From: a virus
Lineage: Duplodnaviria > Caudoviricetes
DNA: 64,000 nucleotides
Virus record (IMG/VR): IMGVR_UViG_3300028909_000001
Strand: one strand, 5' to 3'
Shown: positions 1 to 64,000 of the stretch, in pieces
How the letters are laid out: each line of letters starts with the position of its first letter
Numbering within the stretch: the first letter of the stretch is position 1
Position numbers and translations under genes: made by a program
The notes under the pieces: model-generated
What the model was told of the DNA's origin: nothing
Database searches by the model: none
What the model saw: the letters and a program-made list of their open reading frames with translations, nothing else

Positions 1-549
1 GTTTTTTATATAATCTAATAAAGAAGGGATAGGGAGAAAATCTTTTTTATCTAACAAGCTCTCAGCAACCTTATCAAATACTTCTGAATTCTTTTCTTCC
101 AAATCTTTAGCTTCAGCATAACTAATACGTCCAGTACGAGGAGGCCAGATCACATTACGCATACTAGGAGCAACAATATCTTTTTGCACATCCTCTTTAC
201 GTTGATTGCTTACACTTCCCATCCCAGTTACATCATCTTTTAAGAATAGTTCTGCAAAATCTTCAGTAAGTGGGTACATTTGTTGATTGTTCTTACTATA
301 TAGTATGTCCAAGTCTTTAATTTTTCCATCAACAAAGAAAGCAGGGACAAACATGATTTGTCCATTATTACTCTTAAATCCAAAAACACCCACAGCTTTG
401 GTATCGTTATCACTCTTTTTAATTAGCTGGAAGCCTACTAAGAATGGTACTAGGTTACTTAGTTTGCCTTGTAACTTATCATATGCAAGAGTAAAGAACG
501 CTTTCTCAAAATCATCCTCAGAACTCGCTAATTTAGTTGAACTATTCAT
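1..549 (-). CDS. Hypothetical protein, truncated by window edge (MNSSTKLASSEDDFEKAFF...), K-x-A motif family
   Basis: Hand translation gives an open frame from ATG 549 to position 1; contains KLAS and KVAE; absent from the ORF track because there is no stop in the window. Confidence 0.8.
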   Translation of the reverse strand, partial: MNSSTKLASSEDDFEKAFFTLAYDKLQGKLSNLVPFLVGFQLIKKSDNDTKAVGVFGFKSNNGQIMFVPAFFVDGKIKDLDILYSKNNQQMYPLTEDFAELFLKDDVTGMGSVSNQRKEDVQKDIVAPSMRNVIWPPRTGRISYAEAKDLEEKNSEVFDKVAESLLDKKDFLPIPSLLDYIKN

Positions 550-633
550 AAATTGAAAGAAGAAGGCTTCTTATATATACTCATCTTCACTTATTATTAT
601 CATATTAGGAAAGTTATAGTTAAGCAATGTCTA

Positions 634-1917
634 TTATACATTAGCTAATTCACTCCTAACTTTATTTTGCATCATTTTATTCTCATTATTCAAGTTGTCT
701 ATGTCTTTATTATGATAATGATTATAAGCACCTATAGCAGCTGTAGGGGCTCCAATAATACCACCAGCTACTAGATATGGTTTTAAAGCTTCCCATCCCG
801 TAGCAGGCTTAGAAGGTGCTACGGGTAAGCCAGGTTTAAAACTATCATTAATATTCTGTCCTATCTGCTTAATCTTTTGAACTGAGTTGGATTTGTCAAA
901 GTTAATATTCTCAGCACCAGCACCTTCAATACCTTCAATAAGATTAGCTGGAGTCTTAAATACATTACTGCCTAATCGTGTTAATGCTTTTGGAAGAGTA
1001 TCAAAGTTACCACTATTATCATTTTGTCTTTCAGCTATAGTCTCTGCACTACCTAATATAGCTGAAGGAATCATTAAACTCTTGACTGGATTCCTAGTAA
1101 TAAAATTGTTTAACAGAGTATTAGGATGATTTACATTCTTTTGTAATATGTTTAGAGGAACTGCATTATCTTTAGCATTACTTATCAGTTCTTGTAATTT
1201 ATCAACTCCAATATTAGATGGTCGGTTTATATATTTTTTAAACAGAGGGTTGTCTACTATTCTATCCAATACTGATGCTTGTTTATGAGTAAGCATCTGT
1301 AATAAAGCATTTGTTCTTTCAGCTTCTTCTTTTCTATGCTTCCTAGTAATGGCATCATAAGCCATAACCGGGCCAGCAGAAAGAGCGGTAGCCCCTAATA
1401 TGCTTTTAACTGGATGATTCGCCATATCTTGCATAGTACTAGAGAATATGCCTTTACCAAATTCCTTGCCTGCCTCATTATAAAGAGGACCCATTTTCTC
1501 ATTAGCCTTGTCTATTAATGCTTCAGCAAATTCATTTCTAGTAGTAGGATTAGTTATATTAGATAGTGAATCCAATACTTTCTGAGCATTAGGATTTTTA
1601 TCTACACTATTTAATACACTATCAGAAGCAGAACCAAGAGCAGGACCAGCACCAGTAGCATTAAGTATTGCACTAGTTAGATGGCCTACTTGTCTACCAG
1701 TCCAAGGAGCACCACCCATTTCTAGATGACCGTGTAAAGCATTATTAATAGTCCTTCCACCTGATTCTAGAGTTGCTGAGGCTAACCCTGCTCCCAAACC
1801 TAGACCGGCAGCACCTTTCAAACCAGCTCTACTATAATCAAATATACGTCCTAATTGAGATAATACGTTAGCTTTCTTATCAATGAAATTAGTCAAAGCT
1901 TTAGTATTGGCATTCAT
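634..1917 (-). CDS. Glycine-zipper, membrane-like K-x-A protein (putative internal virion/ejection protein)
   Basis: ATG 1917 follows the upstream stop directly; KKAN and HKQAS motifs; GAAGLGLGAGLA and GGIIGAPTAAIG hydrophobic segments. Confidence 0.7.
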   Translation of the reverse strand: MNANTKALTNFIDKKANVLSQLGRIFDYSRAGLKGAAGLGLGAGLASATLESGGRTINNALHGHLEMGGAPWTGRQVGHLTSAILNATGAGPALGSASDSVLNSVDKNPNAQKVLDSLSNITNPTTRNEFAEALIDKANEKMGPLYNEAGKEFGKGIFSSTMQDMANHPVKSILGATALSAGPVMAYDAITRKHRKEEAERTNALLQMLTHKQASVLDRIVDNPLFKKYINRPSNIGVDKLQELISNAKDNAVPLNILQKNVNHPNTLLNNFITRNPVKSLMIPSAILGSAETIAERQNDNSGNFDTLPKALTRLGSNVFKTPANLIEGIEGAGAENINFDKSNSVQKIKQIGQNINDSFKPGLPVAPSKPATGWEALKPYLVAGGIIGAPTAAIGAYNHYHNKDIDNLNNENKMMQNKVRSELANV

Positions 1918-1918
1918 A

Positions 1919-4258
1919 TTACTCAAATGATAACTGCTCTTCCAGTTCTTCTGCAAATTTATGGGTCCCAAATCCTTTGGCATATGCAAGCCCTGGTATT
2001 GGAGATGGTCCCTCCAAACTACTAGAAGCTCCAGTATTGACAGCCTTTATTAATCTACGTTCCAGATTAGTACTATATAAGGTATGCATCCAGTCATGTT
2101 CATGTGCTGGGACATCTAATAATCTTTGCATTTCTGGTTCAAATTCAGGTTTTGTCTCATTTACCGTAACATAATCGATATTATGTTTCTTCAACTCATT
2201 AATTACAGTACTGGTGATTCTAGTTCCTATTGTATAGTGTAATTCAGGTATTTCCAAGTATAAACCTTGAGCCATATCAGTTCTGACCTTCTTACTATTA
2301 GTTCTAGGAGAATAGGCTTTCTCCAGTGTATGATAATTTACTATACTGTCTGGCAAGTTATTCCCTAAGCCTTTAGGATTGGTTATTTTAACATGAGTAA
2401 TTAAACCTTTACTTATAATATCAAAATTACGTTTATTTATTCCACCTAATTGACTAGTTTCAAATGTATCTTTAATAGCTTTGGAGAAATACCTTCTACC
2501 TTCTCCAATACCTTTATGCTTTGTTATTTTAGCTGGATTAGGTATACCATCACTTAACACATCACCTTCTTCAACTAGCTGGCCTGATTTAACCAATACT
2601 TTCAAATCTGGGTGTACATAATATTCTTCAAGTTTTCCATTATCATGCTTAATAACTATATAATGACCTCCTTGTGGTGCTACTCTTACTTCTTCTATCT
2701 TACCATCAGAGTCAGCTATTGGGGCTTCATGGACAAATGAATCCGGGATATTAAATAATTGATTGATGTATTTAAAGCCACCAAATTGATTAGAACCAGT
2801 TGCACTACCTCCCTTGTGCTTACTATTATGTACTATTAAGCCATTCGCTAATACAAATAAAGCATCTTTACTATCTACTTCAATATCCCAACATTGTATT
2901 AATCCTAGATACTCTGGTTTATTGTATAGTACTACCCAATAATCATTTGTAGTAACTACATCTATAGTTTCATCAATATCTTTTAGAGGCATTTCTGTTA
3001 ATACATTACTACATTCCAGGGTTTCACAAAGTATCTTATGATTCTCTGTAGCATATAGTTCAATTACTTTATCTTTATTATCTATAAATATATATTTATT
3101 AACAGGTTGTAATCCTTGATTGAATAACCTTAGAACTTTGACTGGAGAGGTTTGACCAGCGTTATCAGAGCCAAGCACCATATCTCCGACCTTTATATCT
3201 TGAATAGCTTTAATAGAATAATCTGCCATTCTTACTAGTGTTCCTTCAGCTAAACAGTTTAACGCCCCTTGTGCTACTGGTTCTGCTGCTGAAGTACCGG
3301 CAACAACTCCAATAAAAGAATTAAGTTCAGACAAGCCTTTACCTCTGATACCCACACATAATTGACAAAGAGCACTAGAAGTTCCATCATGACTAGCTTC
3401 ACAAGTTATAGGATTTCTAACTACAATCTCTTCTATGCCTTTGCTTTTTAGAATACCCAGCATACTAGAGGTAACTTCATTATTATAGTGATATTTGTCT
3501 ATAGGATGAGCTAAGAACGAACCGATGTAATCATTATCATTTGTTTTTACAGGTATTCCATTATGAGTACCACAATCATGTTCTTCTATCACCATTGTCA
3601 TGTTTGCTCTAGCTAATTGCTTGCCTAAAAACCCACCTTCTGCCACTGATAATTTTGTGGCCGCGCTGGCTTGTCTCGCACCAAAAGTATGTGCCAAATA
3701 TTGGGGCAAGGTTAATCCTTCAGCAAAAGATCTATCAATAATAAAATCAGTTAGAATACCGCCTTTATTATCGTTAACGGCTACTGGGGAGAAAATAGTT
3801 TGACGATATTGTTCGGGACTCCCTCTCGCTCCGGCTTTAACTACCTTGGCTAGAGTCTTATTATCTTTAAGGCCTTCTTCTATTATTTCCTTATTTGCAG
3901 TGTCAGAAAACTTGTTGAGCAAATTTGTTAGTTCATCATCTTCTTTCTTTTTAGGTAACTTTTTATCCTTTATGCTCTTAATCTCTTTATTGAGTTCTTT
4001 AAATCTCTCATCTTTAAAGGAGGGTGGAAGCAAGTCACCTAGTCTGACAGTACTACCCAACCTAGTAGCTGATTCAAACCCAAGTCTAGTTAAATCTGAT
4101 ACTACTTTCTTATAACTATCTTCATTATGCTCTGCTAAATTAGAGAAGAAAGCACCTATATTCTTCTTATCCAAATCTTTGCTTTCTATAAATGAATGAG
4201 AGTTAGCAGGAGAGTAATGCTTAAGCAGGATTTTGCCTACTGTTGTTACCTCAGACAT
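1919..4258 (-). CDS. rpoC: Phage RNA polymerase beta' C-terminal subunit with mini-intein
   Basis: TTVGK, AGARGS, SFAEGL, bridge helix GARQASAATKLSVAEGGFLGKQL, HDCGT...CQLCVG zinc site, trigger loop AAEPVAQGALN|SKHKGG. Confidence 0.93.
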   Translation of the reverse strand: MSEVTTVGKILLKHYSPANSHSFIESKDLDKKNIGAFFSNLAEHNEDSYKKVVSDLTRLGFESATRLGSTVRLGDLLPPSFKDERFKELNKEIKSIKDKKLPKKKEDDELTNLLNKFSDTANKEIIEEGLKDNKTLAKVVKAGARGSPEQYRQTIFSPVAVNDNKGGILTDFIIDRSFAEGLTLPQYLAHTFGARQASAATKLSVAEGGFLGKQLARANMTMVIEEHDCGTHNGIPVKTNDNDYIGSFLAHPIDKYHYNNEVTSSMLGILKSKGIEEIVVRNPITCEASHDGTSSALCQLCVGIRGKGLSELNSFIGVVAGTSAAEPVAQGALNCLAEGTLVRMADYSIKAIQDIKVGDMVLGSDNAGQTSPVKVLRLFNQGLQPVNKYIFIDNKDKVIELYATENHKILCETLECSNVLTEMPLKDIDETIDVVTTNDYWVVLYNKPEYLGLIQCWDIEVDSKDALFVLANGLIVHNSKHKGGSATGSNQFGGFKYINQLFNIPDSFVHEAPIADSDGKIEEVRVAPQGGHYIVIKHDNGKLEEYYVHPDLKVLVKSGQLVEEGDVLSDGIPNPAKITKHKGIGEGRRYFSKAIKDTFETSQLGGINKRNFDIISKGLITHVKITNPKGLGNNLPDSIVNYHTLEKAYSPRTNSKKVRTDMAQGLYLEIPELHYTIGTRITSTVINELKKHNIDYVTVNETKPEFEPEMQRLLDVPAHEHDWMHTLYSTNLERRLIKAVNTGASSSLEGPSPIPGLAYAKGFGTHKFAEELEEQLSFE
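2825..3256 (-). mobile_element. Mini-intein (144 aa, no endonuclease) in the beta' trigger loop
   Basis: Starts CLAEGTLV, has block B ATENHKIL, ends LIVHN followed by Ser+1. Confidence 0.93.
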
Positions 4259-4260
4259 AA

Positions 4261-4932
4261 TTAGTGATTGCTATATAGTTCAAATAGAGAAGATTTCTTT
4301 ACTATTTGAAATCTAGCAGGTGTAAGATCTAATACTTTAAGACTGCAAGAAATACCTAATATATCCGCCATAGCTAAGTGATGATGTCCGTCAAGGATAC
4401 TATCATTGAGTAACAATATATACTTATTATTATTCTTGGCTTGAAATTTATCGGCTAAAGCTTTCTTACCTAGTTTAGTCATTTCTTTCTTTATATGAGA
4501 TTTAGCAGATTCGTAGTTATGTATATCTACTTTAGGTAATAGCTCACTAGTTGTCATACCATAAAGTACGAGTTTGGTATCTTTATCAGCTCCAGGAGCA
4601 AATTTTAATACATCTGCTTGAGTATCTTTGGGTAGGCTATTTACTGTAATATCAGCTACATAAGCAGAAGCAACCTTGCCAAATTCAGACTTATTCGGTT
4701 CAGGTTTAGCTATATCAGGCATCCATTTATCAATTTTTTGGTCAACCTCATCTTTAGTACGATTTGTTAGTGGCTGATTCTGTTCCTGGGCATGTAAAGC
4801 TGGTTGTTCGATTTCTTCTGTTTCTTCAGCATTAACTAGCTGGTCTAGTAAGGATGAAGCAGCCTTCTTTACTTTTACATCCTTGGACTCTGCTGACTTT
4901 TCAAGAAATGATTGGATAACATTAAAGTTCAT
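4261..4932 (-). CDS. K-x-A protein with C-terminal ParB/Srx-like motif
   Basis: KSAE, KAAS and KVAS motifs; ILDGHHHL resembles the ParB-N DGHHR motif. Confidence 0.55.
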   Translation of the reverse strand: MNFNVIQSFLEKSAESKDVKVKKAASSLLDQLVNAEETEEIEQPALHAQEQNQPLTNRTKDEVDQKIDKWMPDIAKPEPNKSEFGKVASAYVADITVNSLPKDTQADVLKFAPGADKDTKLVLYGMTTSELLPKVDIHNYESAKSHIKKEMTKLGKKALADKFQAKNNNKYILLLNDSILDGHHHLAMADILGISCSLKVLDLTPARFQIVKKSSLFELYSNH

Positions 4933-4934
4933 TG

Positions 4935-5636
4935 TTAGATTTCTGGATTTCCGCCTGGTTCATCTTCACCATTATCATATTCACTATCTTCTGATTTTCT
5001 ATGCTTGCTATATAGATAAGCCCCTAAACCACCTAAACCTGCAGCGCCCAAACCTAATTCATAAGGAACTTTGTTGTTACTAATATGATTGGATAATACT
5101 TCAAATAAAGATTGGGGAGAAATATCATTCTTATGTAAAGCTTGTTCTGCTCCAGTTATAGCTCCATGTATACTAGGTTTAATAGTAGTATTAGCATTTA
5201 CATTATTAAATACATTACCTAATCCTTGACCAGCATAATGAGCACCTATGCCTCCACCTACTCCAAGTCCGGCAGCAGTACCTAGTCCCATGTCACCAAC
5301 TGATTTACTTTTGAATAGTTTACTCAATACGGATTTGGCATCAATATTAGCTGGTTCTGGTTTACTATTTAATTTAAGTTGATTTCCTCCAAAGCCATCT
5401 AATTTAATCTTATTACTTATAGAACCTAGATTAAGTTTACTAGATGGAAAGTCAGAACTAGAAGGAGCTTTAGGTATAGCTAAATTAGAAACAGCTGCCT
5501 CTGGTATAGAAGCACCAGTAGCCTCAGTAGCACCAGTAACTTCAGGTTTAAGTACATTAGCCAATTCTTCAAATGACTTAATAGGATTTGCAGAAGCTTT
5601 AATAAATCCGTTAATAAATGCGTTATTTAGATTCAT
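4935..5636 (-). CDS. FINGFIKA-leader protein with glycine zippers
   Basis: N-terminus MNLNNAFINGFIKASA; GLGTAAGLGVGGGIG and LGLGAAGLGGLG. Confidence 0.75.
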   Translation of the reverse strand: MNLNNAFINGFIKASANPIKSFEELANVLKPEVTGATEATGASIPEAAVSNLAIPKAPSSSDFPSSKLNLGSISNKIKLDGFGGNQLKLNSKPEPANIDAKSVLSKLFKSKSVGDMGLGTAAGLGVGGGIGAHYAGQGLGNVFNNVNANTTIKPSIHGAITGAEQALHKNDISPQSLFEVLSNHISNNKVPYELGLGAAGLGGLGAYLYSKHRKSEDSEYDNGEDEPGGNPEI

Positions 5637-6286
5637 ATACCTAGACCTTGTTGGGGTTGGGCTGATTGTGCTGGTTGGGTTGGTTGTGCAGGATTACTAC
5701 CATCCATCGGCCCACTACCATAAATACCTCCACCCATCATACCTTGTTGTTGCTGTTGTTGCATCATTTGTTCTTGTTGTTGCTTCTGCTGTTCTTCTCT
5801 CTGCTTCTGTTGCTCTTCCCTATGCATCTTAGCACGTTCATATTGATGCTTTTCTTTTAATTGTTCAGTCTTCAAATGACTCTGTGTTGCCTTCCCGCCA
5901 CTATGTAAATCTAATAGATCAGCTACACTTAATGTAACTGTAGTATCTTTTAACCCTCTAGACTGTTGTTTTGGGGCTAAATCATCACTTTGTCCTGGTT
6001 GTGGCTGACCTCCCTGACTCAGATCTTGCTGAGGTTGACCCTGGCCTTCTTGTTGCATTCCTTGGCCTTGACCCATTTGTTGAGCTAATTGAGCCATCTG
6101 TTGTGGGTCTGGTTGTTGACCTGATCCACCTTGACTTGGTTGTGGAGATTGTGAAGATTGTGGAGGTTGAGGTTGTTGCCCAGGTAAACCTCCTTGTTGT
6201 TGAGCAGCAGTACTATTAGGTGATGGTATAAATGCTTGTTTATGCATCATACTACCTATTTCTTCTAAGATTTGTCTGTAAGTCAT
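5633..6286 (-). CDS. Gln/Gly/Pro-rich low-complexity K-x-A protein
   Basis: HKQAF near N-terminus; long Q-rich tracts around a short ordered core. Confidence 0.75.
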   Translation of the reverse strand: MTYRQILEEIGSMMHKQAFIPSPNSTAAQQQGGLPGQQPQPPQSSQSPQPSQGGSGQQPDPQQMAQLAQQMGQGQGMQQEGQGQPQQDLSQGGQPQPGQSDDLAPKQQSRGLKDTTVTLSVADLLDLHSGGKATQSHLKTEQLKEKHQYERAKMHREEQQKQREEQQKQQQEQMMQQQQQQGMMGGGIYGSGPMDGSNPAQPTQPAQSAQPQQGLGI

Positions 6287-6349
6287 ATTAAAATTGGTAT
6301 TATCTCTATTTCAAAGTTCTATCTATTATGGAGATTGATGGTAGTTATA

Positions 6350-6571
6350 TTAATGATACTTTTGTAATAGTTTCTCACTTTCCCAGGCCACAGCTTCATC
6401 AATAATAAATTCTTCCAAGGATTTTTTAACATTAGCTAATCTACCTTGGTCTATTCTACCCTTTAATTTACTTTTAGGCAAATCAATATCTCTTAGTTGA
6501 GTTAGAGCTTCTATCAACTTATCTAATTTCTGTTGTTCGTTCAATACTAACCATACATCTCTAGTTATCAT
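6350..6571 (-). CDS. Hypothetical protein
   Basis: ATG-started 73-aa ORF filling the operon gap. Confidence 0.6.
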   Translation of the reverse strand: MITRDVWLVLNEQQKLDKLIEALTQLRDIDLPKSKLKGRIDQGRLANVKKSLEEFIIDEAVAWESEKLLQKYH

Positions 6572-6587
6572 ATAAGGTCTTCTTCTT

Positions 6588-8309
6588 TCATTTCTCTATT
6601 TCTATGTTGTCTCCTGGCTCTAAATCACCTCTGTTATATGCAGCAACTACTTCTTGTTCAGTTTTATATTTTTTAGGAGTGTTATGTTTGTTTTCTGTAC
6701 TTAGTCCATAAAGGCCCAAAGCTGCTTCATTACTAGGGATTAATACAGGTTGAAAAGATTTAACAGATAATAAATTTTTGCTAGGCATCATTTTAGCTAT
6801 AACTTCTTTACGTGCTTCTTCAGTGCCTGGAATATGGACATTAAGTTGGTCTCCGTCGGAATTTTTTGTATATCCTCCTATAGTTAAGAAACTTCCGTAG
6901 TTTGGTATTTCCAAATCGTAAGCAGTATTAGATTGTAACTTAGTTACTCTTTTAACTTTCTTCCATTTTAAACTACCATTATACACCTTACCTAAATATG
7001 ATATCCATTGTTCATTATTCTTTAACTCAACTAGAAGTATTTCAATTATTTCTTTTAAAGTGCTTTTACGAAATCTATCTGTTTTAAATTCCTGGCTTAA
7101 TCTATATTTTAAATTATAAAGTTCCTTATTCTTTTGTAATTTATATTTATTATTAATAGCTGTAATTATATTTTTTTTAACAGTTTCTGAAGGAAGTGGT
7201 ACTAAGTCATTAAAGTTATCACCTATACCTGTTATATCTTTTAAGCTATTCTCTAATTTTTCCTTCTTCAACTCATGACTTATTCTAAATTTTGTTCTTT
7301 CAACTAACTTTTTAAATGTCCCAGTATGAAATCTGAAGGAGAAATTATCTTTACTACTCAGCCTAGATGCCCCTTTATATACTCCATAATTTAAATTTAA
7401 CCGTTTACTCATATATCTTAAACCGTTAATTAAATGAATTGATGATGTGCAGATACTTATATTTATAACTGTTTTATTAGAAGAACTGACACTTACTGTT
7501 CCATCAGTTGAGATTAACCCATCTAATATACCTAGTAGATGTTCTTCAGGACCGTTTAAACTAAAAGTAGGTATTTTCTTATTAAAAGCTCCACTCCCTA
7601 TCTGCTCTTTTAACCACTTATTAAACCAGGCACAAGAAGCTCTAGTTTTACCTCTAGAAGTAAATTGCCCCATCATATTCTCACTAACTCTATCTATTTC
7701 TTTAACTCCATTTTCATAAGGAAGATATTCACTATTACATAAATCAGCAAATACTTTTCTATTCATTAATTTTTCTTTGGTAGAACCGGCTAAGAAAAGT
7801 TGATTAGCATTATCTACCCAACCATCACCTAAAACCATTCCTATAAAAAGTCCGGTTTTATAATTAAGTTGCAAGTTAAATGAATTTTTAACAAATCCTT
7901 TTCCTCGTATTCCTTTCATTCCTCTAGTACCCATCATACCTTCAGCTAATACACTTGATTGAATATTGGGTGCTATAGTTGTAACATCACTAGGACAATA
8001 CCTACCTACTGCCTCTTCGGTATCAACTTCTTCAATACCACTATCAGTATAAGCTAATAAACTATGATCTTTGGCTGCAAATATAAAATCCCCATCTATA
8101 AATTGTACCAAATATAAAGGTACATTAGGATGAATCGAGAATGTCTTTGGATTTACCCAATCTACTTCACCAGTTATAAGGTTTAATGATTTTACTTCTA
8201 CATTACTAGGTACATCATAAAGGATATTACCATTTATAGTAGTAGTGGCTGAATTTTCTATTCTAGGGAAATCTGAAATAGGTACTAGTGTATATTTATA
8301 ATTAATCAT
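6588..8309 (-). CDS. rpoC: C-terminal split-intein half with LAGLIDADG endonuclease, fused to beta' middle segment (SDGDQLNVHIP...)
   Basis: Block B AAKDHSLL, LAGLIDADG motifs GMVLGDGW and DGLISTDGT, intein end GGYTKN|S; C-extein matches the DGDQMAVHVP region of bacterial beta'. Confidence 0.9.
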   Translation of the reverse strand: MINYKYTLVPISDFPRIENSATTTINGNILYDVPSNVEVKSLNLITGEVDWVNPKTFSIHPNVPLYLVQFIDGDFIFAAKDHSLLAYTDSGIEEVDTEEAVGRYCPSDVTTIAPNIQSSVLAEGMMGTRGMKGIRGKGFVKNSFNLQLNYKTGLFIGMVLGDGWVDNANQLFLAGSTKEKLMNRKVFADLCNSEYLPYENGVKEIDRVSENMMGQFTSRGKTRASCAWFNKWLKEQIGSGAFNKKIPTFSLNGPEEHLLGILDGLISTDGTVSVSSSNKTVINISICTSSIHLINGLRYMSKRLNLNYGVYKGASRLSSKDNFSFRFHTGTFKKLVERTKFRISHELKKEKLENSLKDITGIGDNFNDLVPLPSETVKKNIITAINNKYKLQKNKELYNLKYRLSQEFKTDRFRKSTLKEIIEILLVELKNNEQWISYLGKVYNGSLKWKKVKRVTKLQSNTAYDLEIPNYGSFLTIGGYTKNSDGDQLNVHIPGTEEARKEVIAKMMPSKNLLSVKSFQPVLIPSNEAALGLYGLSTENKHNTPKKYKTEQEVVAAYNRGDLEPGDNIEIEK

Positions 8310-8382
8310 ATAGACACAATACGGTGACTAGTTGAACTTGTCAATTAATTTTCTCTCTATAAATAATATAATCTACAATACT
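6861..8382 (-). mobile_element. Split intein in the RNAP catalytic motif (IntN 13 aa at 8344-8382; IntC at 6861-8309)
   Basis: Joining the exteins gives YGAD+SDGDQ; IntN SIVDYIIYREKIN is followed by TGA. Confidence 0.85.
8316..8344 (-). promoter_or_regulatory. sigma70-type promoter for a leaderless IntC transcript
   Basis: TTGACA(8344-8339)-N17-TATTGT(8321-8316)-N6-ATG(8309). Confidence 0.75.
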
Positions 8383-11094
8383 ATCCGCACCATACCCCTT
8401 AAATACTAATGGATTCATTTTAATAGTTTTATCTTTAGAATTTGGATTAGCAATTAAATTAAACCCTAATAGATTATATTTATGCCAGGCTGGATCTCGC
8501 GTTATAATACCAGGTCTTACTGCCATCTCTTCCTTTAATGCCATAACTGCTAATGGACTATGTTTTTTAACATAATCAACCGCACTAATAGCTGGTACAC
8601 CCTTCATAACCAACCTTCTAATAACAAAAGGTTTATATATCTGCCACAGCATATCTTGAGGTACACTAGCCTGGTCTACATCCAATCTAGTATCTGGAGT
8701 TAACACAGCTCTTCCCACCAAATCCAGACTCTTATTAACCACCTTACTCTGAAACATTGTACTTTTAGCCGTTCCACCCTTTAATCCAAACATAGTAGCT
8801 AATATACCTTTAACATTCTTATCCTGGTGTTTCTTATTAATTGGATCACCCAAACCAAAGGCAGCTTTTACTCCATCATATTCATTTTGTTTTAATTTCC
8901 TAACTACTTCGTCCGGCACATTCTCAGTATTTTTAAGTGCATTGTTATTTAGTATGAGGTCTTTATATAGATTATTAACATCACTAGTTAATACTACATC
9001 ACCCATCTTACTAGCAGGTCTGTATTGGGCTGGTAGAATAGGTACTTTATGCAACATCAAATCTTTAGGATGTAACTTATGTTCTTTTAGTGTAGTGAGA
9101 AATTCTAACAATTTAACGGCATCATCTCTTCTAGTCTTCTTCTCACTACCTATATACTTCTTCATTTCTTCTATCTTCTTATCCAGATCTATATTATTAA
9201 GGGCTTTTTCCATTTCCCCATCCACTACCATATCATTAAACTTAAACTTGGTAACTCCTAACAACTTTCTGAGATAATCCTCACTAATAGGATTAGGTAT
9301 GGGATGATTAAGATTTATGTGATTAAACTTGTCACCTAATATGCCTATTATATTAGGATCAAATAGTCCGCCAGGTTCATGTATTAGTTCTTCTTGATGT
9401 GGCTTGAATAATGAAGGTTTCTTAATTTCACCATTACTCAAAGCAGTAGTATCCTTATCTGTTAAAGGTAGGATATTAAAGGTATTACCAACTCTATCTA
9501 CATTAATACCGGCAGCTTTTAAACTATCTATGAACTTGTTAAAGATGAATGGAACTTTAGGGCTGGGTGGGGTTTGGCCCAATTTAATAGCACGCCAGAA
9601 TTCATCATTCTGAGTACCTTTAACAGTACCTATATCCTCCAATACATGTCTGACATCATGACTTAGCAAAGCTGTAGTACCTAAATTTCCTATTCTCTTT
9701 GATGAACCACCTTCCACTGCTGACTTACTTGGTTGCCGGTCGAAACTGTATCCGGACCCCTGACTTCTAGTACTTAGTTTATCTTCACTAATATGAGTTA
9801 ACCTACTATAGAATAATGGACCTACAACTGCTTCAATATTTCTACCAGTAATTGGATCATATAGTTGTTCAGTATCATTTATATTATTCTTCTTTAATAC
9901 ATTAATTACATTCTTAATAGATGAATCCTTTCTAAACTGATCCATTTTAATAGTCTTACCAGTCTTCTCAGCTAATTTACCAAGGCCTAGAGTTATGGCT
10001 AAGGCTGGTGCAACTCTTGACGTGATGGACATGGAGTTAAGCATGATATCAACTGGCTTCCCATTAGGTAGTAGTGGAGCTTGTGAGTCTGATACAATCT
10101 TCGTTACACCCTTAGCTCCAAAGTAATTAGAAATCTTATCACCAGGTAATAGACTTCTTACCGTCTTGATATGTACTGTAATAAGTGGGCCATGTTTGGT
10201 TACATCCACTACTTCTCCATCATGTTCGTAGTCCCAGGCTTCTGAATTATCTTTGAATGCATGTTTTAATACTTTACTCAGCTTACCTAATGCCAAATCT
10301 GTACTCTTTAATGCTCTGGGTGAGTAAGCCAGGATTACCGGGTCTCCAGCTTTCAATCTAGACCCTACTATAACCACTCCATCTGAATCTATATTTTTAA
10401 TTTGATTATTCGTATATTTATTAGGAAATAGTGCTACAAATTTATCCTTGCCTGCCTCTACTCCAAATTTCTCTTCAATACTAAAATTGATCATTTGTTC
10501 TGCTGCCAACTTTTTAGCACCACTTTCAGTCACTGCAAAAGCATCCTCAAAGTTGTCTGAGCGGTACGGGATTATAGCAGTAGTAAGGTTAGTTCCCATC
10601 GCCATATTACCTTCTTTATCATTATAATTACTGTAAGCTATTACTTCATTAGTTTTAACTTTATCACCAACCTTCACTTTAGGGGTATGAGTAATAAAGC
10701 TTTTCCTGCCTAAATGAAAGTTATTATATAGTTGATAGGTAGACTTGGTTTTATCTGTATTATCTACTTTAATATGATTTTCAGTAACTTCAGTAACAGT
10801 ACCAGGTTTAGTTGCAGTTACAGATAAATAATGTTTACCATATAGTTCTTGAGTACTTTCTTTGTTAGTGTCATCTGAACTTTCTACTAACGGACGTTCA
10901 GGATTTACTAAAGGTATAGCTTGGAGAGAAGCCTTGGCTCCTAGTAACACACGCCCGCCGGAAACTGAATTTAGCCCAGTAATCATGTTAGTAGGTAAAG
11001 CAAATAAATCCCTACTCGAAGGCATGGATATATGATCTTCATTTAGTTTGTCCACCTTCTCAAAATTTCCCTTATTAAGTACAGTATAACTCAT
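8341..11094 (-). CDS. rpoB: RNA polymerase beta C-terminal / beta' N-terminal fusion ending in IntN
   Basis: Beta motifs RVLLGAKASLQAIPL, NFEDAFAV, GDKISNYFGAKG, RLTHISEDK; beta' motifs GGLFDPNIIG, VPILPAQYRP, SDVNNLY, TRDPAWHK, NPLVFKGYGAD; start moved to ATG 11094 (TATAAT-N6-ATG). Confidence 0.93.
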   Translation of the reverse strand: MSYTVLNKGNFEKVDKLNEDHISMPSSRDLFALPTNMITGLNSVSGGRVLLGAKASLQAIPLVNPERPLVESSDDTNKESTQELYGKHYLSVTATKPGTVTEVTENHIKVDNTDKTKSTYQLYNNFHLGRKSFITHTPKVKVGDKVKTNEVIAYSNYNDKEGNMAMGTNLTTAIIPYRSDNFEDAFAVTESGAKKLAAEQMINFSIEEKFGVEAGKDKFVALFPNKYTNNQIKNIDSDGVVIVGSRLKAGDPVILAYSPRALKSTDLALGKLSKVLKHAFKDNSEAWDYEHDGEVVDVTKHGPLITVHIKTVRSLLPGDKISNYFGAKGVTKIVSDSQAPLLPNGKPVDIMLNSMSITSRVAPALAITLGLGKLAEKTGKTIKMDQFRKDSSIKNVINVLKKNNINDTEQLYDPITGRNIEAVVGPLFYSRLTHISEDKLSTRSQGSGYSFDRQPSKSAVEGGSSKRIGNLGTTALLSHDVRHVLEDIGTVKGTQNDEFWRAIKLGQTPPSPKVPFIFNKFIDSLKAAGINVDRVGNTFNILPLTDKDTTALSNGEIKKPSLFKPHQEELIHEPGGLFDPNIIGILGDKFNHINLNHPIPNPISEDYLRKLLGVTKFKFNDMVVDGEMEKALNNIDLDKKIEEMKKYIGSEKKTRRDDAVKLLEFLTTLKEHKLHPKDLMLHKVPILPAQYRPASKMGDVVLTSDVNNLYKDLILNNNALKNTENVPDEVVRKLKQNEYDGVKAAFGLGDPINKKHQDKNVKGILATMFGLKGGTAKSTMFQSKVVNKSLDLVGRAVLTPDTRLDVDQASVPQDMLWQIYKPFVIRRLVMKGVPAISAVDYVKKHSPLAVMALKEEMAVRPGIITRDPAWHKYNLLGFNLIANPNSKDKTIKMNPLVFKGYGADSIVDYIIYREKIN

Positions 11095-11185
11095 ATTTTG
11101 ATTATATACTCTTATTATTGATTTCCACAACCTCAAACTTTAGTCTTTAATTAACCTGGAATATACATTAAACTAGGTTAGATTT

Positions 11186-11536
11186 ATGAAGAGTTGGATT
11201 ATTATTGTATTTAGCTTGATTAGTATTAGTATTGAAGCACAACAATTAAATAAAGTCTATCTAAATCACTTATTAGACGCTATTTATCTAGCTGAGGGTG
11301 GGGCTAATACTAAATATCCTTATGGAGTGATTGGAGATTTTAAAAAGAGTCCAAGAATTATAGCTGCCAATACTATAAAACATAATTACAATAACTGGTT
11401 AAATAGTAGTTCTAAAACAGATTTCTTAAGATATCTACAACAACACTATTGTCCTATAAATGCTAAAAATGACCCTAATCATTTAAATGATAACTGGTAT
11501 AAGAATGTATCTTTAATAATGAAACAGTATGAATAA
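11186..11536 (+). CDS. Secreted lysozyme-like / transglycosylase-like protein
   Basis: Signal-peptide-like N-terminus; AIYLAEGG...PYGV...HYCP...LNDNWYKNV pattern. Confidence 0.55.
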   Translation: MKSWIIIVFSLISISIEAQQLNKVYLNHLLDAIYLAEGGANTKYPYGVIGDFKKSPRIIAANTIKHNYNNWLNSSSKTDFLRYLQQHYCPINAKNDPNHLNDNWYKNVSLIMKQYE

Positions 11537-12206
11537 GTTAGATGCATTTATTAATGGTTTTATCAAGGCTGCTGGCCCACTCCCTCCACCTCCTCCACCT
11601 CCTACACCTCCTACACCTCCAAAAATTCCGATGATTTCATTACCACACAATGCTTATACTGTTGGTGGTCTCCCTCCAAATATGCATAATTTTGTTAATA
11701 AAGGTGGTAATACCCTTAATATAAATGCTCACGGTGGTCCTGATAGTGCTATTAATGGAGAATATGCATTTCAAAGTGATTCTAATAATTCTAAAAACTT
11801 GCTTTATAACAATGAACCACTAACTTATACTCCTCAAACATTGGCTAAACTTATTGGTCCAGCTACTAACAATATCAATAATATTTATACTACTGCTTGT
11901 AATGGTGGGGATTGCTCCAATACTAATGTGAGTCCAAACGAAGTGCTTAAAGGGTTTGCTACTCCAGCTATGTACCGTAAATTATTCCCTAATCTTACTA
12001 ACGTTGTTCAAATCCCTCCCAGGCATTATGGTCCATTAATTCCAAGTCAATTTAAGACTAATGAATACCCAGACGTAGTGAATATAATAAATAGAATTAT
12101 TAAAGATAGGAATCCTAATGATCCAATAACTACAAGCTTGCCTCATCAATATAATCTACAAGGTGGTACTAATTGGGTGGATAAAGGGACTTACTATAAT
12201 TACTGA
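11529..12206 (+). CDS. FINGFIKAA-leader protein with Pro linker and possible clan CD cysteine protease domain
   Basis: MNKLDAFINGFIKAAG, poly-Pro, LNINAHGG (H68) ... IYTTACN (C124). Confidence 0.6.
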   Translation: MNKLDAFINGFIKAAGPLPPPPPPPTPPTPPKIPMISLPHNAYTVGGLPPNMHNFVNKGGNTLNINAHGGPDSAINGEYAFQSDSNNSKNLLYNNEPLTYTPQTLAKLIGPATNNINNIYTTACNGGDCSNTNVSPNEVLKGFATPAMYRKLFPNLTNVVQIPPRHYGPLIPSQFKTNEYPDVVNIINRIIKDRNPNDPITTSLPHQYNLQGGTNWVDKGTYYNY

Positions 12207-12207
12207 T

Positions 12208-15063
12208 ATGACAGACCGACACAATGTATATGTAGTTGAATTGGATAAGGAGGTCTTAGCTAAAAAAAAGTTTTTAAAGTTGAATCCTAACTACAATCCA
12301 GAACTACCTCCACTTTATGTAGGAGAGACTGGTTTGAGTCCTGAAGCTAGATTCGAGAAACATAAAACTGGACTAAAAGCCAATATCTGGGTAAAGAATC
12401 ATGGGCTTAGACTTAGGCCTGAACATTATAAAGATTTAAATCCCATGCCATTTCATAAAGCTGAAAGAACCGAGGAATGGTTGGCAAAGAAGTTAAGGGC
12501 TGAGGGTTATCCAGTAGTAGGTGGGAATCCTAGAACCGTACCTTTGAAGAAGGAGGCTGGTGAAGAAGCGTTACAACCTCAACAAGCTAGAGTAATTAAG
12601 AAGATTCAAGATAAGAATACTTCAGGGTTAGTGCTTTATCATGGGATGGGTAGTGGAAAAGGATTGGTTATAGGCTCAAAGATATTAACACCTACAGGGT
12701 GGATAAATATAGAAGATATAAAACAAAACACAGAAGTGATTTCTGTTAATGGTGTGAAAGCTAATGTGACTGGAGTCTATCCTCAAGGGTATAAAGATGT
12801 GTATAAAATTACTTTTAGGGATGGTGCTACTATAGAATGTGATGATTCTCATTTATGGTTCACTCAATCTAGATGTGAACGTAAAAATTACGTTAAAAGC
12901 AAGGATCAATTTAAATATAGGTGGGTAGGTAAAGTCAGGAGTACAAGCGAAATTAAAGATACAGTATTATCTAATGATAATAGTTTAAATTATACTATTC
13001 CTATTGTGAAACCTATTCATTTTAAATATAGAAAACTTCCACTAGACCCGTATTTTGTTGGTTTGATTTTAGGAGATGGTAGTATTTGTGGAGGTGGCTG
13101 TGCGATAACAACAGCAGATGACGAAATTCTGCAATCAATTAAGTCTTTATTTCCAAATTTTACTCTTAAAAAATATTCTAAATATACTTATGGATTAGGT
13201 AAACCAAAAGGATATAACAGTTACATTGTTCAAGCATTTAAAGAATTAAAATTACAAGGTATGAATTGTTTTACAAAATTTATACCTGATATTTATATGT
13301 TTAACACAGTGAAATCTCGCATAGCATTATTACAAGGGTTAATGGATACTGATGGTACTGTAAGTAAAGATGGTATGGCTATAGTTTATGAGTCCGTCTC
13401 AAAACAGTTAGCAGATGGTGTGCAATTCCTTGTTGAATCACTAGGAGGTTTAGCAAAGATAACAACTAGAATTCCAACATATTCATATAAAGGAGAAAAA
13501 AAGAAAGGAGCTTTATGTTATAGGGTTTGGTTAAGTTTACCACCAAATATCAATCCATTTAGATTACACAGAAAAGCAATTCAAGTAATTCCTAAGACTA
13601 AATATAAACCAACTAGATATATAAAAAGTATAGAATATGTTGGAAAAAAAGAGACAATCTGTATTGCAATCGATGACCCTTCTCATCTATATATTACTGA
13701 ACATTGTATAGTTACGCACAATACACGCGAAAGTATTGAATCCTGGAAAGCATTAGGATTACCTAAGACTGATATCATTGTTCCAGCTTCATTAAAATCC
13801 AACTATCGTAAAGAGTTGCAGAGATGGTATGGCAATTCTAATCCTTCTAATATCAACTTAATTAGTCAACAAAGATTTGCTAATTCTAAGTTAAATACTC
13901 CAATATACAATACTGGTTTGCAGATAGTAGATGAAGCTCAAAAAGCTAAAAATAGTAATAGTGAATTATATCAAGCATTGGTTAAAACGAATCCAGCCAA
14001 GCGCCTTCTCCTTTCAGGAACTCCAATTCTAAATGATCCTACTGAATTAAGTAATCTTGTTAACTTAGTAGCAAAGAAACAAGTATTACCTAATAATTTA
14101 TCTGAGTTTAAAAAACAATATTTTAAACAGGAAGAAGTTAAACCTGGATTTTTTGGTAGATTAATGGGAGTTTCTCCAGGCATTCAATATAAGCTACAGA
14201 ATAAAGCTCAACTATCTAAGATTCTGGATAAGTATGTTGACTACTATAAACCTACTCAAGAAGGATATCCTACTGTGACGGAGCAAGAAGTTAATGTTCC
14301 TATGGGTGCTAAACAACAAGAGATATATGATACAATACTCGGAAAGACACCATTTTGGACACGTTATCGAATTAAACATAATTTACCTCCTGGACGTGGT
14401 GAATTAGAAGGTATGCGAGCATTTTTAAGTGGACCTAGACAAGTAAGCAATTCAACTGCTGGATTTACTAAAAATTTAAGAGACGTGGAATCCCCTAAAA
14501 TAGATGCAGCTTTTAAGTTTTTACAAATACAATTAAAACAAGATCCAAACTATAAAGCTCTAGTATATAGTAATTATCTTAATAATGGTCTTAGACCTTA
14601 TGAATCATTATTAAGAAAGAATAATATACCATTTGGAGAGTTTAGTGGAGCTGTAACACCTACTATAAGAGACCAGGCAGTTAAAGATTATAATGCTAAT
14701 AAATTAAGAGCATTATTAGTATCAGGAGCTGGGGCTGAAGGATTGGATTTGAAGGCTACAAATTTGACACAACTTTTGGAACCTTTTTGGAACCTTCCTA
14801 AAGAGAGACAAGTTATCGGAAGATCAGTACGTTTCCATAGTCATGATAGTTTGCCTCCAGAAAAGAGAAAGGTTTTAGTGCAACGTTATTTTGCCACACC
14901 AAAACCTAGTTTATTGGATAAACTTACATTCAATCCCAAACCTACTGGTACAGATTCATATATTAGAAATTCAATCAGTAAACCAAAAGATAATCTTAAT
15001 CAAGAAATAACTAATTTAATAGCCAAGAATCAAGAACCTAAATCTTGGCTTAACTACAATTAA
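12208..15063 (+). CDS. GIY-YIG-like domain fused to an SNF2/SF2 helicase with intein
   Basis: VYVVEL...LYVGETG; Walker A GMGSGK|T, DEAQ, LLLSGTP, GAEGLDL, QVIGRSVR; start moved to ATG 12208 (TATAAT-N7-ATG). Confidence 0.9.
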   Translation: MTDRHNVYVVELDKEVLAKKKFLKLNPNYNPELPPLYVGETGLSPEARFEKHKTGLKANIWVKNHGLRLRPEHYKDLNPMPFHKAERTEEWLAKKLRAEGYPVVGGNPRTVPLKKEAGEEALQPQQARVIKKIQDKNTSGLVLYHGMGSGKGLVIGSKILTPTGWINIEDIKQNTEVISVNGVKANVTGVYPQGYKDVYKITFRDGATIECDDSHLWFTQSRCERKNYVKSKDQFKYRWVGKVRSTSEIKDTVLSNDNSLNYTIPIVKPIHFKYRKLPLDPYFVGLILGDGSICGGGCAITTADDEILQSIKSLFPNFTLKKYSKYTYGLGKPKGYNSYIVQAFKELKLQGMNCFTKFIPDIYMFNTVKSRIALLQGLMDTDGTVSKDGMAIVYESVSKQLADGVQFLVESLGGLAKITTRIPTYSYKGEKKKGALCYRVWLSLPPNINPFRLHRKAIQVIPKTKYKPTRYIKSIEYVGKKETICIAIDDPSHLYITEHCIVTHNTRESIESWKALGLPKTDIIVPASLKSNYRKELQRWYGNSNPSNINLISQQRFANSKLNTPIYNTGLQIVDEAQKAKNSNSELYQALVKTNPAKRLLLSGTPILNDPTELSNLVNLVAKKQVLPNNLSEFKKQYFKQEEVKPGFFGRLMGVSPGIQYKLQNKAQLSKILDKYVDYYKPTQEGYPTVTEQEVNVPMGAKQQEIYDTILGKTPFWTRYRIKHNLPPGRGELEGMRAFLSGPRQVSNSTAGFTKNLRDVESPKIDAAFKFLQIQLKQDPNYKALVYSNYLNNGLRPYESLLRKNNIPFGEFSGAVTPTIRDQAVKDYNANKLRALLVSGAGAEGLDLKATNLTQLLEPFWNLPKERQVIGRSVRFHSHDSLPPEKRKVLVQRYFATPKPSLLDKLTFNPKPTGTDSYIRNSISKPKDNLNQEITNLIAKNQEPKSWLNYN
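12661..13722 (+). mobile_element. Class 3-like intein (354 aa) with LAGLIDADG endonuclease
   Basis: Starts GLVIGSKILTPTGW; DDSHLW, TICIAI and IVTHN|T give the WCT signature; GLILGDG and GLMDTDG motifs. Confidence 0.9.
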
Positions 15064-15314
15064 GCTTTCTCTTCCTTTTCCTGCTCCTTAGCTAATTGCA
15101 GTATTTTCCGCATCAAGTCTGGGGTGAATCTTAGCGGCTGATCTCCGAAATCAAATACATTGCATAGTTCATCCATTACCGAACTAGCGATTGTATTTAT
15201 AACTACCTCAGGTTTGCTAAAGTTATTCACATCTTTAAGTAATGCCTCAACTCCAGAAGTAACTCCACTAACCACTGAATTTTCTGTAACGATATAAGAA
15301 TTAATATTTATCAT
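15060..15314 (-). CDS. Hypothetical protein
   Basis: ORF preceded by TTGACA-N16-TATATT-N7-ATG. Confidence 0.7.
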   Translation of the reverse strand: MININSYIVTENSVVSGVTSGVEALLKDVNNFSKPEVVINTIASSVMDELCNVFDFGDQPLRFTPDLMRKILQLAKEQEKEEKA

Positions 15315-15391
15315 AACTGTAAATATAGCTTAATATTTTCTTATGTCAATTACTGATAGCTAAAAAAAGGGATTTGCAGTCTCCCCTCTCA

Positions 15392-15838
15392 TTACAACAA
15401 GTCTTTATAAGCCTGTACTGCCAAACTATCTGCTTCTTCATTTAGAGGATTTCCGGCATGGCCCTTAGTCCATTCCCAGGTAATCTTTAATTTATCCATA
15501 AAACAATCCATAGTTTCCCACAGTACTTTATTTTTTACTGGTTTTTTATCTTTTGTCCTCCAACCATTTCTCTTCCAATTAGTTATCCATAGACTAGCTC
15601 CCAATACTACATACTCACTATCAGCAATTACTTTAACTATAGTACCTAGTTCGGGATTGTCTAGTATGTATGATAATCCTAAAATAGCACCATAAATTTC
15701 CATCTGGTTATTAGTAACATCAGGGTAAGCCGCAGTTAATCTTTTTATTACTATATCGTCATTACATATAATGGCGCTACACCCACCAACCTTATCTTTT
15801 GAACTTGCTCCACCATCTGTATAAATTATTAAAGCCAT
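15392..15838 (-). CDS. rnhA: Ribonuclease HI
   Basis: IYTDG, TNNQME, DSEYV, NWKRNGW, VKN..LW, WTKGHAG...NEEAD; start moved to ATG 15838. Confidence 0.95.
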   Translation of the reverse strand: MALIIYTDGGASSKDKVGGCSAIICNDDIVIKRLTAAYPDVTNNQMEIYGAILGLSYILDNPELGTIVKVIADSEYVVLGASLWITNWKRNGWRTKDKKPVKNKVLWETMDCFMDKLKITWEWTKGHAGNPLNEEADSLAVQAYKDLL

Positions 15839-15883
15839 ATTGTTGTTATTGTAAAAATTGTTATTGTTTGGTATTATATCATT

Positions 15884-16678
15884 ATGCATTTAAATGAACA
15901 CTTTATTAATGGTTTTATTAAGGCTGCTCTAACTAATCCAGGCAATATTAGTCAACCTAAGCCAGCTCCTAAACCCAGCTCTCCACCTATTCAATCAGCT
16001 CCTTCACCTAACCCAGCTCCACCTCCTCCTTTAGCCAACACTCCTCCACCTCAAGTTCTACCTACTCAACCACCTACTAATCTAAATCATGGTATTATGC
16101 CACAATATGATGGTTGGAAATTGAGGGGATATGCTAAATCTAATAATGGTGGAACTTATGATTACCAAGATACTGCTGGTAAGTATCATTTAATGAATCA
16201 TGAATTAGGTGAAGGTGCTCAAAGTTTGGAGGATTTTAACAACGATAATAGTATATCTAATGAAAAACCAATTGCTAGACAAGCTATTACTCCAGAAGTA
16301 GAGAACCAAGCTTTGCGTTCAGCTTATAGTAATTTAGGGAAACCAGATCTGGATTTGAATAGATCTGCTAACGATATATTAGGTGATCCATATACTAGTG
16401 TTGGTCTTCCTAGAGTAGATAGCGTTACTAGAGGTGGTAGTCCTGAACCTGATCCTAATGAGTTATATCAAAGACTGCAACACAATATGACGAATAATAA
16501 CGGTCTATTCGATCAATTACAAAGTGCTGCTAATGGTCTGCCTGGTAGATTGTGGAATAGTGATCCTGGAATTCATGAACAAGGTATGGGTCAACTATTG
16601 CAGATGGTTAAACATCTAGCCACTACTAATCCACCTTTAGCTCAAGAATTGTATCAGAAGTACTTTGGGCAAAATTGA
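15884..16678 (+). CDS. FINGFIKAA-leader protein with Pro linker and unknown cargo domain
   Basis: MHLNEHFINGFIKAAL followed by a Pro-rich tract. Confidence 0.75.
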   Translation: MHLNEHFINGFIKAALTNPGNISQPKPAPKPSSPPIQSAPSPNPAPPPPLANTPPPQVLPTQPPTNLNHGIMPQYDGWKLRGYAKSNNGGTYDYQDTAGKYHLMNHELGEGAQSLEDFNNDNSISNEKPIARQAITPEVENQALRSAYSNLGKPDLDLNRSANDILGDPYTSVGLPRVDSVTRGGSPEPDPNELYQRLQHNMTNNNGLFDQLQSAANGLPGRLWNSDPGIHEQGMGQLLQMVKHLATTNPPLAQELYQKYFGQN

Positions 16679-16683
16679 TAGTT

Positions 16684-16720
16684 AAAAAAGAGGTTGAGTT
16701 TGCACTCTCAACCTGTTGTT
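16684..16720. terminator. Intrinsic terminator between convergent genes
   Basis: AGGTTGAG/CTCAACCT stem flanked by an A6 tract and a T-rich tract. Confidence 0.75.
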
Positions 16721-16725
16721 TTAAC

Positions 16726-17166
16726 TTATACTCCTAATACTTTAAAGGTACTAGTAAGGTCAGCTTGGAGACGCTTCTTTTCTGAGGCCCTACAGAACCA
16801 ACCAACGCCTCTGCTTGTTGGTAAAAAGTTGTATTTAAACAACATTTTCTTATCTGCCGCTGCCTCATTAAATTCCTGCTCAGAACAAGGAACATAACCA
16901 TCGCCGGTTTCATCAGGTTTTGAAAACACCCATATATCATAGGTTTCCTGTGTATCAGGATGATTAGTATTTGCAGCATCAGAAGCCCCAAAAGGAGCTT
17001 TGGTTATTTCAAATGGTCCTTTTGTTGGCAAGCCTGGTGCCAAAATCCATATCTCACCGGATCCATCGCTTGCCGGCAGTTGAGGCCAACAACGCTCACA
17101 AGAAGCCACTATTACGGTGCAGCCCCTTCCCTCAAATATTTCTTTTATTTCCTGCCTCGTTCTCAT
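16726..17166 (-). CDS. Hypothetical protein
   Basis: ATG ORF with AT-rich leader, bounded by terminators. Confidence 0.7.
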   Translation of the reverse strand: MRTRQEIKEIFEGRGCTVIVASCERCWPQLPASDGSGEIWILAPGLPTKGPFEITKAPFGASDAANTNHPDTQETYDIWVFSKPDETGDGYVPCSEQEFNEAAADKKMLFKYNFLPTSRGVGWFCRASEKKRLQADLTSTFKVLGV

Positions 17167-17219
17167 ATTTTTTGTCTTTCATCCTTTTGCTTAGTTTGTT
17201 ATGCTGGGATTGTATTGTT

Positions 17220-17244
17220 AAAAAAGAGGGATGATTAATCCCTC
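17220..17244 (-). terminator. Intrinsic terminator
   Basis: GAGGGAT/ATCCCTC stem followed by a U tract on the minus strand. Confidence 0.65.
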
Positions 17245-17252
17245 ATGAAATA

Positions 17253-17654
17253 CTAAATCCGCCCTACAAACACCCACTGCTTGTGTTCGAAAGTAGGTTT
17301 CCCACCTTCCACCGTCCGTTGCACATTCCATGCAGAGTAGCATGGAATTGCCGTCCCACCTCCAGTTACATATCTTGCAGTTTCATTAACCAAATGGGAC
17401 TGCACCGGTGCTGCAAAGACACCAAACACCGCCGAGAATATATTCTCGGAGGGAGGACAGTCAGGAGGACAGTCAGGAAGCTCCGCGTACTGCAAGTACG
17501 CCACCACCCCCAATAAATCGTCATCAGTCTGGATTGACATGGAGGCATACTTTGTTGCCTCCTCCAATATCACCAGTTCGAACCCCATCCCCACCGCCTC
17601 AGCGGTTTGGACAGGGGTTGGGGTATGCCGTGAAAACCACAATGCTTTTTTCAT
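17253..17654 (-). CDS. Hypothetical protein (MKKALWFSRH...)
   Basis: ATG 17654 downstream of a class A promoter. Confidence 0.7.
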   Translation of the reverse strand: MKKALWFSRHTPTPVQTAEAVGMGFELVILEEATKYASMSIQTDDDLLGVVAYLQYAELPDCPPDCPPSENIFSAVFGVFAAPVQSHLVNETARYVTGGGTAIPCYSAWNVQRTVEGGKPTFEHKQWVFVGRI

Positions 17655-17708
17655 ATTTATTAATTGTTGATTGTTCTTATAACAAAGGCTAATATCCTTG
17701 TTCATTAT

Positions 17709-17749
17709 GTTATACCACAATTACTTGAAATCATGGTAGAGGGGTGGGG
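17709..17749 (-). promoter_or_regulatory. Class A promoter (C-box-N22-GGTATAAC)
   Basis: CCCCACCCCTC-N22-GGTATAAC. Confidence 0.7.
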
Positions 17750-17763
17750 TAGGTAAGTGAATT

Positions 17764-18087
17764 TCATTTCATCTTAATGAGAAGCCCAGTCCTGGCGAAT
17801 TCTGTCAACTCTTTGTCAGTAAATTGGGCTAACACTGATTGTCTTGGTTCAACAATCAAGTTACCAGTCATGTCCCAGATGTAACTGTCTCTTATTAATA
17901 CTGAATCTATAGTTAGACATATACTAACCAAGGAATCATCTACCCATAACGTCCGTGAATACCCACCATGGTTAACTCCATTAGTGAGTACGTTCGCGTT
18001 ATACACTATACCGTCAACTAGCTGAAAAGCTAGGTCCTTAGGTTTAGTTCTGAATATTTTGACTCCGGCCTGCTCGACCCCCGGCAA
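17764..18087 (-). CDS. Hypothetical protein, possibly the 3' part of a frameshifted gene
   Basis: Only a TTG start; overlapped by an upstream ATG ORF in another frame. Confidence 0.5.
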   Translation of the reverse strand: MPGVEQAGVKIFRTKPKDLAFQLVDGIVYNANVLTNGVNHGGYSRTLWVDDSLVSICLTIDSVLIRDSYIWDMTGNLIVEPRQSVLAQFTDKELTEFARTGLLIKMK

Positions 18088-18196
18088 ACCGTTGCAAGTC
18101 GAGCTCCTGTCCGCTCGTAATGATTACCAGCACGTCCTGAATAAGTTTTCGGTCCCCGAAACCAACATAATGTATAGCATGGATTGCTTTATTCAT
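18044..18196 (-). CDS. Small hypothetical protein (50 aa, MNKAIHAIHY...)
   Basis: Hand translation from ATG with AT-rich leader. Confidence 0.45.
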   Translation of the reverse strand: MNKAIHAIHYVGFGDRKLIQDVLVIITSGQELDLQRFAGGRAGRSQNIQN

Positions 18197-18255
18197 ATCT
18201 TAATTCCTTTTTATTATAGTTAGTAGCATGCACTCTACTAACTTTTATTGATTAT

Positions 18256-18507
18256 TTAAAGCTCAGTGAAAACCCGGTATCCAGCATCTTTCAAAGGCTG
18301 GACTAATAGTTGACCTACTTTTTTATCACCAATGCCTGGCAACTTTTTCATCGCCTTGACATTAACCACTACCGAGACAACCGCTTCTTCATTTTCAGGA
18401 TTGTCCAAGTCATTATGCCACAGGACTTTGGTGAACTGCAAATTTTTCCCTGCAATCTTGTTAATTTCAAGAATGCAGGTTTGGACTAACTCAAAGTCTA
18501 CTTCCAT
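18256..18507 (-). CDS. Hypothetical protein
   Basis: ATG 18507 (MEVDFEL) within the minus-strand cluster. Confidence 0.65.
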   Translation of the reverse strand: MEVDFELVQTCILEINKIAGKNLQFTKVLWHNDLDNPENEEAVVSVVVNVKAMKKLPGIGDKKVGQLLVQPLKDAGYRVFTEL

Positions 18508-18523
18508 ATTTTTCCTTTCTTGT

Positions 18524-18862
18524 TTAAGGTTGACTAGCAAGATAATTATCTACAAACAGTTTTGCGCGTTCGATTGTAACTGGAACACTACAACCATTAT
18601 CGGTAACCTCATATTTAAGTTCACCAGACTCCAGGGCTATCATAACTTCTATCAGAAATTTTGCCAGTTCTAATTTTTGGTCTTTGTAAAGACGGAGACG
18701 GAGAGGAAGAGGATCACCAGCTTTCCGTCTAGTAGTAGGCAATTCAATAACATACTCAGTAGTAATAGGCAACTCTTGGTTTATTGACAATTCCTTTTTT
18801 TGCCTTGCAAGTTCTTCCTGTGCCTCTTCAACAGAGAGGGTTATTACTGTTTTGTATTTCAT
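18524..18862 (-). CDS. Hypothetical protein
   Basis: ATG 18862 (MKYKTV) overlaps the upstream stop (ATGA). Confidence 0.65.
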   Translation of the reverse strand: MKYKTVITLSVEEAQEELARQKKELSINQELPITTEYVIELPTTRRKAGDPLPLRLRLYKDQKLELAKFLIEVMIALESGELKYEVTDNGCSVPVTIERAKLFVDNYLASQP

Positions 18863-18966
18863 AGTGGTTCTTGAAATGAGCAGGAAATTACAAGACACCA
18901 GAGCAAGTACCTTTTGAATTTGGACTTGCCCCGGAAATCTTGGAGGGAAAATCCTGCTGCCCTCAT
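18859..18966 (-). CDS. Small hypothetical peptide (35 aa)
   Basis: Hand translation MRAAGFSL...; stop coupled to the next start. Confidence 0.4.
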   Translation of the reverse strand: MRAAGFSLQDFRGKSKFKRYLLWCLVISCSFQEPL

Positions 18967-18983
18967 AGTTTTAATTGTAGTGT

Positions 18984-19241
18984 TCATGATTGTAATAGCG
19001 TTGTTTCTCCAAGAGTCAATATTGTATCATCATTCATAAAGACTAGTTCTTCTGATGATTTAATGAAGCCTAATACTATCAAGGCTTGGATTGCTTGGAA
19101 CAAATTACCAGAGTGACTAATATCTTTTGAACGCACCCCGTTGTTGAGAGCAGAATTTATCAAGTCTCTCACTGTGATTTGGGTAGGAGAGGTTTTAACA
19201 ACTCCTACCAGCCAGTTAATTGTTTCTTGAGTAGTTTTCAT
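18984..19241 (-). CDS. Small protein, possibly winged-helix-like
   Basis: MKTTQE...ITVRDLINSAL...LIVLGFIK pattern. Confidence 0.55.
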   Translation of the reverse strand: MKTTQETINWLVGVVKTSPTQITVRDLINSALNNGVRSKDISHSGNLFQAIQALIVLGFIKSSEELVFMNDDTILTLGETTLLQS

Positions 19242-19242
19242 A

Positions 19243-19512
19243 TTATTCTTTTTCCAACCATAGAACTGTACCTCGTTCAAATAAAGGTACCATTCCTTCA
19301 ACTAGTTGAGGAGTAGAACCACCTCCTAAACAAGAAGTATGGACTGCCGGATCGAACTCGGCTTCCCATCCATCCTTCGATACATCAACAAAAACACTGT
19401 TAGCTGGATGGCGTTTCATTACATATTCTTGATTAGCCGGATTATCCAAGAATGCTCCATTAACTACGAATCGTTGGCATTCACAACAAACTGCATTTGC
19501 AAAATTTTTCAT
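19243..19512 (-). CDS. Hypothetical protein
   Basis: ATG lies within the repeated 65-bp module. Confidence 0.7.
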   Translation of the reverse strand: MKNFANAVCCECQRFVVNGAFLDNPANQEYVMKRHPANSVFVDVSKDGWEAEFDPAVHTSCLGGGSTPQLVEGMVPLFERGTVLWLEKE

Positions 19513-19569
19513 ATTTTATCATTTTATTAAAGAGGGTGGACTCATTTAGAATCCACCCTCCTAGTTTAA
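19505..19569 (-). repeat. 65-bp intergenic direct repeat, copy 1 (hairpin plus AT-rich start region)
   Basis: Identical to 20207-20272 except for one indel. Confidence 0.9.
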
Positions 19570-19575
19570 TTGTAG

Positions 19576-20214
19576 TTATTGATCTTGATAGACCAAGATC
19601 CCTTCTAGAGTATCAACCACTCCAGATTTAGAACTGCTACCACGACCAAACAGGTAGCCCACTATGCCTGGCCTATAATGCCCATGGTGGCTGGTACATA
19701 TATGTGCACCTACTAGCAGCACTTGATGGCGGTATGTACCACCGACATCCCATCGGATAAACTCTGTTTTCAGTTTGCGAACTTCTGTGAAGTCCTGATT
19801 ATTAGCCCATAGATATAGGGCCACCTCTTTTGCTAGGCCTATCCAATGACCTAGCCTTGCTATTTCGAGGTAACAAAGGTGCTTGGCTGTTTCATCAGCC
19901 ATATACTGCTTTAAAGCAGCAATATATCCGGCTCGGTACGATTCCGATGTGTCCCTGAATTCGGCATTAATGCCGGTAGATATGAACTTTCTACCATCCC
20001 ACCGGCTGAATGGGGTGTAAACCAACTCGTCCGGATAGTTTTCCGGAATTTCTTTTATCCAATAAGATTGGCATTCCGCCGTCCCTGCCAGATACCCATG
20101 TTCCCAGTCTTGCTGGGATTTAGTCATGGATTCTGCCCATTTTTGGGCAACCTCTTTTATTCCATTTTCCTTTGCAGCCATCAAAGCTGCAATTAATCTT
20201 CTATGTTTTTTCAT
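19576..20214 (-). CDS. Hypothetical protein
   Basis: 212-aa ATG ORF flanked by the two repeat copies. Confidence 0.75.
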   Translation of the reverse strand: MKKHRRLIAALMAAKENGIKEVAQKWAESMTKSQQDWEHGYLAGTAECQSYWIKEIPENYPDELVYTPFSRWDGRKFISTGINAEFRDTSESYRAGYIAALKQYMADETAKHLCYLEIARLGHWIGLAKEVALYLWANNQDFTEVRKLKTEFIRWDVGGTYRHQVLLVGAHICTSHHGHYRPGIVGYLFGRGSSSKSGVVDTLEGILVYQDQ

Positions 20215-20272
20215 ATTTTATCATTTTATTAAAGAGGGTGGACTCATTTAGAATCCACCACTCCTAGTTTAA
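20207..20272 (-). repeat. 65-bp intergenic direct repeat, copy 2
   Basis: GAGGGTGGA...TCCACC hairpin and TTTAATAAAATGATAAAATATGAAAAA. Confidence 0.9.
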
Positions 20273-20598
20273 ATTTGAGACCAGTGAACGGGCTGAGACT
20301 CTACCGGAACATTAACATAAGCTGGTAGATCGCCAGCAGTTGCCGTCATATCATCAGAGTAGTGCTTCTCGATATGCACACCACCCTGGTAATGCCCTAC
20401 TACGATCACAGTGAAGTGACCGTTGATCGTCTTGCCACAAAAAGTAATGCTTTCCAACTTCAGAATCTTGTGAGGATTAGCACTACTATTCTGCTGCCCT
20501 AAGTTCACTGCAATATCAGTATGCAGTGGAATTTTCCCCGGATCTGTCCGCCTCTTAAAGAGACGGTTCGCCCTATTATAGTTATCTAATGATGCCAT
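20269..20598 (-). CDS. Hypothetical protein
   Basis: ATG ORF tightly packed in the cluster. Confidence 0.7.
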   Translation of the reverse strand: MASLDNYNRANRLFKRRTDPGKIPLHTDIAVNLGQQNSSANPHKILKLESITFCGKTINGHFTVIVVGHYQGGVHIEKHYSDDMTATAGDLPAYVNVPVESQPVHWSQI

Positions 20599-20599
20599 A

Positions 20600-20986
20600 T
20601 CAATATTGTTTTTTGGTTATTACTAGATACGGAATGTACCCAGCTTTCGTTGGTTGGTCTAGTTTGAGAGCTTTGACTAGCTCTATTTTAACTACATGAC
20701 CGTGCTGCACTAATGCAACCGGTCTATTGAATCCTTGTAGTTGCTCCAAACTATCATCTAGCTGGAACAGGTGATATGTGAATACAAAGCCTGGAAACCG
20801 AAGTCTCAAGGCTCCTAACGGGTTAAGTCCGAAGGCATAGCACATCGGAACGAATTCCTGAATTAACTCCTGGTAATCAGGATGATGTAATAGTAGGGTA
20901 TGATCTCCATGTACCCCTATATTTTCCAATTCAGTGAAGAGGGTTTTTAAAACCTCTCCTACTAGTCGGTTAGTTTTTGTTTTCAT
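20600..20986 (-). CDS. Hypothetical protein
   Basis: ATG ORF tightly packed in the cluster. Confidence 0.7.
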   Translation of the reverse strand: MKTKTNRLVGEVLKTLFTELENIGVHGDHTLLLHHPDYQELIQEFVPMCYAFGLNPLGALRLRFPGFVFTYHLFQLDDSLEQLQGFNRPVALVQHGHVVKIELVKALKLDQPTKAGYIPYLVITKKQY

Positions 20987-21056
20987 TTAGATTAACTACA
21001 GCTTCTTATGGGAGCTAGTCCAGGTTGTGTTATTATAGTCAACCAACTATATTATT

Positions 21057-21899
21057 TTACCCTTCCCGAACAAACCTGATCTTATCTGCACATGGCCCCT
21101 TCTTATTAGTGGAATATACGAAAGAGACGGTATCTCCTTCATATAGTTTCCCGCTATCGATGGGAAATGTTACATCTTCCCAGTTAGTGACGTGCCAGTA
21201 TAGCCGTTGTGCCCCAGGGATATTGGGAAGAATAAATCCATACCCATTAGTGAAGATGGAGATGACAGTACCCTCCACCCTTTCATTAGATGAGGTCAGT
21301 TCCTTCAACCCAATGTACCGAATCTGCCCACCAACTGAAGAAACGGTTTTCATCTCGAACTCAGGTAACATTTCAATGATTTCGGAGAGCGATGTAACTC
21401 CGAACTCAGTGTAGTCTATCTCTGGGTTGAGCTTTTTCAAAGTCTCCCCTACAGATGCTAAGTTCGCACTCGGCCCACCCAACTGCCTTATCGTAGCTAA
21501 ATAGGCAGCCTTGATTTGCTGCTTCACTACATCTGATATTGGTGGGAATGCCTCCGGCTTGATCTCCTTCACTACCAAAGTAGCAATGGAGTTGGTTTCG
21601 CCACTAACCGGATCACGCTTTACCACATTAAGCTGAATTTTCCCAGCCTGCAGTTTCCGGAGCATGAATCCGGCATACTTCCCACCCGCCAATGTAATGT
21701 CAATAACCAGATCGATTACCTCCTGTTCGACCTTGACCGACTTCATCTCTGGTTGAATATTAGTGAGTTTAGTGAGTTTAACAACTTCCTCAACCTCAAG
21801 TTCTGTTAAGGAGCAGGAGGTTGAGTTGAGCCGAGGGACATACTTGAGAATCTCCTTACTAGAGATTCCCAACTTCTTAGCTAATTCGTGAACGCGCAT
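21057..21899 (-). CDS. IF2-N-like HTH + OST-HTH/LOTUS + cold-shock domain RNA-binding protein
   Basis: MRVHELAKKLGISSKEIL; LASVGETLKK...YTEFGVTSLSEII; GTV...GYGFI...LYWH...GDTVSF. Confidence 0.8.
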   Translation of the reverse strand: MRVHELAKKLGISSKEILKYVPRLNSTSCSLTELEVEEVVKLTKLTNIQPEMKSVKVEQEVIDLVIDITLAGGKYAGFMLRKLQAGKIQLNVVKRDPVSGETNSIATLVVKEIKPEAFPPISDVVKQQIKAAYLATIRQLGGPSANLASVGETLKKLNPEIDYTEFGVTSLSEIIEMLPEFEMKTVSSVGGQIRYIGLKELTSSNERVEGTVISIFTNGYGFILPNIPGAQRLYWHVTNWEDVTFPIDSGKLYEGDTVSFVYSTNKKGPCADKIRFVREG

Positions 21900-22073
21900 A
21901 TGTTTTTAGTTTGAAGGAGGAACAAGGAATTTATCTTGTCCCTATTATTGATTGTGAGTTTTACAGGAGTTCTAACAACCCCCTCCTGCCTTATCTTTAT
22001 TGCTGGAACAAAAGCCAGCAATTGAATTTTTGCGATTTTGATTTTCATTAAGTTAACAAACTCTGTTCAATAT

Positions 22074-22115
22074 ATTATACCTGATTATGGTAAATATAGA
22101 TGGTGGGGGGAGGGG
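22074..22115 (-). promoter_or_regulatory. Class A promoter (leftward)
   Basis: CCCCTCCCCCC-N23-GGTATAAT. Confidence 0.65.
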
Positions 22116-22151
22116 TCGTTATTCATATGTATCGTGTAATATAGTACCCGA

Positions 22152-22192
22152 CCCCTCCCCTCCTAATTATTTTGCCTAAATAAAGGTATAAT
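22152..22192 (+). promoter_or_regulatory. Class A promoter (rightward)
   Basis: CCCCTCCCCTC-N22-GGTATAAT. Confidence 0.7.
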
Positions 22193-22264
22193 AGTCTGAT
22201 AGAGCGTCTTTAAATATTTAGAGATGTTCTCAGTAAACCGCAACAAACGTTACTACAAAACATT

Positions 22265-22378
22265 ATGAAGATCACTGTTATCTGTTTATCCGTGGCCTGT
22301 GTCGTTTTACTGGGCTGGGCCATTGTCAAGACCACCCCCTCTGGGAGCAGAGCCCCGGCCCCTACTGCCCAGAAGTAA
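22265..22378 (+). CDS. Small membrane peptide (37 aa)
   Basis: Hand translation MKITVICLSVACVVLLGWAIVK... Confidence 0.5.
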   Translation: MKITVICLSVACVVLLGWAIVKTTPSGSRAPAPTAQK

Positions 22379-22426
22379 GTACAAGTTTCAACCCTGGCGC
22401 GCCCAGCAGTAAGCCAACGGTTGCGG

Positions 22427-22637
22427 TAGGAGGGGGCTGGAGAAGAGTAGTCTTCAGCCCCTATCCTTCCAGTTACATTCAGTAGTAAGTAAACTACCTA
22501 GATACTCATAGGTAGTTTACTTACTATTTTGTCATCTAATTTTTTTTGCTAGCGAACAACAAACAACATGAACATTTCTTTACTACGAGCACAATATGAT
22601 AACGCAGGGTCAAGGTCATGGTCAGGGACAAGGTCAG
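22427..22637 (+). repeat. Duplicated leader + MNISLL cassette, copy 1
   Basis: Similar to 23289-23469: hairpin, AGTTTACTTACTATTTTGTCATCTAAT, and an identical ORF start. Confidence 0.85.
22483..22526. repeat. Perfect 18-bp inverted repeat
   Basis: TAGTAAGTAAACTACCTA-N8-TAGGTAGTTTACTTACTA. Confidence 0.9.
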
Positions 22638-22840
22638 GGTCAAGGTCAGGGTCAGAGTCAGTGTCAAGGTCAAGGGCAGGGTCAGGGTCAAGGTCAGGGT
22701 CATGGTCAGTGTCAAGGTCAGGGTCAAGGTCATGGTCAAGGTCAGGGTCAAGGTCATGGTCAGAGTCAAGGTCAAGGTCAAGGTCAAGGTCAGGGTCAAG
22801 GTCAAGGTCAAGGTCAGGGTCAAGGTCAGGGACATGGTAA
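22568..22840 (+). CDS. Ser/Arg/Gly/Trp-repeat (RS-like) protein, copy 1
   Basis: The unique N-terminus MNISLLRAQYDNAG is conserved in both copies, which defines the frame. Confidence 0.7.
   Translation: MNISLLRAQYDNAGSRSWSGTRSGSRSGSESVSRSRAGSGSRSGSWSVSRSGSRSWSRSGSRSWSESRSRSRSRSGSRSRSRSGSRSGTW
22605..22837 (+). repeat. Hexamer tandem repeat (CARGGT/CATGGT)n
   Basis: Visible tandem array. Confidence 0.95.
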
Positions 22841-22915
22841 AAATAATAAAGTTCTGATCAACTCTACCAACGAACAACAAACAACAAACAACAAACAACA
22901 AACAACAACAAAAAT

Positions 22916-23278
22916 ATGATTAACATTAATGAACTAACTATTGGGGAAGTCAAGGAACTGGCAAAAATTGCTCAGTCGTTAAACCTCTGTTCCAAACCTG
23001 CTCCTGAAAATAACTCCCATCCGTACCAAGTCGGTGATAAATATTTCGTACGGACCGTTACCCATCACTATACCGGCCAGTTAGAGCAGGTATCGGAACA
23101 TGAGTTGGTCCTCTCCCAGGCCGCATGGGTTGCAGATGATGGTAAGTTTTCAGCAGCGGTCAGTTCTGGTAATTTCAATGAAGTTGAGATGTACCCGGCT
23201 TGCCAGAAAGTGATTATTGGTAGGGCTGCGATTTTGGATGCAGTAATGATTCCGGTGTTACCTACCCAGACCAAGTAA
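22916..23278 (+). CDS. Conserved phage protein (VRTVT...YTGQL...AAWVAD), possible Sm/SH3-like barrel
   Basis: Motif pattern recalled from phage proteins found next to SRS repeat ORFs. Confidence 0.75.
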   Translation: MININELTIGEVKELAKIAQSLNLCSKPAPENNSHPYQVGDKYFVRTVTHHYTGQLEQVSEHELVLSQAAWVADDGKFSAAVSSGNFNEVEMYPACQKVIIGRAAILDAVMIPVLPTQTK

Positions 23279-23288
23279 GTGAAGTTAA

Positions 23289-23469
23289 TAGGAGGGGTTG
23301 GAGAAGAATAGTCTTCAGCCTCTCCTAATTATATTTAGTAAGCAGTTTACTTACTATTTTGTCATCTAATTTTTTTGCCAGCTAACAATAACAAACAACA
23401 TGAACATTTCTTTACTACGAGCACAATATGATAACGCAGGGTCAAGGTCATGGTCAGGGACAAGGTCAA
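23289..23469 (+). repeat. Duplicated leader + MNISLL cassette, copy 2
   Basis: Similar to 22427-22637; the long palindrome is shortened here. Confidence 0.85.
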
Positions 23470-23738
23470 GGTTAGGGTCAGGGTCAGGGTCAGGGTCAGG
23501 GTCAGGGTCAAGGTTAGGGTCAGGGTCAGGGTCAGGGTCAGGGTCAGGGTCAGGGTCAAGGTCATGGTCAAGGTCAGGGTCAGAGTCAGTGTCAAGGTCA
23601 AGGTCAGGGTCAAGGTCAAGGTCATGGTCAGGGTCAAGGTCATGGTCAGGGACAAGGTCATGGTCAGGGTCAGGGTCAGGGTCATCGTCATCGTCATGGT
23701 CAGGGTCAGGGTCAGGGTCAAGGGCAGGGTCATCGTAA
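23400..23738 (+). CDS. Ser/Gly/Arg-repeat protein, copy 2
   Basis: Same N-terminus as copy 1, with a longer SG-rich array. Confidence 0.7.
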   Translation: MNISLLRAQYDNAGSRSWSGTRSRLGSGSGSGSGSGSRLGSGSGSGSGSGSGSRSWSRSGSESVSRSRSGSRSRSWSGSRSWSGTRSWSGSGSGSSSSSWSGSGSGSRAGSS

Positions 23739-23759
23739 TGGTCAGGGTCAAGGGCAGGT
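23437..23759 (+). repeat. Hexamer tandem repeat, copy 2
   Basis: Visible tandem array. Confidence 0.95.
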
Positions 23760-23778
23760 GCTATTAAGTAAGCAATTT

Positions 23779-23819
23779 GAATTGGTAGAATAGTTCAACT
23801 CTGGCTATTCTACCAATTC
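23779..23819. terminator. 15-bp perfect hairpin, probable terminator or processing site
   Basis: GAATTGGTAGAATAG-N11-CTATTCTACCAATTC. Confidence 0.7.
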
Positions 23820-23989
23820 CTTAAAAATAAATAATTTAACTTATTTTTAACTATAAGTAACTGTTTTACCTTATATACCACATTTACCCTCCTATCCACC
23901 TCCCTCCACCCCTCTCTGCATCCCCTAACCCTCACCTTTACCCTATAAACATTACTCATTATATCAAACTGTAGTATTATTTTATCTAT

Positions 23990-24337
23990 ATGAAACATAC
24001 AACTCGAATTACAATAAACCACCACTCCCTACCTCCAGAATACAAACTAACCCTGATAAATAAACTAACCCTCCTATACCCCCTCTCTTCAACTACTCAC
24101 TATTATTTAATCGTTCTTATACATGCCTTAACTAGCGCTACCACTAATATTACCTATTATGAGATTGGTAGATTCTTTTATAAACTATTTAAATGTATTA
24201 AGAATAATAAAGTTGAAGATAGAGTATATATTAATGCTAACCAATACTTAACCGAAACTGACATGCAAATCCTCTCCAACCTGATTGAATTCCATGACCT
24301 TACTACCGAACAAAATCAAGCTAATATCCAAAACTGA
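23990..24337 (+). CDS. Leu-rich small protein, possible paralog 1
   Basis: ATG ORF; pattern similar to the next two ORFs. Confidence 0.6.
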   Translation: MKHTTRITINHHSLPPEYKLTLINKLTLLYPLSSTTHYYLIVLIHALTSATTNITYYEIGRFFYKLFKCIKNNKVEDRVYINANQYLTETDMQILSNLIEFHDLTTEQNQANIQN

Positions 24338-24596
24338 TAGACTAGACCTTATTTATAGTTTAACTAATATATTCTTTGATACCATTCTAGTTAATACTGG
24401 TAGAAGTAATAAAGATAAAGTATCACTATTAACCGTAGTACATGCATTATCTTTTCCTAGCTCAGACTGGTATCCGATAACAGGATATTATAAAAAGCTC
24501 CTAACTTACATTAAAGAAGATGAACTAGAGGCTGATCCTAATATCAATATATATTTTACTAAGAAACATATAAAACTACTGAAATCAATTATATGA
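24294..24596 (+). CDS. Leu-rich small protein, possible paralog 2
   Basis: First in-frame ATG at 24294. Confidence 0.6.
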   Translation: MTLLPNKIKLISKTDRLDLIYSLTNIFFDTILVNTGRSNKDKVSLLTVVHALSFPSSDWYPITGYYKKLLTYIKEDELEADPNINIYFTKKHIKLLKSII

Positions 24597-24949
24597 ATAA
24601 CAATCCTATCTTTAATGAACCATTTATCCTCAATTTAAGTAGTGAGGCCAAACTACTACTAATTAAAGCCTTATGTAAACTAGCTATAAGTAATTTCAGC
24701 CATACTATATTAATTGATTCTTTTATAGTTATTAATAGTATAGTAAATAACCTGGAACGGGATACTGTTAATCTAGGTGATTACTGGCGAACTCTACCTA
24801 CTAGTAAAAGAACTAAGTGGGTAAGAATACTAGTATATATAAAGAATAGTCAGAACTTGGCCGAGACGCTTACATATCAACGAGGAAGCAGAGTTATTAA
24901 TCTGCTAACTGAACATGAATACGAACTACTTAAACAACTGATATTATGA
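24593..24949 (+). CDS. Leu-rich small protein, possible paralog 3
   Basis: ATGA coupling with neighbours. Confidence 0.65.
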   Translation: MNNNPIFNEPFILNLSSEAKLLLIKALCKLAISNFSHTILIDSFIVINSIVNNLERDTVNLGDYWRTLPTSKRTKWVRILVYIKNSQNLAETLTYQRGSRVINLLTEHEYELLKQLIL

Positions 24950-25314
24950 AAGATAAGATTAAGAAAGTATTGATTGAACGCAGTATTATGGAGCTACCTC
25001 TTAGTTTAAGTGGTGGATATGCTAATGGTTATGTAGGTATGCCTCCTGAACATCCTTGGTTCGGTAAGTATTATACTAATCTTGACGTTTCCATTCACGG
25101 TGGGCTTACTTATTCCAACCCGTATTTACCTAATAATATATATGATACAACATTGTGGTGGATAGGATTTGATACTAGTCACTACGGCGATACTATAATT
25201 ACCTGTAATAGAACTTACTGTGAAAATGAATTGAAATCCTTATATAATCAAGTAGTGGCTGCAATTCCTGGCATATACTGTATTTACGTTGATACTATCT
25301 GTCCTAAATTATGA
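24946..25314 (+). CDS. Conserved phage protein (NGYV...IHGGLTY...WWIGFD..H family)
   Basis: Recognisable widespread phage motif. Confidence 0.75.
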   Translation: MKDKIKKVLIERSIMELPLSLSGGYANGYVGMPPEHPWFGKYYTNLDVSIHGGLTYSNPYLPNNIYDTTLWWIGFDTSHYGDTIITCNRTYCENELKSLYNQVVAAIPGIYCIYVDTICPKL

Positions 25315-25448
25315 GATTATTCATACCTTTAATCCTGGTAGTCTCCCTGCTCAGCTATTGGTTCTGGTCCACCTATATCAGAAGTGAAAGTAAAAGACGT
25401 AGGGATATTAATTCTGACATTGAAAATAAACGCTTTGATGACTTATGA
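25311..25448 (+). CDS. Small membrane peptide (45 aa)
   Basis: Hand translation MRLFIPLILVVSLLSYWFW...; ATGA overlaps at both ends. Confidence 0.6.
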   Translation: MRLFIPLILVVSLLSYWFWSTYIRSESKRRRDINSDIENKRFDDL

Positions 25449-25840
25449 AACTAACAAAAAGAGCTGATAGATGGTATGACGAAAACGATAATAGTTGGTC
25501 TACAGAAGAATCAGCTACTACATATTCACCTACCTTAACTAATTGTTATAATTGTAGAGATTGTAATGCTTGTAGTGGTTGTAGTGGTTGTAATGGTTGT
25601 AGAGATTGTTATAATTGTAGTAATTGTATTGATTGTAGAGATTGTATTGATTGTAGTTATTGTGATGATTGTAGTGATTGTATTGCGTGTATTAATTGTA
25701 TTACTTGTAGTGAGTGTAGTAGTTGCAGTAATTGTACTAATTTAATAGATTGTGAACCATCGCCCAGACCTAAAATAATTCAAAATGATACTAGACCAGA
25801 ACTGAATATTAATGATAGAAGGCTAGAACTTGAACTATAA
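25445..25840 (+). CDS. CxxC tandem-repeat protein
   Basis: Long run of Cys every third residue. Confidence 0.7.
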   Translation: MKLTKRADRWYDENDNSWSTEESATTYSPTLTNCYNCRDCNACSGCSGCNGCRDCYNCSNCIDCRDCIDCSYCDDCSDCIACINCITCSECSSCSNCTNLIDCEPSPRPKIIQNDTRPELNINDRRLELEL

Positions 25841-25975
25841 AATATGACCTCTTATTTCTTCTAATAAGGCTCTCTTAGGTCATTCTTTTAGAAGGAAATA
25901 TCTCATGTGTTTCCTTTTTTTAGCTAATAGTAATTGACAATAATCCGTATACCTCTAAACTCTTTATTTATCTAA

Positions 25976-26785
25976 ATGTATTCACGTAGTCAGATCATCT
26001 CTAAATTAGTCTATAGTATTGACCAACTATCAGCTCAGAACTTGGTTGGAGATATACTGGTTACGGCTAAAAGGTCTGATCAGTATGACGGTGAATTTCC
26101 TAACAAGTTAAATAAGCTGAATGCCTGCTTAAAGAAGTTGTTTAGTAAAGGAGTCTCTATCGTAACCAGGTCTGATTCTGGTAAACTACATGCTCATATA
26201 GGTGTGGAGATGCCTGGTCCTGTCACTAACTTTGACTGGGTAGCTTTTGAACAGAGTGAAAGATACTACAATCTATATAAGCATTTTAAAGATAAGGATA
26301 GCTTGAAATTCTACAACTATTATACCAAGAAGTATAGAAATAGCCTCCCTACTACCTGGCAAGTTATTAATAGTAAACTAATGAGTATAGGTAAAAAGCT
26401 GGGTTTAGGTCGAATATTCCTAACCCCTATTAGAAAGAATCTAACTGCATATAAATGGTATTTAGTATCTAATGTTCCTTATAAAAGAGAAAAGAGAGAT
26501 AAATACATTAGATTCTTCTTTAGTTGGGGTATGGCGGTAGTAGATAAATGTCAGATATTAAATAAGTATACTAAAGCATACCGTAATAAGCTCAAGTCAT
26601 TTGCTGAAGGCTTGCAATTAACTAGTGAATCCTATAATATGGTTTTAAGAGATGTACTAGGTAATTCCTGGCATTATCGTGTTAATGAATTGATCAAACA
26701 TATAGATTCTTTAGACTCTTTAGAATTAATCAAATATAATGAATTAAAGTCAACTGTAGCCCTGCATTTACTTCGTTCTCAATGA
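25976..26785 (+). CDS. HUH (rolling-circle Rep-like) endonuclease
   Basis: RSDSGKLHAHIGV (HUH), GLGRIFLTPI, AYKWYL; upstream TTGACA-N16-TAAACT. Confidence 0.6.
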   Translation: MYSRSQIISKLVYSIDQLSAQNLVGDILVTAKRSDQYDGEFPNKLNKLNACLKKLFSKGVSIVTRSDSGKLHAHIGVEMPGPVTNFDWVAFEQSERYYNLYKHFKDKDSLKFYNYYTKKYRNSLPTTWQVINSKLMSIGKKLGLGRIFLTPIRKNLTAYKWYLVSNVPYKREKRDKYIRFFFSWGMAVVDKCQILNKYTKAYRNKLKSFAEGLQLTSESYNMVLRDVLGNSWHYRVNELIKHIDSLDSLELIKYNELKSTVALHLLRSQ

Positions 26786-27801
26786 ATAAAACATCCTTCT
26801 ATAAAGGTTTACTAGCTGAGTTAACCAAACTAACCAAACTATCTGAACTAGCTAAAGAACCATCTAAAAAACATTGGTATCAGAATCCTTATGTATTAGG
26901 AGGATTAGGTATTGGTGCTGGCGCTCTAGGTACTTATGGATTGAATAGATATTTTGATAATCCTGCAACAAGCCCAACCCAATCAATTACTACCTCTACT
27001 CCTACCACTCCTACCACTCCTGCCCCTACCTCATTTAACTCTTTGAATAATGGAATAGCTACTGGAGTTGGAGCAGGTTTAGGTGGTTTGGCTGTAAAGA
27101 AATGGGGCCTTAATGGAGTATCTGGTGGAGTTGATGCTCTTAGTGGAATTAATAATATATATGATAGTGTTTCAAATCCTGATAACTTAAGTCCTGGTTT
27201 AAGAGCAGTTCAAGGTGTAGGTGGTGCATCTCAAGCAGTATTAGGTGGTTTAGGTTTGGCTGGTAAATCTGTTCCTATGGGTGGATTTGGTAGTCTAGGT
27301 AGATCAGTATCTATGAGACCAATAACCAACCTTGCCTCCAAACTACTACCATCAGCTCTTAGAAGTACTGCCCCAGCTATACAAAGCTTCTTACCAGGTT
27401 TTGCTGCACCTCGAGCCATGACTGCTGCTGCTGGTAGTGTAGCTGCTGTACCGTTATCTGGTGGGGCTGCAGTTCAAGCTTTATTAAATGAAGGAGGAGA
27501 TAAAGCTCAACAACATTCAGATTTGCTAGGTAGTGTAGCAGATAGTCTAGTAGGTACTAAGAATAACCCTGGTATAAGACAGGAACTAAGGTCTGGCGAT
27601 CCGGCCTTAATCAATGATGCTAAACAAAGATTAAATAGTTTCTTTAGTTCTGGATCAAATAATCTAGTGACAAGTCCTGGTACATTAGCTAATATAGGTT
27701 ATAACCCTACTCCTTGGTCTAATAAAGGAAATACTGAGAATTTTCAGACTATTGCACATTTACTAGAACAAGTACGTAGAGAGGCAGAGTTAACCAAATA
27801 A
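26782..27801 (+). CDS. Glycine-zipper protein with variant leader (FYKGLL...KLS)
   Basis: Multiple GxxxG segments and a TP linker. Confidence 0.75.
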   Translation: MNKTSFYKGLLAELTKLTKLSELAKEPSKKHWYQNPYVLGGLGIGAGALGTYGLNRYFDNPATSPTQSITTSTPTTPTTPAPTSFNSLNNGIATGVGAGLGGLAVKKWGLNGVSGGVDALSGINNIYDSVSNPDNLSPGLRAVQGVGGASQAVLGGLGLAGKSVPMGGFGSLGRSVSMRPITNLASKLLPSALRSTAPAIQSFLPGFAAPRAMTAAAGSVAAVPLSGGAAVQALLNEGGDKAQQHSDLLGSVADSLVGTKNNPGIRQELRSGDPALINDAKQRLNSFFSSGSNNLVTSPGTLANIGYNPTPWSNKGNTENFQTIAHLLEQVRREAELTK

Positions 27802-27803
27802 TT

Positions 27804-28565
27804 ATGAGTAACTTATATAATGAATTTGTAAGCGGTTTCTTAAAGCTGGCTGAAGAAGAGAAGTGTGACGTAGATTTCCTCAAAGGCTATATTAAGCAAG
27901 CTGATGAAATAGTAGATATTTGGACGCAAGCCTTTGACGTACTAGCTAAAGAATCTGGTGACCCTCAATACAAGGTTAAGCTAGCTAATGAGATTATTAG
28001 ATTTACTCAACTACTACCTCAAATACATAAACAAGCAGATTTACAAGATACTGAGAAAGGTTATGAAAACTTCCTAGGCGGACTTAATAATGGAGGATTA
28101 AGCCAGGGTCAAAATTGGCTGGAGCATCAATCCTGGATGCCTCAATTTATACAGCAAGCATTACATAACAATCCAAACCTATTATCTAGTCTACTCTCTG
28201 GTAGTATGGGTGGTGGTTTAGGAGGACTATTAATTGGTGCATTGCTAGGTCATCCAATGTCTGGTCTGATGCTGGGTGGTTTAGGTGGTGCAGCTTCAGG
28301 AGCATTCTTAGGTAATCAAGGTATTAGAGATATGTTTAATTCTGGAGATGGAGTTCCCAAACCTACTCCTCCTCCTCAAGAACTTCCAGACAGGGCTCCT
28401 AGTAGTCTGAATCATGGTCCTGACGATCTACCTACTAGTGCTCCTAGTAATCAGAGTCATGGTGTTATAGAACCAACTCCTACCTCAGCTCCTACTAATA
28501 GTATTCCTAATGTTAAACCTATTAGTCCTGTTAATAATGCAACAAATACAGTACCACATAAATAA
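27804..28565 (+). CDS. Leader / K-x-A glycine-zipper protein
   Basis: NEFVSGFLKLAE, DFLKGYIKQAD, HKQAD; GGGLGGLLIGALLG. Confidence 0.75.
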   Translation: MSNLYNEFVSGFLKLAEEEKCDVDFLKGYIKQADEIVDIWTQAFDVLAKESGDPQYKVKLANEIIRFTQLLPQIHKQADLQDTEKGYENFLGGLNNGGLSQGQNWLEHQSWMPQFIQQALHNNPNLLSSLLSGSMGGGLGGLLIGALLGHPMSGLMLGGLGGAASGAFLGNQGIRDMFNSGDGVPKPTPPPQELPDRAPSSLNHGPDDLPTSAPSNQSHGVIEPTPTSAPTNSIPNVKPISPVNNATNTVPHK

Positions 28566-28569
28566 TCAT

Positions 28570-28782
28570 ATGTTTCTATATCTTACACAAATCCTTAAAG
28601 AAGCTAATGAGTTTGGTTTCGCTAATCAACCAAATACAAGTTTTAGTAATACAAATCCAGCTCCACAATCAGCTTCATTACCTCCTCCTAATCCTGCCCC
28701 ACGACCTAGTCCTGTTCCTAGTATTGGCGGTATGACACCTAATATACAGACAAACAGCCCAGGGTTTACCAGAACTATATGA
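28570..28782 (+). CDS. Small Pro-rich K-x-A protein
   Basis: ATG 28570, MFLYLTQILKEAN followed by a Pro-rich tail. Confidence 0.6.
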   Translation: MFLYLTQILKEANEFGFANQPNTSFSNTNPAPQSASLPPPNPAPRPSPVPSIGGMTPNIQTNSPGFTRTI

Positions 28783-29690
28783 AACTAGATATTAATGATT
28801 TTAGTGAAGGTGTTAAAGATATCCTGGCACTATATAAACAAGGTAACAATATCTTTGAAATGAAGAGTGGTGATTTATTCCCTCACAACACTTCTCAATC
28901 TACCTGGCAGTTCGCCAAGGATAATGGTAATATACATTTCTCTGATGGTACTCATACTTATAGTTTTAAAGGTGATCTAAGTGAGTATGATACAGAATTG
29001 GAGAAGATGCCAGAAGCACCACTACCTAATGTATTTTCCAATGCTAAGATTAAGGGTAGGGCTCAGGTACATAGATCAGATCCAGGTAGTATATATTTTA
29101 CTTTGCAAGAAGGACGAAATAATCCAACCTATACTTTAAAACATCAGGGAGATAGTAAATGGAAAGCTATTCCTAAACCTAGAAAAGTCAAAGCCCAACT
29201 AAAAGAAACAGTTACTCCTCTTAATGTAAACTTGGAAAAAGTAAAAGAAGGTATGTTAAAAGAGTTGGAGGAATTCATTAAAGAAGGTGATGGACCAAGT
29301 TTTTTTGATAATGCCAATCATGTAATAGGTAGAGGAGTGCAAGGATTGGCTAATGGAATTACTAAACTTCCTCTATTACCTGGTAGAATTGGTGGAGAAG
29401 TACCAGTACAACAATCAGATAACGGTCCAATATCTACTGAGGGTGCAGGAACTATAGCCGGTAATGCCTTGCTAGCTAGTGGGATAGGTGCTGGTAGTGG
29501 TTTATTATATCATTTAGCTAAACGTAATCTGTTAAATACGACTCAAGAAAATGCTGAAGAAGATGCAGAAGGTGGAAAACTTGGTAAAAGAGTGATGTTA
29601 CCAGCTCTAGGTATGGCTGGTTTAAATATAGCTGGTAGACAGATGCTACCTAACGCTATTAATGATCCTAAATTAAACATATTTCCTTAA
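28779..29690 (+). CDS. Putative virion protein with C-terminal glycine zippers
   Basis: DFSEGV...YKQG and FIKEG variants of the motif. Confidence 0.7.
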   Translation: MKLDINDFSEGVKDILALYKQGNNIFEMKSGDLFPHNTSQSTWQFAKDNGNIHFSDGTHTYSFKGDLSEYDTELEKMPEAPLPNVFSNAKIKGRAQVHRSDPGSIYFTLQEGRNNPTYTLKHQGDSKWKAIPKPRKVKAQLKETVTPLNVNLEKVKEGMLKELEEFIKEGDGPSFFDNANHVIGRGVQGLANGITKLPLLPGRIGGEVPVQQSDNGPISTEGAGTIAGNALLASGIGAGSGLLYHLAKRNLLNTTQENAEEDAEGGKLGKRVMLPALGMAGLNIAGRQMLPNAINDPKLNIFP

Positions 29691-29694
29691 TTAA

Positions 29695-29997
29695 ATGGAT
29701 ATTGATACTATAATGAATCTGGTTAATAATGATAATAACCTGAGTAGTGAGCAGAAACAGGAATTGAATCAAGCAGAGAATAAACAGAAACTTGAAAAGT
29801 TATTATCTAGTGTAGCTGGTTCCGCTATAGGATTGGTAGTTGCTAAATTTAATGATTTAAGCAAGACTACCCAAGTATTGTTAACACTATTAGGTTTTGG
29901 TCTGGGTAGTGTGATTTATGATTATTATCATCGTAGTAAGTTTGCTAATTACGATGACAAGACTAGAACTTATAAGATTGATACTGATAAATATTAA
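29695..29997 (+). CDS. Small protein with two hydrophobic helices
   Basis: VAGSAIGLVV and LLTLLGFGLGSVI. Confidence 0.65.
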   Translation: MDIDTIMNLVNNDNNLSSEQKQELNQAENKQKLEKLLSSVAGSAIGLVVAKFNDLSKTTQVLLTLLGFGLGSVIYDYYHRSKFANYDDKTRTYKIDTDKY

Positions 29998-30000
29998 TAT

Positions 30001-30339
30001 ATGAATAAAGCTGAATTGATAAAAGAAGCAATCTCTGCTGAATTAGCTAAAGAAGGTAAGACATTGTTAGACTTGGAGAGAGCCTTGAGTAAAGAGGCTG
30101 GTGGAGGTGGCTTGTTCTTTTCACCAGAATCGTTCACTAATGTAGGTAAAGGTCTATTAAATCTTTACGGAGCCTCAGCATTAGCGGTAGGTGCATTAGG
30201 AGGTACTGGTGCTTATATGGGGTTGCAGGCTAATGAGGATAGTACTAATCAACAATTAAAGAAAATCAGGGAAAAACAACAATACGAAGAAGCTACCAGA
30301 TCTTTAATAGAACATATTAAAAACCCTTCAACTCTATAA
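30001..30339 (+). CDS. K-x-A glycine-zipper protein
   Basis: SKEAG; GASALAVGALGGTGAY. Confidence 0.7.
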   Translation: MNKAELIKEAISAELAKEGKTLLDLERALSKEAGGGGLFFSPESFTNVGKGLLNLYGASALAVGALGGTGAYMGLQANEDSTNQQLKKIREKQQYEEATRSLIEHIKNPSTL

Positions 30340-30341
30340 TT

Positions 30342-30746
30342 ATGCCTAAGAAAAATATTGAGATTAAGAATCGTGAAGACTTCATGCTGCAAGGAACATT
30401 GAGTGAGGTACCTTGGGAACCAAAGTCTGAAGAACAGATTCAGAAAGATTTATTTAAAAGTAGTGACCCGGATAAGATACTTGATGCTTTTGAAACTCAA
30501 CTAGGTATAAAATCAAATAATGTACCTATTCCTAATGAGATCTATAAGTGTATATTTTTAAAACCATGTAGTGATGATGAACATGCTCAATTATTACAAG
30601 ATTTATATAATAACTCTAGAAGATATAGAGTTTTGAATCGGTCTGATAATTGGACCCATAAAGGAGATTTGGTAATGTTTGTTGAATATGTTGAAAACCT
30701 GGATGTTAAAGCAGAGTTGGAGAAAGAGAAGGAAAACAATATATGA
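30342..30746 (+). CDS. Hypothetical protein
   Basis: ATG ORF in the operon. Confidence 0.7.
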   Translation: MPKKNIEIKNREDFMLQGTLSEVPWEPKSEEQIQKDLFKSSDPDKILDAFETQLGIKSNNVPIPNEIYKCIFLKPCSDDEHAQLLQDLYNNSRRYRVLNRSDNWTHKGDLVMFVEYVENLDVKAELEKEKENNI

Positions 30747-31711
30747 ATGAAATTTTAAAGAAAGCTTCAGGCTATACTCCCCCAGAATTGATGTTGTTAT
30801 CTGCTTTGGGTGGCGGAAGTGTATTTGCCGGACTAAGGTTGCTCACAGATATGGGGAGTAAATTAAATCCACCTAAAGTAGAGCAAAATAAAATCAAGCT
30901 ACAATTACCGGAAAATAATGGAATTGCTTCAGTAACTCCTGGGGAAGCTGGTCCATTACAAGGTTTCGGTAAATCAGCAGAACCAATGCAGCCTGATTGG
31001 TATGTTTCTCCTCTCTCAGCCTTAGTAGGTTTGCCTATAGGATTCTTAGGAACTAAAGCGCTTTATGACAAATATCAGGAGAATCAAGGAAATGCTCAGA
31101 TAGCCGAAGCTAAAAAGAATTATACTAAGCAGTTAATGCTAGCTCAACAAATGAATAAAATGAGTGAAGAAACACCATTAGTAGATGCATTCTGTAAAGC
31201 TGCTGCAGAAGAATTGGATAAAGAAGCTGCTTCTTTACTTAGTTTGACAAAAGGTCTGATAAATAAAGTACCAGGTCTTAATGCTGTAAAAGGTTTCACT
31301 AATCAACATAAATGGGTTACCCCTATCGCAGGTTTAGGTGCATTAGGTGTGGCTGATAATTATGTAGAACCAACTACTAAATCTTTAACAGAAAATGCAC
31401 CAAATGCTATGGGATTTGCTCCCTCAGCAGTACCTGGTATTGATAGTAGTACTATTATGAAGAATCTCCCTACTGATGATGCTAGCTTGTTAAGTGCTGA
31501 AGATAGTTTATCTAATAAAGCTTCTAAAGGTGGTAATGCATTTGTAAACAAGCTTACTGGTAATTATTGGGGACAGACTAAAGATACTTGGAAGGCATTA
31601 GCTGGTTTAGGTACAGCTGGTACATTCGGTATACTATTAAATAATCATCTAAAGAAAAAAGAGAAGGAAGAAAAAGCTCAATATCCTGTAGGTGTTGAAT
31701 ATGCAAAATAA
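30743..31711 (+). CDS. Multi-K-x-A membrane-like protein
   Basis: KKAS, KSAE, KMSE, DAFCKAAA and KEAAS separate hydrophobic segments. Confidence 0.75.
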   Translation: MNEILKKASGYTPPELMLLSALGGGSVFAGLRLLTDMGSKLNPPKVEQNKIKLQLPENNGIASVTPGEAGPLQGFGKSAEPMQPDWYVSPLSALVGLPIGFLGTKALYDKYQENQGNAQIAEAKKNYTKQLMLAQQMNKMSEETPLVDAFCKAAAEELDKEAASLLSLTKGLINKVPGLNAVKGFTNQHKWVTPIAGLGALGVADNYVEPTTKSLTENAPNAMGFAPSAVPGIDSSTIMKNLPTDDASLLSAEDSLSNKASKGGNAFVNKLTGNYWGQTKDTWKALAGLGTAGTFGILLNNHLKKKEKEEKAQYPVGVEYAK

Positions 31712-32501
31712 TGCTTTTTATAGAGGAGTACTTAGTGAGATAAATAAGTTTGCTCAAGTAACTCCTCCTACACCTCAAATAACACCTTCAGCTCCTAGTC
31801 CAGTTATCTCAGGTATTAAGGCACCTCTTCTCTCTCAAACTCAGCATACAATAAATGATTTTGAAAGTGTTTATCCTAAAGTAGAATCAGCTTTGCCTAA
31901 TATAGAGAAATCTATTAGTAGTATACCAGATAATCAATTAGCTTCCACTACTCCTGAGCAATTTAAAAATACAGTCACTCCTTCATTTTCACAGATACTA
32001 GCACATCCTATAAATAGTGCTTCATTAGCTGATAATCAAGGTAAACTTAATGATGTATTTACTAGTTTTCAAAATTTACCTCCTGAACAGCAAGCAGTAG
32101 CAATAAATACTATAGGTACTTATCATCCAGATTTAGCCAAATTCTTAAGTAGTCAGATAGAGAGAGGAGCTAAATCCAGTTTTAGTAATGCTTCCTGGTC
32201 TGATTTAGGTAGTGCTGCTAAACAAGGCCTAACTGGAGATCATAAAACATTATCTAGTGTGATGATGCAAGATCCTAAAATAAAGTCTCTAGTCACTAAT
32301 TCTATGTTAGGGAGGGCTGGAGAACTTAGTGGTCAGTGGTTAAAGAATAATTGGCAGACTCTGGCTAGTGTGATAGGTGGAACAGCTTTGATAGGTTTGG
32401 TGTATAGTATTATGAAAAATACCGCAGCCACAGCCCAAGCTACCCAACAAACTCAACAAAATAGTTTACAACCTAGGCTGAATGCTCCACAATCATTATA
32501 A
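31701..32501 (+). CDS. Variant-leader protein (NAFYRGV...KFAQ) with Pro linker and C-terminal TM helix
   Basis: ATG 31701; LASVIGGTALIGLVYSIM. Confidence 0.7.
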   Translation: MQNNAFYRGVLSEINKFAQVTPPTPQITPSAPSPVISGIKAPLLSQTQHTINDFESVYPKVESALPNIEKSISSIPDNQLASTTPEQFKNTVTPSFSQILAHPINSASLADNQGKLNDVFTSFQNLPPEQQAVAINTIGTYHPDLAKFLSSQIERGAKSSFSNASWSDLGSAAKQGLTGDHKTLSSVMMQDPKIKSLVTNSMLGRAGELSGQWLKNNWQTLASVIGGTALIGLVYSIMKNTAATAQATQQTQQNSLQPRLNAPQSL

Positions 32502-32503
32502 TT

Positions 32504-33202
32504 GTGAACAATCATATAGATCCATTATATAGTTTGCCTATTCCAAAGAATGTGCGTGGTTTTTTCGATCCAGAGAAGACTAGGGAATGGTTACATACTA
32601 AAGCCTTGGATTCTTTTCAGAAGAAGCTTAATACAATTGAAAGTCCAGCCTACAAACTAAAAGTAACAGACTTATCTTATAATGCTCCTGAACATTCTCC
32701 AACTTATAAAGAACAAAATAAGGCTATAATGGAGAAAAGAGATTTGTCCACTCCATTACGAGGTACTTTTCAGATGATAGATAAGAAAACTGGTAATGTA
32801 TTAGATACCAAAACTACAACTATCGCTCATATCCCCTGGCTTACTGAAAGGAATACAGTAATCTTACATGGTGCGGAATACTCAGTTGCACATCAACAAC
32901 GTTTACTACCAGGTGTCTATACTCGTACTAAGGAATCTGGAGAAGCTGAAGCCCACATCAATGTCTTACCTGGAACTGGAGTAGGTGGCAAAGTAATTTT
33001 TTACCCTGACCGTGCATTATTCGTTTATCAAGTTGGAACTACTCAAATTAAGCTATATGGATTACTTAAAGAAATGGGCGTATCTGATAGTGAGATGGAG
33101 AAAGTTTGGGGTTCTGAAATATTCAATAAAAATAAATCTCAATATACTGGACTAGAATTTGATAAATTGTATAATAAAGTCATAGGTAATGAAGAAGAAT
33201 AA
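32504..33202 (+). CDS. rpoB: RNA polymerase beta N-terminal subunit
   Basis: STPLRGTFQMID, IAHIPWLTERNTVILHGAEYSVAHQQRLLPGVY, LYGLLKEMGVSDSEM match the beta domain 1 region. Confidence 0.85.
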   Translation: MNNHIDPLYSLPIPKNVRGFFDPEKTREWLHTKALDSFQKKLNTIESPAYKLKVTDLSYNAPEHSPTYKEQNKAIMEKRDLSTPLRGTFQMIDKKTGNVLDTKTTTIAHIPWLTERNTVILHGAEYSVAHQQRLLPGVYTRTKESGEAEAHINVLPGTGVGGKVIFYPDRALFVYQVGTTQIKLYGLLKEMGVSDSEMEKVWGSEIFNKNKSQYTGLEFDKLYNKVIGNEEE

Positions 33203-33214
33203 CTACTCAAATAT

Positions 33215-33499
33215 ATGTCGAACGAAACACAATTAGAACAGCAATTGAATGCTGAATGGAGAAAAACTATTAAAGATAATCTTGAAGAACTCAGGACTGG
33301 TCAAAAACAATTAGCTAAGGATATTACTGATATTAAGCTAAGTTGTGCTCAAGCAGATGAAGTAAAAAGTCTGAGAGAAAAGGTCGAAAAACTTGAATTA
33401 TCTAAAGCTAAAACTACTGGAGTATTGGTAGCCGTAAATGTGATATTAATTTTTGCGGGCTGGTGTATTCAGACTTTACTGCTTGTACATCATAGTTAA
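33215..33499 (+). CDS. Coiled-coil protein with C-terminal TM helix (holin/XhlA-like)
   Basis: Heptad-rich N-terminus and hydrophobic C-terminus. Confidence 0.55.
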   Translation: MSNETQLEQQLNAEWRKTIKDNLEELRTGQKQLAKDITDIKLSCAQADEVKSLREKVEKLELSKAKTTGVLVAVNVILIFAGWCIQTLLLVHHS

Positions 33500-34146
33500 G
33501 CAGGCCTTCTTCTTTCATTTCTTGGTAAGTTGAATTGTAGATATTTCTCATACTTTCTAGTCAGTCCAATTCTGTCTTCTAGAAAGCCTTGATAAATATA
33601 GTTACCGAATTTATAACCACCACAAATGCTAGGTATAACTATTCTAGAACCCTTATGTCCAGTTTTTTTATTAATCTCCCTCCCTATTCTATAATGAATC
33701 TCCATAGGTAATACTAATTTCTCAAAAGCAGACCAATCTTGAGTGTAGGGACCACAAATACTATAAGAACAATGACCATCTCTGGATATACAAAAACAAC
33801 CATCCCCATCACTGTAACCCCTCCACCAGTAATGAGTTAGGTTTTCAGGTATAATGCTTAATATTGTAGGAGCTTGATCTTTACTTCTATAATTGTAACT
33901 AATTAATTTAGTTGCTAATTCTACACTACCTTTTTGAAAACTCATTTGTAATTGCCCTGGTGGATTTGTTTTTTGTATATTTCTACGTATATTCCAATTC
34001 CAGGCTTTCATAAGTGTTGGTTCAATAATTACTGCATCAACTTGTTTTATAGCTATTTTAATTTTATTTTCTTTAGATATAGACCCGTCGGCCCAGATAA
34101 ATCCTAACGTATATGCTGTCTCTGCTGTTATATTAGTTAAATCCAT
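33496..34146 (-). mobile_element. Free-standing LAGLIDADG homing endonuclease
   Basis: AYTLGFIWADG and WWRGYSDGDG; start moved to ATG 34146 behind TTGACA-N17-TACTGT-N6. Confidence 0.85.
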
Positions 34147-34152
34147 ATAATG

Positions 34153-34181
34153 ACAGTACACATTAGCTACCACGCTGTCAA
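34153..34181 (-). promoter_or_regulatory. sigma70-type leaderless promoter of the endonuclease
   Basis: TTGACA-N17-TACTGT-N6-ATG. Confidence 0.7.
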
Positions 34182-34280
34182 TATTATAGCGCATATATCT
34201 GTTGACTAAACTTATAATAATAGTTAATATAGAAATATACGAATAAACAATTATGTTTATTTTAACTAATTATACAATCT

Positions 34281-35414
34281 ATGTCAGACGCCTCTAGTAT
34301 TAGAAGGACATCAGCAGTTTTAGCTCCAACTTCTGGTAATGCTAACCCTAAGCCTGGTACATTGCCTGGAGTTTTGACTCCTGGTTCACAACAAAATAAC
34401 CCTGGTGGTACTGGCTTTGCTGGTGCTCAAGCCACAGCAGCTGGATTTTTTGCTGGTGGTATCAGATTTTGTTTAAATCCATCTGGGTATTATTTCACTT
34501 ATACTGATACAAGTGGTATTAGTAGACTCCGTGAAACTGGTCAGGCTTACATTAATACAGGCACGCAGTGGACTCCAGTTGGTAACAATCCACTAGATAT
34601 CAATGTCCCCCTCGCCGCTAATGCTATTGATCAATATGTTTATGTAGCTGACCGTCCTTATAACGTATTGAGTGGTTCATTTGTATATACTACTCCTGGT
34701 GGCTCTTCTTGTGCACTTCAGTTAGGTGTATGTCCTTTCTCTCAAGGTATATTAGCTGGTGCTGGTACTATTACTACTACTAACTCTTCTGCTACTGTTA
34801 ATGGTGTTAGTACTACATTTACTTCTGCACTAATTGGTTCCGCAATTTTCAGTCCTTCAGGTACTTATATTGGTACAGTCTCAGCTGTAGGTAGCACAAC
34901 CTCTCTTACATTGGCTGTGGCTGCTTCTAATGCATGGGGTGGTGGTACTCAGGTATTGACTGGTTCTGCCTGGAATTACGGCCCTTATCTTACTGGTACT
35001 GGTAACCTTACTGCGTCTACTGCAACTTCTGCTGTGACTGTTACTGCTGCTGGTTTTGCTAGTTCTGTTACAGTTGGTAGTAACTTGTATGATCAATATG
35101 GTAGAACTCTTGGTGTGATTGCTTCCGTTAATAGTACTACATCTCTTACTCTAACCGCCAATGCTGCTTTTAATGCAGCTGCTACAACTTGGTCATATAG
35201 CACCTTGTTTATTGGTGTGCCAGCTTATGGTACTAATGTGTTTACTGCTACCATCCCACTCACTGCAAGTCCGGGTATTGTACAAATTGGTACTTTGAAT
35301 GCCACTATTGCTAATACTCAAATAACTACTGGACAGGCTTTGGCCCTTAGATTTACTGGTACTGTCACAGGTTTGGCTGGGTTGACTGGTACTGTTATCT
35401 TGCAACCTCAGTAA
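34281..35414 (+). CDS. Virion structural protein (decoration/fibre-like) with two internal beta repeats
   Basis: Thr/Gly/Ala-rich; repeats ending V.S.TSLTL; upstream TTGACT-N17-TAATAT and a strong terminator downstream. Confidence 0.6.
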   Translation: MSDASSIRRTSAVLAPTSGNANPKPGTLPGVLTPGSQQNNPGGTGFAGAQATAAGFFAGGIRFCLNPSGYYFTYTDTSGISRLRETGQAYINTGTQWTPVGNNPLDINVPLAANAIDQYVYVADRPYNVLSGSFVYTTPGGSSCALQLGVCPFSQGILAGAGTITTTNSSATVNGVSTTFTSALIGSAIFSPSGTYIGTVSAVGSTTSLTLAVAASNAWGGGTQVLTGSAWNYGPYLTGTGNLTASTATSAVTVTAAGFASSVTVGSNLYDQYGRTLGVIASVNSTTSLTLTANAAFNAAATTWSYSTLFIGVPAYGTNVFTATIPLTASPGIVQIGTLNATIANTQITTGQALALRFTGTVTGLAGLTGTVILQPQ

Positions 35415-35432
35415 GCTATTTAATCTTATCAC

Positions 35433-35463
35433 AAAGCAACCTATTTACTTAGGTTGCTTTTTT
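35433..35463 (+). terminator. Intrinsic terminator
   Basis: AAAGCAACCTA/TAGGTTGCTTT 11-bp stem plus T tract. Confidence 0.85.
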
Positions 35464-35501
35464 ATTTGACAACTTTCCTCTATTTTGAAATGATACTAAA
35501 C

Positions 35502-35756
35502 ATGAATGAACAAGCTACGTTAGACACACCAGTGATACCTAATTTTAAGATGTCGACTGAGCAGATAGTTAAGTTATTGCAGGGTTATTTGGCACAAGCA
35601 GATACTAGTTTAACTAGTTTACAATCTAATATAGATGATGCTACAAATAAATTGAATGAATGGAAGAGAATGCAGTTGATTATAGTAGGACAGAAACAAT
35701 TGATACAAGATATACTAAGTAAGACGGTAGACACACCTAAAGAAGAGACTAAATAA
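35502..35756 (+). CDS. Small coiled-coil protein
   Basis: ATG 35502 (MNEQATL). Confidence 0.65.
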   Translation: MNEQATLDTPVIPNFKMSTEQIVKLLQGYLAQADTSLTSLQSNIDDATNKLNEWKRMQLIIVGQKQLIQDILSKTVDTPKEETK

Positions 35757-35759
35757 ATT

Positions 35760-35954
35760 ATGGCTATAACGCTAAATGACACCAAGACTAGAATATACAA
35801 CCTTTATATAGAACAGTTGGAAGCAGAGGAAGAAAAGAAAGCTACTAGTAAGATGCATTCAGAAAATATTAAACGGATTAAATCTGAAATTAAGGATATT
35901 CTGAATGAAGAAGCAGAAGTTGTAAAGAATGCTCAAAAGAGTATTGACGATTAA
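35760..35954 (+). CDS. Small coiled-coil protein
   Basis: ATG ORF. Confidence 0.65.
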   Translation: MAITLNDTKTRIYNLYIEQLEAEEEKKATSKMHSENIKRIKSEIKDILNEEAEVVKNAQKSIDD

Positions 35955-36013
35955 ATAGATTGAAGTAATATGAGGCTAGGCTATTTAATGTAGTTTAGCC
36001 TCATTTTATTTAT

Positions 36014-36394
36014 ATGATTGATATTTTAATTTCATACCTATTATTAAGTGCAAGTATAGCCATGTTTTTAGTTATATGGTTTAATAATACTTTTGTTGAA
36101 TATATGAATTTACTAAGATTGACTAAGTTCTTTTATATAGAAGAATACAATAATATTACTGTAGATGACCCTAGTTTGTCTTATCTAGAATATTTAGCTG
36201 CTAATCGGTCTAACTTCCTTGTAAAAATTATTAGTTGTCCCAAATGTATAGTAGTCTGGTTATCTATACTATTACATATTCCTATTATCGTATTTATAGA
36301 TTTTCCTTTAATATTTATTCCTGTAAGTATATTTATAGCAGCTTACTTTAGTTTGCTAATGTACTATATTTTGGTTAAACTAATGAATAAATGA
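36014..36394 (+). CDS. Membrane protein with CPKC motif
   Basis: Several hydrophobic helices; SCPKCIVVW. Confidence 0.65.
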   Translation: MIDILISYLLLSASIAMFLVIWFNNTFVEYMNLLRLTKFFYIEEYNNITVDDPSLSYLEYLAANRSNFLVKIISCPKCIVVWLSILLHIPIIVFIDFPLIFIPVSIFIAAYFSLLMYYILVKLMNK

Positions 36395-38211
36395 GTAATA
36401 GTTTCATAGATAGCTTGATTGAGGTAACTAATTCTACTAATCATCAAGCACAGTATATACCACAACCGTCTAGTAGTATTCCTAGTTCTGGATGTACTTT
36501 ACCAGCATTGCTCACACCTCCTACTATCGGAGCAGTCACACCACCATCTAATGTAAAAGCTTGTGTACCTTTATTCGTACAATTTCCATTAGTACCAGAA
36601 CCCTTTCCATTACCTGAGAATTGCCCTTCAGGTATTTCATTTACTCCTAATACTCAAGCTATAGGGATATTAAATACTTCTGGAATGATTCCTTATACTT
36701 CTATTACTGTAGGTATAACTCCAGGAGTTGATGTTTGTCATTTTAATTTAGACATCCCACCTACACTAATTATACCTTGCTATCCTACTGGTCCTTTATT
36801 TAGTGGAGTTTTACAGTTTAAGATGGTTGGTGATGGTTCTCCAATTGCAGATGATTTTTCATTAAGCACTACTAGAATTAGTGGAGATATAACCCAGCCT
36901 TGTACCTGGAATATTGATACTATAATAAATCTACCAACCCCTAATTGCGCAGCTGGTATTTCATTTCAGAGCAATGTAACGGTAAATCTAAATAATAGTA
37001 CAGCTCTACCACCAGTAATAACATATTTATATTCAAGGGTTTATTCTATAGGACAGAGCATAATTGATACTAATGGAAATCTACAAACAGTCACTGCTAT
37101 TACTGGTGATGGTACATCCGGTGTAACTGCTCCTACCTGGGCTATATCTGGTACTACTGTAGATCATAATGTTACCTGGACCATGTCTCAAGCATCAATA
37201 AGTAACTATGCTTATGTTGATGTTTTAAGTCAGTATGATTATTATAGATTAATACATGGAATTCCCCCTACTACCAAAGATTGCGGTTCAGTATTGTTAG
37301 GTAATCTTGAATTAGGTATTGTTTGTCCATCAGGTTTAAGTGTAGGAGGTAGTGGGACAGCTACCTTTTTATTCCCTGGTGATATAGGTTATAGTGCTCC
37401 AGTAGGTGATCCAACTATTGCGTTATCTATTAGTTCTTGTAATTTAAATTTTGGTATTACTAATATAAGTTTCCCGGCTTTAAAATGTGCTTCAGGTTAT
37501 ACAGCAAACGCAGTTTCAGTAACTAGTGTAAAGGATGTATTAGGAAATACAGTTAGTCAGACTGGTGGAGGAAATACACCTTTTCAAATAACCCCCTCAG
37601 CTTGTTTAGGATTATCAAATCTAGGTAATCTAATAGTTCCTGGTTGTGCTCCTGGTAATTTTGTTAATTGGTATTTAAATTCTTCTACTTCAGGTGGAAC
37701 TACTACATTATCTATTTCTAGTGGTTCTCCTACTACTAGCAGCTATTTAACTGTAACTCCTACTACTTGTGGTATAACTCCTTCTGGTTCATTTTCATTT
37801 AGCAGTGCTTCAAGTTTAGGAATAACTGATGGTACTACAAGTTTAAGTAATGTATCTAATATTACTTTTAATGGAATGACAGTTGGAGGTACTAGTGGGG
37901 CAGCTACCGTAACTGGAACTAAGTTAACTGATGGCACTACTACATTAAATGGGGCACAGATGCTTACTTTTGTAGGTGGTACTTTAAGTGGTACTACTTC
38001 CAGTGCTACAATTACAATAAGTCCAGCTGGTTCCGGGCTTAATTATCGAGGAGTTTGGAGTGCATTATCTACTTATAATCTTAATGATGTTGCAGTATTA
38101 GGGGCAGGTACTTCGTCTGGTATGTATATATGTTTAATAAATTCTAATACTAATAGTCCTGATACTGGTACTGGCTGGTTTCAAGCCTGTTCTTATGCTA
38201 CCTGGTTATAA
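36391..38211 (+). CDS. Tail/baseplate-associated structural protein
   Basis: Cys/Pro-rich N-terminal half, IIDTNGN module, C-terminal YRGVWSALSTYNLNDV carbohydrate-binding-like module. Confidence 0.65.
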   Translation: MSNSFIDSLIEVTNSTNHQAQYIPQPSSSIPSSGCTLPALLTPPTIGAVTPPSNVKACVPLFVQFPLVPEPFPLPENCPSGISFTPNTQAIGILNTSGMIPYTSITVGITPGVDVCHFNLDIPPTLIIPCYPTGPLFSGVLQFKMVGDGSPIADDFSLSTTRISGDITQPCTWNIDTIINLPTPNCAAGISFQSNVTVNLNNSTALPPVITYLYSRVYSIGQSIIDTNGNLQTVTAITGDGTSGVTAPTWAISGTTVDHNVTWTMSQASISNYAYVDVLSQYDYYRLIHGIPPTTKDCGSVLLGNLELGIVCPSGLSVGGSGTATFLFPGDIGYSAPVGDPTIALSISSCNLNFGITNISFPALKCASGYTANAVSVTSVKDVLGNTVSQTGGGNTPFQITPSACLGLSNLGNLIVPGCAPGNFVNWYLNSSTSGGTTTLSISSGSPTTSSYLTVTPTTCGITPSGSFSFSSASSLGITDGTTSLSNVSNITFNGMTVGGTSGAATVTGTKLTDGTTTLNGAQMLTFVGGTLSGTTSSATITISPAGSGLNYRGVWSALSTYNLNDVAVLGAGTSSGMYICLINSNTNSPDTGTGWFQACSYATWL

Positions 38212-38214
38212 ATT

Positions 38215-41109
38215 ATGTCTGTAGCTCCTGGTAATAACTTTAAATTAACTGATTTACAAGCATTAGCAACTCAAGCTAATGCAGTCTCATCTACTAGTTT
38301 TGACTTGAGTACATTTTATTATGTGTATCCAATGTTTTATGACTTAAGTAGTAATCCATATGGTTATCGTATTTGTGGTGCTTTTGCTTTAACTGCTAGA
38401 GGAAGTGGTTATGCTGTTGGAGATATAGTAGTTTCCCCAGGCTATACTACATATTTTGAAGTTGGTTCAGTAGATATTACTGGAGCTATTATAGGATTGG
38501 TAACTTATACTAATTCTGCCTTTTCTCCTTCCGGTGATCTGACTACCACACCTCCATTCCCTTCATATACAGACCCTACTCCTGGCGCACTTAATACAGT
38601 AACTGGTTCTGGTACTGGAGCTACTATTACTTTTACTGTTAGTCAAGTAGGCCCTTCTCAAAATTATTCATTTCCAGACTATAATCCTGGTAATGGTTAT
38701 TTTACCGATTTTTATCTTTGTTTTGGAGGTACTGGTTATACTGCTGGCGATAATTTAACTTTGCCTGGAGCTAAGATAGTTGGTGGCAGTCCAGTTCCAG
38801 TACATGTTGTAAGTGTTGATGGTAGTGGCAAGATATTAACATTCACATTACCTAATACTACTTATATAGGATTTCTTCAATACTTATCTAATACTCCACA
38901 ATATTTAGCTGCTAGTGGTGGAACCGGTAGTGGGGCAACTTTTGGTGGTTTGTTTATAGTTCCTCAAAGACCTACTTGGCTAGCTGAACTAAATAGACTT
39001 CGTAGTGCTATTTGGGGGTTGAAGGATTTGGATGATTCTTTTACATTTATGAATGTTACTTCACCTTCATTATTGTGTGTTTCTGGACCCTGGCCTGTAG
39101 GTGGACCAAATGATAATTATGCAAGTACCTGGTTTTATTTTGAAGATACTGGTGGTGGAGCAACAGTTACAATTAGTAGTAATTTCCCTGGTAGTGGTGC
39201 ACCTTTTTCTGCAGGTTTAAGAACTAATGCCGTTTGCAGTATGCTTTTGTCAACGTTTCCACCATCACCATACTATTATCCAGTAACAACAAAGCAACGA
39301 CAAGCCTTTGTGGTTGGTGGTGTTGATTCTCTCTTTGTTAGTGGGACCTTCCATATAACTGCGGAGTATGTGCGTGGAGGGACTGCTGTGATAACATACC
39401 CTGGACCAACCACAACCATTACACCCGATACAGTTGACCCTAATACGCTTTGGTCTGTAAATCTATCTCCTAGTGGTGGTTATAATGCATTTCCTGGTTC
39501 AGTTTCTTATTCTACATTGGTGGCTGATACAGGATTTTGTAGTATTGGGATTGTCGAAATTTCAATAGCGGTGAGCGCGACTCTAGCACCGGGGCGGTAT
39601 GAACTTGAGGTGGACATACCACAATTACCGGATGACACATCAGTTCCTATAACCGGTACACAGACCACATATACACGCCTTTTCCCAAATGGCACTAACC
39701 CACTAGATGATGGCAGCGGCGGCAATGGAAAATTATTTGGCCCTGTCACAGCCAGTATTAGTTATAGTACAGCAGTTACAGCTTATGGAATTGATAATGC
39801 ATGGCCAATTAAAAAGATAAACTTACCTGGTGATGGACTTTCTCACGGCCCAGGATTATTATTTGTGCAGGATATACCTAATAATAATTGGAATTCTGGA
39901 GCTGGCCCTACATTTCCTGCTATTACATATGATCCGGAAAAAATATTTGGTAATGGTTGGAGTATTGGTACTAGTAAGGCTGGATTTTGGTCTTCAATGT
40001 CACCTGCTATTAGTAGTTTAGCTATTCCTAGTTTAACTTCAATGCCTTGGAATTTAACTAGAACTAAATATGCAGTAGCCGGTAATGCTACAGTAAATCC
40101 AATGCTACAAGGTGATTTGGCTCCTAACGGTTCAGGTATGTTTGGTGCTTATGCTCAAGTATCTAACTCATATAATCAACTCAGTCCAGTAGAAAGTCAA
40201 TCCGAGCCTCCTAGTTGGGCTGCTTCTATATATTTTACGTCTGGATTTACAATTATAGATTCTAACGGTAATTATCAAACAGTATTTACAGGTGGTATAT
40301 CTGGCGGTTCACATCCAGTTTGGTCTGGGGCATTTGGTGGATCTACTACTGATAATGGAGTGGTATGGCATTGTTCTAAAGTATTTACTGCACCGGCTAC
40401 TACTTGGATAGCTAGTACAGTATTTCAATCAGGACAAACTATAATAGATTCTAACGGTAATATTGAAACTGCTCAAAATACCGGTACTAGTAATTCATCA
40501 GCACCTGCCTGGCCTGGAACTTTAGGAGGTACAGTAACTGATAATACTATAACCTGGAAATTTACTTCTCGTTATCAAGCTTTCCAACCAGGCCAACATA
40601 GAATCCCACCACTTCCTAGATACCCTGTTTATTGGTATAGTGAGACAATTCCTAGAATGATGCCCCCTACACTTACTAGCGGTAATACTATTTGGGGAGC
40701 TTATGATCAGTGGCAATATAATACTTATAATTCTCCTAGCTTTGATCAAGGTTGGCATCAAGTAGGTCCTACTGATACACCAGCTAAAGGAAAAGCTTAT
40801 GGTTGGTGGATATATAGTGTATCTATTAATAGAATAGCTAGTACTGCTGGAACCGTAGCTGTAACTTTAGGATGTATTAGAAGTAGTGTATTTAGTCCAT
40901 TTGCAACTTATAATACTGGTACAACTAATCAAGTTCTTTGGCCCATATTTACAAGTGATGCCTTAGTATATCAATGTAGTGAAAGAGTTGATGTTCAAGC
41001 ATTAGCTATTGCTTCTACTAATAGTGTATCTCAAGGTCAAGTAGTACAATCTCCTATATGTGCAGCATTTGTTACCGATACTTCAGCTTTAATATCGCTA
41101 ATAACTTAA
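38215..41109 (+). CDS. Tail fibre / receptor-binding-like protein
   Basis: GSG/GTG-Y..GD repeats and two IIDSNGN modules. Confidence 0.65.
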   Translation: MSVAPGNNFKLTDLQALATQANAVSSTSFDLSTFYYVYPMFYDLSSNPYGYRICGAFALTARGSGYAVGDIVVSPGYTTYFEVGSVDITGAIIGLVTYTNSAFSPSGDLTTTPPFPSYTDPTPGALNTVTGSGTGATITFTVSQVGPSQNYSFPDYNPGNGYFTDFYLCFGGTGYTAGDNLTLPGAKIVGGSPVPVHVVSVDGSGKILTFTLPNTTYIGFLQYLSNTPQYLAASGGTGSGATFGGLFIVPQRPTWLAELNRLRSAIWGLKDLDDSFTFMNVTSPSLLCVSGPWPVGGPNDNYASTWFYFEDTGGGATVTISSNFPGSGAPFSAGLRTNAVCSMLLSTFPPSPYYYPVTTKQRQAFVVGGVDSLFVSGTFHITAEYVRGGTAVITYPGPTTTITPDTVDPNTLWSVNLSPSGGYNAFPGSVSYSTLVADTGFCSIGIVEISIAVSATLAPGRYELEVDIPQLPDDTSVPITGTQTTYTRLFPNGTNPLDDGSGGNGKLFGPVTASISYSTAVTAYGIDNAWPIKKINLPGDGLSHGPGLLFVQDIPNNNWNSGAGPTFPAITYDPEKIFGNGWSIGTSKAGFWSSMSPAISSLAIPSLTSMPWNLTRTKYAVAGNATVNPMLQGDLAPNGSGMFGAYAQVSNSYNQLSPVESQSEPPSWAASIYFTSGFTIIDSNGNYQTVFTGGISGGSHPVWSGAFGGSTTDNGVVWHCSKVFTAPATTWIASTVFQSGQTIIDSNGNIETAQNTGTSNSSAPAWPGTLGGTVTDNTITWKFTSRYQAFQPGQHRIPPLPRYPVYWYSETIPRMMPPTLTSGNTIWGAYDQWQYNTYNSPSFDQGWHQVGPTDTPAKGKAYGWWIYSVSINRIASTAGTVAVTLGCIRSSVFSPFATYNTGTTNQVLWPIFTSDALVYQCSERVDVQALAIASTNSVSQGQVVQSPICAAFVTDTSALISLIT

Positions 41110-41151
41110 TTGAATTGACTGGTATATCAAGTTTGTGTTAGAGTTGGAATT

Positions 41152-41745
41152 ATGGAAACATCTAATGCGATTGATTATAATTCTTGTACTGTTTTAAGAG
41201 GAGCCCAACACACTGAAACTTGTGAAGCTCATGGTGTTTATACTGCTAGATGTATAGACTCTAATAATAATTTAATTTGGGAAGATACTATAGATAATGT
41301 AGTTAATACTGAAGGTAAAAACCTGGCTTTTAATACATTTTTAAACGGCTCTGCTTATACTGTTACTGGGCCTTATATGGGTTTAATTAGTTCAGTATCT
41401 TATTCTACCGTAGCTGCTGGTGATACAGCTGCTCAAATTAATGGTACTAATGGTTGGAAGGAAGCAGGTTCCAGCACTAATTATCCATTATACACTACTC
41501 CTAGAAAAACTTGTGCCTGGTCTGCTGCTTCTGCTGGTTCGATTTCACTTTCCGCAGCTCTAAGTTTTCCTATTATCACTACTGGTGGTACAGTTAAAGG
41601 ATGTTTTATTATCTTTGGCTCTGGTGCTTCGTCCACTATTGCTAATACTTCAGGTACTCTTTGGTCTGCTGGTCTATTCTCAGGTGGTGATAAGATTGTT
41701 AACCCTGGTGATACAATTCAAGTATCATATAGTACTAGCATGTAA
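41152..41745 (+). CDS. Conserved phage tail-associated protein
   Basis: WEDTIDNVV...EG...GTVKG.F...GTL.SAG...GDTIQVSY pattern. Confidence 0.7.
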   Translation: METSNAIDYNSCTVLRGAQHTETCEAHGVYTARCIDSNNNLIWEDTIDNVVNTEGKNLAFNTFLNGSAYTVTGPYMGLISSVSYSTVAAGDTAAQINGTNGWKEAGSSTNYPLYTTPRKTCAWSAASAGSISLSAALSFPIITTGGTVKGCFIIFGSGASSTIANTSGTLWSAGLFSGGDKIVNPGDTIQVSYSTSM

Positions 41746-41748
41746 TAT

Positions 41749-44700
41749 ATGGCTTTTGATGCCCATTCAAATCTAGCAATATCACAAGTAGCCACTGCTC
41801 CATCACCACCTACTTCTGGTACTTCACTAACTGTAACTACTGGTCAGGGTGCATTATTTCCTACTCCCCCATTTAATTGCACTGTCTGGCCTTCAGGTGT
41901 TATACCTACTACAGTTAATGCTGAGATTATTAGGGTTACTGCAGTTGCCACTGATACATTTACTATAACTAGAGCACAAGAAGGAACATCTGCTGTATCT
42001 ATTGCTGTAGGATACCAAATAGCCAATACTGTTACTAAAAAGGTAGTTACAGATATTGAAAATGCAATTCCTACTACGTTACCTCCTAATGGTTCTGCTA
42101 GCGGTGATTTATCAGGTAGTTATCCAGGTCCTACAGTAGCAAAGATTAACGGCACTTCTTTAGCAGGATTAGCTACAGGGTTATTAAAGAATACTACTGG
42201 TACTGGTGTTCCTAGTATTGCAGCGTCTGGTGATTTGCCTGGTGGGCCATATTTAGGTGCTACTGCCTCTGCTTCTGGTGATTTATCAGGTAGTTATCCA
42301 GGTCCTACAGTAGCAAAGATTAACGGTACTTCATTAGCAGGTCTTGCTACCGGTATACTTAAAAACACTACTGGTACTGGTGTTCCTAGTATTGCAGCGT
42401 CTGGTGATTTGCCTGGTGGACCTTATCAAACGACAGCATCTTATGGTGTGTTAGGGTTTTCTTCAGTAGCTACAGCTGGAAGTACAACTACATTAAGTGG
42501 ATCAGCTACTAATTATATAATTTTTACTGGTACATTAACTCAGATTTGTGTACTACCTAATGCCACTACACTTTCTAATGGGGCGTCATTCTTTATTGAT
42601 AATAGTTCAACTGGAGCTGTTACTGTAAATATGAATGGTGGAACTACTTTATGGATTGTAGGAGCTGGAGCATTTTTAGAGTTAGTATTAACTAGTAATG
42701 GAACTTCAGCTGGTACCTGGAATACTCAATATTTTGGTAGTACGGTATCAACAGGAAAAGTCATTAACTTAGCTGATAATTTAACATCAGTAGCCAATAC
42801 TCCAGGGGTATTTCAGAATGATGGAAGTGGTAATATATCTTACGGTCCACCACCACCTACTATAACCCAACTTGATCTTTGGGGACATTCCTGGCTTGAT
42901 GATATAGTTTATATTACTGGCGCAAATCAAATTACTGATCCTGCTGAAATATTAAATAACGTACTTACAAATGCTTTGGGAATTTCTCAAGATAGAGTAA
43001 GAAATCATGCTAGGAGTGGTGCAAACCTTACGTCTCAAGGATGTTTAATGGGCGGTTATATGAGGTTTTTAACTGAAATAACTCGTACCAAAAAATATTC
43101 TCCATTTTATCGACAAGGTGGTTTATCTGTAATTGTATATGGTATTAATGATTTAGGTAATAATACATCAGCTAATCAATCATTAATGCGCTCAGTATTT
43201 TCGCAAGCCTTAACCATGGCTATTAGTAGAATAAGAGCTTCAGCTATTTTTCCTTGTGGCACTGGGTTAGCTCAATGGGCTTTTGGTACTAATTATGCAG
43301 CCGGTCCAGTAGCTAACCTTGAGTGGATGTCTACTGTTGGAATGCAAGCAACAGTAGTAGATTCTGGTGGTACTTCTACAGCAACTTTCACCATTCCATT
43401 TGGCTATAAAGGAGAACCAATAGGATTTCTATTAGTTGGTACTTCCGGAGCAACTTCAGGTATTGTTACTTGGGGTGGAAATATTACTGGAACTAGTGGT
43501 ATTATTGGAACTACTACCACTTTAAACTCTACTTCCATAGATGCTCATGGACCTGTATTCGTTAGATGGACTTCTGGTACTAATGGATTATCAGCTGCTA
43601 ATGCTGGTCAGACTATTACTATCAAGGTAACTACTGCGAGTGGGACAGTACAATTAGATTCAGCCTGGATTGAATCTCTTAAACCAAATCCTGTAGTTGT
43701 AGCCAATGTATATCAATGTGATTGTAGAACTATTACTTACGCTTTAGGGGATGGGGTAACTTCTGGTGTTACTACTTCTTTTACTTCTGGTTCAGCCAAT
43801 TTTAATTCAAGTACTGATGCTGGAAATTCAATAACTGAGACTGATGCTCAAGGTGCTTTTACTTCTGGTAAGACTATTTCATCTGTAACTAATGCAACCA
43901 CCATAGTATTATCAGGAAATGCTACTGGTGCTTTTACATCCATTAAATATACTTTTGGGCGTATTTTAAACGGTTACGCTAATTATGCTACTAATACAGA
44001 TTTTAGTGGGGCAACTCCAGCTAGTCATAGTGCAGCAGACACAGATTTACAAAATTTAAATAGCACAATTACTACAGTAGTTAATTCATTCGATTCAATG
44101 GTTCAATTAGCTGACGTAAATACAGCTATGGGGATTGGTGGAACTGGAACTCTGCCTACTAACGTCTATACAACATCTGCTGATGGTTATCATCCTAATG
44201 CGGTTGGAGCAGCTTTGGCAACTAATGCTATATTTGCTGCTATTAAGAAGCTAGTACCTGTTGCTGATGGTTTAGGGACTCTAGGTGTATTAGAGACACA
44301 GACTCCACAAGGTTATCCAGTCGCTCCTAAACGAAATATTATTCGTCCTGGTAGTAATGTTTATTTACCTGAATTTGGTGTTTGGGGTGCTACATATACT
44401 GCAGTTGCTGGTGATACGTTTGCTATTCCTTTCTGGGTATCAGAAGGTGGGGCTAATATTACTGCATTCCAAGTACAACAAACCAATGCTCCTGCTACAG
44501 CTGGATCTAACGTAAGATTTGGTATTTATGATGATACTATGTTTACAGGTTATCCTTGTAACCTTAGATATGAAGTTACATCAGGCGGTGCATTTGCGAT
44601 GGGAACTACTGCAGCTATAAAGACTATTGGAACTAATACTTTTGGATGGCTACGATCAGGACTTTATTGGCAAGTATTTAAGATAGATTCCCTCGGTACA

Positions 44701-44901
44701 ACTGCTAGTATAGTTAATACAATTGGAGGTCCTAGTCCGTATATGCCACAGTGGTTGGCCGCTGGTGGTACTGCTTCACCTATTGCTTGGAAAGTAACTA
44801 GTGTAGCTGCTGGTGCTTTACCTAATGAATTTAGTGCATTAGCTGCTGGTACTGCAGTTACTACAGCTCCAGCTGTAGGAATGACAATAACTGTAACATA
44901 A
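41749..44901 (+). CDS. Tail fibre/spike with SGNH (GDSL-like) hydrolase domain
   Basis: WGHSW, SGANL, YGINDLG and DGYHPN blocks. Confidence 0.75.
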   Translation: MAFDAHSNLAISQVATAPSPPTSGTSLTVTTGQGALFPTPPFNCTVWPSGVIPTTVNAEIIRVTAVATDTFTITRAQEGTSAVSIAVGYQIANTVTKKVVTDIENAIPTTLPPNGSASGDLSGSYPGPTVAKINGTSLAGLATGLLKNTTGTGVPSIAASGDLPGGPYLGATASASGDLSGSYPGPTVAKINGTSLAGLATGILKNTTGTGVPSIAASGDLPGGPYQTTASYGVLGFSSVATAGSTTTLSGSATNYIIFTGTLTQICVLPNATTLSNGASFFIDNSSTGAVTVNMNGGTTLWIVGAGAFLELVLTSNGTSAGTWNTQYFGSTVSTGKVINLADNLTSVANTPGVFQNDGSGNISYGPPPPTITQLDLWGHSWLDDIVYITGANQITDPAEILNNVLTNALGISQDRVRNHARSGANLTSQGCLMGGYMRFLTEITRTKKYSPFYRQGGLSVIVYGINDLGNNTSANQSLMRSVFSQALTMAISRIRASAIFPCGTGLAQWAFGTNYAAGPVANLEWMSTVGMQATVVDSGGTSTATFTIPFGYKGEPIGFLLVGTSGATSGIVTWGGNITGTSGIIGTTTTLNSTSIDAHGPVFVRWTSGTNGLSAANAGQTITIKVTTASGTVQLDSAWIESLKPNPVVVANVYQCDCRTITYALGDGVTSGVTTSFTSGSANFNSSTDAGNSITETDAQGAFTSGKTISSVTNATTIVLSGNATGAFTSIKYTFGRILNGYANYATNTDFSGATPASHSAADTDLQNLNSTITTVVNSFDSMVQLADVNTAMGIGGTGTLPTNVYTTSADGYHPNAVGAALATNAIFAAIKKLVPVADGLGTLGVLETQTPQGYPVAPKRNIIRPGSNVYLPEFGVWGATYTAVAGDTFAIPFWVSEGGANITAFQVQQTNAPATAGSNVRFGIYDDTMFTGYPCNLRYEVTSGGAFAMGTTAAIKTIGTNTFGWLRSGLYWQVFKIDSLGTTASIVNTIGGPSPYMPQWLAAGGTASPIAWKVTSVAAGALPNEFSALAAGTAVTTAPAVGMTITVT
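42103..42424 (+). repeat. Internal duplication with 174-bp period (58 aa)
   Basis: GDLSGSYPGPTVAKINGTSLAGLATG.LKNTTGTGVPSIAASGDLPGGPY occurs twice. Confidence 0.9.
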
Positions 44902-44905
44902 TGAA

Positions 44906-46669
44906 ATGTTTGGCTCTTCATACTTTGGAGAAGGTTATTTTGGTGGCGATCCTCCATTACCAGATAGGGTAATTGAGGCAGCTAGTGCAGTTGATTCAGT
45001 TAGTGGTATAGCAGTATATAATGTTTCCGTAACAGAAACAGCTTCAGCTTCAGATTCAGTTGATTTAGCAGGTACAGTTTCAGTAACTTTCGGTGGTTTT
45101 TATCTCGCTCAGAATCAATTTGCTGGTGGTACAGCAATTCCTACTTCTCAAACTTATCTAGTTAGTGTAAGTGAATCAGCTTCAGCTCTAGATAGCCCTT
45201 CTAGTATAGCTGTATATGGAGCAAGTGATAGTGAATCTGCATCTGCTACTGATACTCCTAGTTCTACTGCTATATATCCAGGTTCTACTACAGAATCAGG
45301 TAGTGCAGTAGATAGTCCTTCTGTTAATGCTATATTTGCTGCAAGTACTTCAGAAAGTGGTACAGCAACTGACAATCCTTCAGCTAATTCTACTCTTCAA
45401 GCTAGTACTAGTGAATCTAATAGTGCAGTAGATAGTCCTAGTTCAACAGCTACATTTGCAGGGTCCATAACTGAGTCTGCTTCAGCTCTAGATAGTCCAG
45501 CTGGCGGTTATTTAGTAACTATATCTGAATCTGCTTCAGCTACAGAGTCACCCTCAGCTAATGATTTATTAGCAGCAACAGTATCAGAAAGTGGTTCAGC
45601 TTCAGATAATCCTAGTGCTAATGCTTTATTTGCAGGAAGTGTAACTGAATCTGCTAGTGCTTCTGATAACCCTTCTGCTAATGCTATATTTGCAGGTTCA
45701 GTAAGTGAAGCTGCTAGTGCTTCTGATAGTCCTTCATCTACTGCTAAATACAGTGTAAGTATTAGTGAATCTGGTAGTGCAACAGATTCTCCTTCAGCTA
45801 ATTCTACCCTACAAGCTAGTGTAACAGAATCAGCTTCAGCTCTAGATAGTATAGTTGGTGGTTATTTAGTAACTATAACAGAATCAGGAACAGCAACGGA
45901 TAATCCTAGTTCTACTGCTATATATGCATGTTCTACTACAGAATCAGGTAGTGCAGTAGATAACCCTTCAGCCAATGATTTATTAGCAGCTTCTATCACA
46001 GAATCAGTTACCACAATTGATACTCCTAGTTCTACTGCTAATTATAGTGTAACTATATCAGAGTCAGTCTCAGCTAATGACAATCCTTCAGCCAATGATT
46101 TATTAGCAGCTTCTATTACGGAGTCAGGCAGTGCTTCTGATAGTCCTAGCTCAACTGCTACTTATCAAGTTAGTATAAATGAGTCAGGAACAGCCCTAGA
46201 CAGCCCTACAGCTAATTCTACACTATTAGCTAGTATATCAGAGTCAGTCTCAGCTAATGATACTCCTACAGCTAATGATTTATTAACAAGTTCTATTACA
46301 GAGTCAGGTAGTGCAAGTGATTCTAGTTCAGCTTCAGTACTATTCAATACTTCTATTACTGAAACAGCTTCAGCCTTGGATAGTTTATCAGCTATTATAA
46401 GTTCTATAAATAGTGAGTCTGAAAGTGCCTCAGCTATAGATAATACTGATGCCACACTATTAACTCTAGCTAGTGTATTAGAATCTATTACCGCAATTGA
46501 TACAGCTTCAACTAATGCCCCACCTATTATTTATAGTGTAAATGTATTAGAAGCAGCCTTGGCTTTAGACAGTAATATCAACAATAACCCATTTGTTGAA
46601 GGTGTGATTAATAAGAAATTTATAAGTAGATTTCCGGTTCGAAAATCTAAATTATTGGCGAATGTTTAA
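44906..46669 (+). CDS. Ser/Ala/Thr repeat structural protein ((S/T)ESxSAxDxPS repeats)
   Basis: Many roughly 15-22-aa repeats. Confidence 0.75.
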   Translation: MFGSSYFGEGYFGGDPPLPDRVIEAASAVDSVSGIAVYNVSVTETASASDSVDLAGTVSVTFGGFYLAQNQFAGGTAIPTSQTYLVSVSESASALDSPSSIAVYGASDSESASATDTPSSTAIYPGSTTESGSAVDSPSVNAIFAASTSESGTATDNPSANSTLQASTSESNSAVDSPSSTATFAGSITESASALDSPAGGYLVTISESASATESPSANDLLAATVSESGSASDNPSANALFAGSVTESASASDNPSANAIFAGSVSEAASASDSPSSTAKYSVSISESGSATDSPSANSTLQASVTESASALDSIVGGYLVTITESGTATDNPSSTAIYACSTTESGSAVDNPSANDLLAASITESVTTIDTPSSTANYSVTISESVSANDNPSANDLLAASITESGSASDSPSSTATYQVSINESGTALDSPTANSTLLASISESVSANDTPTANDLLTSSITESGSASDSSSASVLFNTSITETASALDSLSAIISSINSESESASAIDNTDATLLTLASVLESITAIDTASTNAPPIIYSVNVLEAALALDSNINNNPFVEGVINKKFISRFPVRKSKLLANV

Positions 46670-46687
46670 GAAGCCCTCTTCTTTCAT

Positions 46688-47374
46688 TTAGTATTCAGGG
46701 ATTAATACTTGTTTATCTAGAATTTCTTTGTGACTCATCCATTTAAGTTTTCCGTGCTTATCCTTCATAATCCTATATAAATTACAATCTGCTCCTTTAG
46801 CTACATTTTGATTTATATAATTAGTAACACCTATCTTCGTGTTTTCTGCAATATGAACGGGATCATAAAAGCCAAAACTAGAAGGACTTACATTTCTAGA
46901 TTCATCTGGTATTGCTGACTCTGATACAATTCCTCCCTGCCCCATCTTAGTTACTTTATGACTATTATCAAAGTGTTCTAATGGATTAATACCTTCAACG
47001 TTATTAGCTAAAGGATTTCCTACAATAACCGACCTGACTTGCTGAGAGAAGAAACCAGGAGTAAGCCAGTTAAGATTCTTTTTCATTTGCATTTTATAAG
47101 CTGCTTTTTGTTGTATTTTACCTGCATCCTTATTTATATGGTCGGCTATAAAATCCTCTAGTCCCATAAATTTGGAGAATTTAAGGTTATCTCGATCATC
47201 ACCTTCAACCTCACCTTTATTAATCTTAATTAATTTTGCTGAACTAGCTAATAAGACTTGGGGACTTATTTTATCCTCATCTACTCCAATATTATTCTTA
47301 ACAATATCTTTATCTAGGGAGGTATGATTTAACCATTCCTTAAATTTAGTTAGTTTCTCGGTTCTAGTTAACAT
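46688..47374 (-). CDS. rpoB: RNA polymerase beta middle subunit (fork-loop region)
   Basis: GDDRDNL, INPLEHFDNSHKVTKMGQGG, RNVSPSSFGFYDPVHIAENTKIGV correspond to DDIDHL / NPLSEITHKRRISALGPGG / [24 protein letters not shown]. Confidence 0.87.
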   Translation of the reverse strand: MLTRTEKLTKFKEWLNHTSLDKDIVKNNIGVDEDKISPQVLLASSAKLIKINKGEVEGDDRDNLKFSKFMGLEDFIADHINKDAGKIQQKAAYKMQMKKNLNWLTPGFFSQQVRSVIVGNPLANNVEGINPLEHFDNSHKVTKMGQGGIVSESAIPDESRNVSPSSFGFYDPVHIAENTKIGVTNYINQNVAKGADCNLYRIMKDKHGKLKWMSHKEILDKQVLIPEY

Positions 47375-47375
47375 A

Positions 47376-48116
47376 TTAATTCTGTACTTGTATAAGGTCA
47401 GCTACTAATTGATCCATATTAAACCCGGAAGGAGATAAACCAGTATTATTAATCCAATCCTGACTAATCAATGCATAAGCTTCCTCAGTCCTATTAGTCA
47501 CCCAATCATAAGTAGCGGATTGTACAGCACCCCAAGTAATATATTCAAAAGTATTCTCTGAAAATGAAAATGATGGTATGGCATGTCCTCCAATTATATT
47601 CCCAGTAGTATATTGCCAGGTAGTTATGCCACTTTCCACAGCATTCATATCATCCTCAGTCAAATCAACCCCAGTATAAACCCCTCCAAATAACCAGATA
47701 GCTATTTTTAGATGAAGTATATTCTTAGGATTAACACTTACGAATGCCCCTATCTTATGATTAGCAATACCTGTAGTTTGCCAGTACTTCAATACCTCAA
47801 GTTCAACTGCTCCATTATCAGTAGCAGGATTATTAGGAGTATAGCCAGTAATTGCTTCATAGGCTCTTAATACATCATCATTAGTAGGTGTGATGAGTGT
47901 AGAACTATTTGCAGTCCAGTTCATAATATAGTGAGCGGCAGCAGCACAAGTACAAATTCCTAGACTATCATTGAGAAACATCTGATAAGGGTTATTACCT
48001 ATTTTAGCCCACCAATTAATAGAAGTTGGTGGTATTAGTGTAGGAGCTAAATACTTTTCTAGTTTAAGCGCCCTCTTATCAAATACAGCCTTATTACGTC
48101 CTAATTTATAGTTCAT
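47376..48116 (-). CDS. Papain-like (C1-type) cysteine protease
   Basis: NDSLGICTCA (C55), GGHAI (H178), ITWG. Confidence 0.75.
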   Translation of the reverse strand: MNYKLGRNKAVFDKRALKLEKYLAPTLIPPTSINWWAKIGNNPYQMFLNDSLGICTCAAAAHYIMNWTANSSTLITPTNDDVLRAYEAITGYTPNNPATDNGAVELEVLKYWQTTGIANHKIGAFVSVNPKNILHLKIAIWLFGGVYTGVDLTEDDMNAVESGITTWQYTTGNIIGGHAIPSFSFSENTFEYITWGAVQSATYDWVTNRTEEAYALISQDWINNTGLSPSGFNMDQLVADLIQVQN

Positions 48117-48122
48117 AGTATT

Positions 48123-48190
48123 ATTCTACTTTCTTGGAACTACTTAAACAATAAAATAAAGTTGACAACATTACCGTACATTTCTAAAGT
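48123..48190. promoter_or_regulatory. Divergent pair of leaderless sigma70-type promoters
   Basis: Minus: TTGTTT-N17-TAGAAT-N6-ATG(48116). Plus: TTGACA-N17-TAAAGT-N6-ATG(48197). Confidence 0.7.
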
Positions 48191-48196
48191 AGTGTT

Positions 48197-48400
48197 ATGC
48201 AATTAGAGATAAATTACGAACCAGAAGATGAGGAAGTCACTATTATAGTTGATAATGCTGACGTTCTTAAAGCTACATTAGGGGAAAAGAATTTACTAGT
48301 GCTTAATAAGAAGTTTAAAGATATAAAAGATGATAACGAGAAACTTTATACTGCACTTAGAAGTATTACCCTGTCTTTAATGGAGCTTACTGAGGTTTAA
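48197..48400 (+). CDS. Hypothetical protein
   Basis: ATG at the leaderless position. Confidence 0.65.
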   Translation: MQLEINYEPEDEEVTIIVDNADVLKATLGEKNLLVLNKKFKDIKDDNEKLYTALRSITLSLMELTEV

Positions 48401-48518
48401 TTAGATATAACAAATTTAACGGTAGGCAAGTAAAAAATTTGCCTAAATCTTCCTTGTCCCTATTCCTAAGGGGCATTTTTTATGATAACTTGATTATTCA
48501 ATCAACAATAATAACTAT

Positions 48519-48845
48519 ATGACAAATGACGAATACTTACAGTTTACAAGAACAACTGCAATCTATCCTAAAGATAGAGAATTAGAATACCTGGGTTTGG
48601 GCTTAGCATCAGAAGCAGGCGAGGTGTGTGGAAAATTAAAGAAAGTGATTAGAGATGATAATGGAGTTTTAAGTGATGTAGTAAAGTTAAGGTTGACAGA
48701 TGAATTAAGTGATGCAGCCTGGTATTTAACTAGACTGGCCGATACTTTAGGTCTTACATTAACTGAATTGTTAGAACATAACTATATGAAACTATCTTCT
48801 AGGAAAGAAAGAGGAACTATAGGTGGCTCTGGGGATTTGCGTTGA
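48519..48845 (+). CDS. mazG: MazG-like nucleotide pyrophosphohydrolase
   Basis: LGLASEAGEV...KKVIRD...ELSD..WY...N..KL.SRK.RG.I.GSGD.R. Confidence 0.9.
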   Translation: MTNDEYLQFTRTTAIYPKDRELEYLGLGLASEAGEVCGKLKKVIRDDNGVLSDVVKLRLTDELSDAAWYLTRLADTLGLTLTELLEHNYMKLSSRKERGTIGGSGDLR

Positions 48846-48847
48846 TT

Positions 48848-49339
48848 ATGAACTGGGATGAATATTTTATGAGGCGTGCATATTTAGCAGCCGAGATGAG
48901 CAAGGACCCGAGAACTAAAATAGGGGCAGTATTGGTTAGAGATGGTAAGTGGGATATTTCATCAGGTTTTAATGGATTCCCTGCTAAAGTTCAAGATTCA
49001 CCAGAAAGATATAGTGATAGAAATACTAAGCTAAAAATGATAGTACATGCCGAGGCTAATTCTGTACTCCAATGTGCTAAACTAGGTTATTCTAGTTTAG
49101 GAACTACCTTATATACTCTTGGGATGCCTTGTAATGAGTGTATGAAAACAATAATTCAAGGAGGGATTACAAGTATAGTACTTCATAAACAATGGCCAGA
49201 GATGACTTATTCTGGAGATTGGGTTGAAGCTTTTAGAATATCTACAATTATGGCTAGAGAAGCAGAAATAAATATTAGTTACTTAGATAAAGTACTAGGG
49301 ATTAAGGGGTTTTGTGATGGTAAAGAAATGAATGTATAA
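48848..49339 (+). CDS. dCMP deaminase
   Basis: SKDPRTKIGA, HAEAN, PCNEC. Confidence 0.92.
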   Translation: MNWDEYFMRRAYLAAEMSKDPRTKIGAVLVRDGKWDISSGFNGFPAKVQDSPERYSDRNTKLKMIVHAEANSVLQCAKLGYSSLGTTLYTLGMPCNECMKTIIQGGITSIVLHKQWPEMTYSGDWVEAFRISTIMAREAEINISYLDKVLGIKGFCDGKEMNV

Positions 49340-49342
49340 ATT

Positions 49343-51454
49343 ATGGATAATAAAGATAATATTAACTTTTTAGAAGAAATTGCTAACTTTACTTTCATGA
49401 GTAAATATGCAAGGTATAACTCAATAGCTGAAAGAAGAGAAACTTGGGATGAGTGTGTAGATAGAGTAGAAAGTATGCATCTTCAAAAGTTTAGGAAATT
49501 ACCTAAAGAAGATTTGAATGAAATTAAACAAGCATTCAATTTAGTGAAAGAAAAAGGCCTCACACCATCAATGCGTTCTATGCAATTTGGTGGAAAAGCT
49601 ATTCTTGCTCATAATAGTAGAATGTTTAATTGTGCTGTAAGACATATAGATAGTATTCGTTCATTTTCTGAATCTTTTTATTTACTATTGTGTGGTTGTG
49701 GTGTCGGGTTTGGTATCTCAGATTATTTTCTTAACAGGTTACCCAAATTAGTAAATGAAAAAGATAAGAACGGTATTGTAATAACTTATGTAATCGAAGA
49801 CACAATAGAAGGATGGGCAGACTCTATTGAAGCATTATTGAACTGTTATTTTAAGAACACTGCTTATACTGGTAGGAAGATTGTGTTTGACTATAGTAGG
49901 ATTAGACCTGAAGGTACTCCATTAAAGACCGGCGGCGGCAAAGCTCCTGGTTATAAAGGATTAAAGCAAGCTCACATAAAAGTTAAGAAACTACTAGATA
50001 AAATTATTGAAGAAAATAAGCAAATCAGTCTTAAAACTATTAATGCTTATGATATTTTAATGCATTGTGCTGATGCTGTATTAAGTGGAGGTATTAGAAG
50101 GTCAGCTTGTGCCATTATATTTGATAAAAACGACCAAGATTTGATTAATGCTAAAACATTATTTAAAGTAACTAGGTATAATAAATTTGATTTTGACAAG
50201 GATACTAATAAATATGAAGGAAAAGTTACTGTAGATGGAGAGAAGTATGAAGTTGTTATTGATAAGTTTGAATATGATTTCTTAGTTAAGGATAATACAA
50301 TTAGCTGGATACATATCGAACCTCAAAGAGCTAGAAGTAATAATAGTGTATTATTACTTAGAGCTAGTACTACGTTAGAAGAGTTTACAGATATAATTGA
50401 AAAGACTAAACAGTTTGGAGAGCCGGGGTTTGTTTGGGCGGACCACCCCCATCAATTATTTAACCCTTGTTTTGAGATAGGGTTTATTCCGGTTACTGAA
50501 GATGGTAGATGTGGTGTTCAGTTTTGTAACTTAAGTTCAATTAATGGAGCTAAGGTTAAGAATAAACAAGACTTCTTAAATGCTGCTAAAGCTGCATCGA
50601 TATTAGGTACTTTACAAGCTTCGTACACAGAAGATATGGTTTATTTATCTAGAGTAACTAAAGAACTTACAGAGAAAGAAGCTTTGTTAGGAGTGTCGAT
50701 TACCGGGTTTATGGATTCACCAGATATTCTATTAACTGCTGAAATGTTACAAGAAGGCTCTAAATTAGTTGTTAAGACTAATGAATTATGGGCTAAGAAG
50801 TTAGGTATTAATCCGGCTGCTAGATGTACTTGTGTTAAGCCAGAAGGAACTAACAGTATTGTATTAATGAGTGCTTCTGGTGCACATCCACATCATAGTA
50901 GAAAGTACTTTAGAAGGATTCAATGTAATAAACACGAACCAATCTATAAGTATTTTAAGAGTATAAACCCTCATATGTGTGAGCCTAGCGTATGGAGTGC
51001 TAACAAGACAGATGATGTAGTTATGTTTCCTTTAAGTGTAGACGAAAATGCTATAGTTAAAGAAGATCTAACAGCATTAAAGCATCTTGAATATATAAAG
51101 TTAATTCAGGAAAATTGGGTATTGCCAGGTAGTACCATACATAATGAGAAGAATATTACTCATAATGTATCTTGTACTATTCAAGTAGCTGATGATGAAT
51201 GGGAAGAAGTTACTAAATATATTTATAATAATAAGAAAAATTTTGCAGCGGTTTCCTTTCTAGCTAAGATTGGAGACAAGTTATATAAACAAGCTCCTAT
51301 GGAAAGTGTTTCTACTAAAGAAGATAAAGATAAATGGGATGATATAGTTAGTAATTTTAAGAAAGTAGATTATAAGAAACTTAAAGAAGAGGAAGATACT
51401 ACTGCTTTAATGGCAGTTGCAGCATGTAGTGGTGGAAAATGTGATCTTTTATAA
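49343..51454 (+). CDS. nrdJ: Class II (AdoCbl-dependent, monomeric type) ribonucleotide reductase
   Basis: FNCA, LLLCGCGVGF, NPCFEI, CNLS, TCVKPEGT, C-terminal CSGGKC. Confidence 0.9.
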   Translation: MDNKDNINFLEEIANFTFMSKYARYNSIAERRETWDECVDRVESMHLQKFRKLPKEDLNEIKQAFNLVKEKGLTPSMRSMQFGGKAILAHNSRMFNCAVRHIDSIRSFSESFYLLLCGCGVGFGISDYFLNRLPKLVNEKDKNGIVITYVIEDTIEGWADSIEALLNCYFKNTAYTGRKIVFDYSRIRPEGTPLKTGGGKAPGYKGLKQAHIKVKKLLDKIIEENKQISLKTINAYDILMHCADAVLSGGIRRSACAIIFDKNDQDLINAKTLFKVTRYNKFDFDKDTNKYEGKVTVDGEKYEVVIDKFEYDFLVKDNTISWIHIEPQRARSNNSVLLLRASTTLEEFTDIIEKTKQFGEPGFVWADHPHQLFNPCFEIGFIPVTEDGRCGVQFCNLSSINGAKVKNKQDFLNAAKAASILGTLQASYTEDMVYLSRVTKELTEKEALLGVSITGFMDSPDILLTAEMLQEGSKLVVKTNELWAKKLGINPAARCTCVKPEGTNSIVLMSASGAHPHHSRKYFRRIQCNKHEPIYKYFKSINPHMCEPSVWSANKTDDVVMFPLSVDENAIVKEDLTALKHLEYIKLIQENWVLPGSTIHNEKNITHNVSCTIQVADDEWEEVTKYIYNNKKNFAAVSFLAKIGDKLYKQAPMESVSTKEDKDKWDDIVSNFKKVDYKKLKEEEDTTALMAVAACSGGKCDLL

Positions 51455-51517
51455 TTAAAAACCATATATAACACTTAGCATTGACATATTTTATGTTCTG
51501 TGATATATATGAGTTAT

Positions 51518-52222
51518 ATGACTAAACCTAATTTGATAGGTAAAATATTTGGTAAATTGACAGTTATTTCAAAAGCTGATGAACATAAATTTCATCAACA
51601 ATATTGGAATTGTTTATGTAGTTGCGGTGTTACTACAATAACAACTTCAGCAAAGTTACTTAGTGGGCATACAAAATCTTGTGGTTGTTTACACAGAAAA
51701 GATTTACTAGGTAAAAAATTTGGTAACTTAGAAGTAATTCGTTTTGATAAAGTAGTTATAGGAAATGCTTATTGGTTATGTAAATGTAATTGTGGACGTG
51801 AAGCTTCTATTAGAGGTAGTAGTTTAATTTCTAAACATACTACAACATGTGGTTGTACACATTTAGCAGGTCATACCAATTGTTTATGGGGTGGTGTAGG
51901 GAATATTTCTGGAACGTATTGGTGTACAATGTGTGGAGGAGCTAAGCGCCGTGGTATCCCTGTTGAAATTACAAAACAATATTTGTGGGATGTATTAGTT
52001 AAACAAAATTTTATATGTGCTCTATCTGGTGTTTTGTTGATACTAAATTCAAAAAATGGTTGTTATGATGGAAATGCTTCTATTGATAGAATTGATTCTT
52101 CCAAGGCTTATATTGAAGGAAATATACAATGGGTGCACAAATATGTAAATTTAATGAAATTAGATAAATCCTCAGAAGAATTTATAAGATGGTGTAAACT
52201 CGTAGCAGATAACAACAAATAA
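51518..52222 (+). mobile_element. Free-standing zinc-finger/HNH-type homing endonuclease
   Basis: Repeated GK.FG.L.V...W.C.C.CG units; CALSG...ASIDRIDS...Y...N.QWV; upstream TTGACA at 51481. Confidence 0.8.
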
Positions 52223-52271
52223 TTATGAATTATGAATACATGTCAATTAGAACTTAAGAAGAAATAAATAT

Positions 52272-52712
52272 ATGACCAAATATGTACTAGGGTTTTTGTT
52301 TTCTACTGATCTATCTAAGGTAGTACTCATTAGAAAACAGCAACCAGAATGGATGAGGGGATTATTGAATGGAGTAGGCGGTAAGGTCGAATCAAGAGAA
52401 TTTCCTACCGATACTATGGTAAGAGAGTTTGAAGAGGAGGCTGGGGTTAAGATAATTGACTGGAAATATTACAGTATTATGCTTGGTACCGATACTGATA
52501 ATACTCCTTTTACAGTTTATTGTTATTATACAGTAACTGACCCAATTAACGTAAAAACTATGGAAGAAGAGGAAGTTGGAATCTTTGAAGTTAGTGAGGT
52601 AATAGCAGGGAAATTACCGATAATGAAGAATTTGCCTTGGTTGATCACAGCAGCTTTGGATTTTATCACTAATCCAAGGCCGCCAAGTTTTATAACTGCT
52701 AATTATGAATAG
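52272..52712 (+). CDS. Nudix hydrolase
   Basis: GGKVE.RE...DTMVREFEEEAG Nudix box. Confidence 0.9.
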   Translation: MTKYVLGFLFSTDLSKVVLIRKQQPEWMRGLLNGVGGKVESREFPTDTMVREFEEEAGVKIIDWKYYSIMLGTDTDNTPFTVYCYYTVTDPINVKTMEEEEVGIFEVSEVIAGKLPIMKNLPWLITAALDFITNPRPPSFITANYE

Positions 52713-52974
52713 CTTAGAACAAAGTAAATTAGACAAAATTAAACTAGAAATACATCAGGGTTTACTACCATTTATAGGAGAATTTAATACTGAATCATTG
52801 AGAGAATCAATAGAAGGATTTTTACGAGTATTACAGGAAGAATTTAATAAATGTAATGCTAATAATGATACTATAATCACTATTGTTCCAGATACTAGTG
52901 ATTCAAATATAATTAATATAAGTATGTCTTTAACCTATCATAGACCAATAAATAATATAACAATTTACAACTAA
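52705..52974 (+). CDS. Hypothetical protein
   Basis: ATG ORF in the operon. Confidence 0.6.
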   Translation: MNSLEQSKLDKIKLEIHQGLLPFIGEFNTESLRESIEGFLRVLQEEFNKCNANNDTIITIVPDTSDSNIINISMSLTYHRPINNITIYN

Positions 52975-53675
52975 TGAATAACATACCGATTATTGGTGAG
53001 AAGAGAGGTTTCCTTATTATAGCAGAAGGCGCAGATGCTTCGGGTAAGGATATGCATGTAGACCTGCTTAGACAGGCTTTAAACAAGACTGGATTTAGTG
53101 TGAAGACGTTTAGATCACCGGGTAGTACAGAATTAGGTGAGAAAATTAGAGAGATATTTAAATCTAGCAATACACCAATCTGTCCTGAAGCAGAATTGTT
53201 ACTTATGACTGCTTCTTTCGCACAACTAGTTAAAGATGCTATAAAACCTGCACTACAAGAAGGTAATATAGTTATCTGTAATAGGTTTTATTGGTCCACG
53301 ATTATTTATCAAGGATTCGGAAAGTTTGTAGATAAAGATATTATATCCGCTAATCTACATTTTGTGCTTAATGGTTTGGTTCCAGATTTAACCTTAGTCT
53401 TGCATACTACTGATGAAGAGACGGCTAGAAGAATATCAGAAAGAAAGACTACTGATAGATTTGAGTCTGAAAGTAAAGAATATCATGCCAGAATAAAGCA
53501 AGGTTTTGAATGGTTAATGAGTTTACAAGAAGCTAGTAAGGGAGCTATCATACCAATTGATAGCTCTGGTAGTATAGAAGACACACATAATGAGATATTT
53601 AGATGTGTAGCATTTAAAATAGGACAGTTAAAAGAAGGTACAATAGAAGTGGATTTAGCTAAAAAGATTATTTAA
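52974..53675 (+). CDS. tmk: Thymidylate kinase
   Basis: EGADASGK P-loop, RSPGS, NRFYWSTIIYQG, PDLT. Confidence 0.9.
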   Translation: MNNIPIIGEKRGFLIIAEGADASGKDMHVDLLRQALNKTGFSVKTFRSPGSTELGEKIREIFKSSNTPICPEAELLLMTASFAQLVKDAIKPALQEGNIVICNRFYWSTIIYQGFGKFVDKDIISANLHFVLNGLVPDLTLVLHTTDEETARRISERKTTDRFESESKEYHARIKQGFEWLMSLQEASKGAIIPIDSSGSIEDTHNEIFRCVAFKIGQLKEGTIEVDLAKKII

Positions 53676-53679
53676 ATTT

Positions 53680-53889
53680 ATGGGAAAACAACACTTAGAC
53701 AATATAAAGATAGTAAAATCAAAAGAAGCAGAACTAAAAAGAGACAAGTTTATTAAAGAAACTGAAGGTAATCATGCTAGAGTGGAAGATGGAAGAAAAA
53801 CTGAAGTTACCAAAGCTAGATTATCTGATAAAGAAGTTAGTGAGCAGAATAAAGTTACTGAGAACTGGGTTAACCAATACATTAAATGA
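53680..53889 (+). CDS. Hypothetical protein
   Basis: ATG ORF in the operon. Confidence 0.6.
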   Translation: MGKQHLDNIKIVKSKEAELKRDKFIKETEGNHARVEDGRKTEVTKARLSDKEVSEQNKVTENWVNQYIK

Positions 53890-54659
53890 ATAAAGGAGAG
53901 ACAATTAACGTTTTAGATCACGGATTTGTAAGATTAATTGATTGGATGGGTAATGATGAACGTATTTGTGAAGCTGCTAGAATAAGCTATAAAGCACCTA
54001 GTAAAGGAATAGAAGGTGACCGTAAACTGATTCAATATCTTTATAAAAATAGGCATACTAGTCCGTTTGAGATGGTAAAGATTACATTAAATATCAAGTT
54101 ACCTCTATTTGTTATGCGTCAATATGTTCGTCATAGGATGCAGAATTTAAATGAAGTTAGTGCTAGATATACAGAATTACCTAATGAGTTTTATATTCCT
54201 TCTAGTTGGAGAGTGCAAGATACTAAAAATAAACAAGGAAGTTTAGTTACTGGAGGTATGGATAACCAAGGTAATCTTATTGATGATAAATGGAATCCAA
54301 TTGTAGAACACTATAATCATATTCCAACTATAGAAGAAAATTATAGTAGAATAGATGTAACAGCTACAGAAGCATTAATAAAACATTGTCACTATTCTTA
54401 TGAGTTATATCAATCAATGTTGGCGCAAGGTATAGCTAGAGAGATGGCTAGGATGGTATTGCCTGTTAATATTTATACAGAAATATATGCTTGCTGGGAT
54501 TTAAAGAATCTACTTCACTTTATTACGTTAAGAGAAGATAGTCACGCTCAAGCAGAAATTCAGGAGTATGGTAAAGCTATTAAATTAATATGTCAGGATA
54601 AGTTTCCTTTAGTAATGGAAGCTTATGAAAAATATAAGTGGGTAGTTTTTGAGTCATAG
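53886..54659 (+). CDS. thyX: Flavin-dependent thymidylate synthase
   Basis: AARISY, HTSPFE, RQYVRHR...NEVSARY, REMARMVLP. Confidence 0.95.
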   Translation: MNKGETINVLDHGFVRLIDWMGNDERICEAARISYKAPSKGIEGDRKLIQYLYKNRHTSPFEMVKITLNIKLPLFVMRQYVRHRMQNLNEVSARYTELPNEFYIPSSWRVQDTKNKQGSLVTGGMDNQGNLIDDKWNPIVEHYNHIPTIEENYSRIDVTATEALIKHCHYSYELYQSMLAQGIAREMARMVLPVNIYTEIYACWDLKNLLHFITLREDSHAQAEIQEYGKAIKLICQDKFPLVMEAYEKYKWVVFES

Positions 54660-54663
54660 CTAA

Positions 54664-54710
54664 AGAAAAGGGTGCTGAGGTTAGGTATTTAACCCAACCT
54701 CAGCATCTTG
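54664..54710. terminator. Hairpin terminator after thyX
   Basis: GGTGCTGAGGTT/AACCTCAGCATC stem with a flanking A tract. Confidence 0.7.
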
Positions 54711-54814
54711 TTATTCGTATAACCCGATCGGGTAGGGAGTAGCAGGTCAGAGAAGGTGATAACGGTAAATACGAAAGCCAACGCCAGTACCATCATAATA
54801 AGTTCGTGTATCAT
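54689..54814 (-). CDS. Possible small membrane peptide (41 aa)
   Basis: Hand translation MIHELIMMVLALAFVFTVITF...; GGTATAAT upstream at 54865-54872. Confidence 0.35.
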   Translation of the reverse strand: MIHELIMMVLALAFVFTVITFSDLLLPTRSGYTNNKMLRLG

Positions 54815-54905
54815 AAGTTTAATTTTTAATGTTGCGGTTGTGGTTAAGAACTACTAATCATTTTATTATACCTTAAAATATGATAAATATGATGTAGGGT
54901 CCCCC

Positions 54906-54946
54906 TCCCTCCCCTCTACCTAACTTAAACTTAAATAGGGTATAAT
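54906..54946 (+). promoter_or_regulatory. Class A promoter
   Basis: TCCCTCCCCTC-N22-GGTATAAT. Confidence 0.7.
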
Positions 54947-54996
54947 AATTTGAATAACATAAACATTATTCGGAAATTTTTACTTATCTATCATAC

Positions 54997-55037
54997 CCCC
55001 TCCCCTCCACCAGAATTTTGATTAATTATGGTATGAT
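54997..55037 (+). promoter_or_regulatory. Class A promoter
   Basis: CCCCTCCCCTC-N22-GGTATGAT. Confidence 0.7.
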
Positions 55038-55091
55038 AACTTGATTAGGAGTTTTATAGCTTTTAGTCAAATTTGAATTTCCCACTATAAT

Positions 55092-55395
55092 CCTGGCTAC
55101 AGTCGGTGCAAATCCGAGGCTTGGACAAAGTGGATATGGCCAAAAGCCCGTTGTTCGTCCGCAAAGTAGCTTAGGAGGTGACATCTCTTGAGCCAGGGTG
55201 ACGAATAATGTATCTCTATAGGGAGGGGATTGCGGAAATCTGGCAGAGCGTCAATCTCTGTTACCCAGAATGTATTGTAGGGTTGATCACCTTATTTACT
55301 GATTTCACCACCTCCCTGTTTAATTTCAGTTGCCTTGTTGTGTTGATTGGTCAGAGAAGAGGTGGCTTGAATCTTAATTGATTTGGGCCACCTCT
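55092..55395 (+). ncRNA. Candidate structured non-coding RNA
   Basis: GC-richer intergenic stretch; closing stem CCTGGCT/AGCCAGG, T-loop-like TCGG-TGCAAAT-CCGA, several hairpins, final stem 55358-55395. Confidence 0.4.
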
Positions 55396-55433
55396 ACTTA
55401 AATTCTAAACATACTTAAACTCAATTTTTAGCT

Positions 55434-55997
55434 ATGAACATTAACTGTGAAATAAAAGACGATATAATCTTAATAGGTACCAAGGTATACATTCCCAGAC
55501 CTGTTTTTGGAACTGTAGATGAAGATGAAGTTATTGGTTACTATGGTGTATTAACTAAAGAAGGGGAGCAATATGTATTAACCCCTACTGACTATGTTTT
55601 AAACACTATAAACTTGGACAAGGAAGGTCTAAATTCTGGATGGAAAGCTAGTCAGTTTTTTCTTAGCTATGATGAGGCTAAAGCTCAGGCAGTGGAATAT
55701 TTAGTTGATGCTAGTCAAACTGAATGGTTTAAAGCTATAGGATTAAACCAAGATTCTGATAGGTTATACTATGATGAAAATTGTGAGTTAGCTCCTTGTT
55801 GTAACACTATAAGTAATATCAGGAATATTCTTTTTGATGTTTGTAAAGAAGGATGTATTACTGGAGTTGCTAGACTAGAGTTAATTGAATTACTGGAATC
55901 TCATGAATGCTGTGAACCTAAACCTATATTAGACAGTCTTTTGAGACAACTGAAGATAAAATGGAATGACAAAGCTCCATTTGTAGAATTGCTATAA
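55434..55997 (+). CDS. Hypothetical Cys-containing protein
   Basis: ATG ORF followed by a terminator. Confidence 0.7.
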   Translation: MNINCEIKDDIILIGTKVYIPRPVFGTVDEDEVIGYYGVLTKEGEQYVLTPTDYVLNTINLDKEGLNSGWKASQFFLSYDEAKAQAVEYLVDASQTEWFKAIGLNQDSDRLYYDENCELAPCCNTISNIRNILFDVCKEGCITGVARLELIELLESHECCEPKPILDSLLRQLKIKWNDKAPFVELL

Positions 55998-56004
55998 ATT
56001 AAAA

Positions 56005-56033
56005 TCCCTGCCAAAGTTATTATTTGGCAGGGA
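56005..56033. terminator. Terminator between convergent genes
   Basis: TCCCTGCCAAA/TTTGGCAGGGA 11-bp perfect stem. Confidence 0.8.
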
Positions 56034-56075
56034 CTATACATATAATTAAAAAGGTGGTCCTTGCCGAATAATAAT

Positions 56076-57380
56076 TTATTTCTCCACCCTATTTATCGGA
56101 TTAAACGCATAAATCACGTTTATTAGGTAGTTTCTATAATTAGGCGATACGTTAGGAGGTGTCATACCACTATCCAGCATAATATCAGATAGTTCTTTTA
56201 ACAAAGTATGATGATTCAGAAAAGCCTTCCTCTTTATCTTGAAAGCTGCGGTTTCTCCTTCCTTAATAACTAGTCCAAATTGATAATAAACATCATTTTC
56301 TTTCTTTATCTTGGTTAAATCTAGAGCGAAGTTACTATATTCAATCAGATTCTTACCTGACTGATAATAGTAACGGTCATTGTTTCTAGTAAATCTGGTT
56401 CCGCTAATACTGACTTCACTAGTCTTTGATGACAACCAATATTTCTTTAGATCGGTCTTGGTTACTTGTTCCAGTTCACCTAATTGAGTTATGGTCAAAT
56501 TCCCTAAACAACCTTTTAATTGTTCAGCCAGATTTTGTGATTTAATCAAGGTTAGAGGATTTACATTGGTAGCTAAATTACTTTGATTACTCCAAATCTC
56601 GATACATTGCGTTGGTTGTAGTGAATGATGTAGTGTAAGCTTCTTATCTCCAACCCAATTAACTATCTTATTAGACCAGGTACATCCCTCATTAGTTAAC
56701 AAGTCCCTGATACTACCTACTATATTAGTACCTAGTTTACCATACCAACCAGGCCCATCAGTTTGGAAAATCATCTCATTTATAGACATATCACATATCT
56801 CAAATATCTCCAAAGTTGCAATCTTGTAGTTAGGTGCGAAATAGGTCGGTACTAACAATTTATTAGCATGTCTATTATGCAGTTTAAGACTGGCAAAGTC
56901 TCTACTATTTATCATCTTATAAGTTAACAATCCTACTCCAGTATTGATAAATTGAGTCATCCCTAACTCATTTAACAGTTCATTTAATTTATAGTTTCTT
57001 CCTTTATAAGTTATCAAGTTCTCTAATGCACACATTCTACTATACTTCCACAATTTCTCATTAGTTCTTAATTGTGTATAATCATTAACAATACCGGCTT
57101 CTATATATTCTGCATACTTGGCTGGTACTTCCAACAAGTCTGGATGCTCCTTGATATAATAACGATAGCATCTACTCATCAATAACAAGTCATCATTCCT
57201 AATCTCTTTAGGTTGATTATAAGCGAATAAATCAATGGCATTAAATGTCATTTGCTCATCTTTTGAAAGGGCATACCATCCTAGATTTGGTAGTTTTCTA
57301 TACATTTTAGGAACCTCCCAGCCGAAATGAGCCACAGCTGAAGGTAAATGTACTTTACTACATAAAGATTTGACATCCAT
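56076..57380 (-). CDS. Hypothetical protein (434 aa)
   Basis: Long ATG ORF with upstream TTGACC-N17-TATACT. Confidence 0.8.
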   Translation of the reverse strand: MDVKSLCSKVHLPSAVAHFGWEVPKMYRKLPNLGWYALSKDEQMTFNAIDLFAYNQPKEIRNDDLLLMSRCYRYYIKEHPDLLEVPAKYAEYIEAGIVNDYTQLRTNEKLWKYSRMCALENLITYKGRNYKLNELLNELGMTQFINTGVGLLTYKMINSRDFASLKLHNRHANKLLVPTYFAPNYKIATLEIFEICDMSINEMIFQTDGPGWYGKLGTNIVGSIRDLLTNEGCTWSNKIVNWVGDKKLTLHHSLQPTQCIEIWSNQSNLATNVNPLTLIKSQNLAEQLKGCLGNLTITQLGELEQVTKTDLKKYWLSSKTSEVSISGTRFTRNNDRYYYQSGKNLIEYSNFALDLTKIKKENDVYYQFGLVIKEGETAAFKIKRKAFLNHHTLLKELSDIMLDSGMTPPNVSPNYRNYLINVIYAFNPINRVEK

Positions 57381-57475
57381 ATTAACAAGTAAGTATAGTC
57401 TTGTACTTGTATCAGGTCAACCATATTACTATTAATTTGACTTGTTGATATAATAGATATTGCTATAATAGAAAT

Positions 57476-58516
57476 ATGAAGAAATTTGACATTACTGATG
57501 ACAACTCTTATAGCGAATTGTATAGATTTGTTGATTTAAATACATTGCCAGCCTATGTTAAAGAAGCGGAAGTATTGACTAAAACTGCTACAGAAAGTTT
57601 GCCAGATACTGCTTTTGCTGATCAGATGCATAGAGCTTTTCCCATTAATACTGCTGAAGATACTTATTTGAGTAATGCTTTCTTTATTAATAAAAGGGCT
57701 GAACTTACCAAACTTTGTGGTGAAAAGTATATTAATGAGGTAGGTGTCAGAATTGTTAAAGCTGCTCAGATATTTGATATCTATGATGACATTGCTAATT
57801 ATAATGGTGGTCTGGATGTTAAACAAGCTGCTGATTATACTGAACAGTCCATAGTATCTATTGAGATTGGTGGAAATGAATATGATTTGTTTCCTTATAA
57901 GACTGCTGAAGATCTTAAATTTCAAGCATCAGAATTTGTTAAGAATCTAAACAATTACCCATTTAATTGGCGTACTAAAATAGCTTCAGCTTTCGTTGAG
58001 AAGGCTGTGGAACAGAATATCGAGGATTTACCTGATTTGATTTGTAAGTATGCCGGTCTATTCTATCCAGATACCAGGGAATTTTCTGATACCCTAGCTG
58101 GAAGAATGCATAGGTTGAGTGAAGAGTATCAAACTAAGTATCAACCTATTATAGAGAAGGCAGCTAATATCTCTTCCAAGACTGAGGCCTTTGAACTTTG
58201 TAGTGAAGCTTATAATATAGAAAAATTAGCTGGAGTATATGAAAAACCACTATTATATAGGGAGATGGGAGACTTAGTTGATCGAACCATGACACTAGAT
58301 TTGACCAAAATTGCTGATATGCTGAATGTAGTCAAAATTGGTGGTAGTTGTTATCATATAAATGATTTGCAGAAAGTATCCAAAGATATATATGACAAGG
58401 CTTTTGATTGTGGATTAGACCCAAAGAATGCCAATGAATTAATGGATGTCTTGCCTACTGTCCCTCGTTCAGATTTTGAGCTGTTTAAAGAACTATCCGG
58501 CATAACCGCACTTTAA
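57476..58516 (+). CDS. Multi-K-x-A helical protein
   Basis: KEAE, KTAT, KAAQ, KQAA, KAAN, KLAG, KIAD; TATAAT-N6-ATG. Confidence 0.8.
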   Translation: MKKFDITDDNSYSELYRFVDLNTLPAYVKEAEVLTKTATESLPDTAFADQMHRAFPINTAEDTYLSNAFFINKRAELTKLCGEKYINEVGVRIVKAAQIFDIYDDIANYNGGLDVKQAADYTEQSIVSIEIGGNEYDLFPYKTAEDLKFQASEFVKNLNNYPFNWRTKIASAFVEKAVEQNIEDLPDLICKYAGLFYPDTREFSDTLAGRMHRLSEEYQTKYQPIIEKAANISSKTEAFELCSEAYNIEKLAGVYEKPLLYREMGDLVDRTMTLDLTKIADMLNVVKIGGSCYHINDLQKVSKDIYDKAFDCGLDPKNANELMDVLPTVPRSDFELFKELSGITAL

Positions 58517-58517
58517 A

Positions 58518-59093
58518 ATGTTTGACGCTTCTATCTTAGTCTTAAAAGATAGTTCTAGTCCTGCTTCAGTACTATTAGCTGCAATATTCGATCATTACGG
58601 TACTGAATGCTTTGATTGGAACCCTGATATTCTAGTTACTGAGATTAGAGATGATTTTAATATTACTCTATCTCCTATTCAATCAGATAAGTTACAGGCA
58701 GCTATTATAGTGATGTCAACCAATCAATTTGAAAATGATTGGCATGTTTTTAATAGTTGTGTTCATGGGTTAAACGGTGAACCTTTTGACTATGATGTTT
58801 TCTCTCCTATTGATCCTGAGCAGATTATAGCAGCTTTGCCTGAGATTCAAACTATCAGAACTGGATTTATGGGAGATGAAGTTATTTTCTCAGATGAAGT
58901 AAATGCTTATGCTGGTATTATTTTTTCTGAATATGGTTTAATTTCAGCTCCTAACGAATTTCCTTCCGCAATAATGCCTGATATAACTACTGAGCATTAT
59001 TTAGACAGCCAGTCAGAAAAACAAGCTGCATTGGCTGAAATCTATACTAACAAAAAACAAAAAATCGAAGAATACTTATCTAAGTTCAAATAA
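58518..59093 (+). CDS. Hypothetical protein
   Basis: ATG ORF coupled to the upstream gene. Confidence 0.75.
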   Translation: MFDASILVLKDSSSPASVLLAAIFDHYGTECFDWNPDILVTEIRDDFNITLSPIQSDKLQAAIIVMSTNQFENDWHVFNSCVHGLNGEPFDYDVFSPIDPEQIIAALPEIQTIRTGFMGDEVIFSDEVNAYAGIIFSEYGLISAPNEFPSAIMPDITTEHYLDSQSEKQAALAEIYTNKKQKIEEYLSKFK

Positions 59094-59102
59094 CATTCTA
59101 AT

Positions 59103-59178
59103 GTGCTTGTGGCAGATTGGAATGCACAAACCAGTTTAAATACTGTTTTGGACAAAGATTCGAATTCTTTCAAGCACA
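59103..59178 (+). tRNA. tRNA-like element with atypical anticodon arm
   Basis: 7-bp acceptor GTGCTTG/CAAGCAC, U8, D-arm GCA/TGC with GG, T-arm AAAGA-TTCGAAT-TCTTT; anticodon arm 4+1+4 bp with a 6-nt loop. Confidence 0.55.
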
Positions 59179-59184
59179 ACAAAT

Positions 59185-59403
59185 ATGAGTAATCATCTAC
59201 CTGAAAAACTTAATTTATGGGACAGACTCTTCAATCGTTATAAGAAAACTATTCATGCTAGGGGTAGTGAGCAGTGGTTTAAAAGTTGTGGCTATACAGG
59301 ACTCAGAATTCCCGGTTCAGAGTTTCAACGTAACTATGTTGAGTATTTAATTATTGATAGACTTACTGGGTCTGAAAAAATTGAGAAGATATATCTAAAA
59401 TAA
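59185..59403 (+). CDS. Hypothetical protein
   Basis: ATG ORF. Confidence 0.65.
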   Translation: MSNHLPEKLNLWDRLFNRYKKTIHARGSEQWFKSCGYTGLRIPGSEFQRNYVEYLIIDRLTGSEKIEKIYLK

Positions 59404-59407
59404 GAAT

Positions 59408-59611
59408 ATGAAAACAAAGAAACCAAAGAAGATTAATTCTGATACTGAAAAGGTTGTACTAGATGAACATTGGAAGAAGTATGCTAAAGATAAAGATCCT
59501 TGTAACATCATCCCTGCTCAATTATTTACAGATGCTTATTATATTGGATTTATGAGAGGTAGAGAGGTTGAAAAAGGTTTAACTGATGGAATTATGATTG
59601 AAGGAGGCTAA
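59408..59611 (+). CDS. Small protein, paralog of 60126-60311
   Basis: C-terminus RGREVEKGLTDGIMIE. Confidence 0.7.
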   Translation: MKTKKPKKINSDTEKVVLDEHWKKYAKDKDPCNIIPAQLFTDAYYIGFMRGREVEKGLTDGIMIEGG

Positions 59612-59613
59612 AT

Positions 59614-60120
59614 ATGAATGTTTTAATTAATCATTGCTGGTGTTTTGATTCTATTTGGGGAGGTGTATATGACTGTCAAGTGATTGTTAGTATGGAAAAG
59701 TATGCTTGTAGAGAAGACATATATGCTGGTAAGAATACAACTGATTGGAATACTATATTAGATAAATTTCAGATTGAAGTAGATGAATTTGGACGAAAGA
59801 GAATGGAAGACGTTTATTGTCTCAAACCAGAAGTAGTTCAATGGTTAGATGCGAATGTCAAAGACAAAAATTGCAAAATGGAAGGACGTACCGAGTTATC
59901 CCTTTCTAAAGGATGGGGAGTAGGCACAGACCAATACAATGTGAAAGATCAGATTTCCTTTTCTCTCTTTTTTGAGCGTCCAAAGGATGCACTTGCCTTT
60001 ATCAAACAGTGGAGTGAATACAAAAATCCAGTGGATTATCTCAATTATTTCCAAGATATTAGGCGTAAACTTAATCCCAAAACTGGTAGGTTACAACGAA
60101 TTCCTAGATGGAATAACTAA
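59614..60120 (+). CDS. Hypothetical protein
   Basis: ATG ORF. Confidence 0.7.
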   Translation: MNVLINHCWCFDSIWGGVYDCQVIVSMEKYACREDIYAGKNTTDWNTILDKFQIEVDEFGRKRMEDVYCLKPEVVQWLDANVKDKNCKMEGRTELSLSKGWGVGTDQYNVKDQISFSLFFERPKDALAFIKQWSEYKNPVDYLNYFQDIRRKLNPKTGRLQRIPRWNN

Positions 60121-60125
60121 ACAAT

Positions 60126-60311
60126 ATGAGTACTAAAACAAAGAAACTAAAGAAGATCAGTTTTGAAACTGAACACAAAGAACTAAAAAGACAATGGGAT
60201 AACCTTAAGATTGAAATAGACTTCCTTTCTTTTTCTCTTGGTTATGAGTTAGGGATTGAGAGAGGTAGAAATATCGAAAAAGGTATTAGAGATGGAACTA
60301 TGATTGAATGA
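60126..60311 (+). CDS. Small protein, paralog of 59408-59611
   Basis: C-terminus RGRNIEKGIRDGTMIE. Confidence 0.7.
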   Translation: MSTKTKKLKKISFETEHKELKRQWDNLKIEIDFLSFSLGYELGIERGRNIEKGIRDGTMIE

Positions 60312-60314
60312 TAA

Positions 60315-60533
60315 ATGAAGAAACTCACTCCAGCTCAGTTTAAAGAGTATATTTCAAATCCTCTAGTTAATGATAGTAAAGTTCGTAGTTATTGTGATAT
60401 TCCTGAAGATAAGTATTTTACTGTAAGTATCTGGCCTGAAGAAGGAATAGTAAATGAAACAAGAGGGCTTCATAGAGTAGTAAAGACTCCTAAAATCTCA
60501 AAGTCTAATCAATCAAAAACTACAACCATTTAG
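60315..60533 (+). CDS. Hypothetical protein
   Basis: ATG ORF. Confidence 0.6.
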   Translation: MKKLTPAQFKEYISNPLVNDSKVRSYCDIPEDKYFTVSIWPEEGIVNETRGLHRVVKTPKISKSNQSKTTTI

Positions 60534-62206
60534 ATATTGTGAGTAGTAAAGAAGCTATTACCATTCCAGAGATGAGCAGCACAAGCACACCAAGTAATAC
60601 AATGAAATGCATCATCAGGGTCACGGTGTCTGTAAAATATCTTGCTTCTAAGGTTATCTTCTTTAACTTCAGTAAATATAGAAAGAATATCCTGGCAAGC
60701 CTCACTACTATCCTCCCAGCAAGGTAATAGTATCTTGGATTTCTTTATTAGTTCAAAGGTGAAACTCATTACTTCACTTCGATTAAGACACCATCTAGTC
60801 TGGCTCCAATCCAAAGCATCAGGTGGAAAGTCTGTATATTGAGTTAAATTCATTTCACGGTAACTTACTAATTGTGTCATTGAGCTATTATATAAGTTAC
60901 CCAGCATTTTTCCTCTAATCGGGTCAGGTCCGGAATCAGTGAAGAGAGTTGGCTGATATACCCTACAAATGTCAGCAATCTCTCTTATCTGGAGTTCATA
61001 GTCGGTATTCTTAAAAATCCTGATATAGAACACTTCTAGATAACCATCATGTCTTAAACCCATTAATGTAAACACAGTTCTGGAGCTTTCAGGATTCACT
61101 CCCCAATCAACACCACCAACTATATACTGGTATCTAGTTGCATTACGCTGATAGATGGTATTCATTGGACCTAGCACACATAATGATTTTAAGTGTTCCT
61201 CAGTAATAGGTTTACTACCAATATCATAAGCCAGACCAAATACTTCGTTGTAAACTTGTAGAACACTATAGTTACTATCTATATTATGAACCTTATTATA
61301 TATTTCCTTCCAATCCTTTTCTCTTTGATTGTAATATGGTAGGATAGGTTGAGCTAGATGAAATCCATATAATTCATGTTCCCCTGGGTTAAAGTCAATC
61401 CACTGACCTATATTAGTATTTAGAAGCTTGCTGCACTTACTGCAACTCAACCCTTGTTTAAGAATCATTTTTAGAGGCTCATTAGCTTCTGTAAGTGAAT
61501 TCCAGTGATTGCAGCCTTCACATTTAGTCATCCATTCCATTTGATGCCCCTTCTTCCAGATAGTATTAATAGTATTATCTGTAGTAAGAGGAGTACCAGC
61601 ATATGTTTCTCGTTTAATTGGACTAATAGCCATGGTTTCATTTACAACTGGTATAATATCCAGATTCATCCCCTGGCACTCGTCGAAGATGTTGGAATCC
61701 GTAGCGGGACCTCTAGTACGTGATGCATCCTCACTAGCATAAGTTAGTATGATATTACTATTACTATCAGCTACTTCCTTAACATAGACATCATTTTTAG
61801 ATAGTTTGCTGATGATCTTTTGTAGTGGTGGGCTGGCAAATCTGGCAGTTAAATAATCATGTGAAAATCTTTTTGTAGCCTGTTCGTTAGGTGCAACATA
61901 CATCATTCGATAGTAATTATATCGAACTAAATTCAAAGCTATCATATTACTGACTAACGTTGATTTTAACGTCTTTCTTGAACACTTTAATAATAACTTT
62001 CTTGGTAGTCCGTCATAGATAGACCGCATCATTGGGAATTTATCCAACTTTTGTGGCTGTCCTTCGTTGTTATATAGATAAAGTTCTACGAGCTTGGATA
62101 GAGGACTATTCAAGAATAGCAGCTGTCTTGCTAGAAATCGTGACTTTTGATCCGTCTGTTTAAACAACGCTGCCGCTTGCTGATATATATTATGGATAGA
62201 AAGCAT
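60530..62206 (-). CDS. terL: Terminase large subunit (lambda GpA-like, with zinc finger)
   Basis: KCSRKTLKST, MMYVAP, RTRG...IFDECQ, AGTP, CxxC...CxxC, GGVDWG, DDAFH. Confidence 0.85.
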   Translation of the reverse strand: MLSIHNIYQQAAALFKQTDQKSRFLARQLLFLNSPLSKLVELYLYNNEGQPQKLDKFPMMRSIYDGLPRKLLLKCSRKTLKSTLVSNMIALNLVRYNYYRMMYVAPNEQATKRFSHDYLTARFASPPLQKIISKLSKNDVYVKEVADSNSNIILTYASEDASRTRGPATDSNIFDECQGMNLDIIPVVNETMAISPIKRETYAGTPLTTDNTINTIWKKGHQMEWMTKCEGCNHWNSLTEANEPLKMILKQGLSCSKCSKLLNTNIGQWIDFNPGEHELYGFHLAQPILPYYNQREKDWKEIYNKVHNIDSNYSVLQVYNEVFGLAYDIGSKPITEEHLKSLCVLGPMNTIYQRNATRYQYIVGGVDWGVNPESSRTVFTLMGLRHDGYLEVFYIRIFKNTDYELQIREIADICRVYQPTLFTDSGPDPIRGKMLGNLYNSSMTQLVSYREMNLTQYTDFPPDALDWSQTRWCLNRSEVMSFTFELIKKSKILLPCWEDSSEACQDILSIFTEVKEDNLRSKIFYRHRDPDDAFHCITWCACAAHLWNGNSFFTTHNI

Positions 62207-62342
62207 AAGGTTAATGAAGTAGATAGTTTAGATCTAGGTCTTTCTATTTGTTTTCATTTTCTTAAACTATGCTTAATTGAAATCCTGTCACTTTTAAACA
62301 TCTTACTCAAATAACAACTAATCTTAACTAGCTTTACATCTT

Positions 62343-62480
62343 ATGTCAAGATCTGCTAAAAAATACAATTCTCGATCCAAACCCAAAAAACATTCTAAAA
62401 TTAAAGGAGTGTACGAAACTAATACTGCACCTATACTAAACTCTGCCGCTAAATCGAATGTCAAAAAATCTGATAAATGA
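62343..62480 (+). CDS. Small basic peptide (45 aa)
   Basis: Hand translation MSRSAKKYNSRSKPKKHSK... Confidence 0.4.
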   Translation: MSRSAKKYNSRSKPKKHSKIKGVYETNTAPILNSAAKSNVKKSDK

Positions 62481-62823
62481 AGGAGATACCGTTGTTTTTG
62501 CTCAACGGTATCTCGCTGATGATATATTCTCTACTCTATACGGTAAACAAGGCAAGGTTTTATCTGTAAAAGAAGAATATGCTGTAATAAACTTCAATGA
62601 TGCTGCTGTAGAAGTTTATCTTGAAGATTTGGAAAAGCTTAATACTTCCTCAACCCCAGAATTGGAGAATGAGGAGATTGAAATAGATAGAGTCGATTTG
62701 TTAGAAAACCATGATTGCAGTGGATTACAACCAGCACAATTAATAGCTCATAAACTTTTGGCCCAGGAAACCGATCCTGGACTGAATAACGAAATAACAC
62801 AACTACTAAACATAAACCAGTAA
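62458..62823 (+). CDS. Hypothetical protein with SH3-like N-terminus
   Basis: EGDTVVF...GKVLSV...AVINF pattern. Confidence 0.65.
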   Translation: MSKNLINEGDTVVFAQRYLADDIFSTLYGKQGKVLSVKEEYAVINFNDAAVEVYLEDLEKLNTSSTPELENEEIEIDRVDLLENHDCSGLQPAQLIAHKLLAQETDPGLNNEITQLLNINQ

Positions 62824-62824
62824 A

Positions 62825-63733
62825 ATGCAAAAGATATCGTTTGAAGATAAATTTAAGAACTATCTTCGTGCTAGTTATCCCATCCTTTGGATCAGGACTC
62901 ACGAAGAAAGCAGAGTAACCAGAAGTATCATTAATGCGGTTGCTGATGCTAAACAAATAACCATATATAGTTGGGATTGTAAGAGATTGTTGGAGAAATA
63001 TGTTAAAAATGCTGACAAGTCTGTTATTAACAACTTTGAATCCGTTAAAGGTGGTGTTGGCACAAGTACAGGACCTAATGCAGGACCCAAGGATTATGGC
63101 CTGACTAATGCAATTGAGAGCATTAAAGCGTTGCCTAATGGAACTGGACGGAATATTATCATTATGAAGGATTTCCATCCTTATATTGAAGCTCCTGGGC
63201 AAGTCCGGCCTATTCGTAATGCCATTGATGATTTGAAGTGTAAGGGAAATATGTTGGTGTTTATATCTCCTATCATTAAGATTCCTGTAGAGTTGGAGAA
63301 GGAGATTCAAATTCTGGATTTCCACCTCCCTGATGAAAAGCAATTAGAGGGTATTTTAATGTCCGTAGTAGCCATCTTTAATAAAAAGAATGAGGAGAAG
63401 GGTGAGCCGGAAAAGAAGATTGATCCTGACATTAAGCAAGCTACTATTGAAGCTCTGAAAGGACTTACATTTAGTGAAGCTCATGATGCAGTAAGTTTGG
63501 CTATTATTGAGAATCATGAATTTAATGCTTCTTTCGTCCTTAGTGTATTTAACGAGAAGGTTAAACAAGTCAAGCGTGGTGGTCAGTTACAATATCAACA
63601 ATCTGATATTACTTATGAGCATATTGGTGGTTTGGATGGCTTGAAGAAATGGACAGAAGTGAGATCTAAAGCTTATAGTCAGAAAGCTAGAGATTATCAT
63701 TTGCCGTACCCTAAGGGAGTTCTACTGGCTGGT
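62825..63733 (+). CDS. Ycf46-like AAA ATPase, exon 1
   Basis: LRASYPILWIRTHEESR, IIIMKDFH, IGGLDGLKKW...PYPKGVLLAG; breaks at Walker A. Confidence 0.85.
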
Positions 63734-64000
63734 GAATTAAATTGACGAATACCTTTGGTTATGGTAAATAATATATTCGTTAGTTTTTATGCCGGTCGCT
63801 CTAGTAATGGAGCGAAGCTTACAGCGGAAAAAATCGGGGACCCTATTAAAAATGAGGGAATCCGACCTGAAGGTTCTATAGATTATTCTATTTAACCAGG
63901 GGCAGAGCATAGTGGATGTAATAAGCCACCAAGAGACCGCTGCAACCTAGAAATAGGTTGAATATATATGCCGAACTATGTGCGTAAGATACTAAGCCAT
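63734..64000 (+). mobile_element. Group I self-splicing intron (3' end beyond the window)
   Basis: 5' splice site after U63733; IGS GCCGGTCG 63791-63798; P2 63797-63814; P3 CAGCGG/CCGCTG; P4-P6; P7 GCATA/TATGC; P8 with GAAA loop. Confidence 0.88.

Follow-up and report, generated by a model that had tools for sequence, protein, structure and literature searches.

A predicted group I intron within the Walker A motif of an AAA+ ATPase gene from an uncultured jumbo phage

Results

An ATPase gene interrupted within its P-loop

The window, i.e., the whole stretch of 64,000 nucleotides that we analyzed, corresponds to bases 48898–112897 of a virus record that is 151,189 bases long. The source, a jumbo phage from peat, is uncultured and has a genome of about 218 kb. 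Bases past the end of the window were supplied by the locus L001, whose coordinates convert to window coordinates upon addition of 61499. The features surrounding the interruption are the following.

62825–63733, + strand: exon 1 of the AAA+ ATPase gene, 303 codons, N-terminal domain (ORF list, phrog_8638, comparison with the sister phage L006)
63734–64000, + strand: predicted group I intron, first 267 of 306 nt (models R1 and R2, fold); the last 39 nt lie past the window and reach G000:C1:112936, which is L001 2540
63743–63745, + strand: in-frame TGA, three codons into the intron and 5′ of the folded core (ORF reading)
L001 2541–3308, outside the window, same frame as exon 1: exon 2, from IPGTGKT to the stop codon (Pfam, phrog_8638)

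The window also contains a large terminase gene (60530–62206, – strand), whose closest matches are in Salmonella phage Arash and in Vibrio phages, at 27% identity.

A preliminary description of this DNA had placed a break in the reading frame at GVLLAG, and this is indeed what we find. Exon 1 terminates with ...LPYPKGVLLAG (GCT GGT), its final base being the U of the predicted 5′ splice site, and reading through past this point adds only three codons (ELN) before the TGA. The same description expected an in-frame exon downstream that would restore the Walker A motif, and L001 provides exactly that: the coding sequence resumes 306 nt past exon 1, 39 nt outside the window, reads IPGTGKTAIAKATANQFGFPLFQLDIG... 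and runs on for 255 codons before a stop. Exon 2 matches the Pfam profiles for AAA (PF00004, 1.3e-30, from profile position 7) and for the AAA lid domain (PF17862, 2.9e-9). The Walker A motif is complete only once both exons are joined; the protein then has an AAA domain with Walker A and Walker B, plus the lid domain.

When aligned to PHROG 8638, a 568-position family of unknown function, exon 1 covers positions 21–312 and exon 2 positions 313–543, so that the two abut to the residue. Both are gap-free, full-length profile matches devoid of frameshifts or stops. Homologues of the ATPase carry JGI names of the SpoVK/Ycf46/Vps4 family, and by sequence similarity the host gene is classified as a Ycf46/SpoVK-like AAA+ ATPase of PHROG 8638. 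At the C-terminus (L001:3279–3305) the protein reads ...EDRALDPFN and that of the sister phage ...NRRLDEKFS, both resembling an R-x-L-[DE]-x-x-L C-terminal tag.

In the sister phage L006 the gene is one continuous frame, whose front part is 67% identical to exon 1 and which crosses the site as GILLCG-IPGCGKT (uninterrupted sequence ...PKGILLCGIPGCGKT...). A metagenome scan with exon 1 alone returned no relatives; a second scan used an alignment of 15 proteins as the query. Altogether, 46 distinct junction sequences were available from IMG/VR and the JGI metagenomes: ours is the only one interrupted at this position, and the 45 relatives are continuous.

The insert falls between the Gly and Ile codons of Walker A (GVLLAG/IPGTGKT, the slash marking the insertion point). 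It is 306 nt long, a multiple of three, is preceded by T and ends with a G (L001 2540), the start of exon 2 being set by phrog_8638 and by the intron-less relatives. The predicted spliced junction is GCTGGT-ATACCAGG.

The shared frame of the exons and an insert length divisible by three would also suit some other type of recoding or insertion, such as an intein, a group II intron, translational bypassing or an assembly chimera, but we regard all of these as extremely unlikely. An intein is at odds with the stop after three codons, with the presence of stops in all frames and with the lack of HINT motifs in the insert. For a group II intron, 306 nt is far too short, and no such Rfam match was obtained. 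The bypass gap of T4 gene 60 is 50 nt, whereas our insert is six times longer and shows no matching take-off and landing codons. Finally, the same exon 1 product is present on 38 contigs, the longest of 218,290 bases, which argues against an assembly artefact.

Another reading is that there are two separate genes, an N-terminal domain and an AAA module starting at a TTG (L001 2538), whose products assemble without any splicing, the spacer being an intergenic structured RNA. A TTG does occur one codon before IPGTGKT. However, the break lies within the P-loop, between the G and IPGTGKT, so the AAA module would lose the first glycine and the preceding beta strand; no Shine-Dalgarno sequence is found ahead of the TTG; and the relatives have a single continuous gene. 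Moreover, the spacer fully belongs to an intron family (see below) that is found inserted elsewhere, in unrelated genes, at exact codon junctions. On these grounds the two-gene arrangement is very improbable, and below we treat the insert as an intron.

Anatomy of the insert

The elements that we recognize in the insert and at the end of exon 1, all on the + strand, are the following.

63728–63733: P1, 5′ strand, exon GCTGGT; U63733 in a U.G pair (direct reading, MFE fold)
63745–63780: P1-loop extension hairpin ACGAATA / TATTCGT (MFE fold, alignment)
63791–63796: internal guide sequence GCCGGT, P1 3′ strand (direct reading, MFE fold)
63797–63814: P2 hairpin CGCTC / GAGCG (MFE fold)
63822–63827: P3, 5′ strand CAGCGG, pairing with 63937–63942; all 6 pairs covary
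63834–63865: P4 (63834–38 / 63861–65) around P5 (63841–44 / 63855–58) (covariation)
63866–63900: P6 / P6a; inner P6 pairs covary
63905–63911: P7, 5′ strand G-A(bulge)-GCATA (covariation)
63912–63929: P7.1 hairpin GTGG / CCAC, a subgroup IA feature; all 4 pairs covary
63937–63942: P3, 3′ strand CCGCTG, pairing with CAGCGG
63944–63959: P8, AACCTA-GAAA-TAGGTT (covariation)
63967–63972: P7, 3′ strand TATGCC (covariation)
63976–64000, cut by the window end: P9, CTATG ... CATAG (covariation)
5–39 nt past base 64000: P9.1 GTAGAGG / CCTTTAC, tail GATAACAAAATT and terminal G (L001)

The preliminary description had paired the end of the exon (GCTGGT) with GCCGGT, and had listed P2, P3, P4–P6, P7, the GTGG/CCAC hairpin and a GAAA-capped P8. 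All of these are present, and all of the 62 pairs that we propose are standard ones. When the insert was folded together with 12 nt of either exon, without constraints, the minimum free energy (MFE) structure contained P1, the P1-loop hairpin, P2, P3, P4, P5, P6/P6a, P7.1, P8, P9 and P9.1. In this fold CUGGU of the exon pairs with GCCGG, which is the same P1 obtained by direct reading, where GCUGGU faces GCCGGU (intron nucleotides 58–63) and U-1 lies opposite G58. Three of the six P1 pairs are G.U, and the loop of about 55 nt is unusually long; the extension hairpin that it contains is missing from most relatives in the alignment. Just 5′ of the guide sequence, TAT 63788–63790 can pair with the ATA of exon 2 to form a P10 of 3 bp only.

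P7, which a nested fold cannot yield, consists of GCAUA (174–178) and UAUGC (234–238), extended by G172-C239 over the bulged A173. The order of helices, P3-P4-P5-P6-P7-P7.1-P3′-P8-P7′-P9, is that of group I introns, and the P3/P7 pseudoknot is present. G63907-C63971 (G174-C238) is likely to be the guanosine-binding pair. The outer three pairs of P6 are poorly supported, as they are paired in only 47% of cases across the family. No endonuclease ORF is found in the 306-nt intron.

Covariance models and covariation

We built a covariance model, R1, from 14 compact copies of the element, with the structure taken from our sequence and P7 left out. R1 finds 77 copies in 59 loci and scores our intron at 187 bits. 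A second model, R2, was built from 20 relatives, leaving our sequence out, with a structure chosen by RNAalifold (P3, P4, P5, P6, P7.1, P8 and P9.1). Against our insert, R2 gave a full-length match of 152.3 bits (E 5.4e-48), ending exactly on the terminal G.

In the 77-copy alignment, which was fitted to R1 for every helix but P7 and hence favours the modelled helices, 91.1% of the cells are standard pairs, as opposed to 37–45.5% when the partners are slid by 1–3 columns; 50 of the 55 base pairs show double (compensatory) changes, and none of 500 shuffles reached the observed values. P7, which stands outside R1, is 99.5% paired, and the G-C pair following the bulge is invariant in 66 copies.

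The preliminary description considered the P7 of this intron a variant of the common GACTA/TAGTC. The GCATA/TATGC pairing it reported is there, but it is no peculiarity of this copy. P7 occurs in the family in seven compensatory states, the commonest of which, GAGCAUA/UAUGCC, is found in 55 of the 77 aligned copies. The others are GAGCGUA/UACGCC, ACGCAUA/UAUGCU, GAGACUA/UAGUCC, ACGACUA/UAGUCU, ACGAGUA/UACUCU and GAGAGUA/UACUCC, so that GACTA/TAGTC is the state of few members. Compensatory changes also mark P9.1 in the matched 3′ ends (GUAGAGG/CCUUUAC, AUAGAGG/CCUUUAU, GCAGAGG/CCUUUGC, CCAGAGG/CCUUUGG and UUAAAGG/CCUUUAA).

The insert could be a dead intron, a group I descendant that no longer splices, in which case the ATPase would be a pseudogene or would be represented by its N-terminal domain only. 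The lack of an endonuclease gene, a weak P1 with its unusual 55-nt loop, and the presence of a single copy in the record are all compatible with decay. Yet every core helix is intact, the invariant G-C pair of P7 is retained, and the guide sequence still fits the end of the exon. With 152 bits, the leave-one-out score falls in the upper half of the range that R1 gives for family members, and the exons keep uninterrupted, full-length profile matches. We therefore consider a dead intron unlikely, and a functional one, of the subgroup IA type, very probable.

Neither R1 nor R2 found a second copy in the 151-kb record of this phage, and a scan with short motifs for further copies in the phage stayed at chance level. 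Searched with Rfam, R1 and R2, neither the window nor the 151-kb record yielded a further group I intron.

The Rfam model does not see this family

The preliminary description proposed verifying the intron by Infernal with group I models, and with RF00028 this check failed: the isolated intron gave no match, whether at the gathering score or with the cut-off relaxed to E ≤ 10. More generally, Rfam runs on the whole window (gathering score and E 0.5), on the last 1 kb of the window, on L001 (E 1) and on the intron alone (E 10) returned nothing relevant, the single match being a chance one to SNORD75. RF00028 also misses the related introns of two other loci (L002 and L003) and the first intron of a third (L004), which sit in split terminase, tape-measure and polymerase genes, and yet it finds the unrelated second intron of L004, as well as unrelated introns at the Walker B site of ATPase relatives. 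The Rfam group I model has been described as incomplete, and database models may miss phage introns (PMC11878797). The failure to match is a blind spot of the model and no evidence against the intron.

An intron family shared with other phages

When compared by blastn with isolated phages, only the 3′ third of the insert finds matches, with 74–100% identity, in phages of Staphylococcus, Clostridium, Clostridioides, Streptococcus, Lactobacillus and Bacillus, among others; against Staphylococcus phages, identity of the 3′ module is up to 100% over 37 nt. The matching segments occupy the 3′ ends of insertions within genes for the terminase large subunit, the tape-measure protein and polymerase/primase, which are split as a result, and several of the insertions hold a homing or HNH endonuclease gene in between. 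In our intron the module comprises UAUGCCGAAC, P9, P9.1 with the loop AUAAAAAG, and the tail GAUAACA. A pattern derived from the P7 3′ strand and P9.1 indicated that more than 112 IMG/VR loci share it. That our intron is a new addition to a large, previously described family of phage introns is well supported.

The nearest sampled relative of the intron is in L051 (75% identical over 178 nt). On the minus strand of this locus (IMG/VR 3300010365_000372, ~5240–5300), only a few bases separate the start of the intron from an intein-like C-terminus, ...NHNFLANNILVHN and then Cys; an intein and a group I intron thus appear to lie side by side at one site. Some single phage loci of 6–15 kb (L042, L022, L060, L092 and L082) hold three or four family copies each, suggesting bursts of spread within a genome. 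In two further loci (L057:99–326 and L095), a family member is followed by an exon encoding DTGSGKST, i.e., it lies just 5′ of the P-loop in a different gene.

The ATPase gene as an intron target

Among the close homologues of exon 1, 17 proteins are full-length, with 532–575 residues (P0121–P0137), and many others are truncated. Three of the latter (P0003, P0004 and P0010) stop at exactly our site, with LLCG or LLAG followed by KL and a stop. P0005 stops after GTG, P0002, P0007 and P0011 after LFGK, and P0006, P0013, P0014 and P0018 at Walker B (...LID or ...FID).

Insertions in the genes of relatives could be located directly. An intron of the same family (173 bits), with a double-motif LAGLIDADG ORF, occupies GTG/K of Walker A (L160:3334–4446 and L161; IMG/VR 3300010885_073088 and 3300027777_000023). 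Another member of the family, also with a LAGLIDADG ORF, is found at GDTG/VSSR (L133:3569–4659 and L153), and an unclassified insertion of ~1 kb lies at nearly the same place in L144 (3608–4642). Introns of the RF00028 type occur at the Walker B site ID/E (L122:1803–2088; L124:3494–3757 and L143); an 850-nt insertion at the same site (L163:3506–4355, L165 and L175) has the same 5′ end as these introns. The ATPase family is thus invaded by introns of at least two families at about five sites.

The preliminary description regarded a Ycf46-like ATPase as an unusual host for a phage group I intron. In the literature we searched, no report of this ATPase gene as a group I intron host was found, and to that extent the remark stands; but because introns occur at about five sites in its relatives, the gene is a less unusual host than had been supposed. 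We tentatively suggest, with a little less than even confidence, that the Ycf46-like ATPase (PHROG 8638) of this clade of environmental jumbo phages may be an unrecognised hot spot for group I introns, with at least five sites (G/IPG, GTG/K, LFGK/Y, ID/E and GDxG/TSSR) and at least two unrelated families, and that the family found here (P7 GCAUA/UAUGC, GGAUAAAAAGCC P9.1) may constitute a distinct IA-like subgroup, unseen by Rfam and spread well past the phages of Firmicutes.

Discussion

Proposed splicing and its consequences

The identification of the insert as a group I intron, as the preliminary description had it, is supported because three things coincide: an exact exon junction, a full core anatomy, and membership in a covarying family that includes the terminase intron of Lactobacillus phage JCL1032. 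Splicing itself we infer from these features. In the pre-mRNA, the guide GCCGGU would pair with the exon end GCUGGU to form P1, with cleavage expected at its U.G pair. A free guanosine docked in P7, at the G-C pair, would attack after U63733, and the freed exon 1 would in turn attack after the terminal G. GGU would thereby be joined to AUA and the P-loop restored (GVLLAGIPGTGKT).

On unspliced RNA, ribosomes would stop at the UGA and produce a 306-residue N-terminal domain only (303 residues from the exon, then ELN); a working ATPase would therefore depend on splicing. That incomplete splicing might be used to set the ratio of N-terminal domain to full ATPase is an unsupported possibility. As to its origin, homing or recombination from a related intron is the most likely route by which the element arrived. 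Relatives of the intron bearing LAGLIDADG ORFs are found in homologous genes, both four codons downstream and at another site.

There are practical implications for annotation. Gene callers report this ATPase as two products, a "hypothetical protein" of 306 residues and an AAA fragment without the start of the P-loop, and the same error affects many database entries (truncated proteins P0002–P0014). Pipelines based on Rfam overlook the whole family, and a dedicated covariance model would mend many split phage genes. Beyond annotation, a mobile intron family known mainly from Gram-positive phages is extended to another host gene and another phage lineage. The ATPase offers a clean example of several introns aimed at the most conserved motifs of one gene; no new mechanism is involved.

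Comparison with known introns

Our intron and the Rfam model RF00028 (Intron_gpI) have the same order of helices from P3 to P9. The conserved stretches of ours also resemble the R and S elements of the model, with cAGAGcAUAg in ours facing cAGAGACUAc in the model, and AUAUAUGCC facing GAUAUAGUC.

The intron at GTG/K in L160 and L161 belongs to the same RNA family as ours and interrupts the same motif in the same gene family (36% identity); in both cases the exon ends with GGT and the intron with G. It lies, however, four codons downstream (GTG/K versus G/IPG) and is ~1.1 kb long with an endonuclease ORF, whereas ours has no ORF.

Among isolated phages, JCL1032 is credited in PMC6669764, which cites Riipinen and Alatossava 2004, with two group I introns of proven self-splicing activity. 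R1 matched the terminase gene of this phage with 129 bits, within a CDS annotated as joined from two pieces, and the match ends at the exon junction. Like ours, the JCL1032 terminase intron interrupts a gene of the ATPase type and contains GAGCAUAG...UAUGCCGAAC (P7), a P7.1 hairpin, a P9.1 with the GGAUAAAAAGCC module and a GAUAACA tail. It differs in host gene and phage lineage, and the blastn alignment between the two is confined to the final 80 nt of ours (74% identity). Ours has in addition P2 and a long P1 loop, and while splicing is reported for introns of JCL1032, that of ours is a prediction. The terminase intron of LL-H (Mikkonen and Alatossava 1995, cited in PMC4299906) was also considered as a member of the family and was set aside, LL-H not being among the matches of the JCL1032 intron.

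A broader set for comparison is given by the IA1/IA2 introns that Tourasse and Kolsto described in tape-measure, terminase and tail-tube genes of Bacillus cereus prophages, listing as relatives those of ROSA, c-st and JCL1032 (PMC2504315). Phages named in connection with such Gram-positive phage introns (ROSA, Sextaecvirus, phiCP13O and c-st) recur among our BLAST matches. Group I introns of bacteria and phages are reported to be in frame in general and soon to run into an in-frame stop (PMC2504315). Like ours, the IA introns of Gram-positive phages are in frame, have an early stop and occupy the most conserved part of the host gene. They occur with or without a homing endonuclease gene, ours being of the latter kind. 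They reside in tape-measure, terminase, polymerase and tail genes of small Firmicutes phages, whereas ours lies in an AAA+ ATPase gene of a ~218-kb phage.
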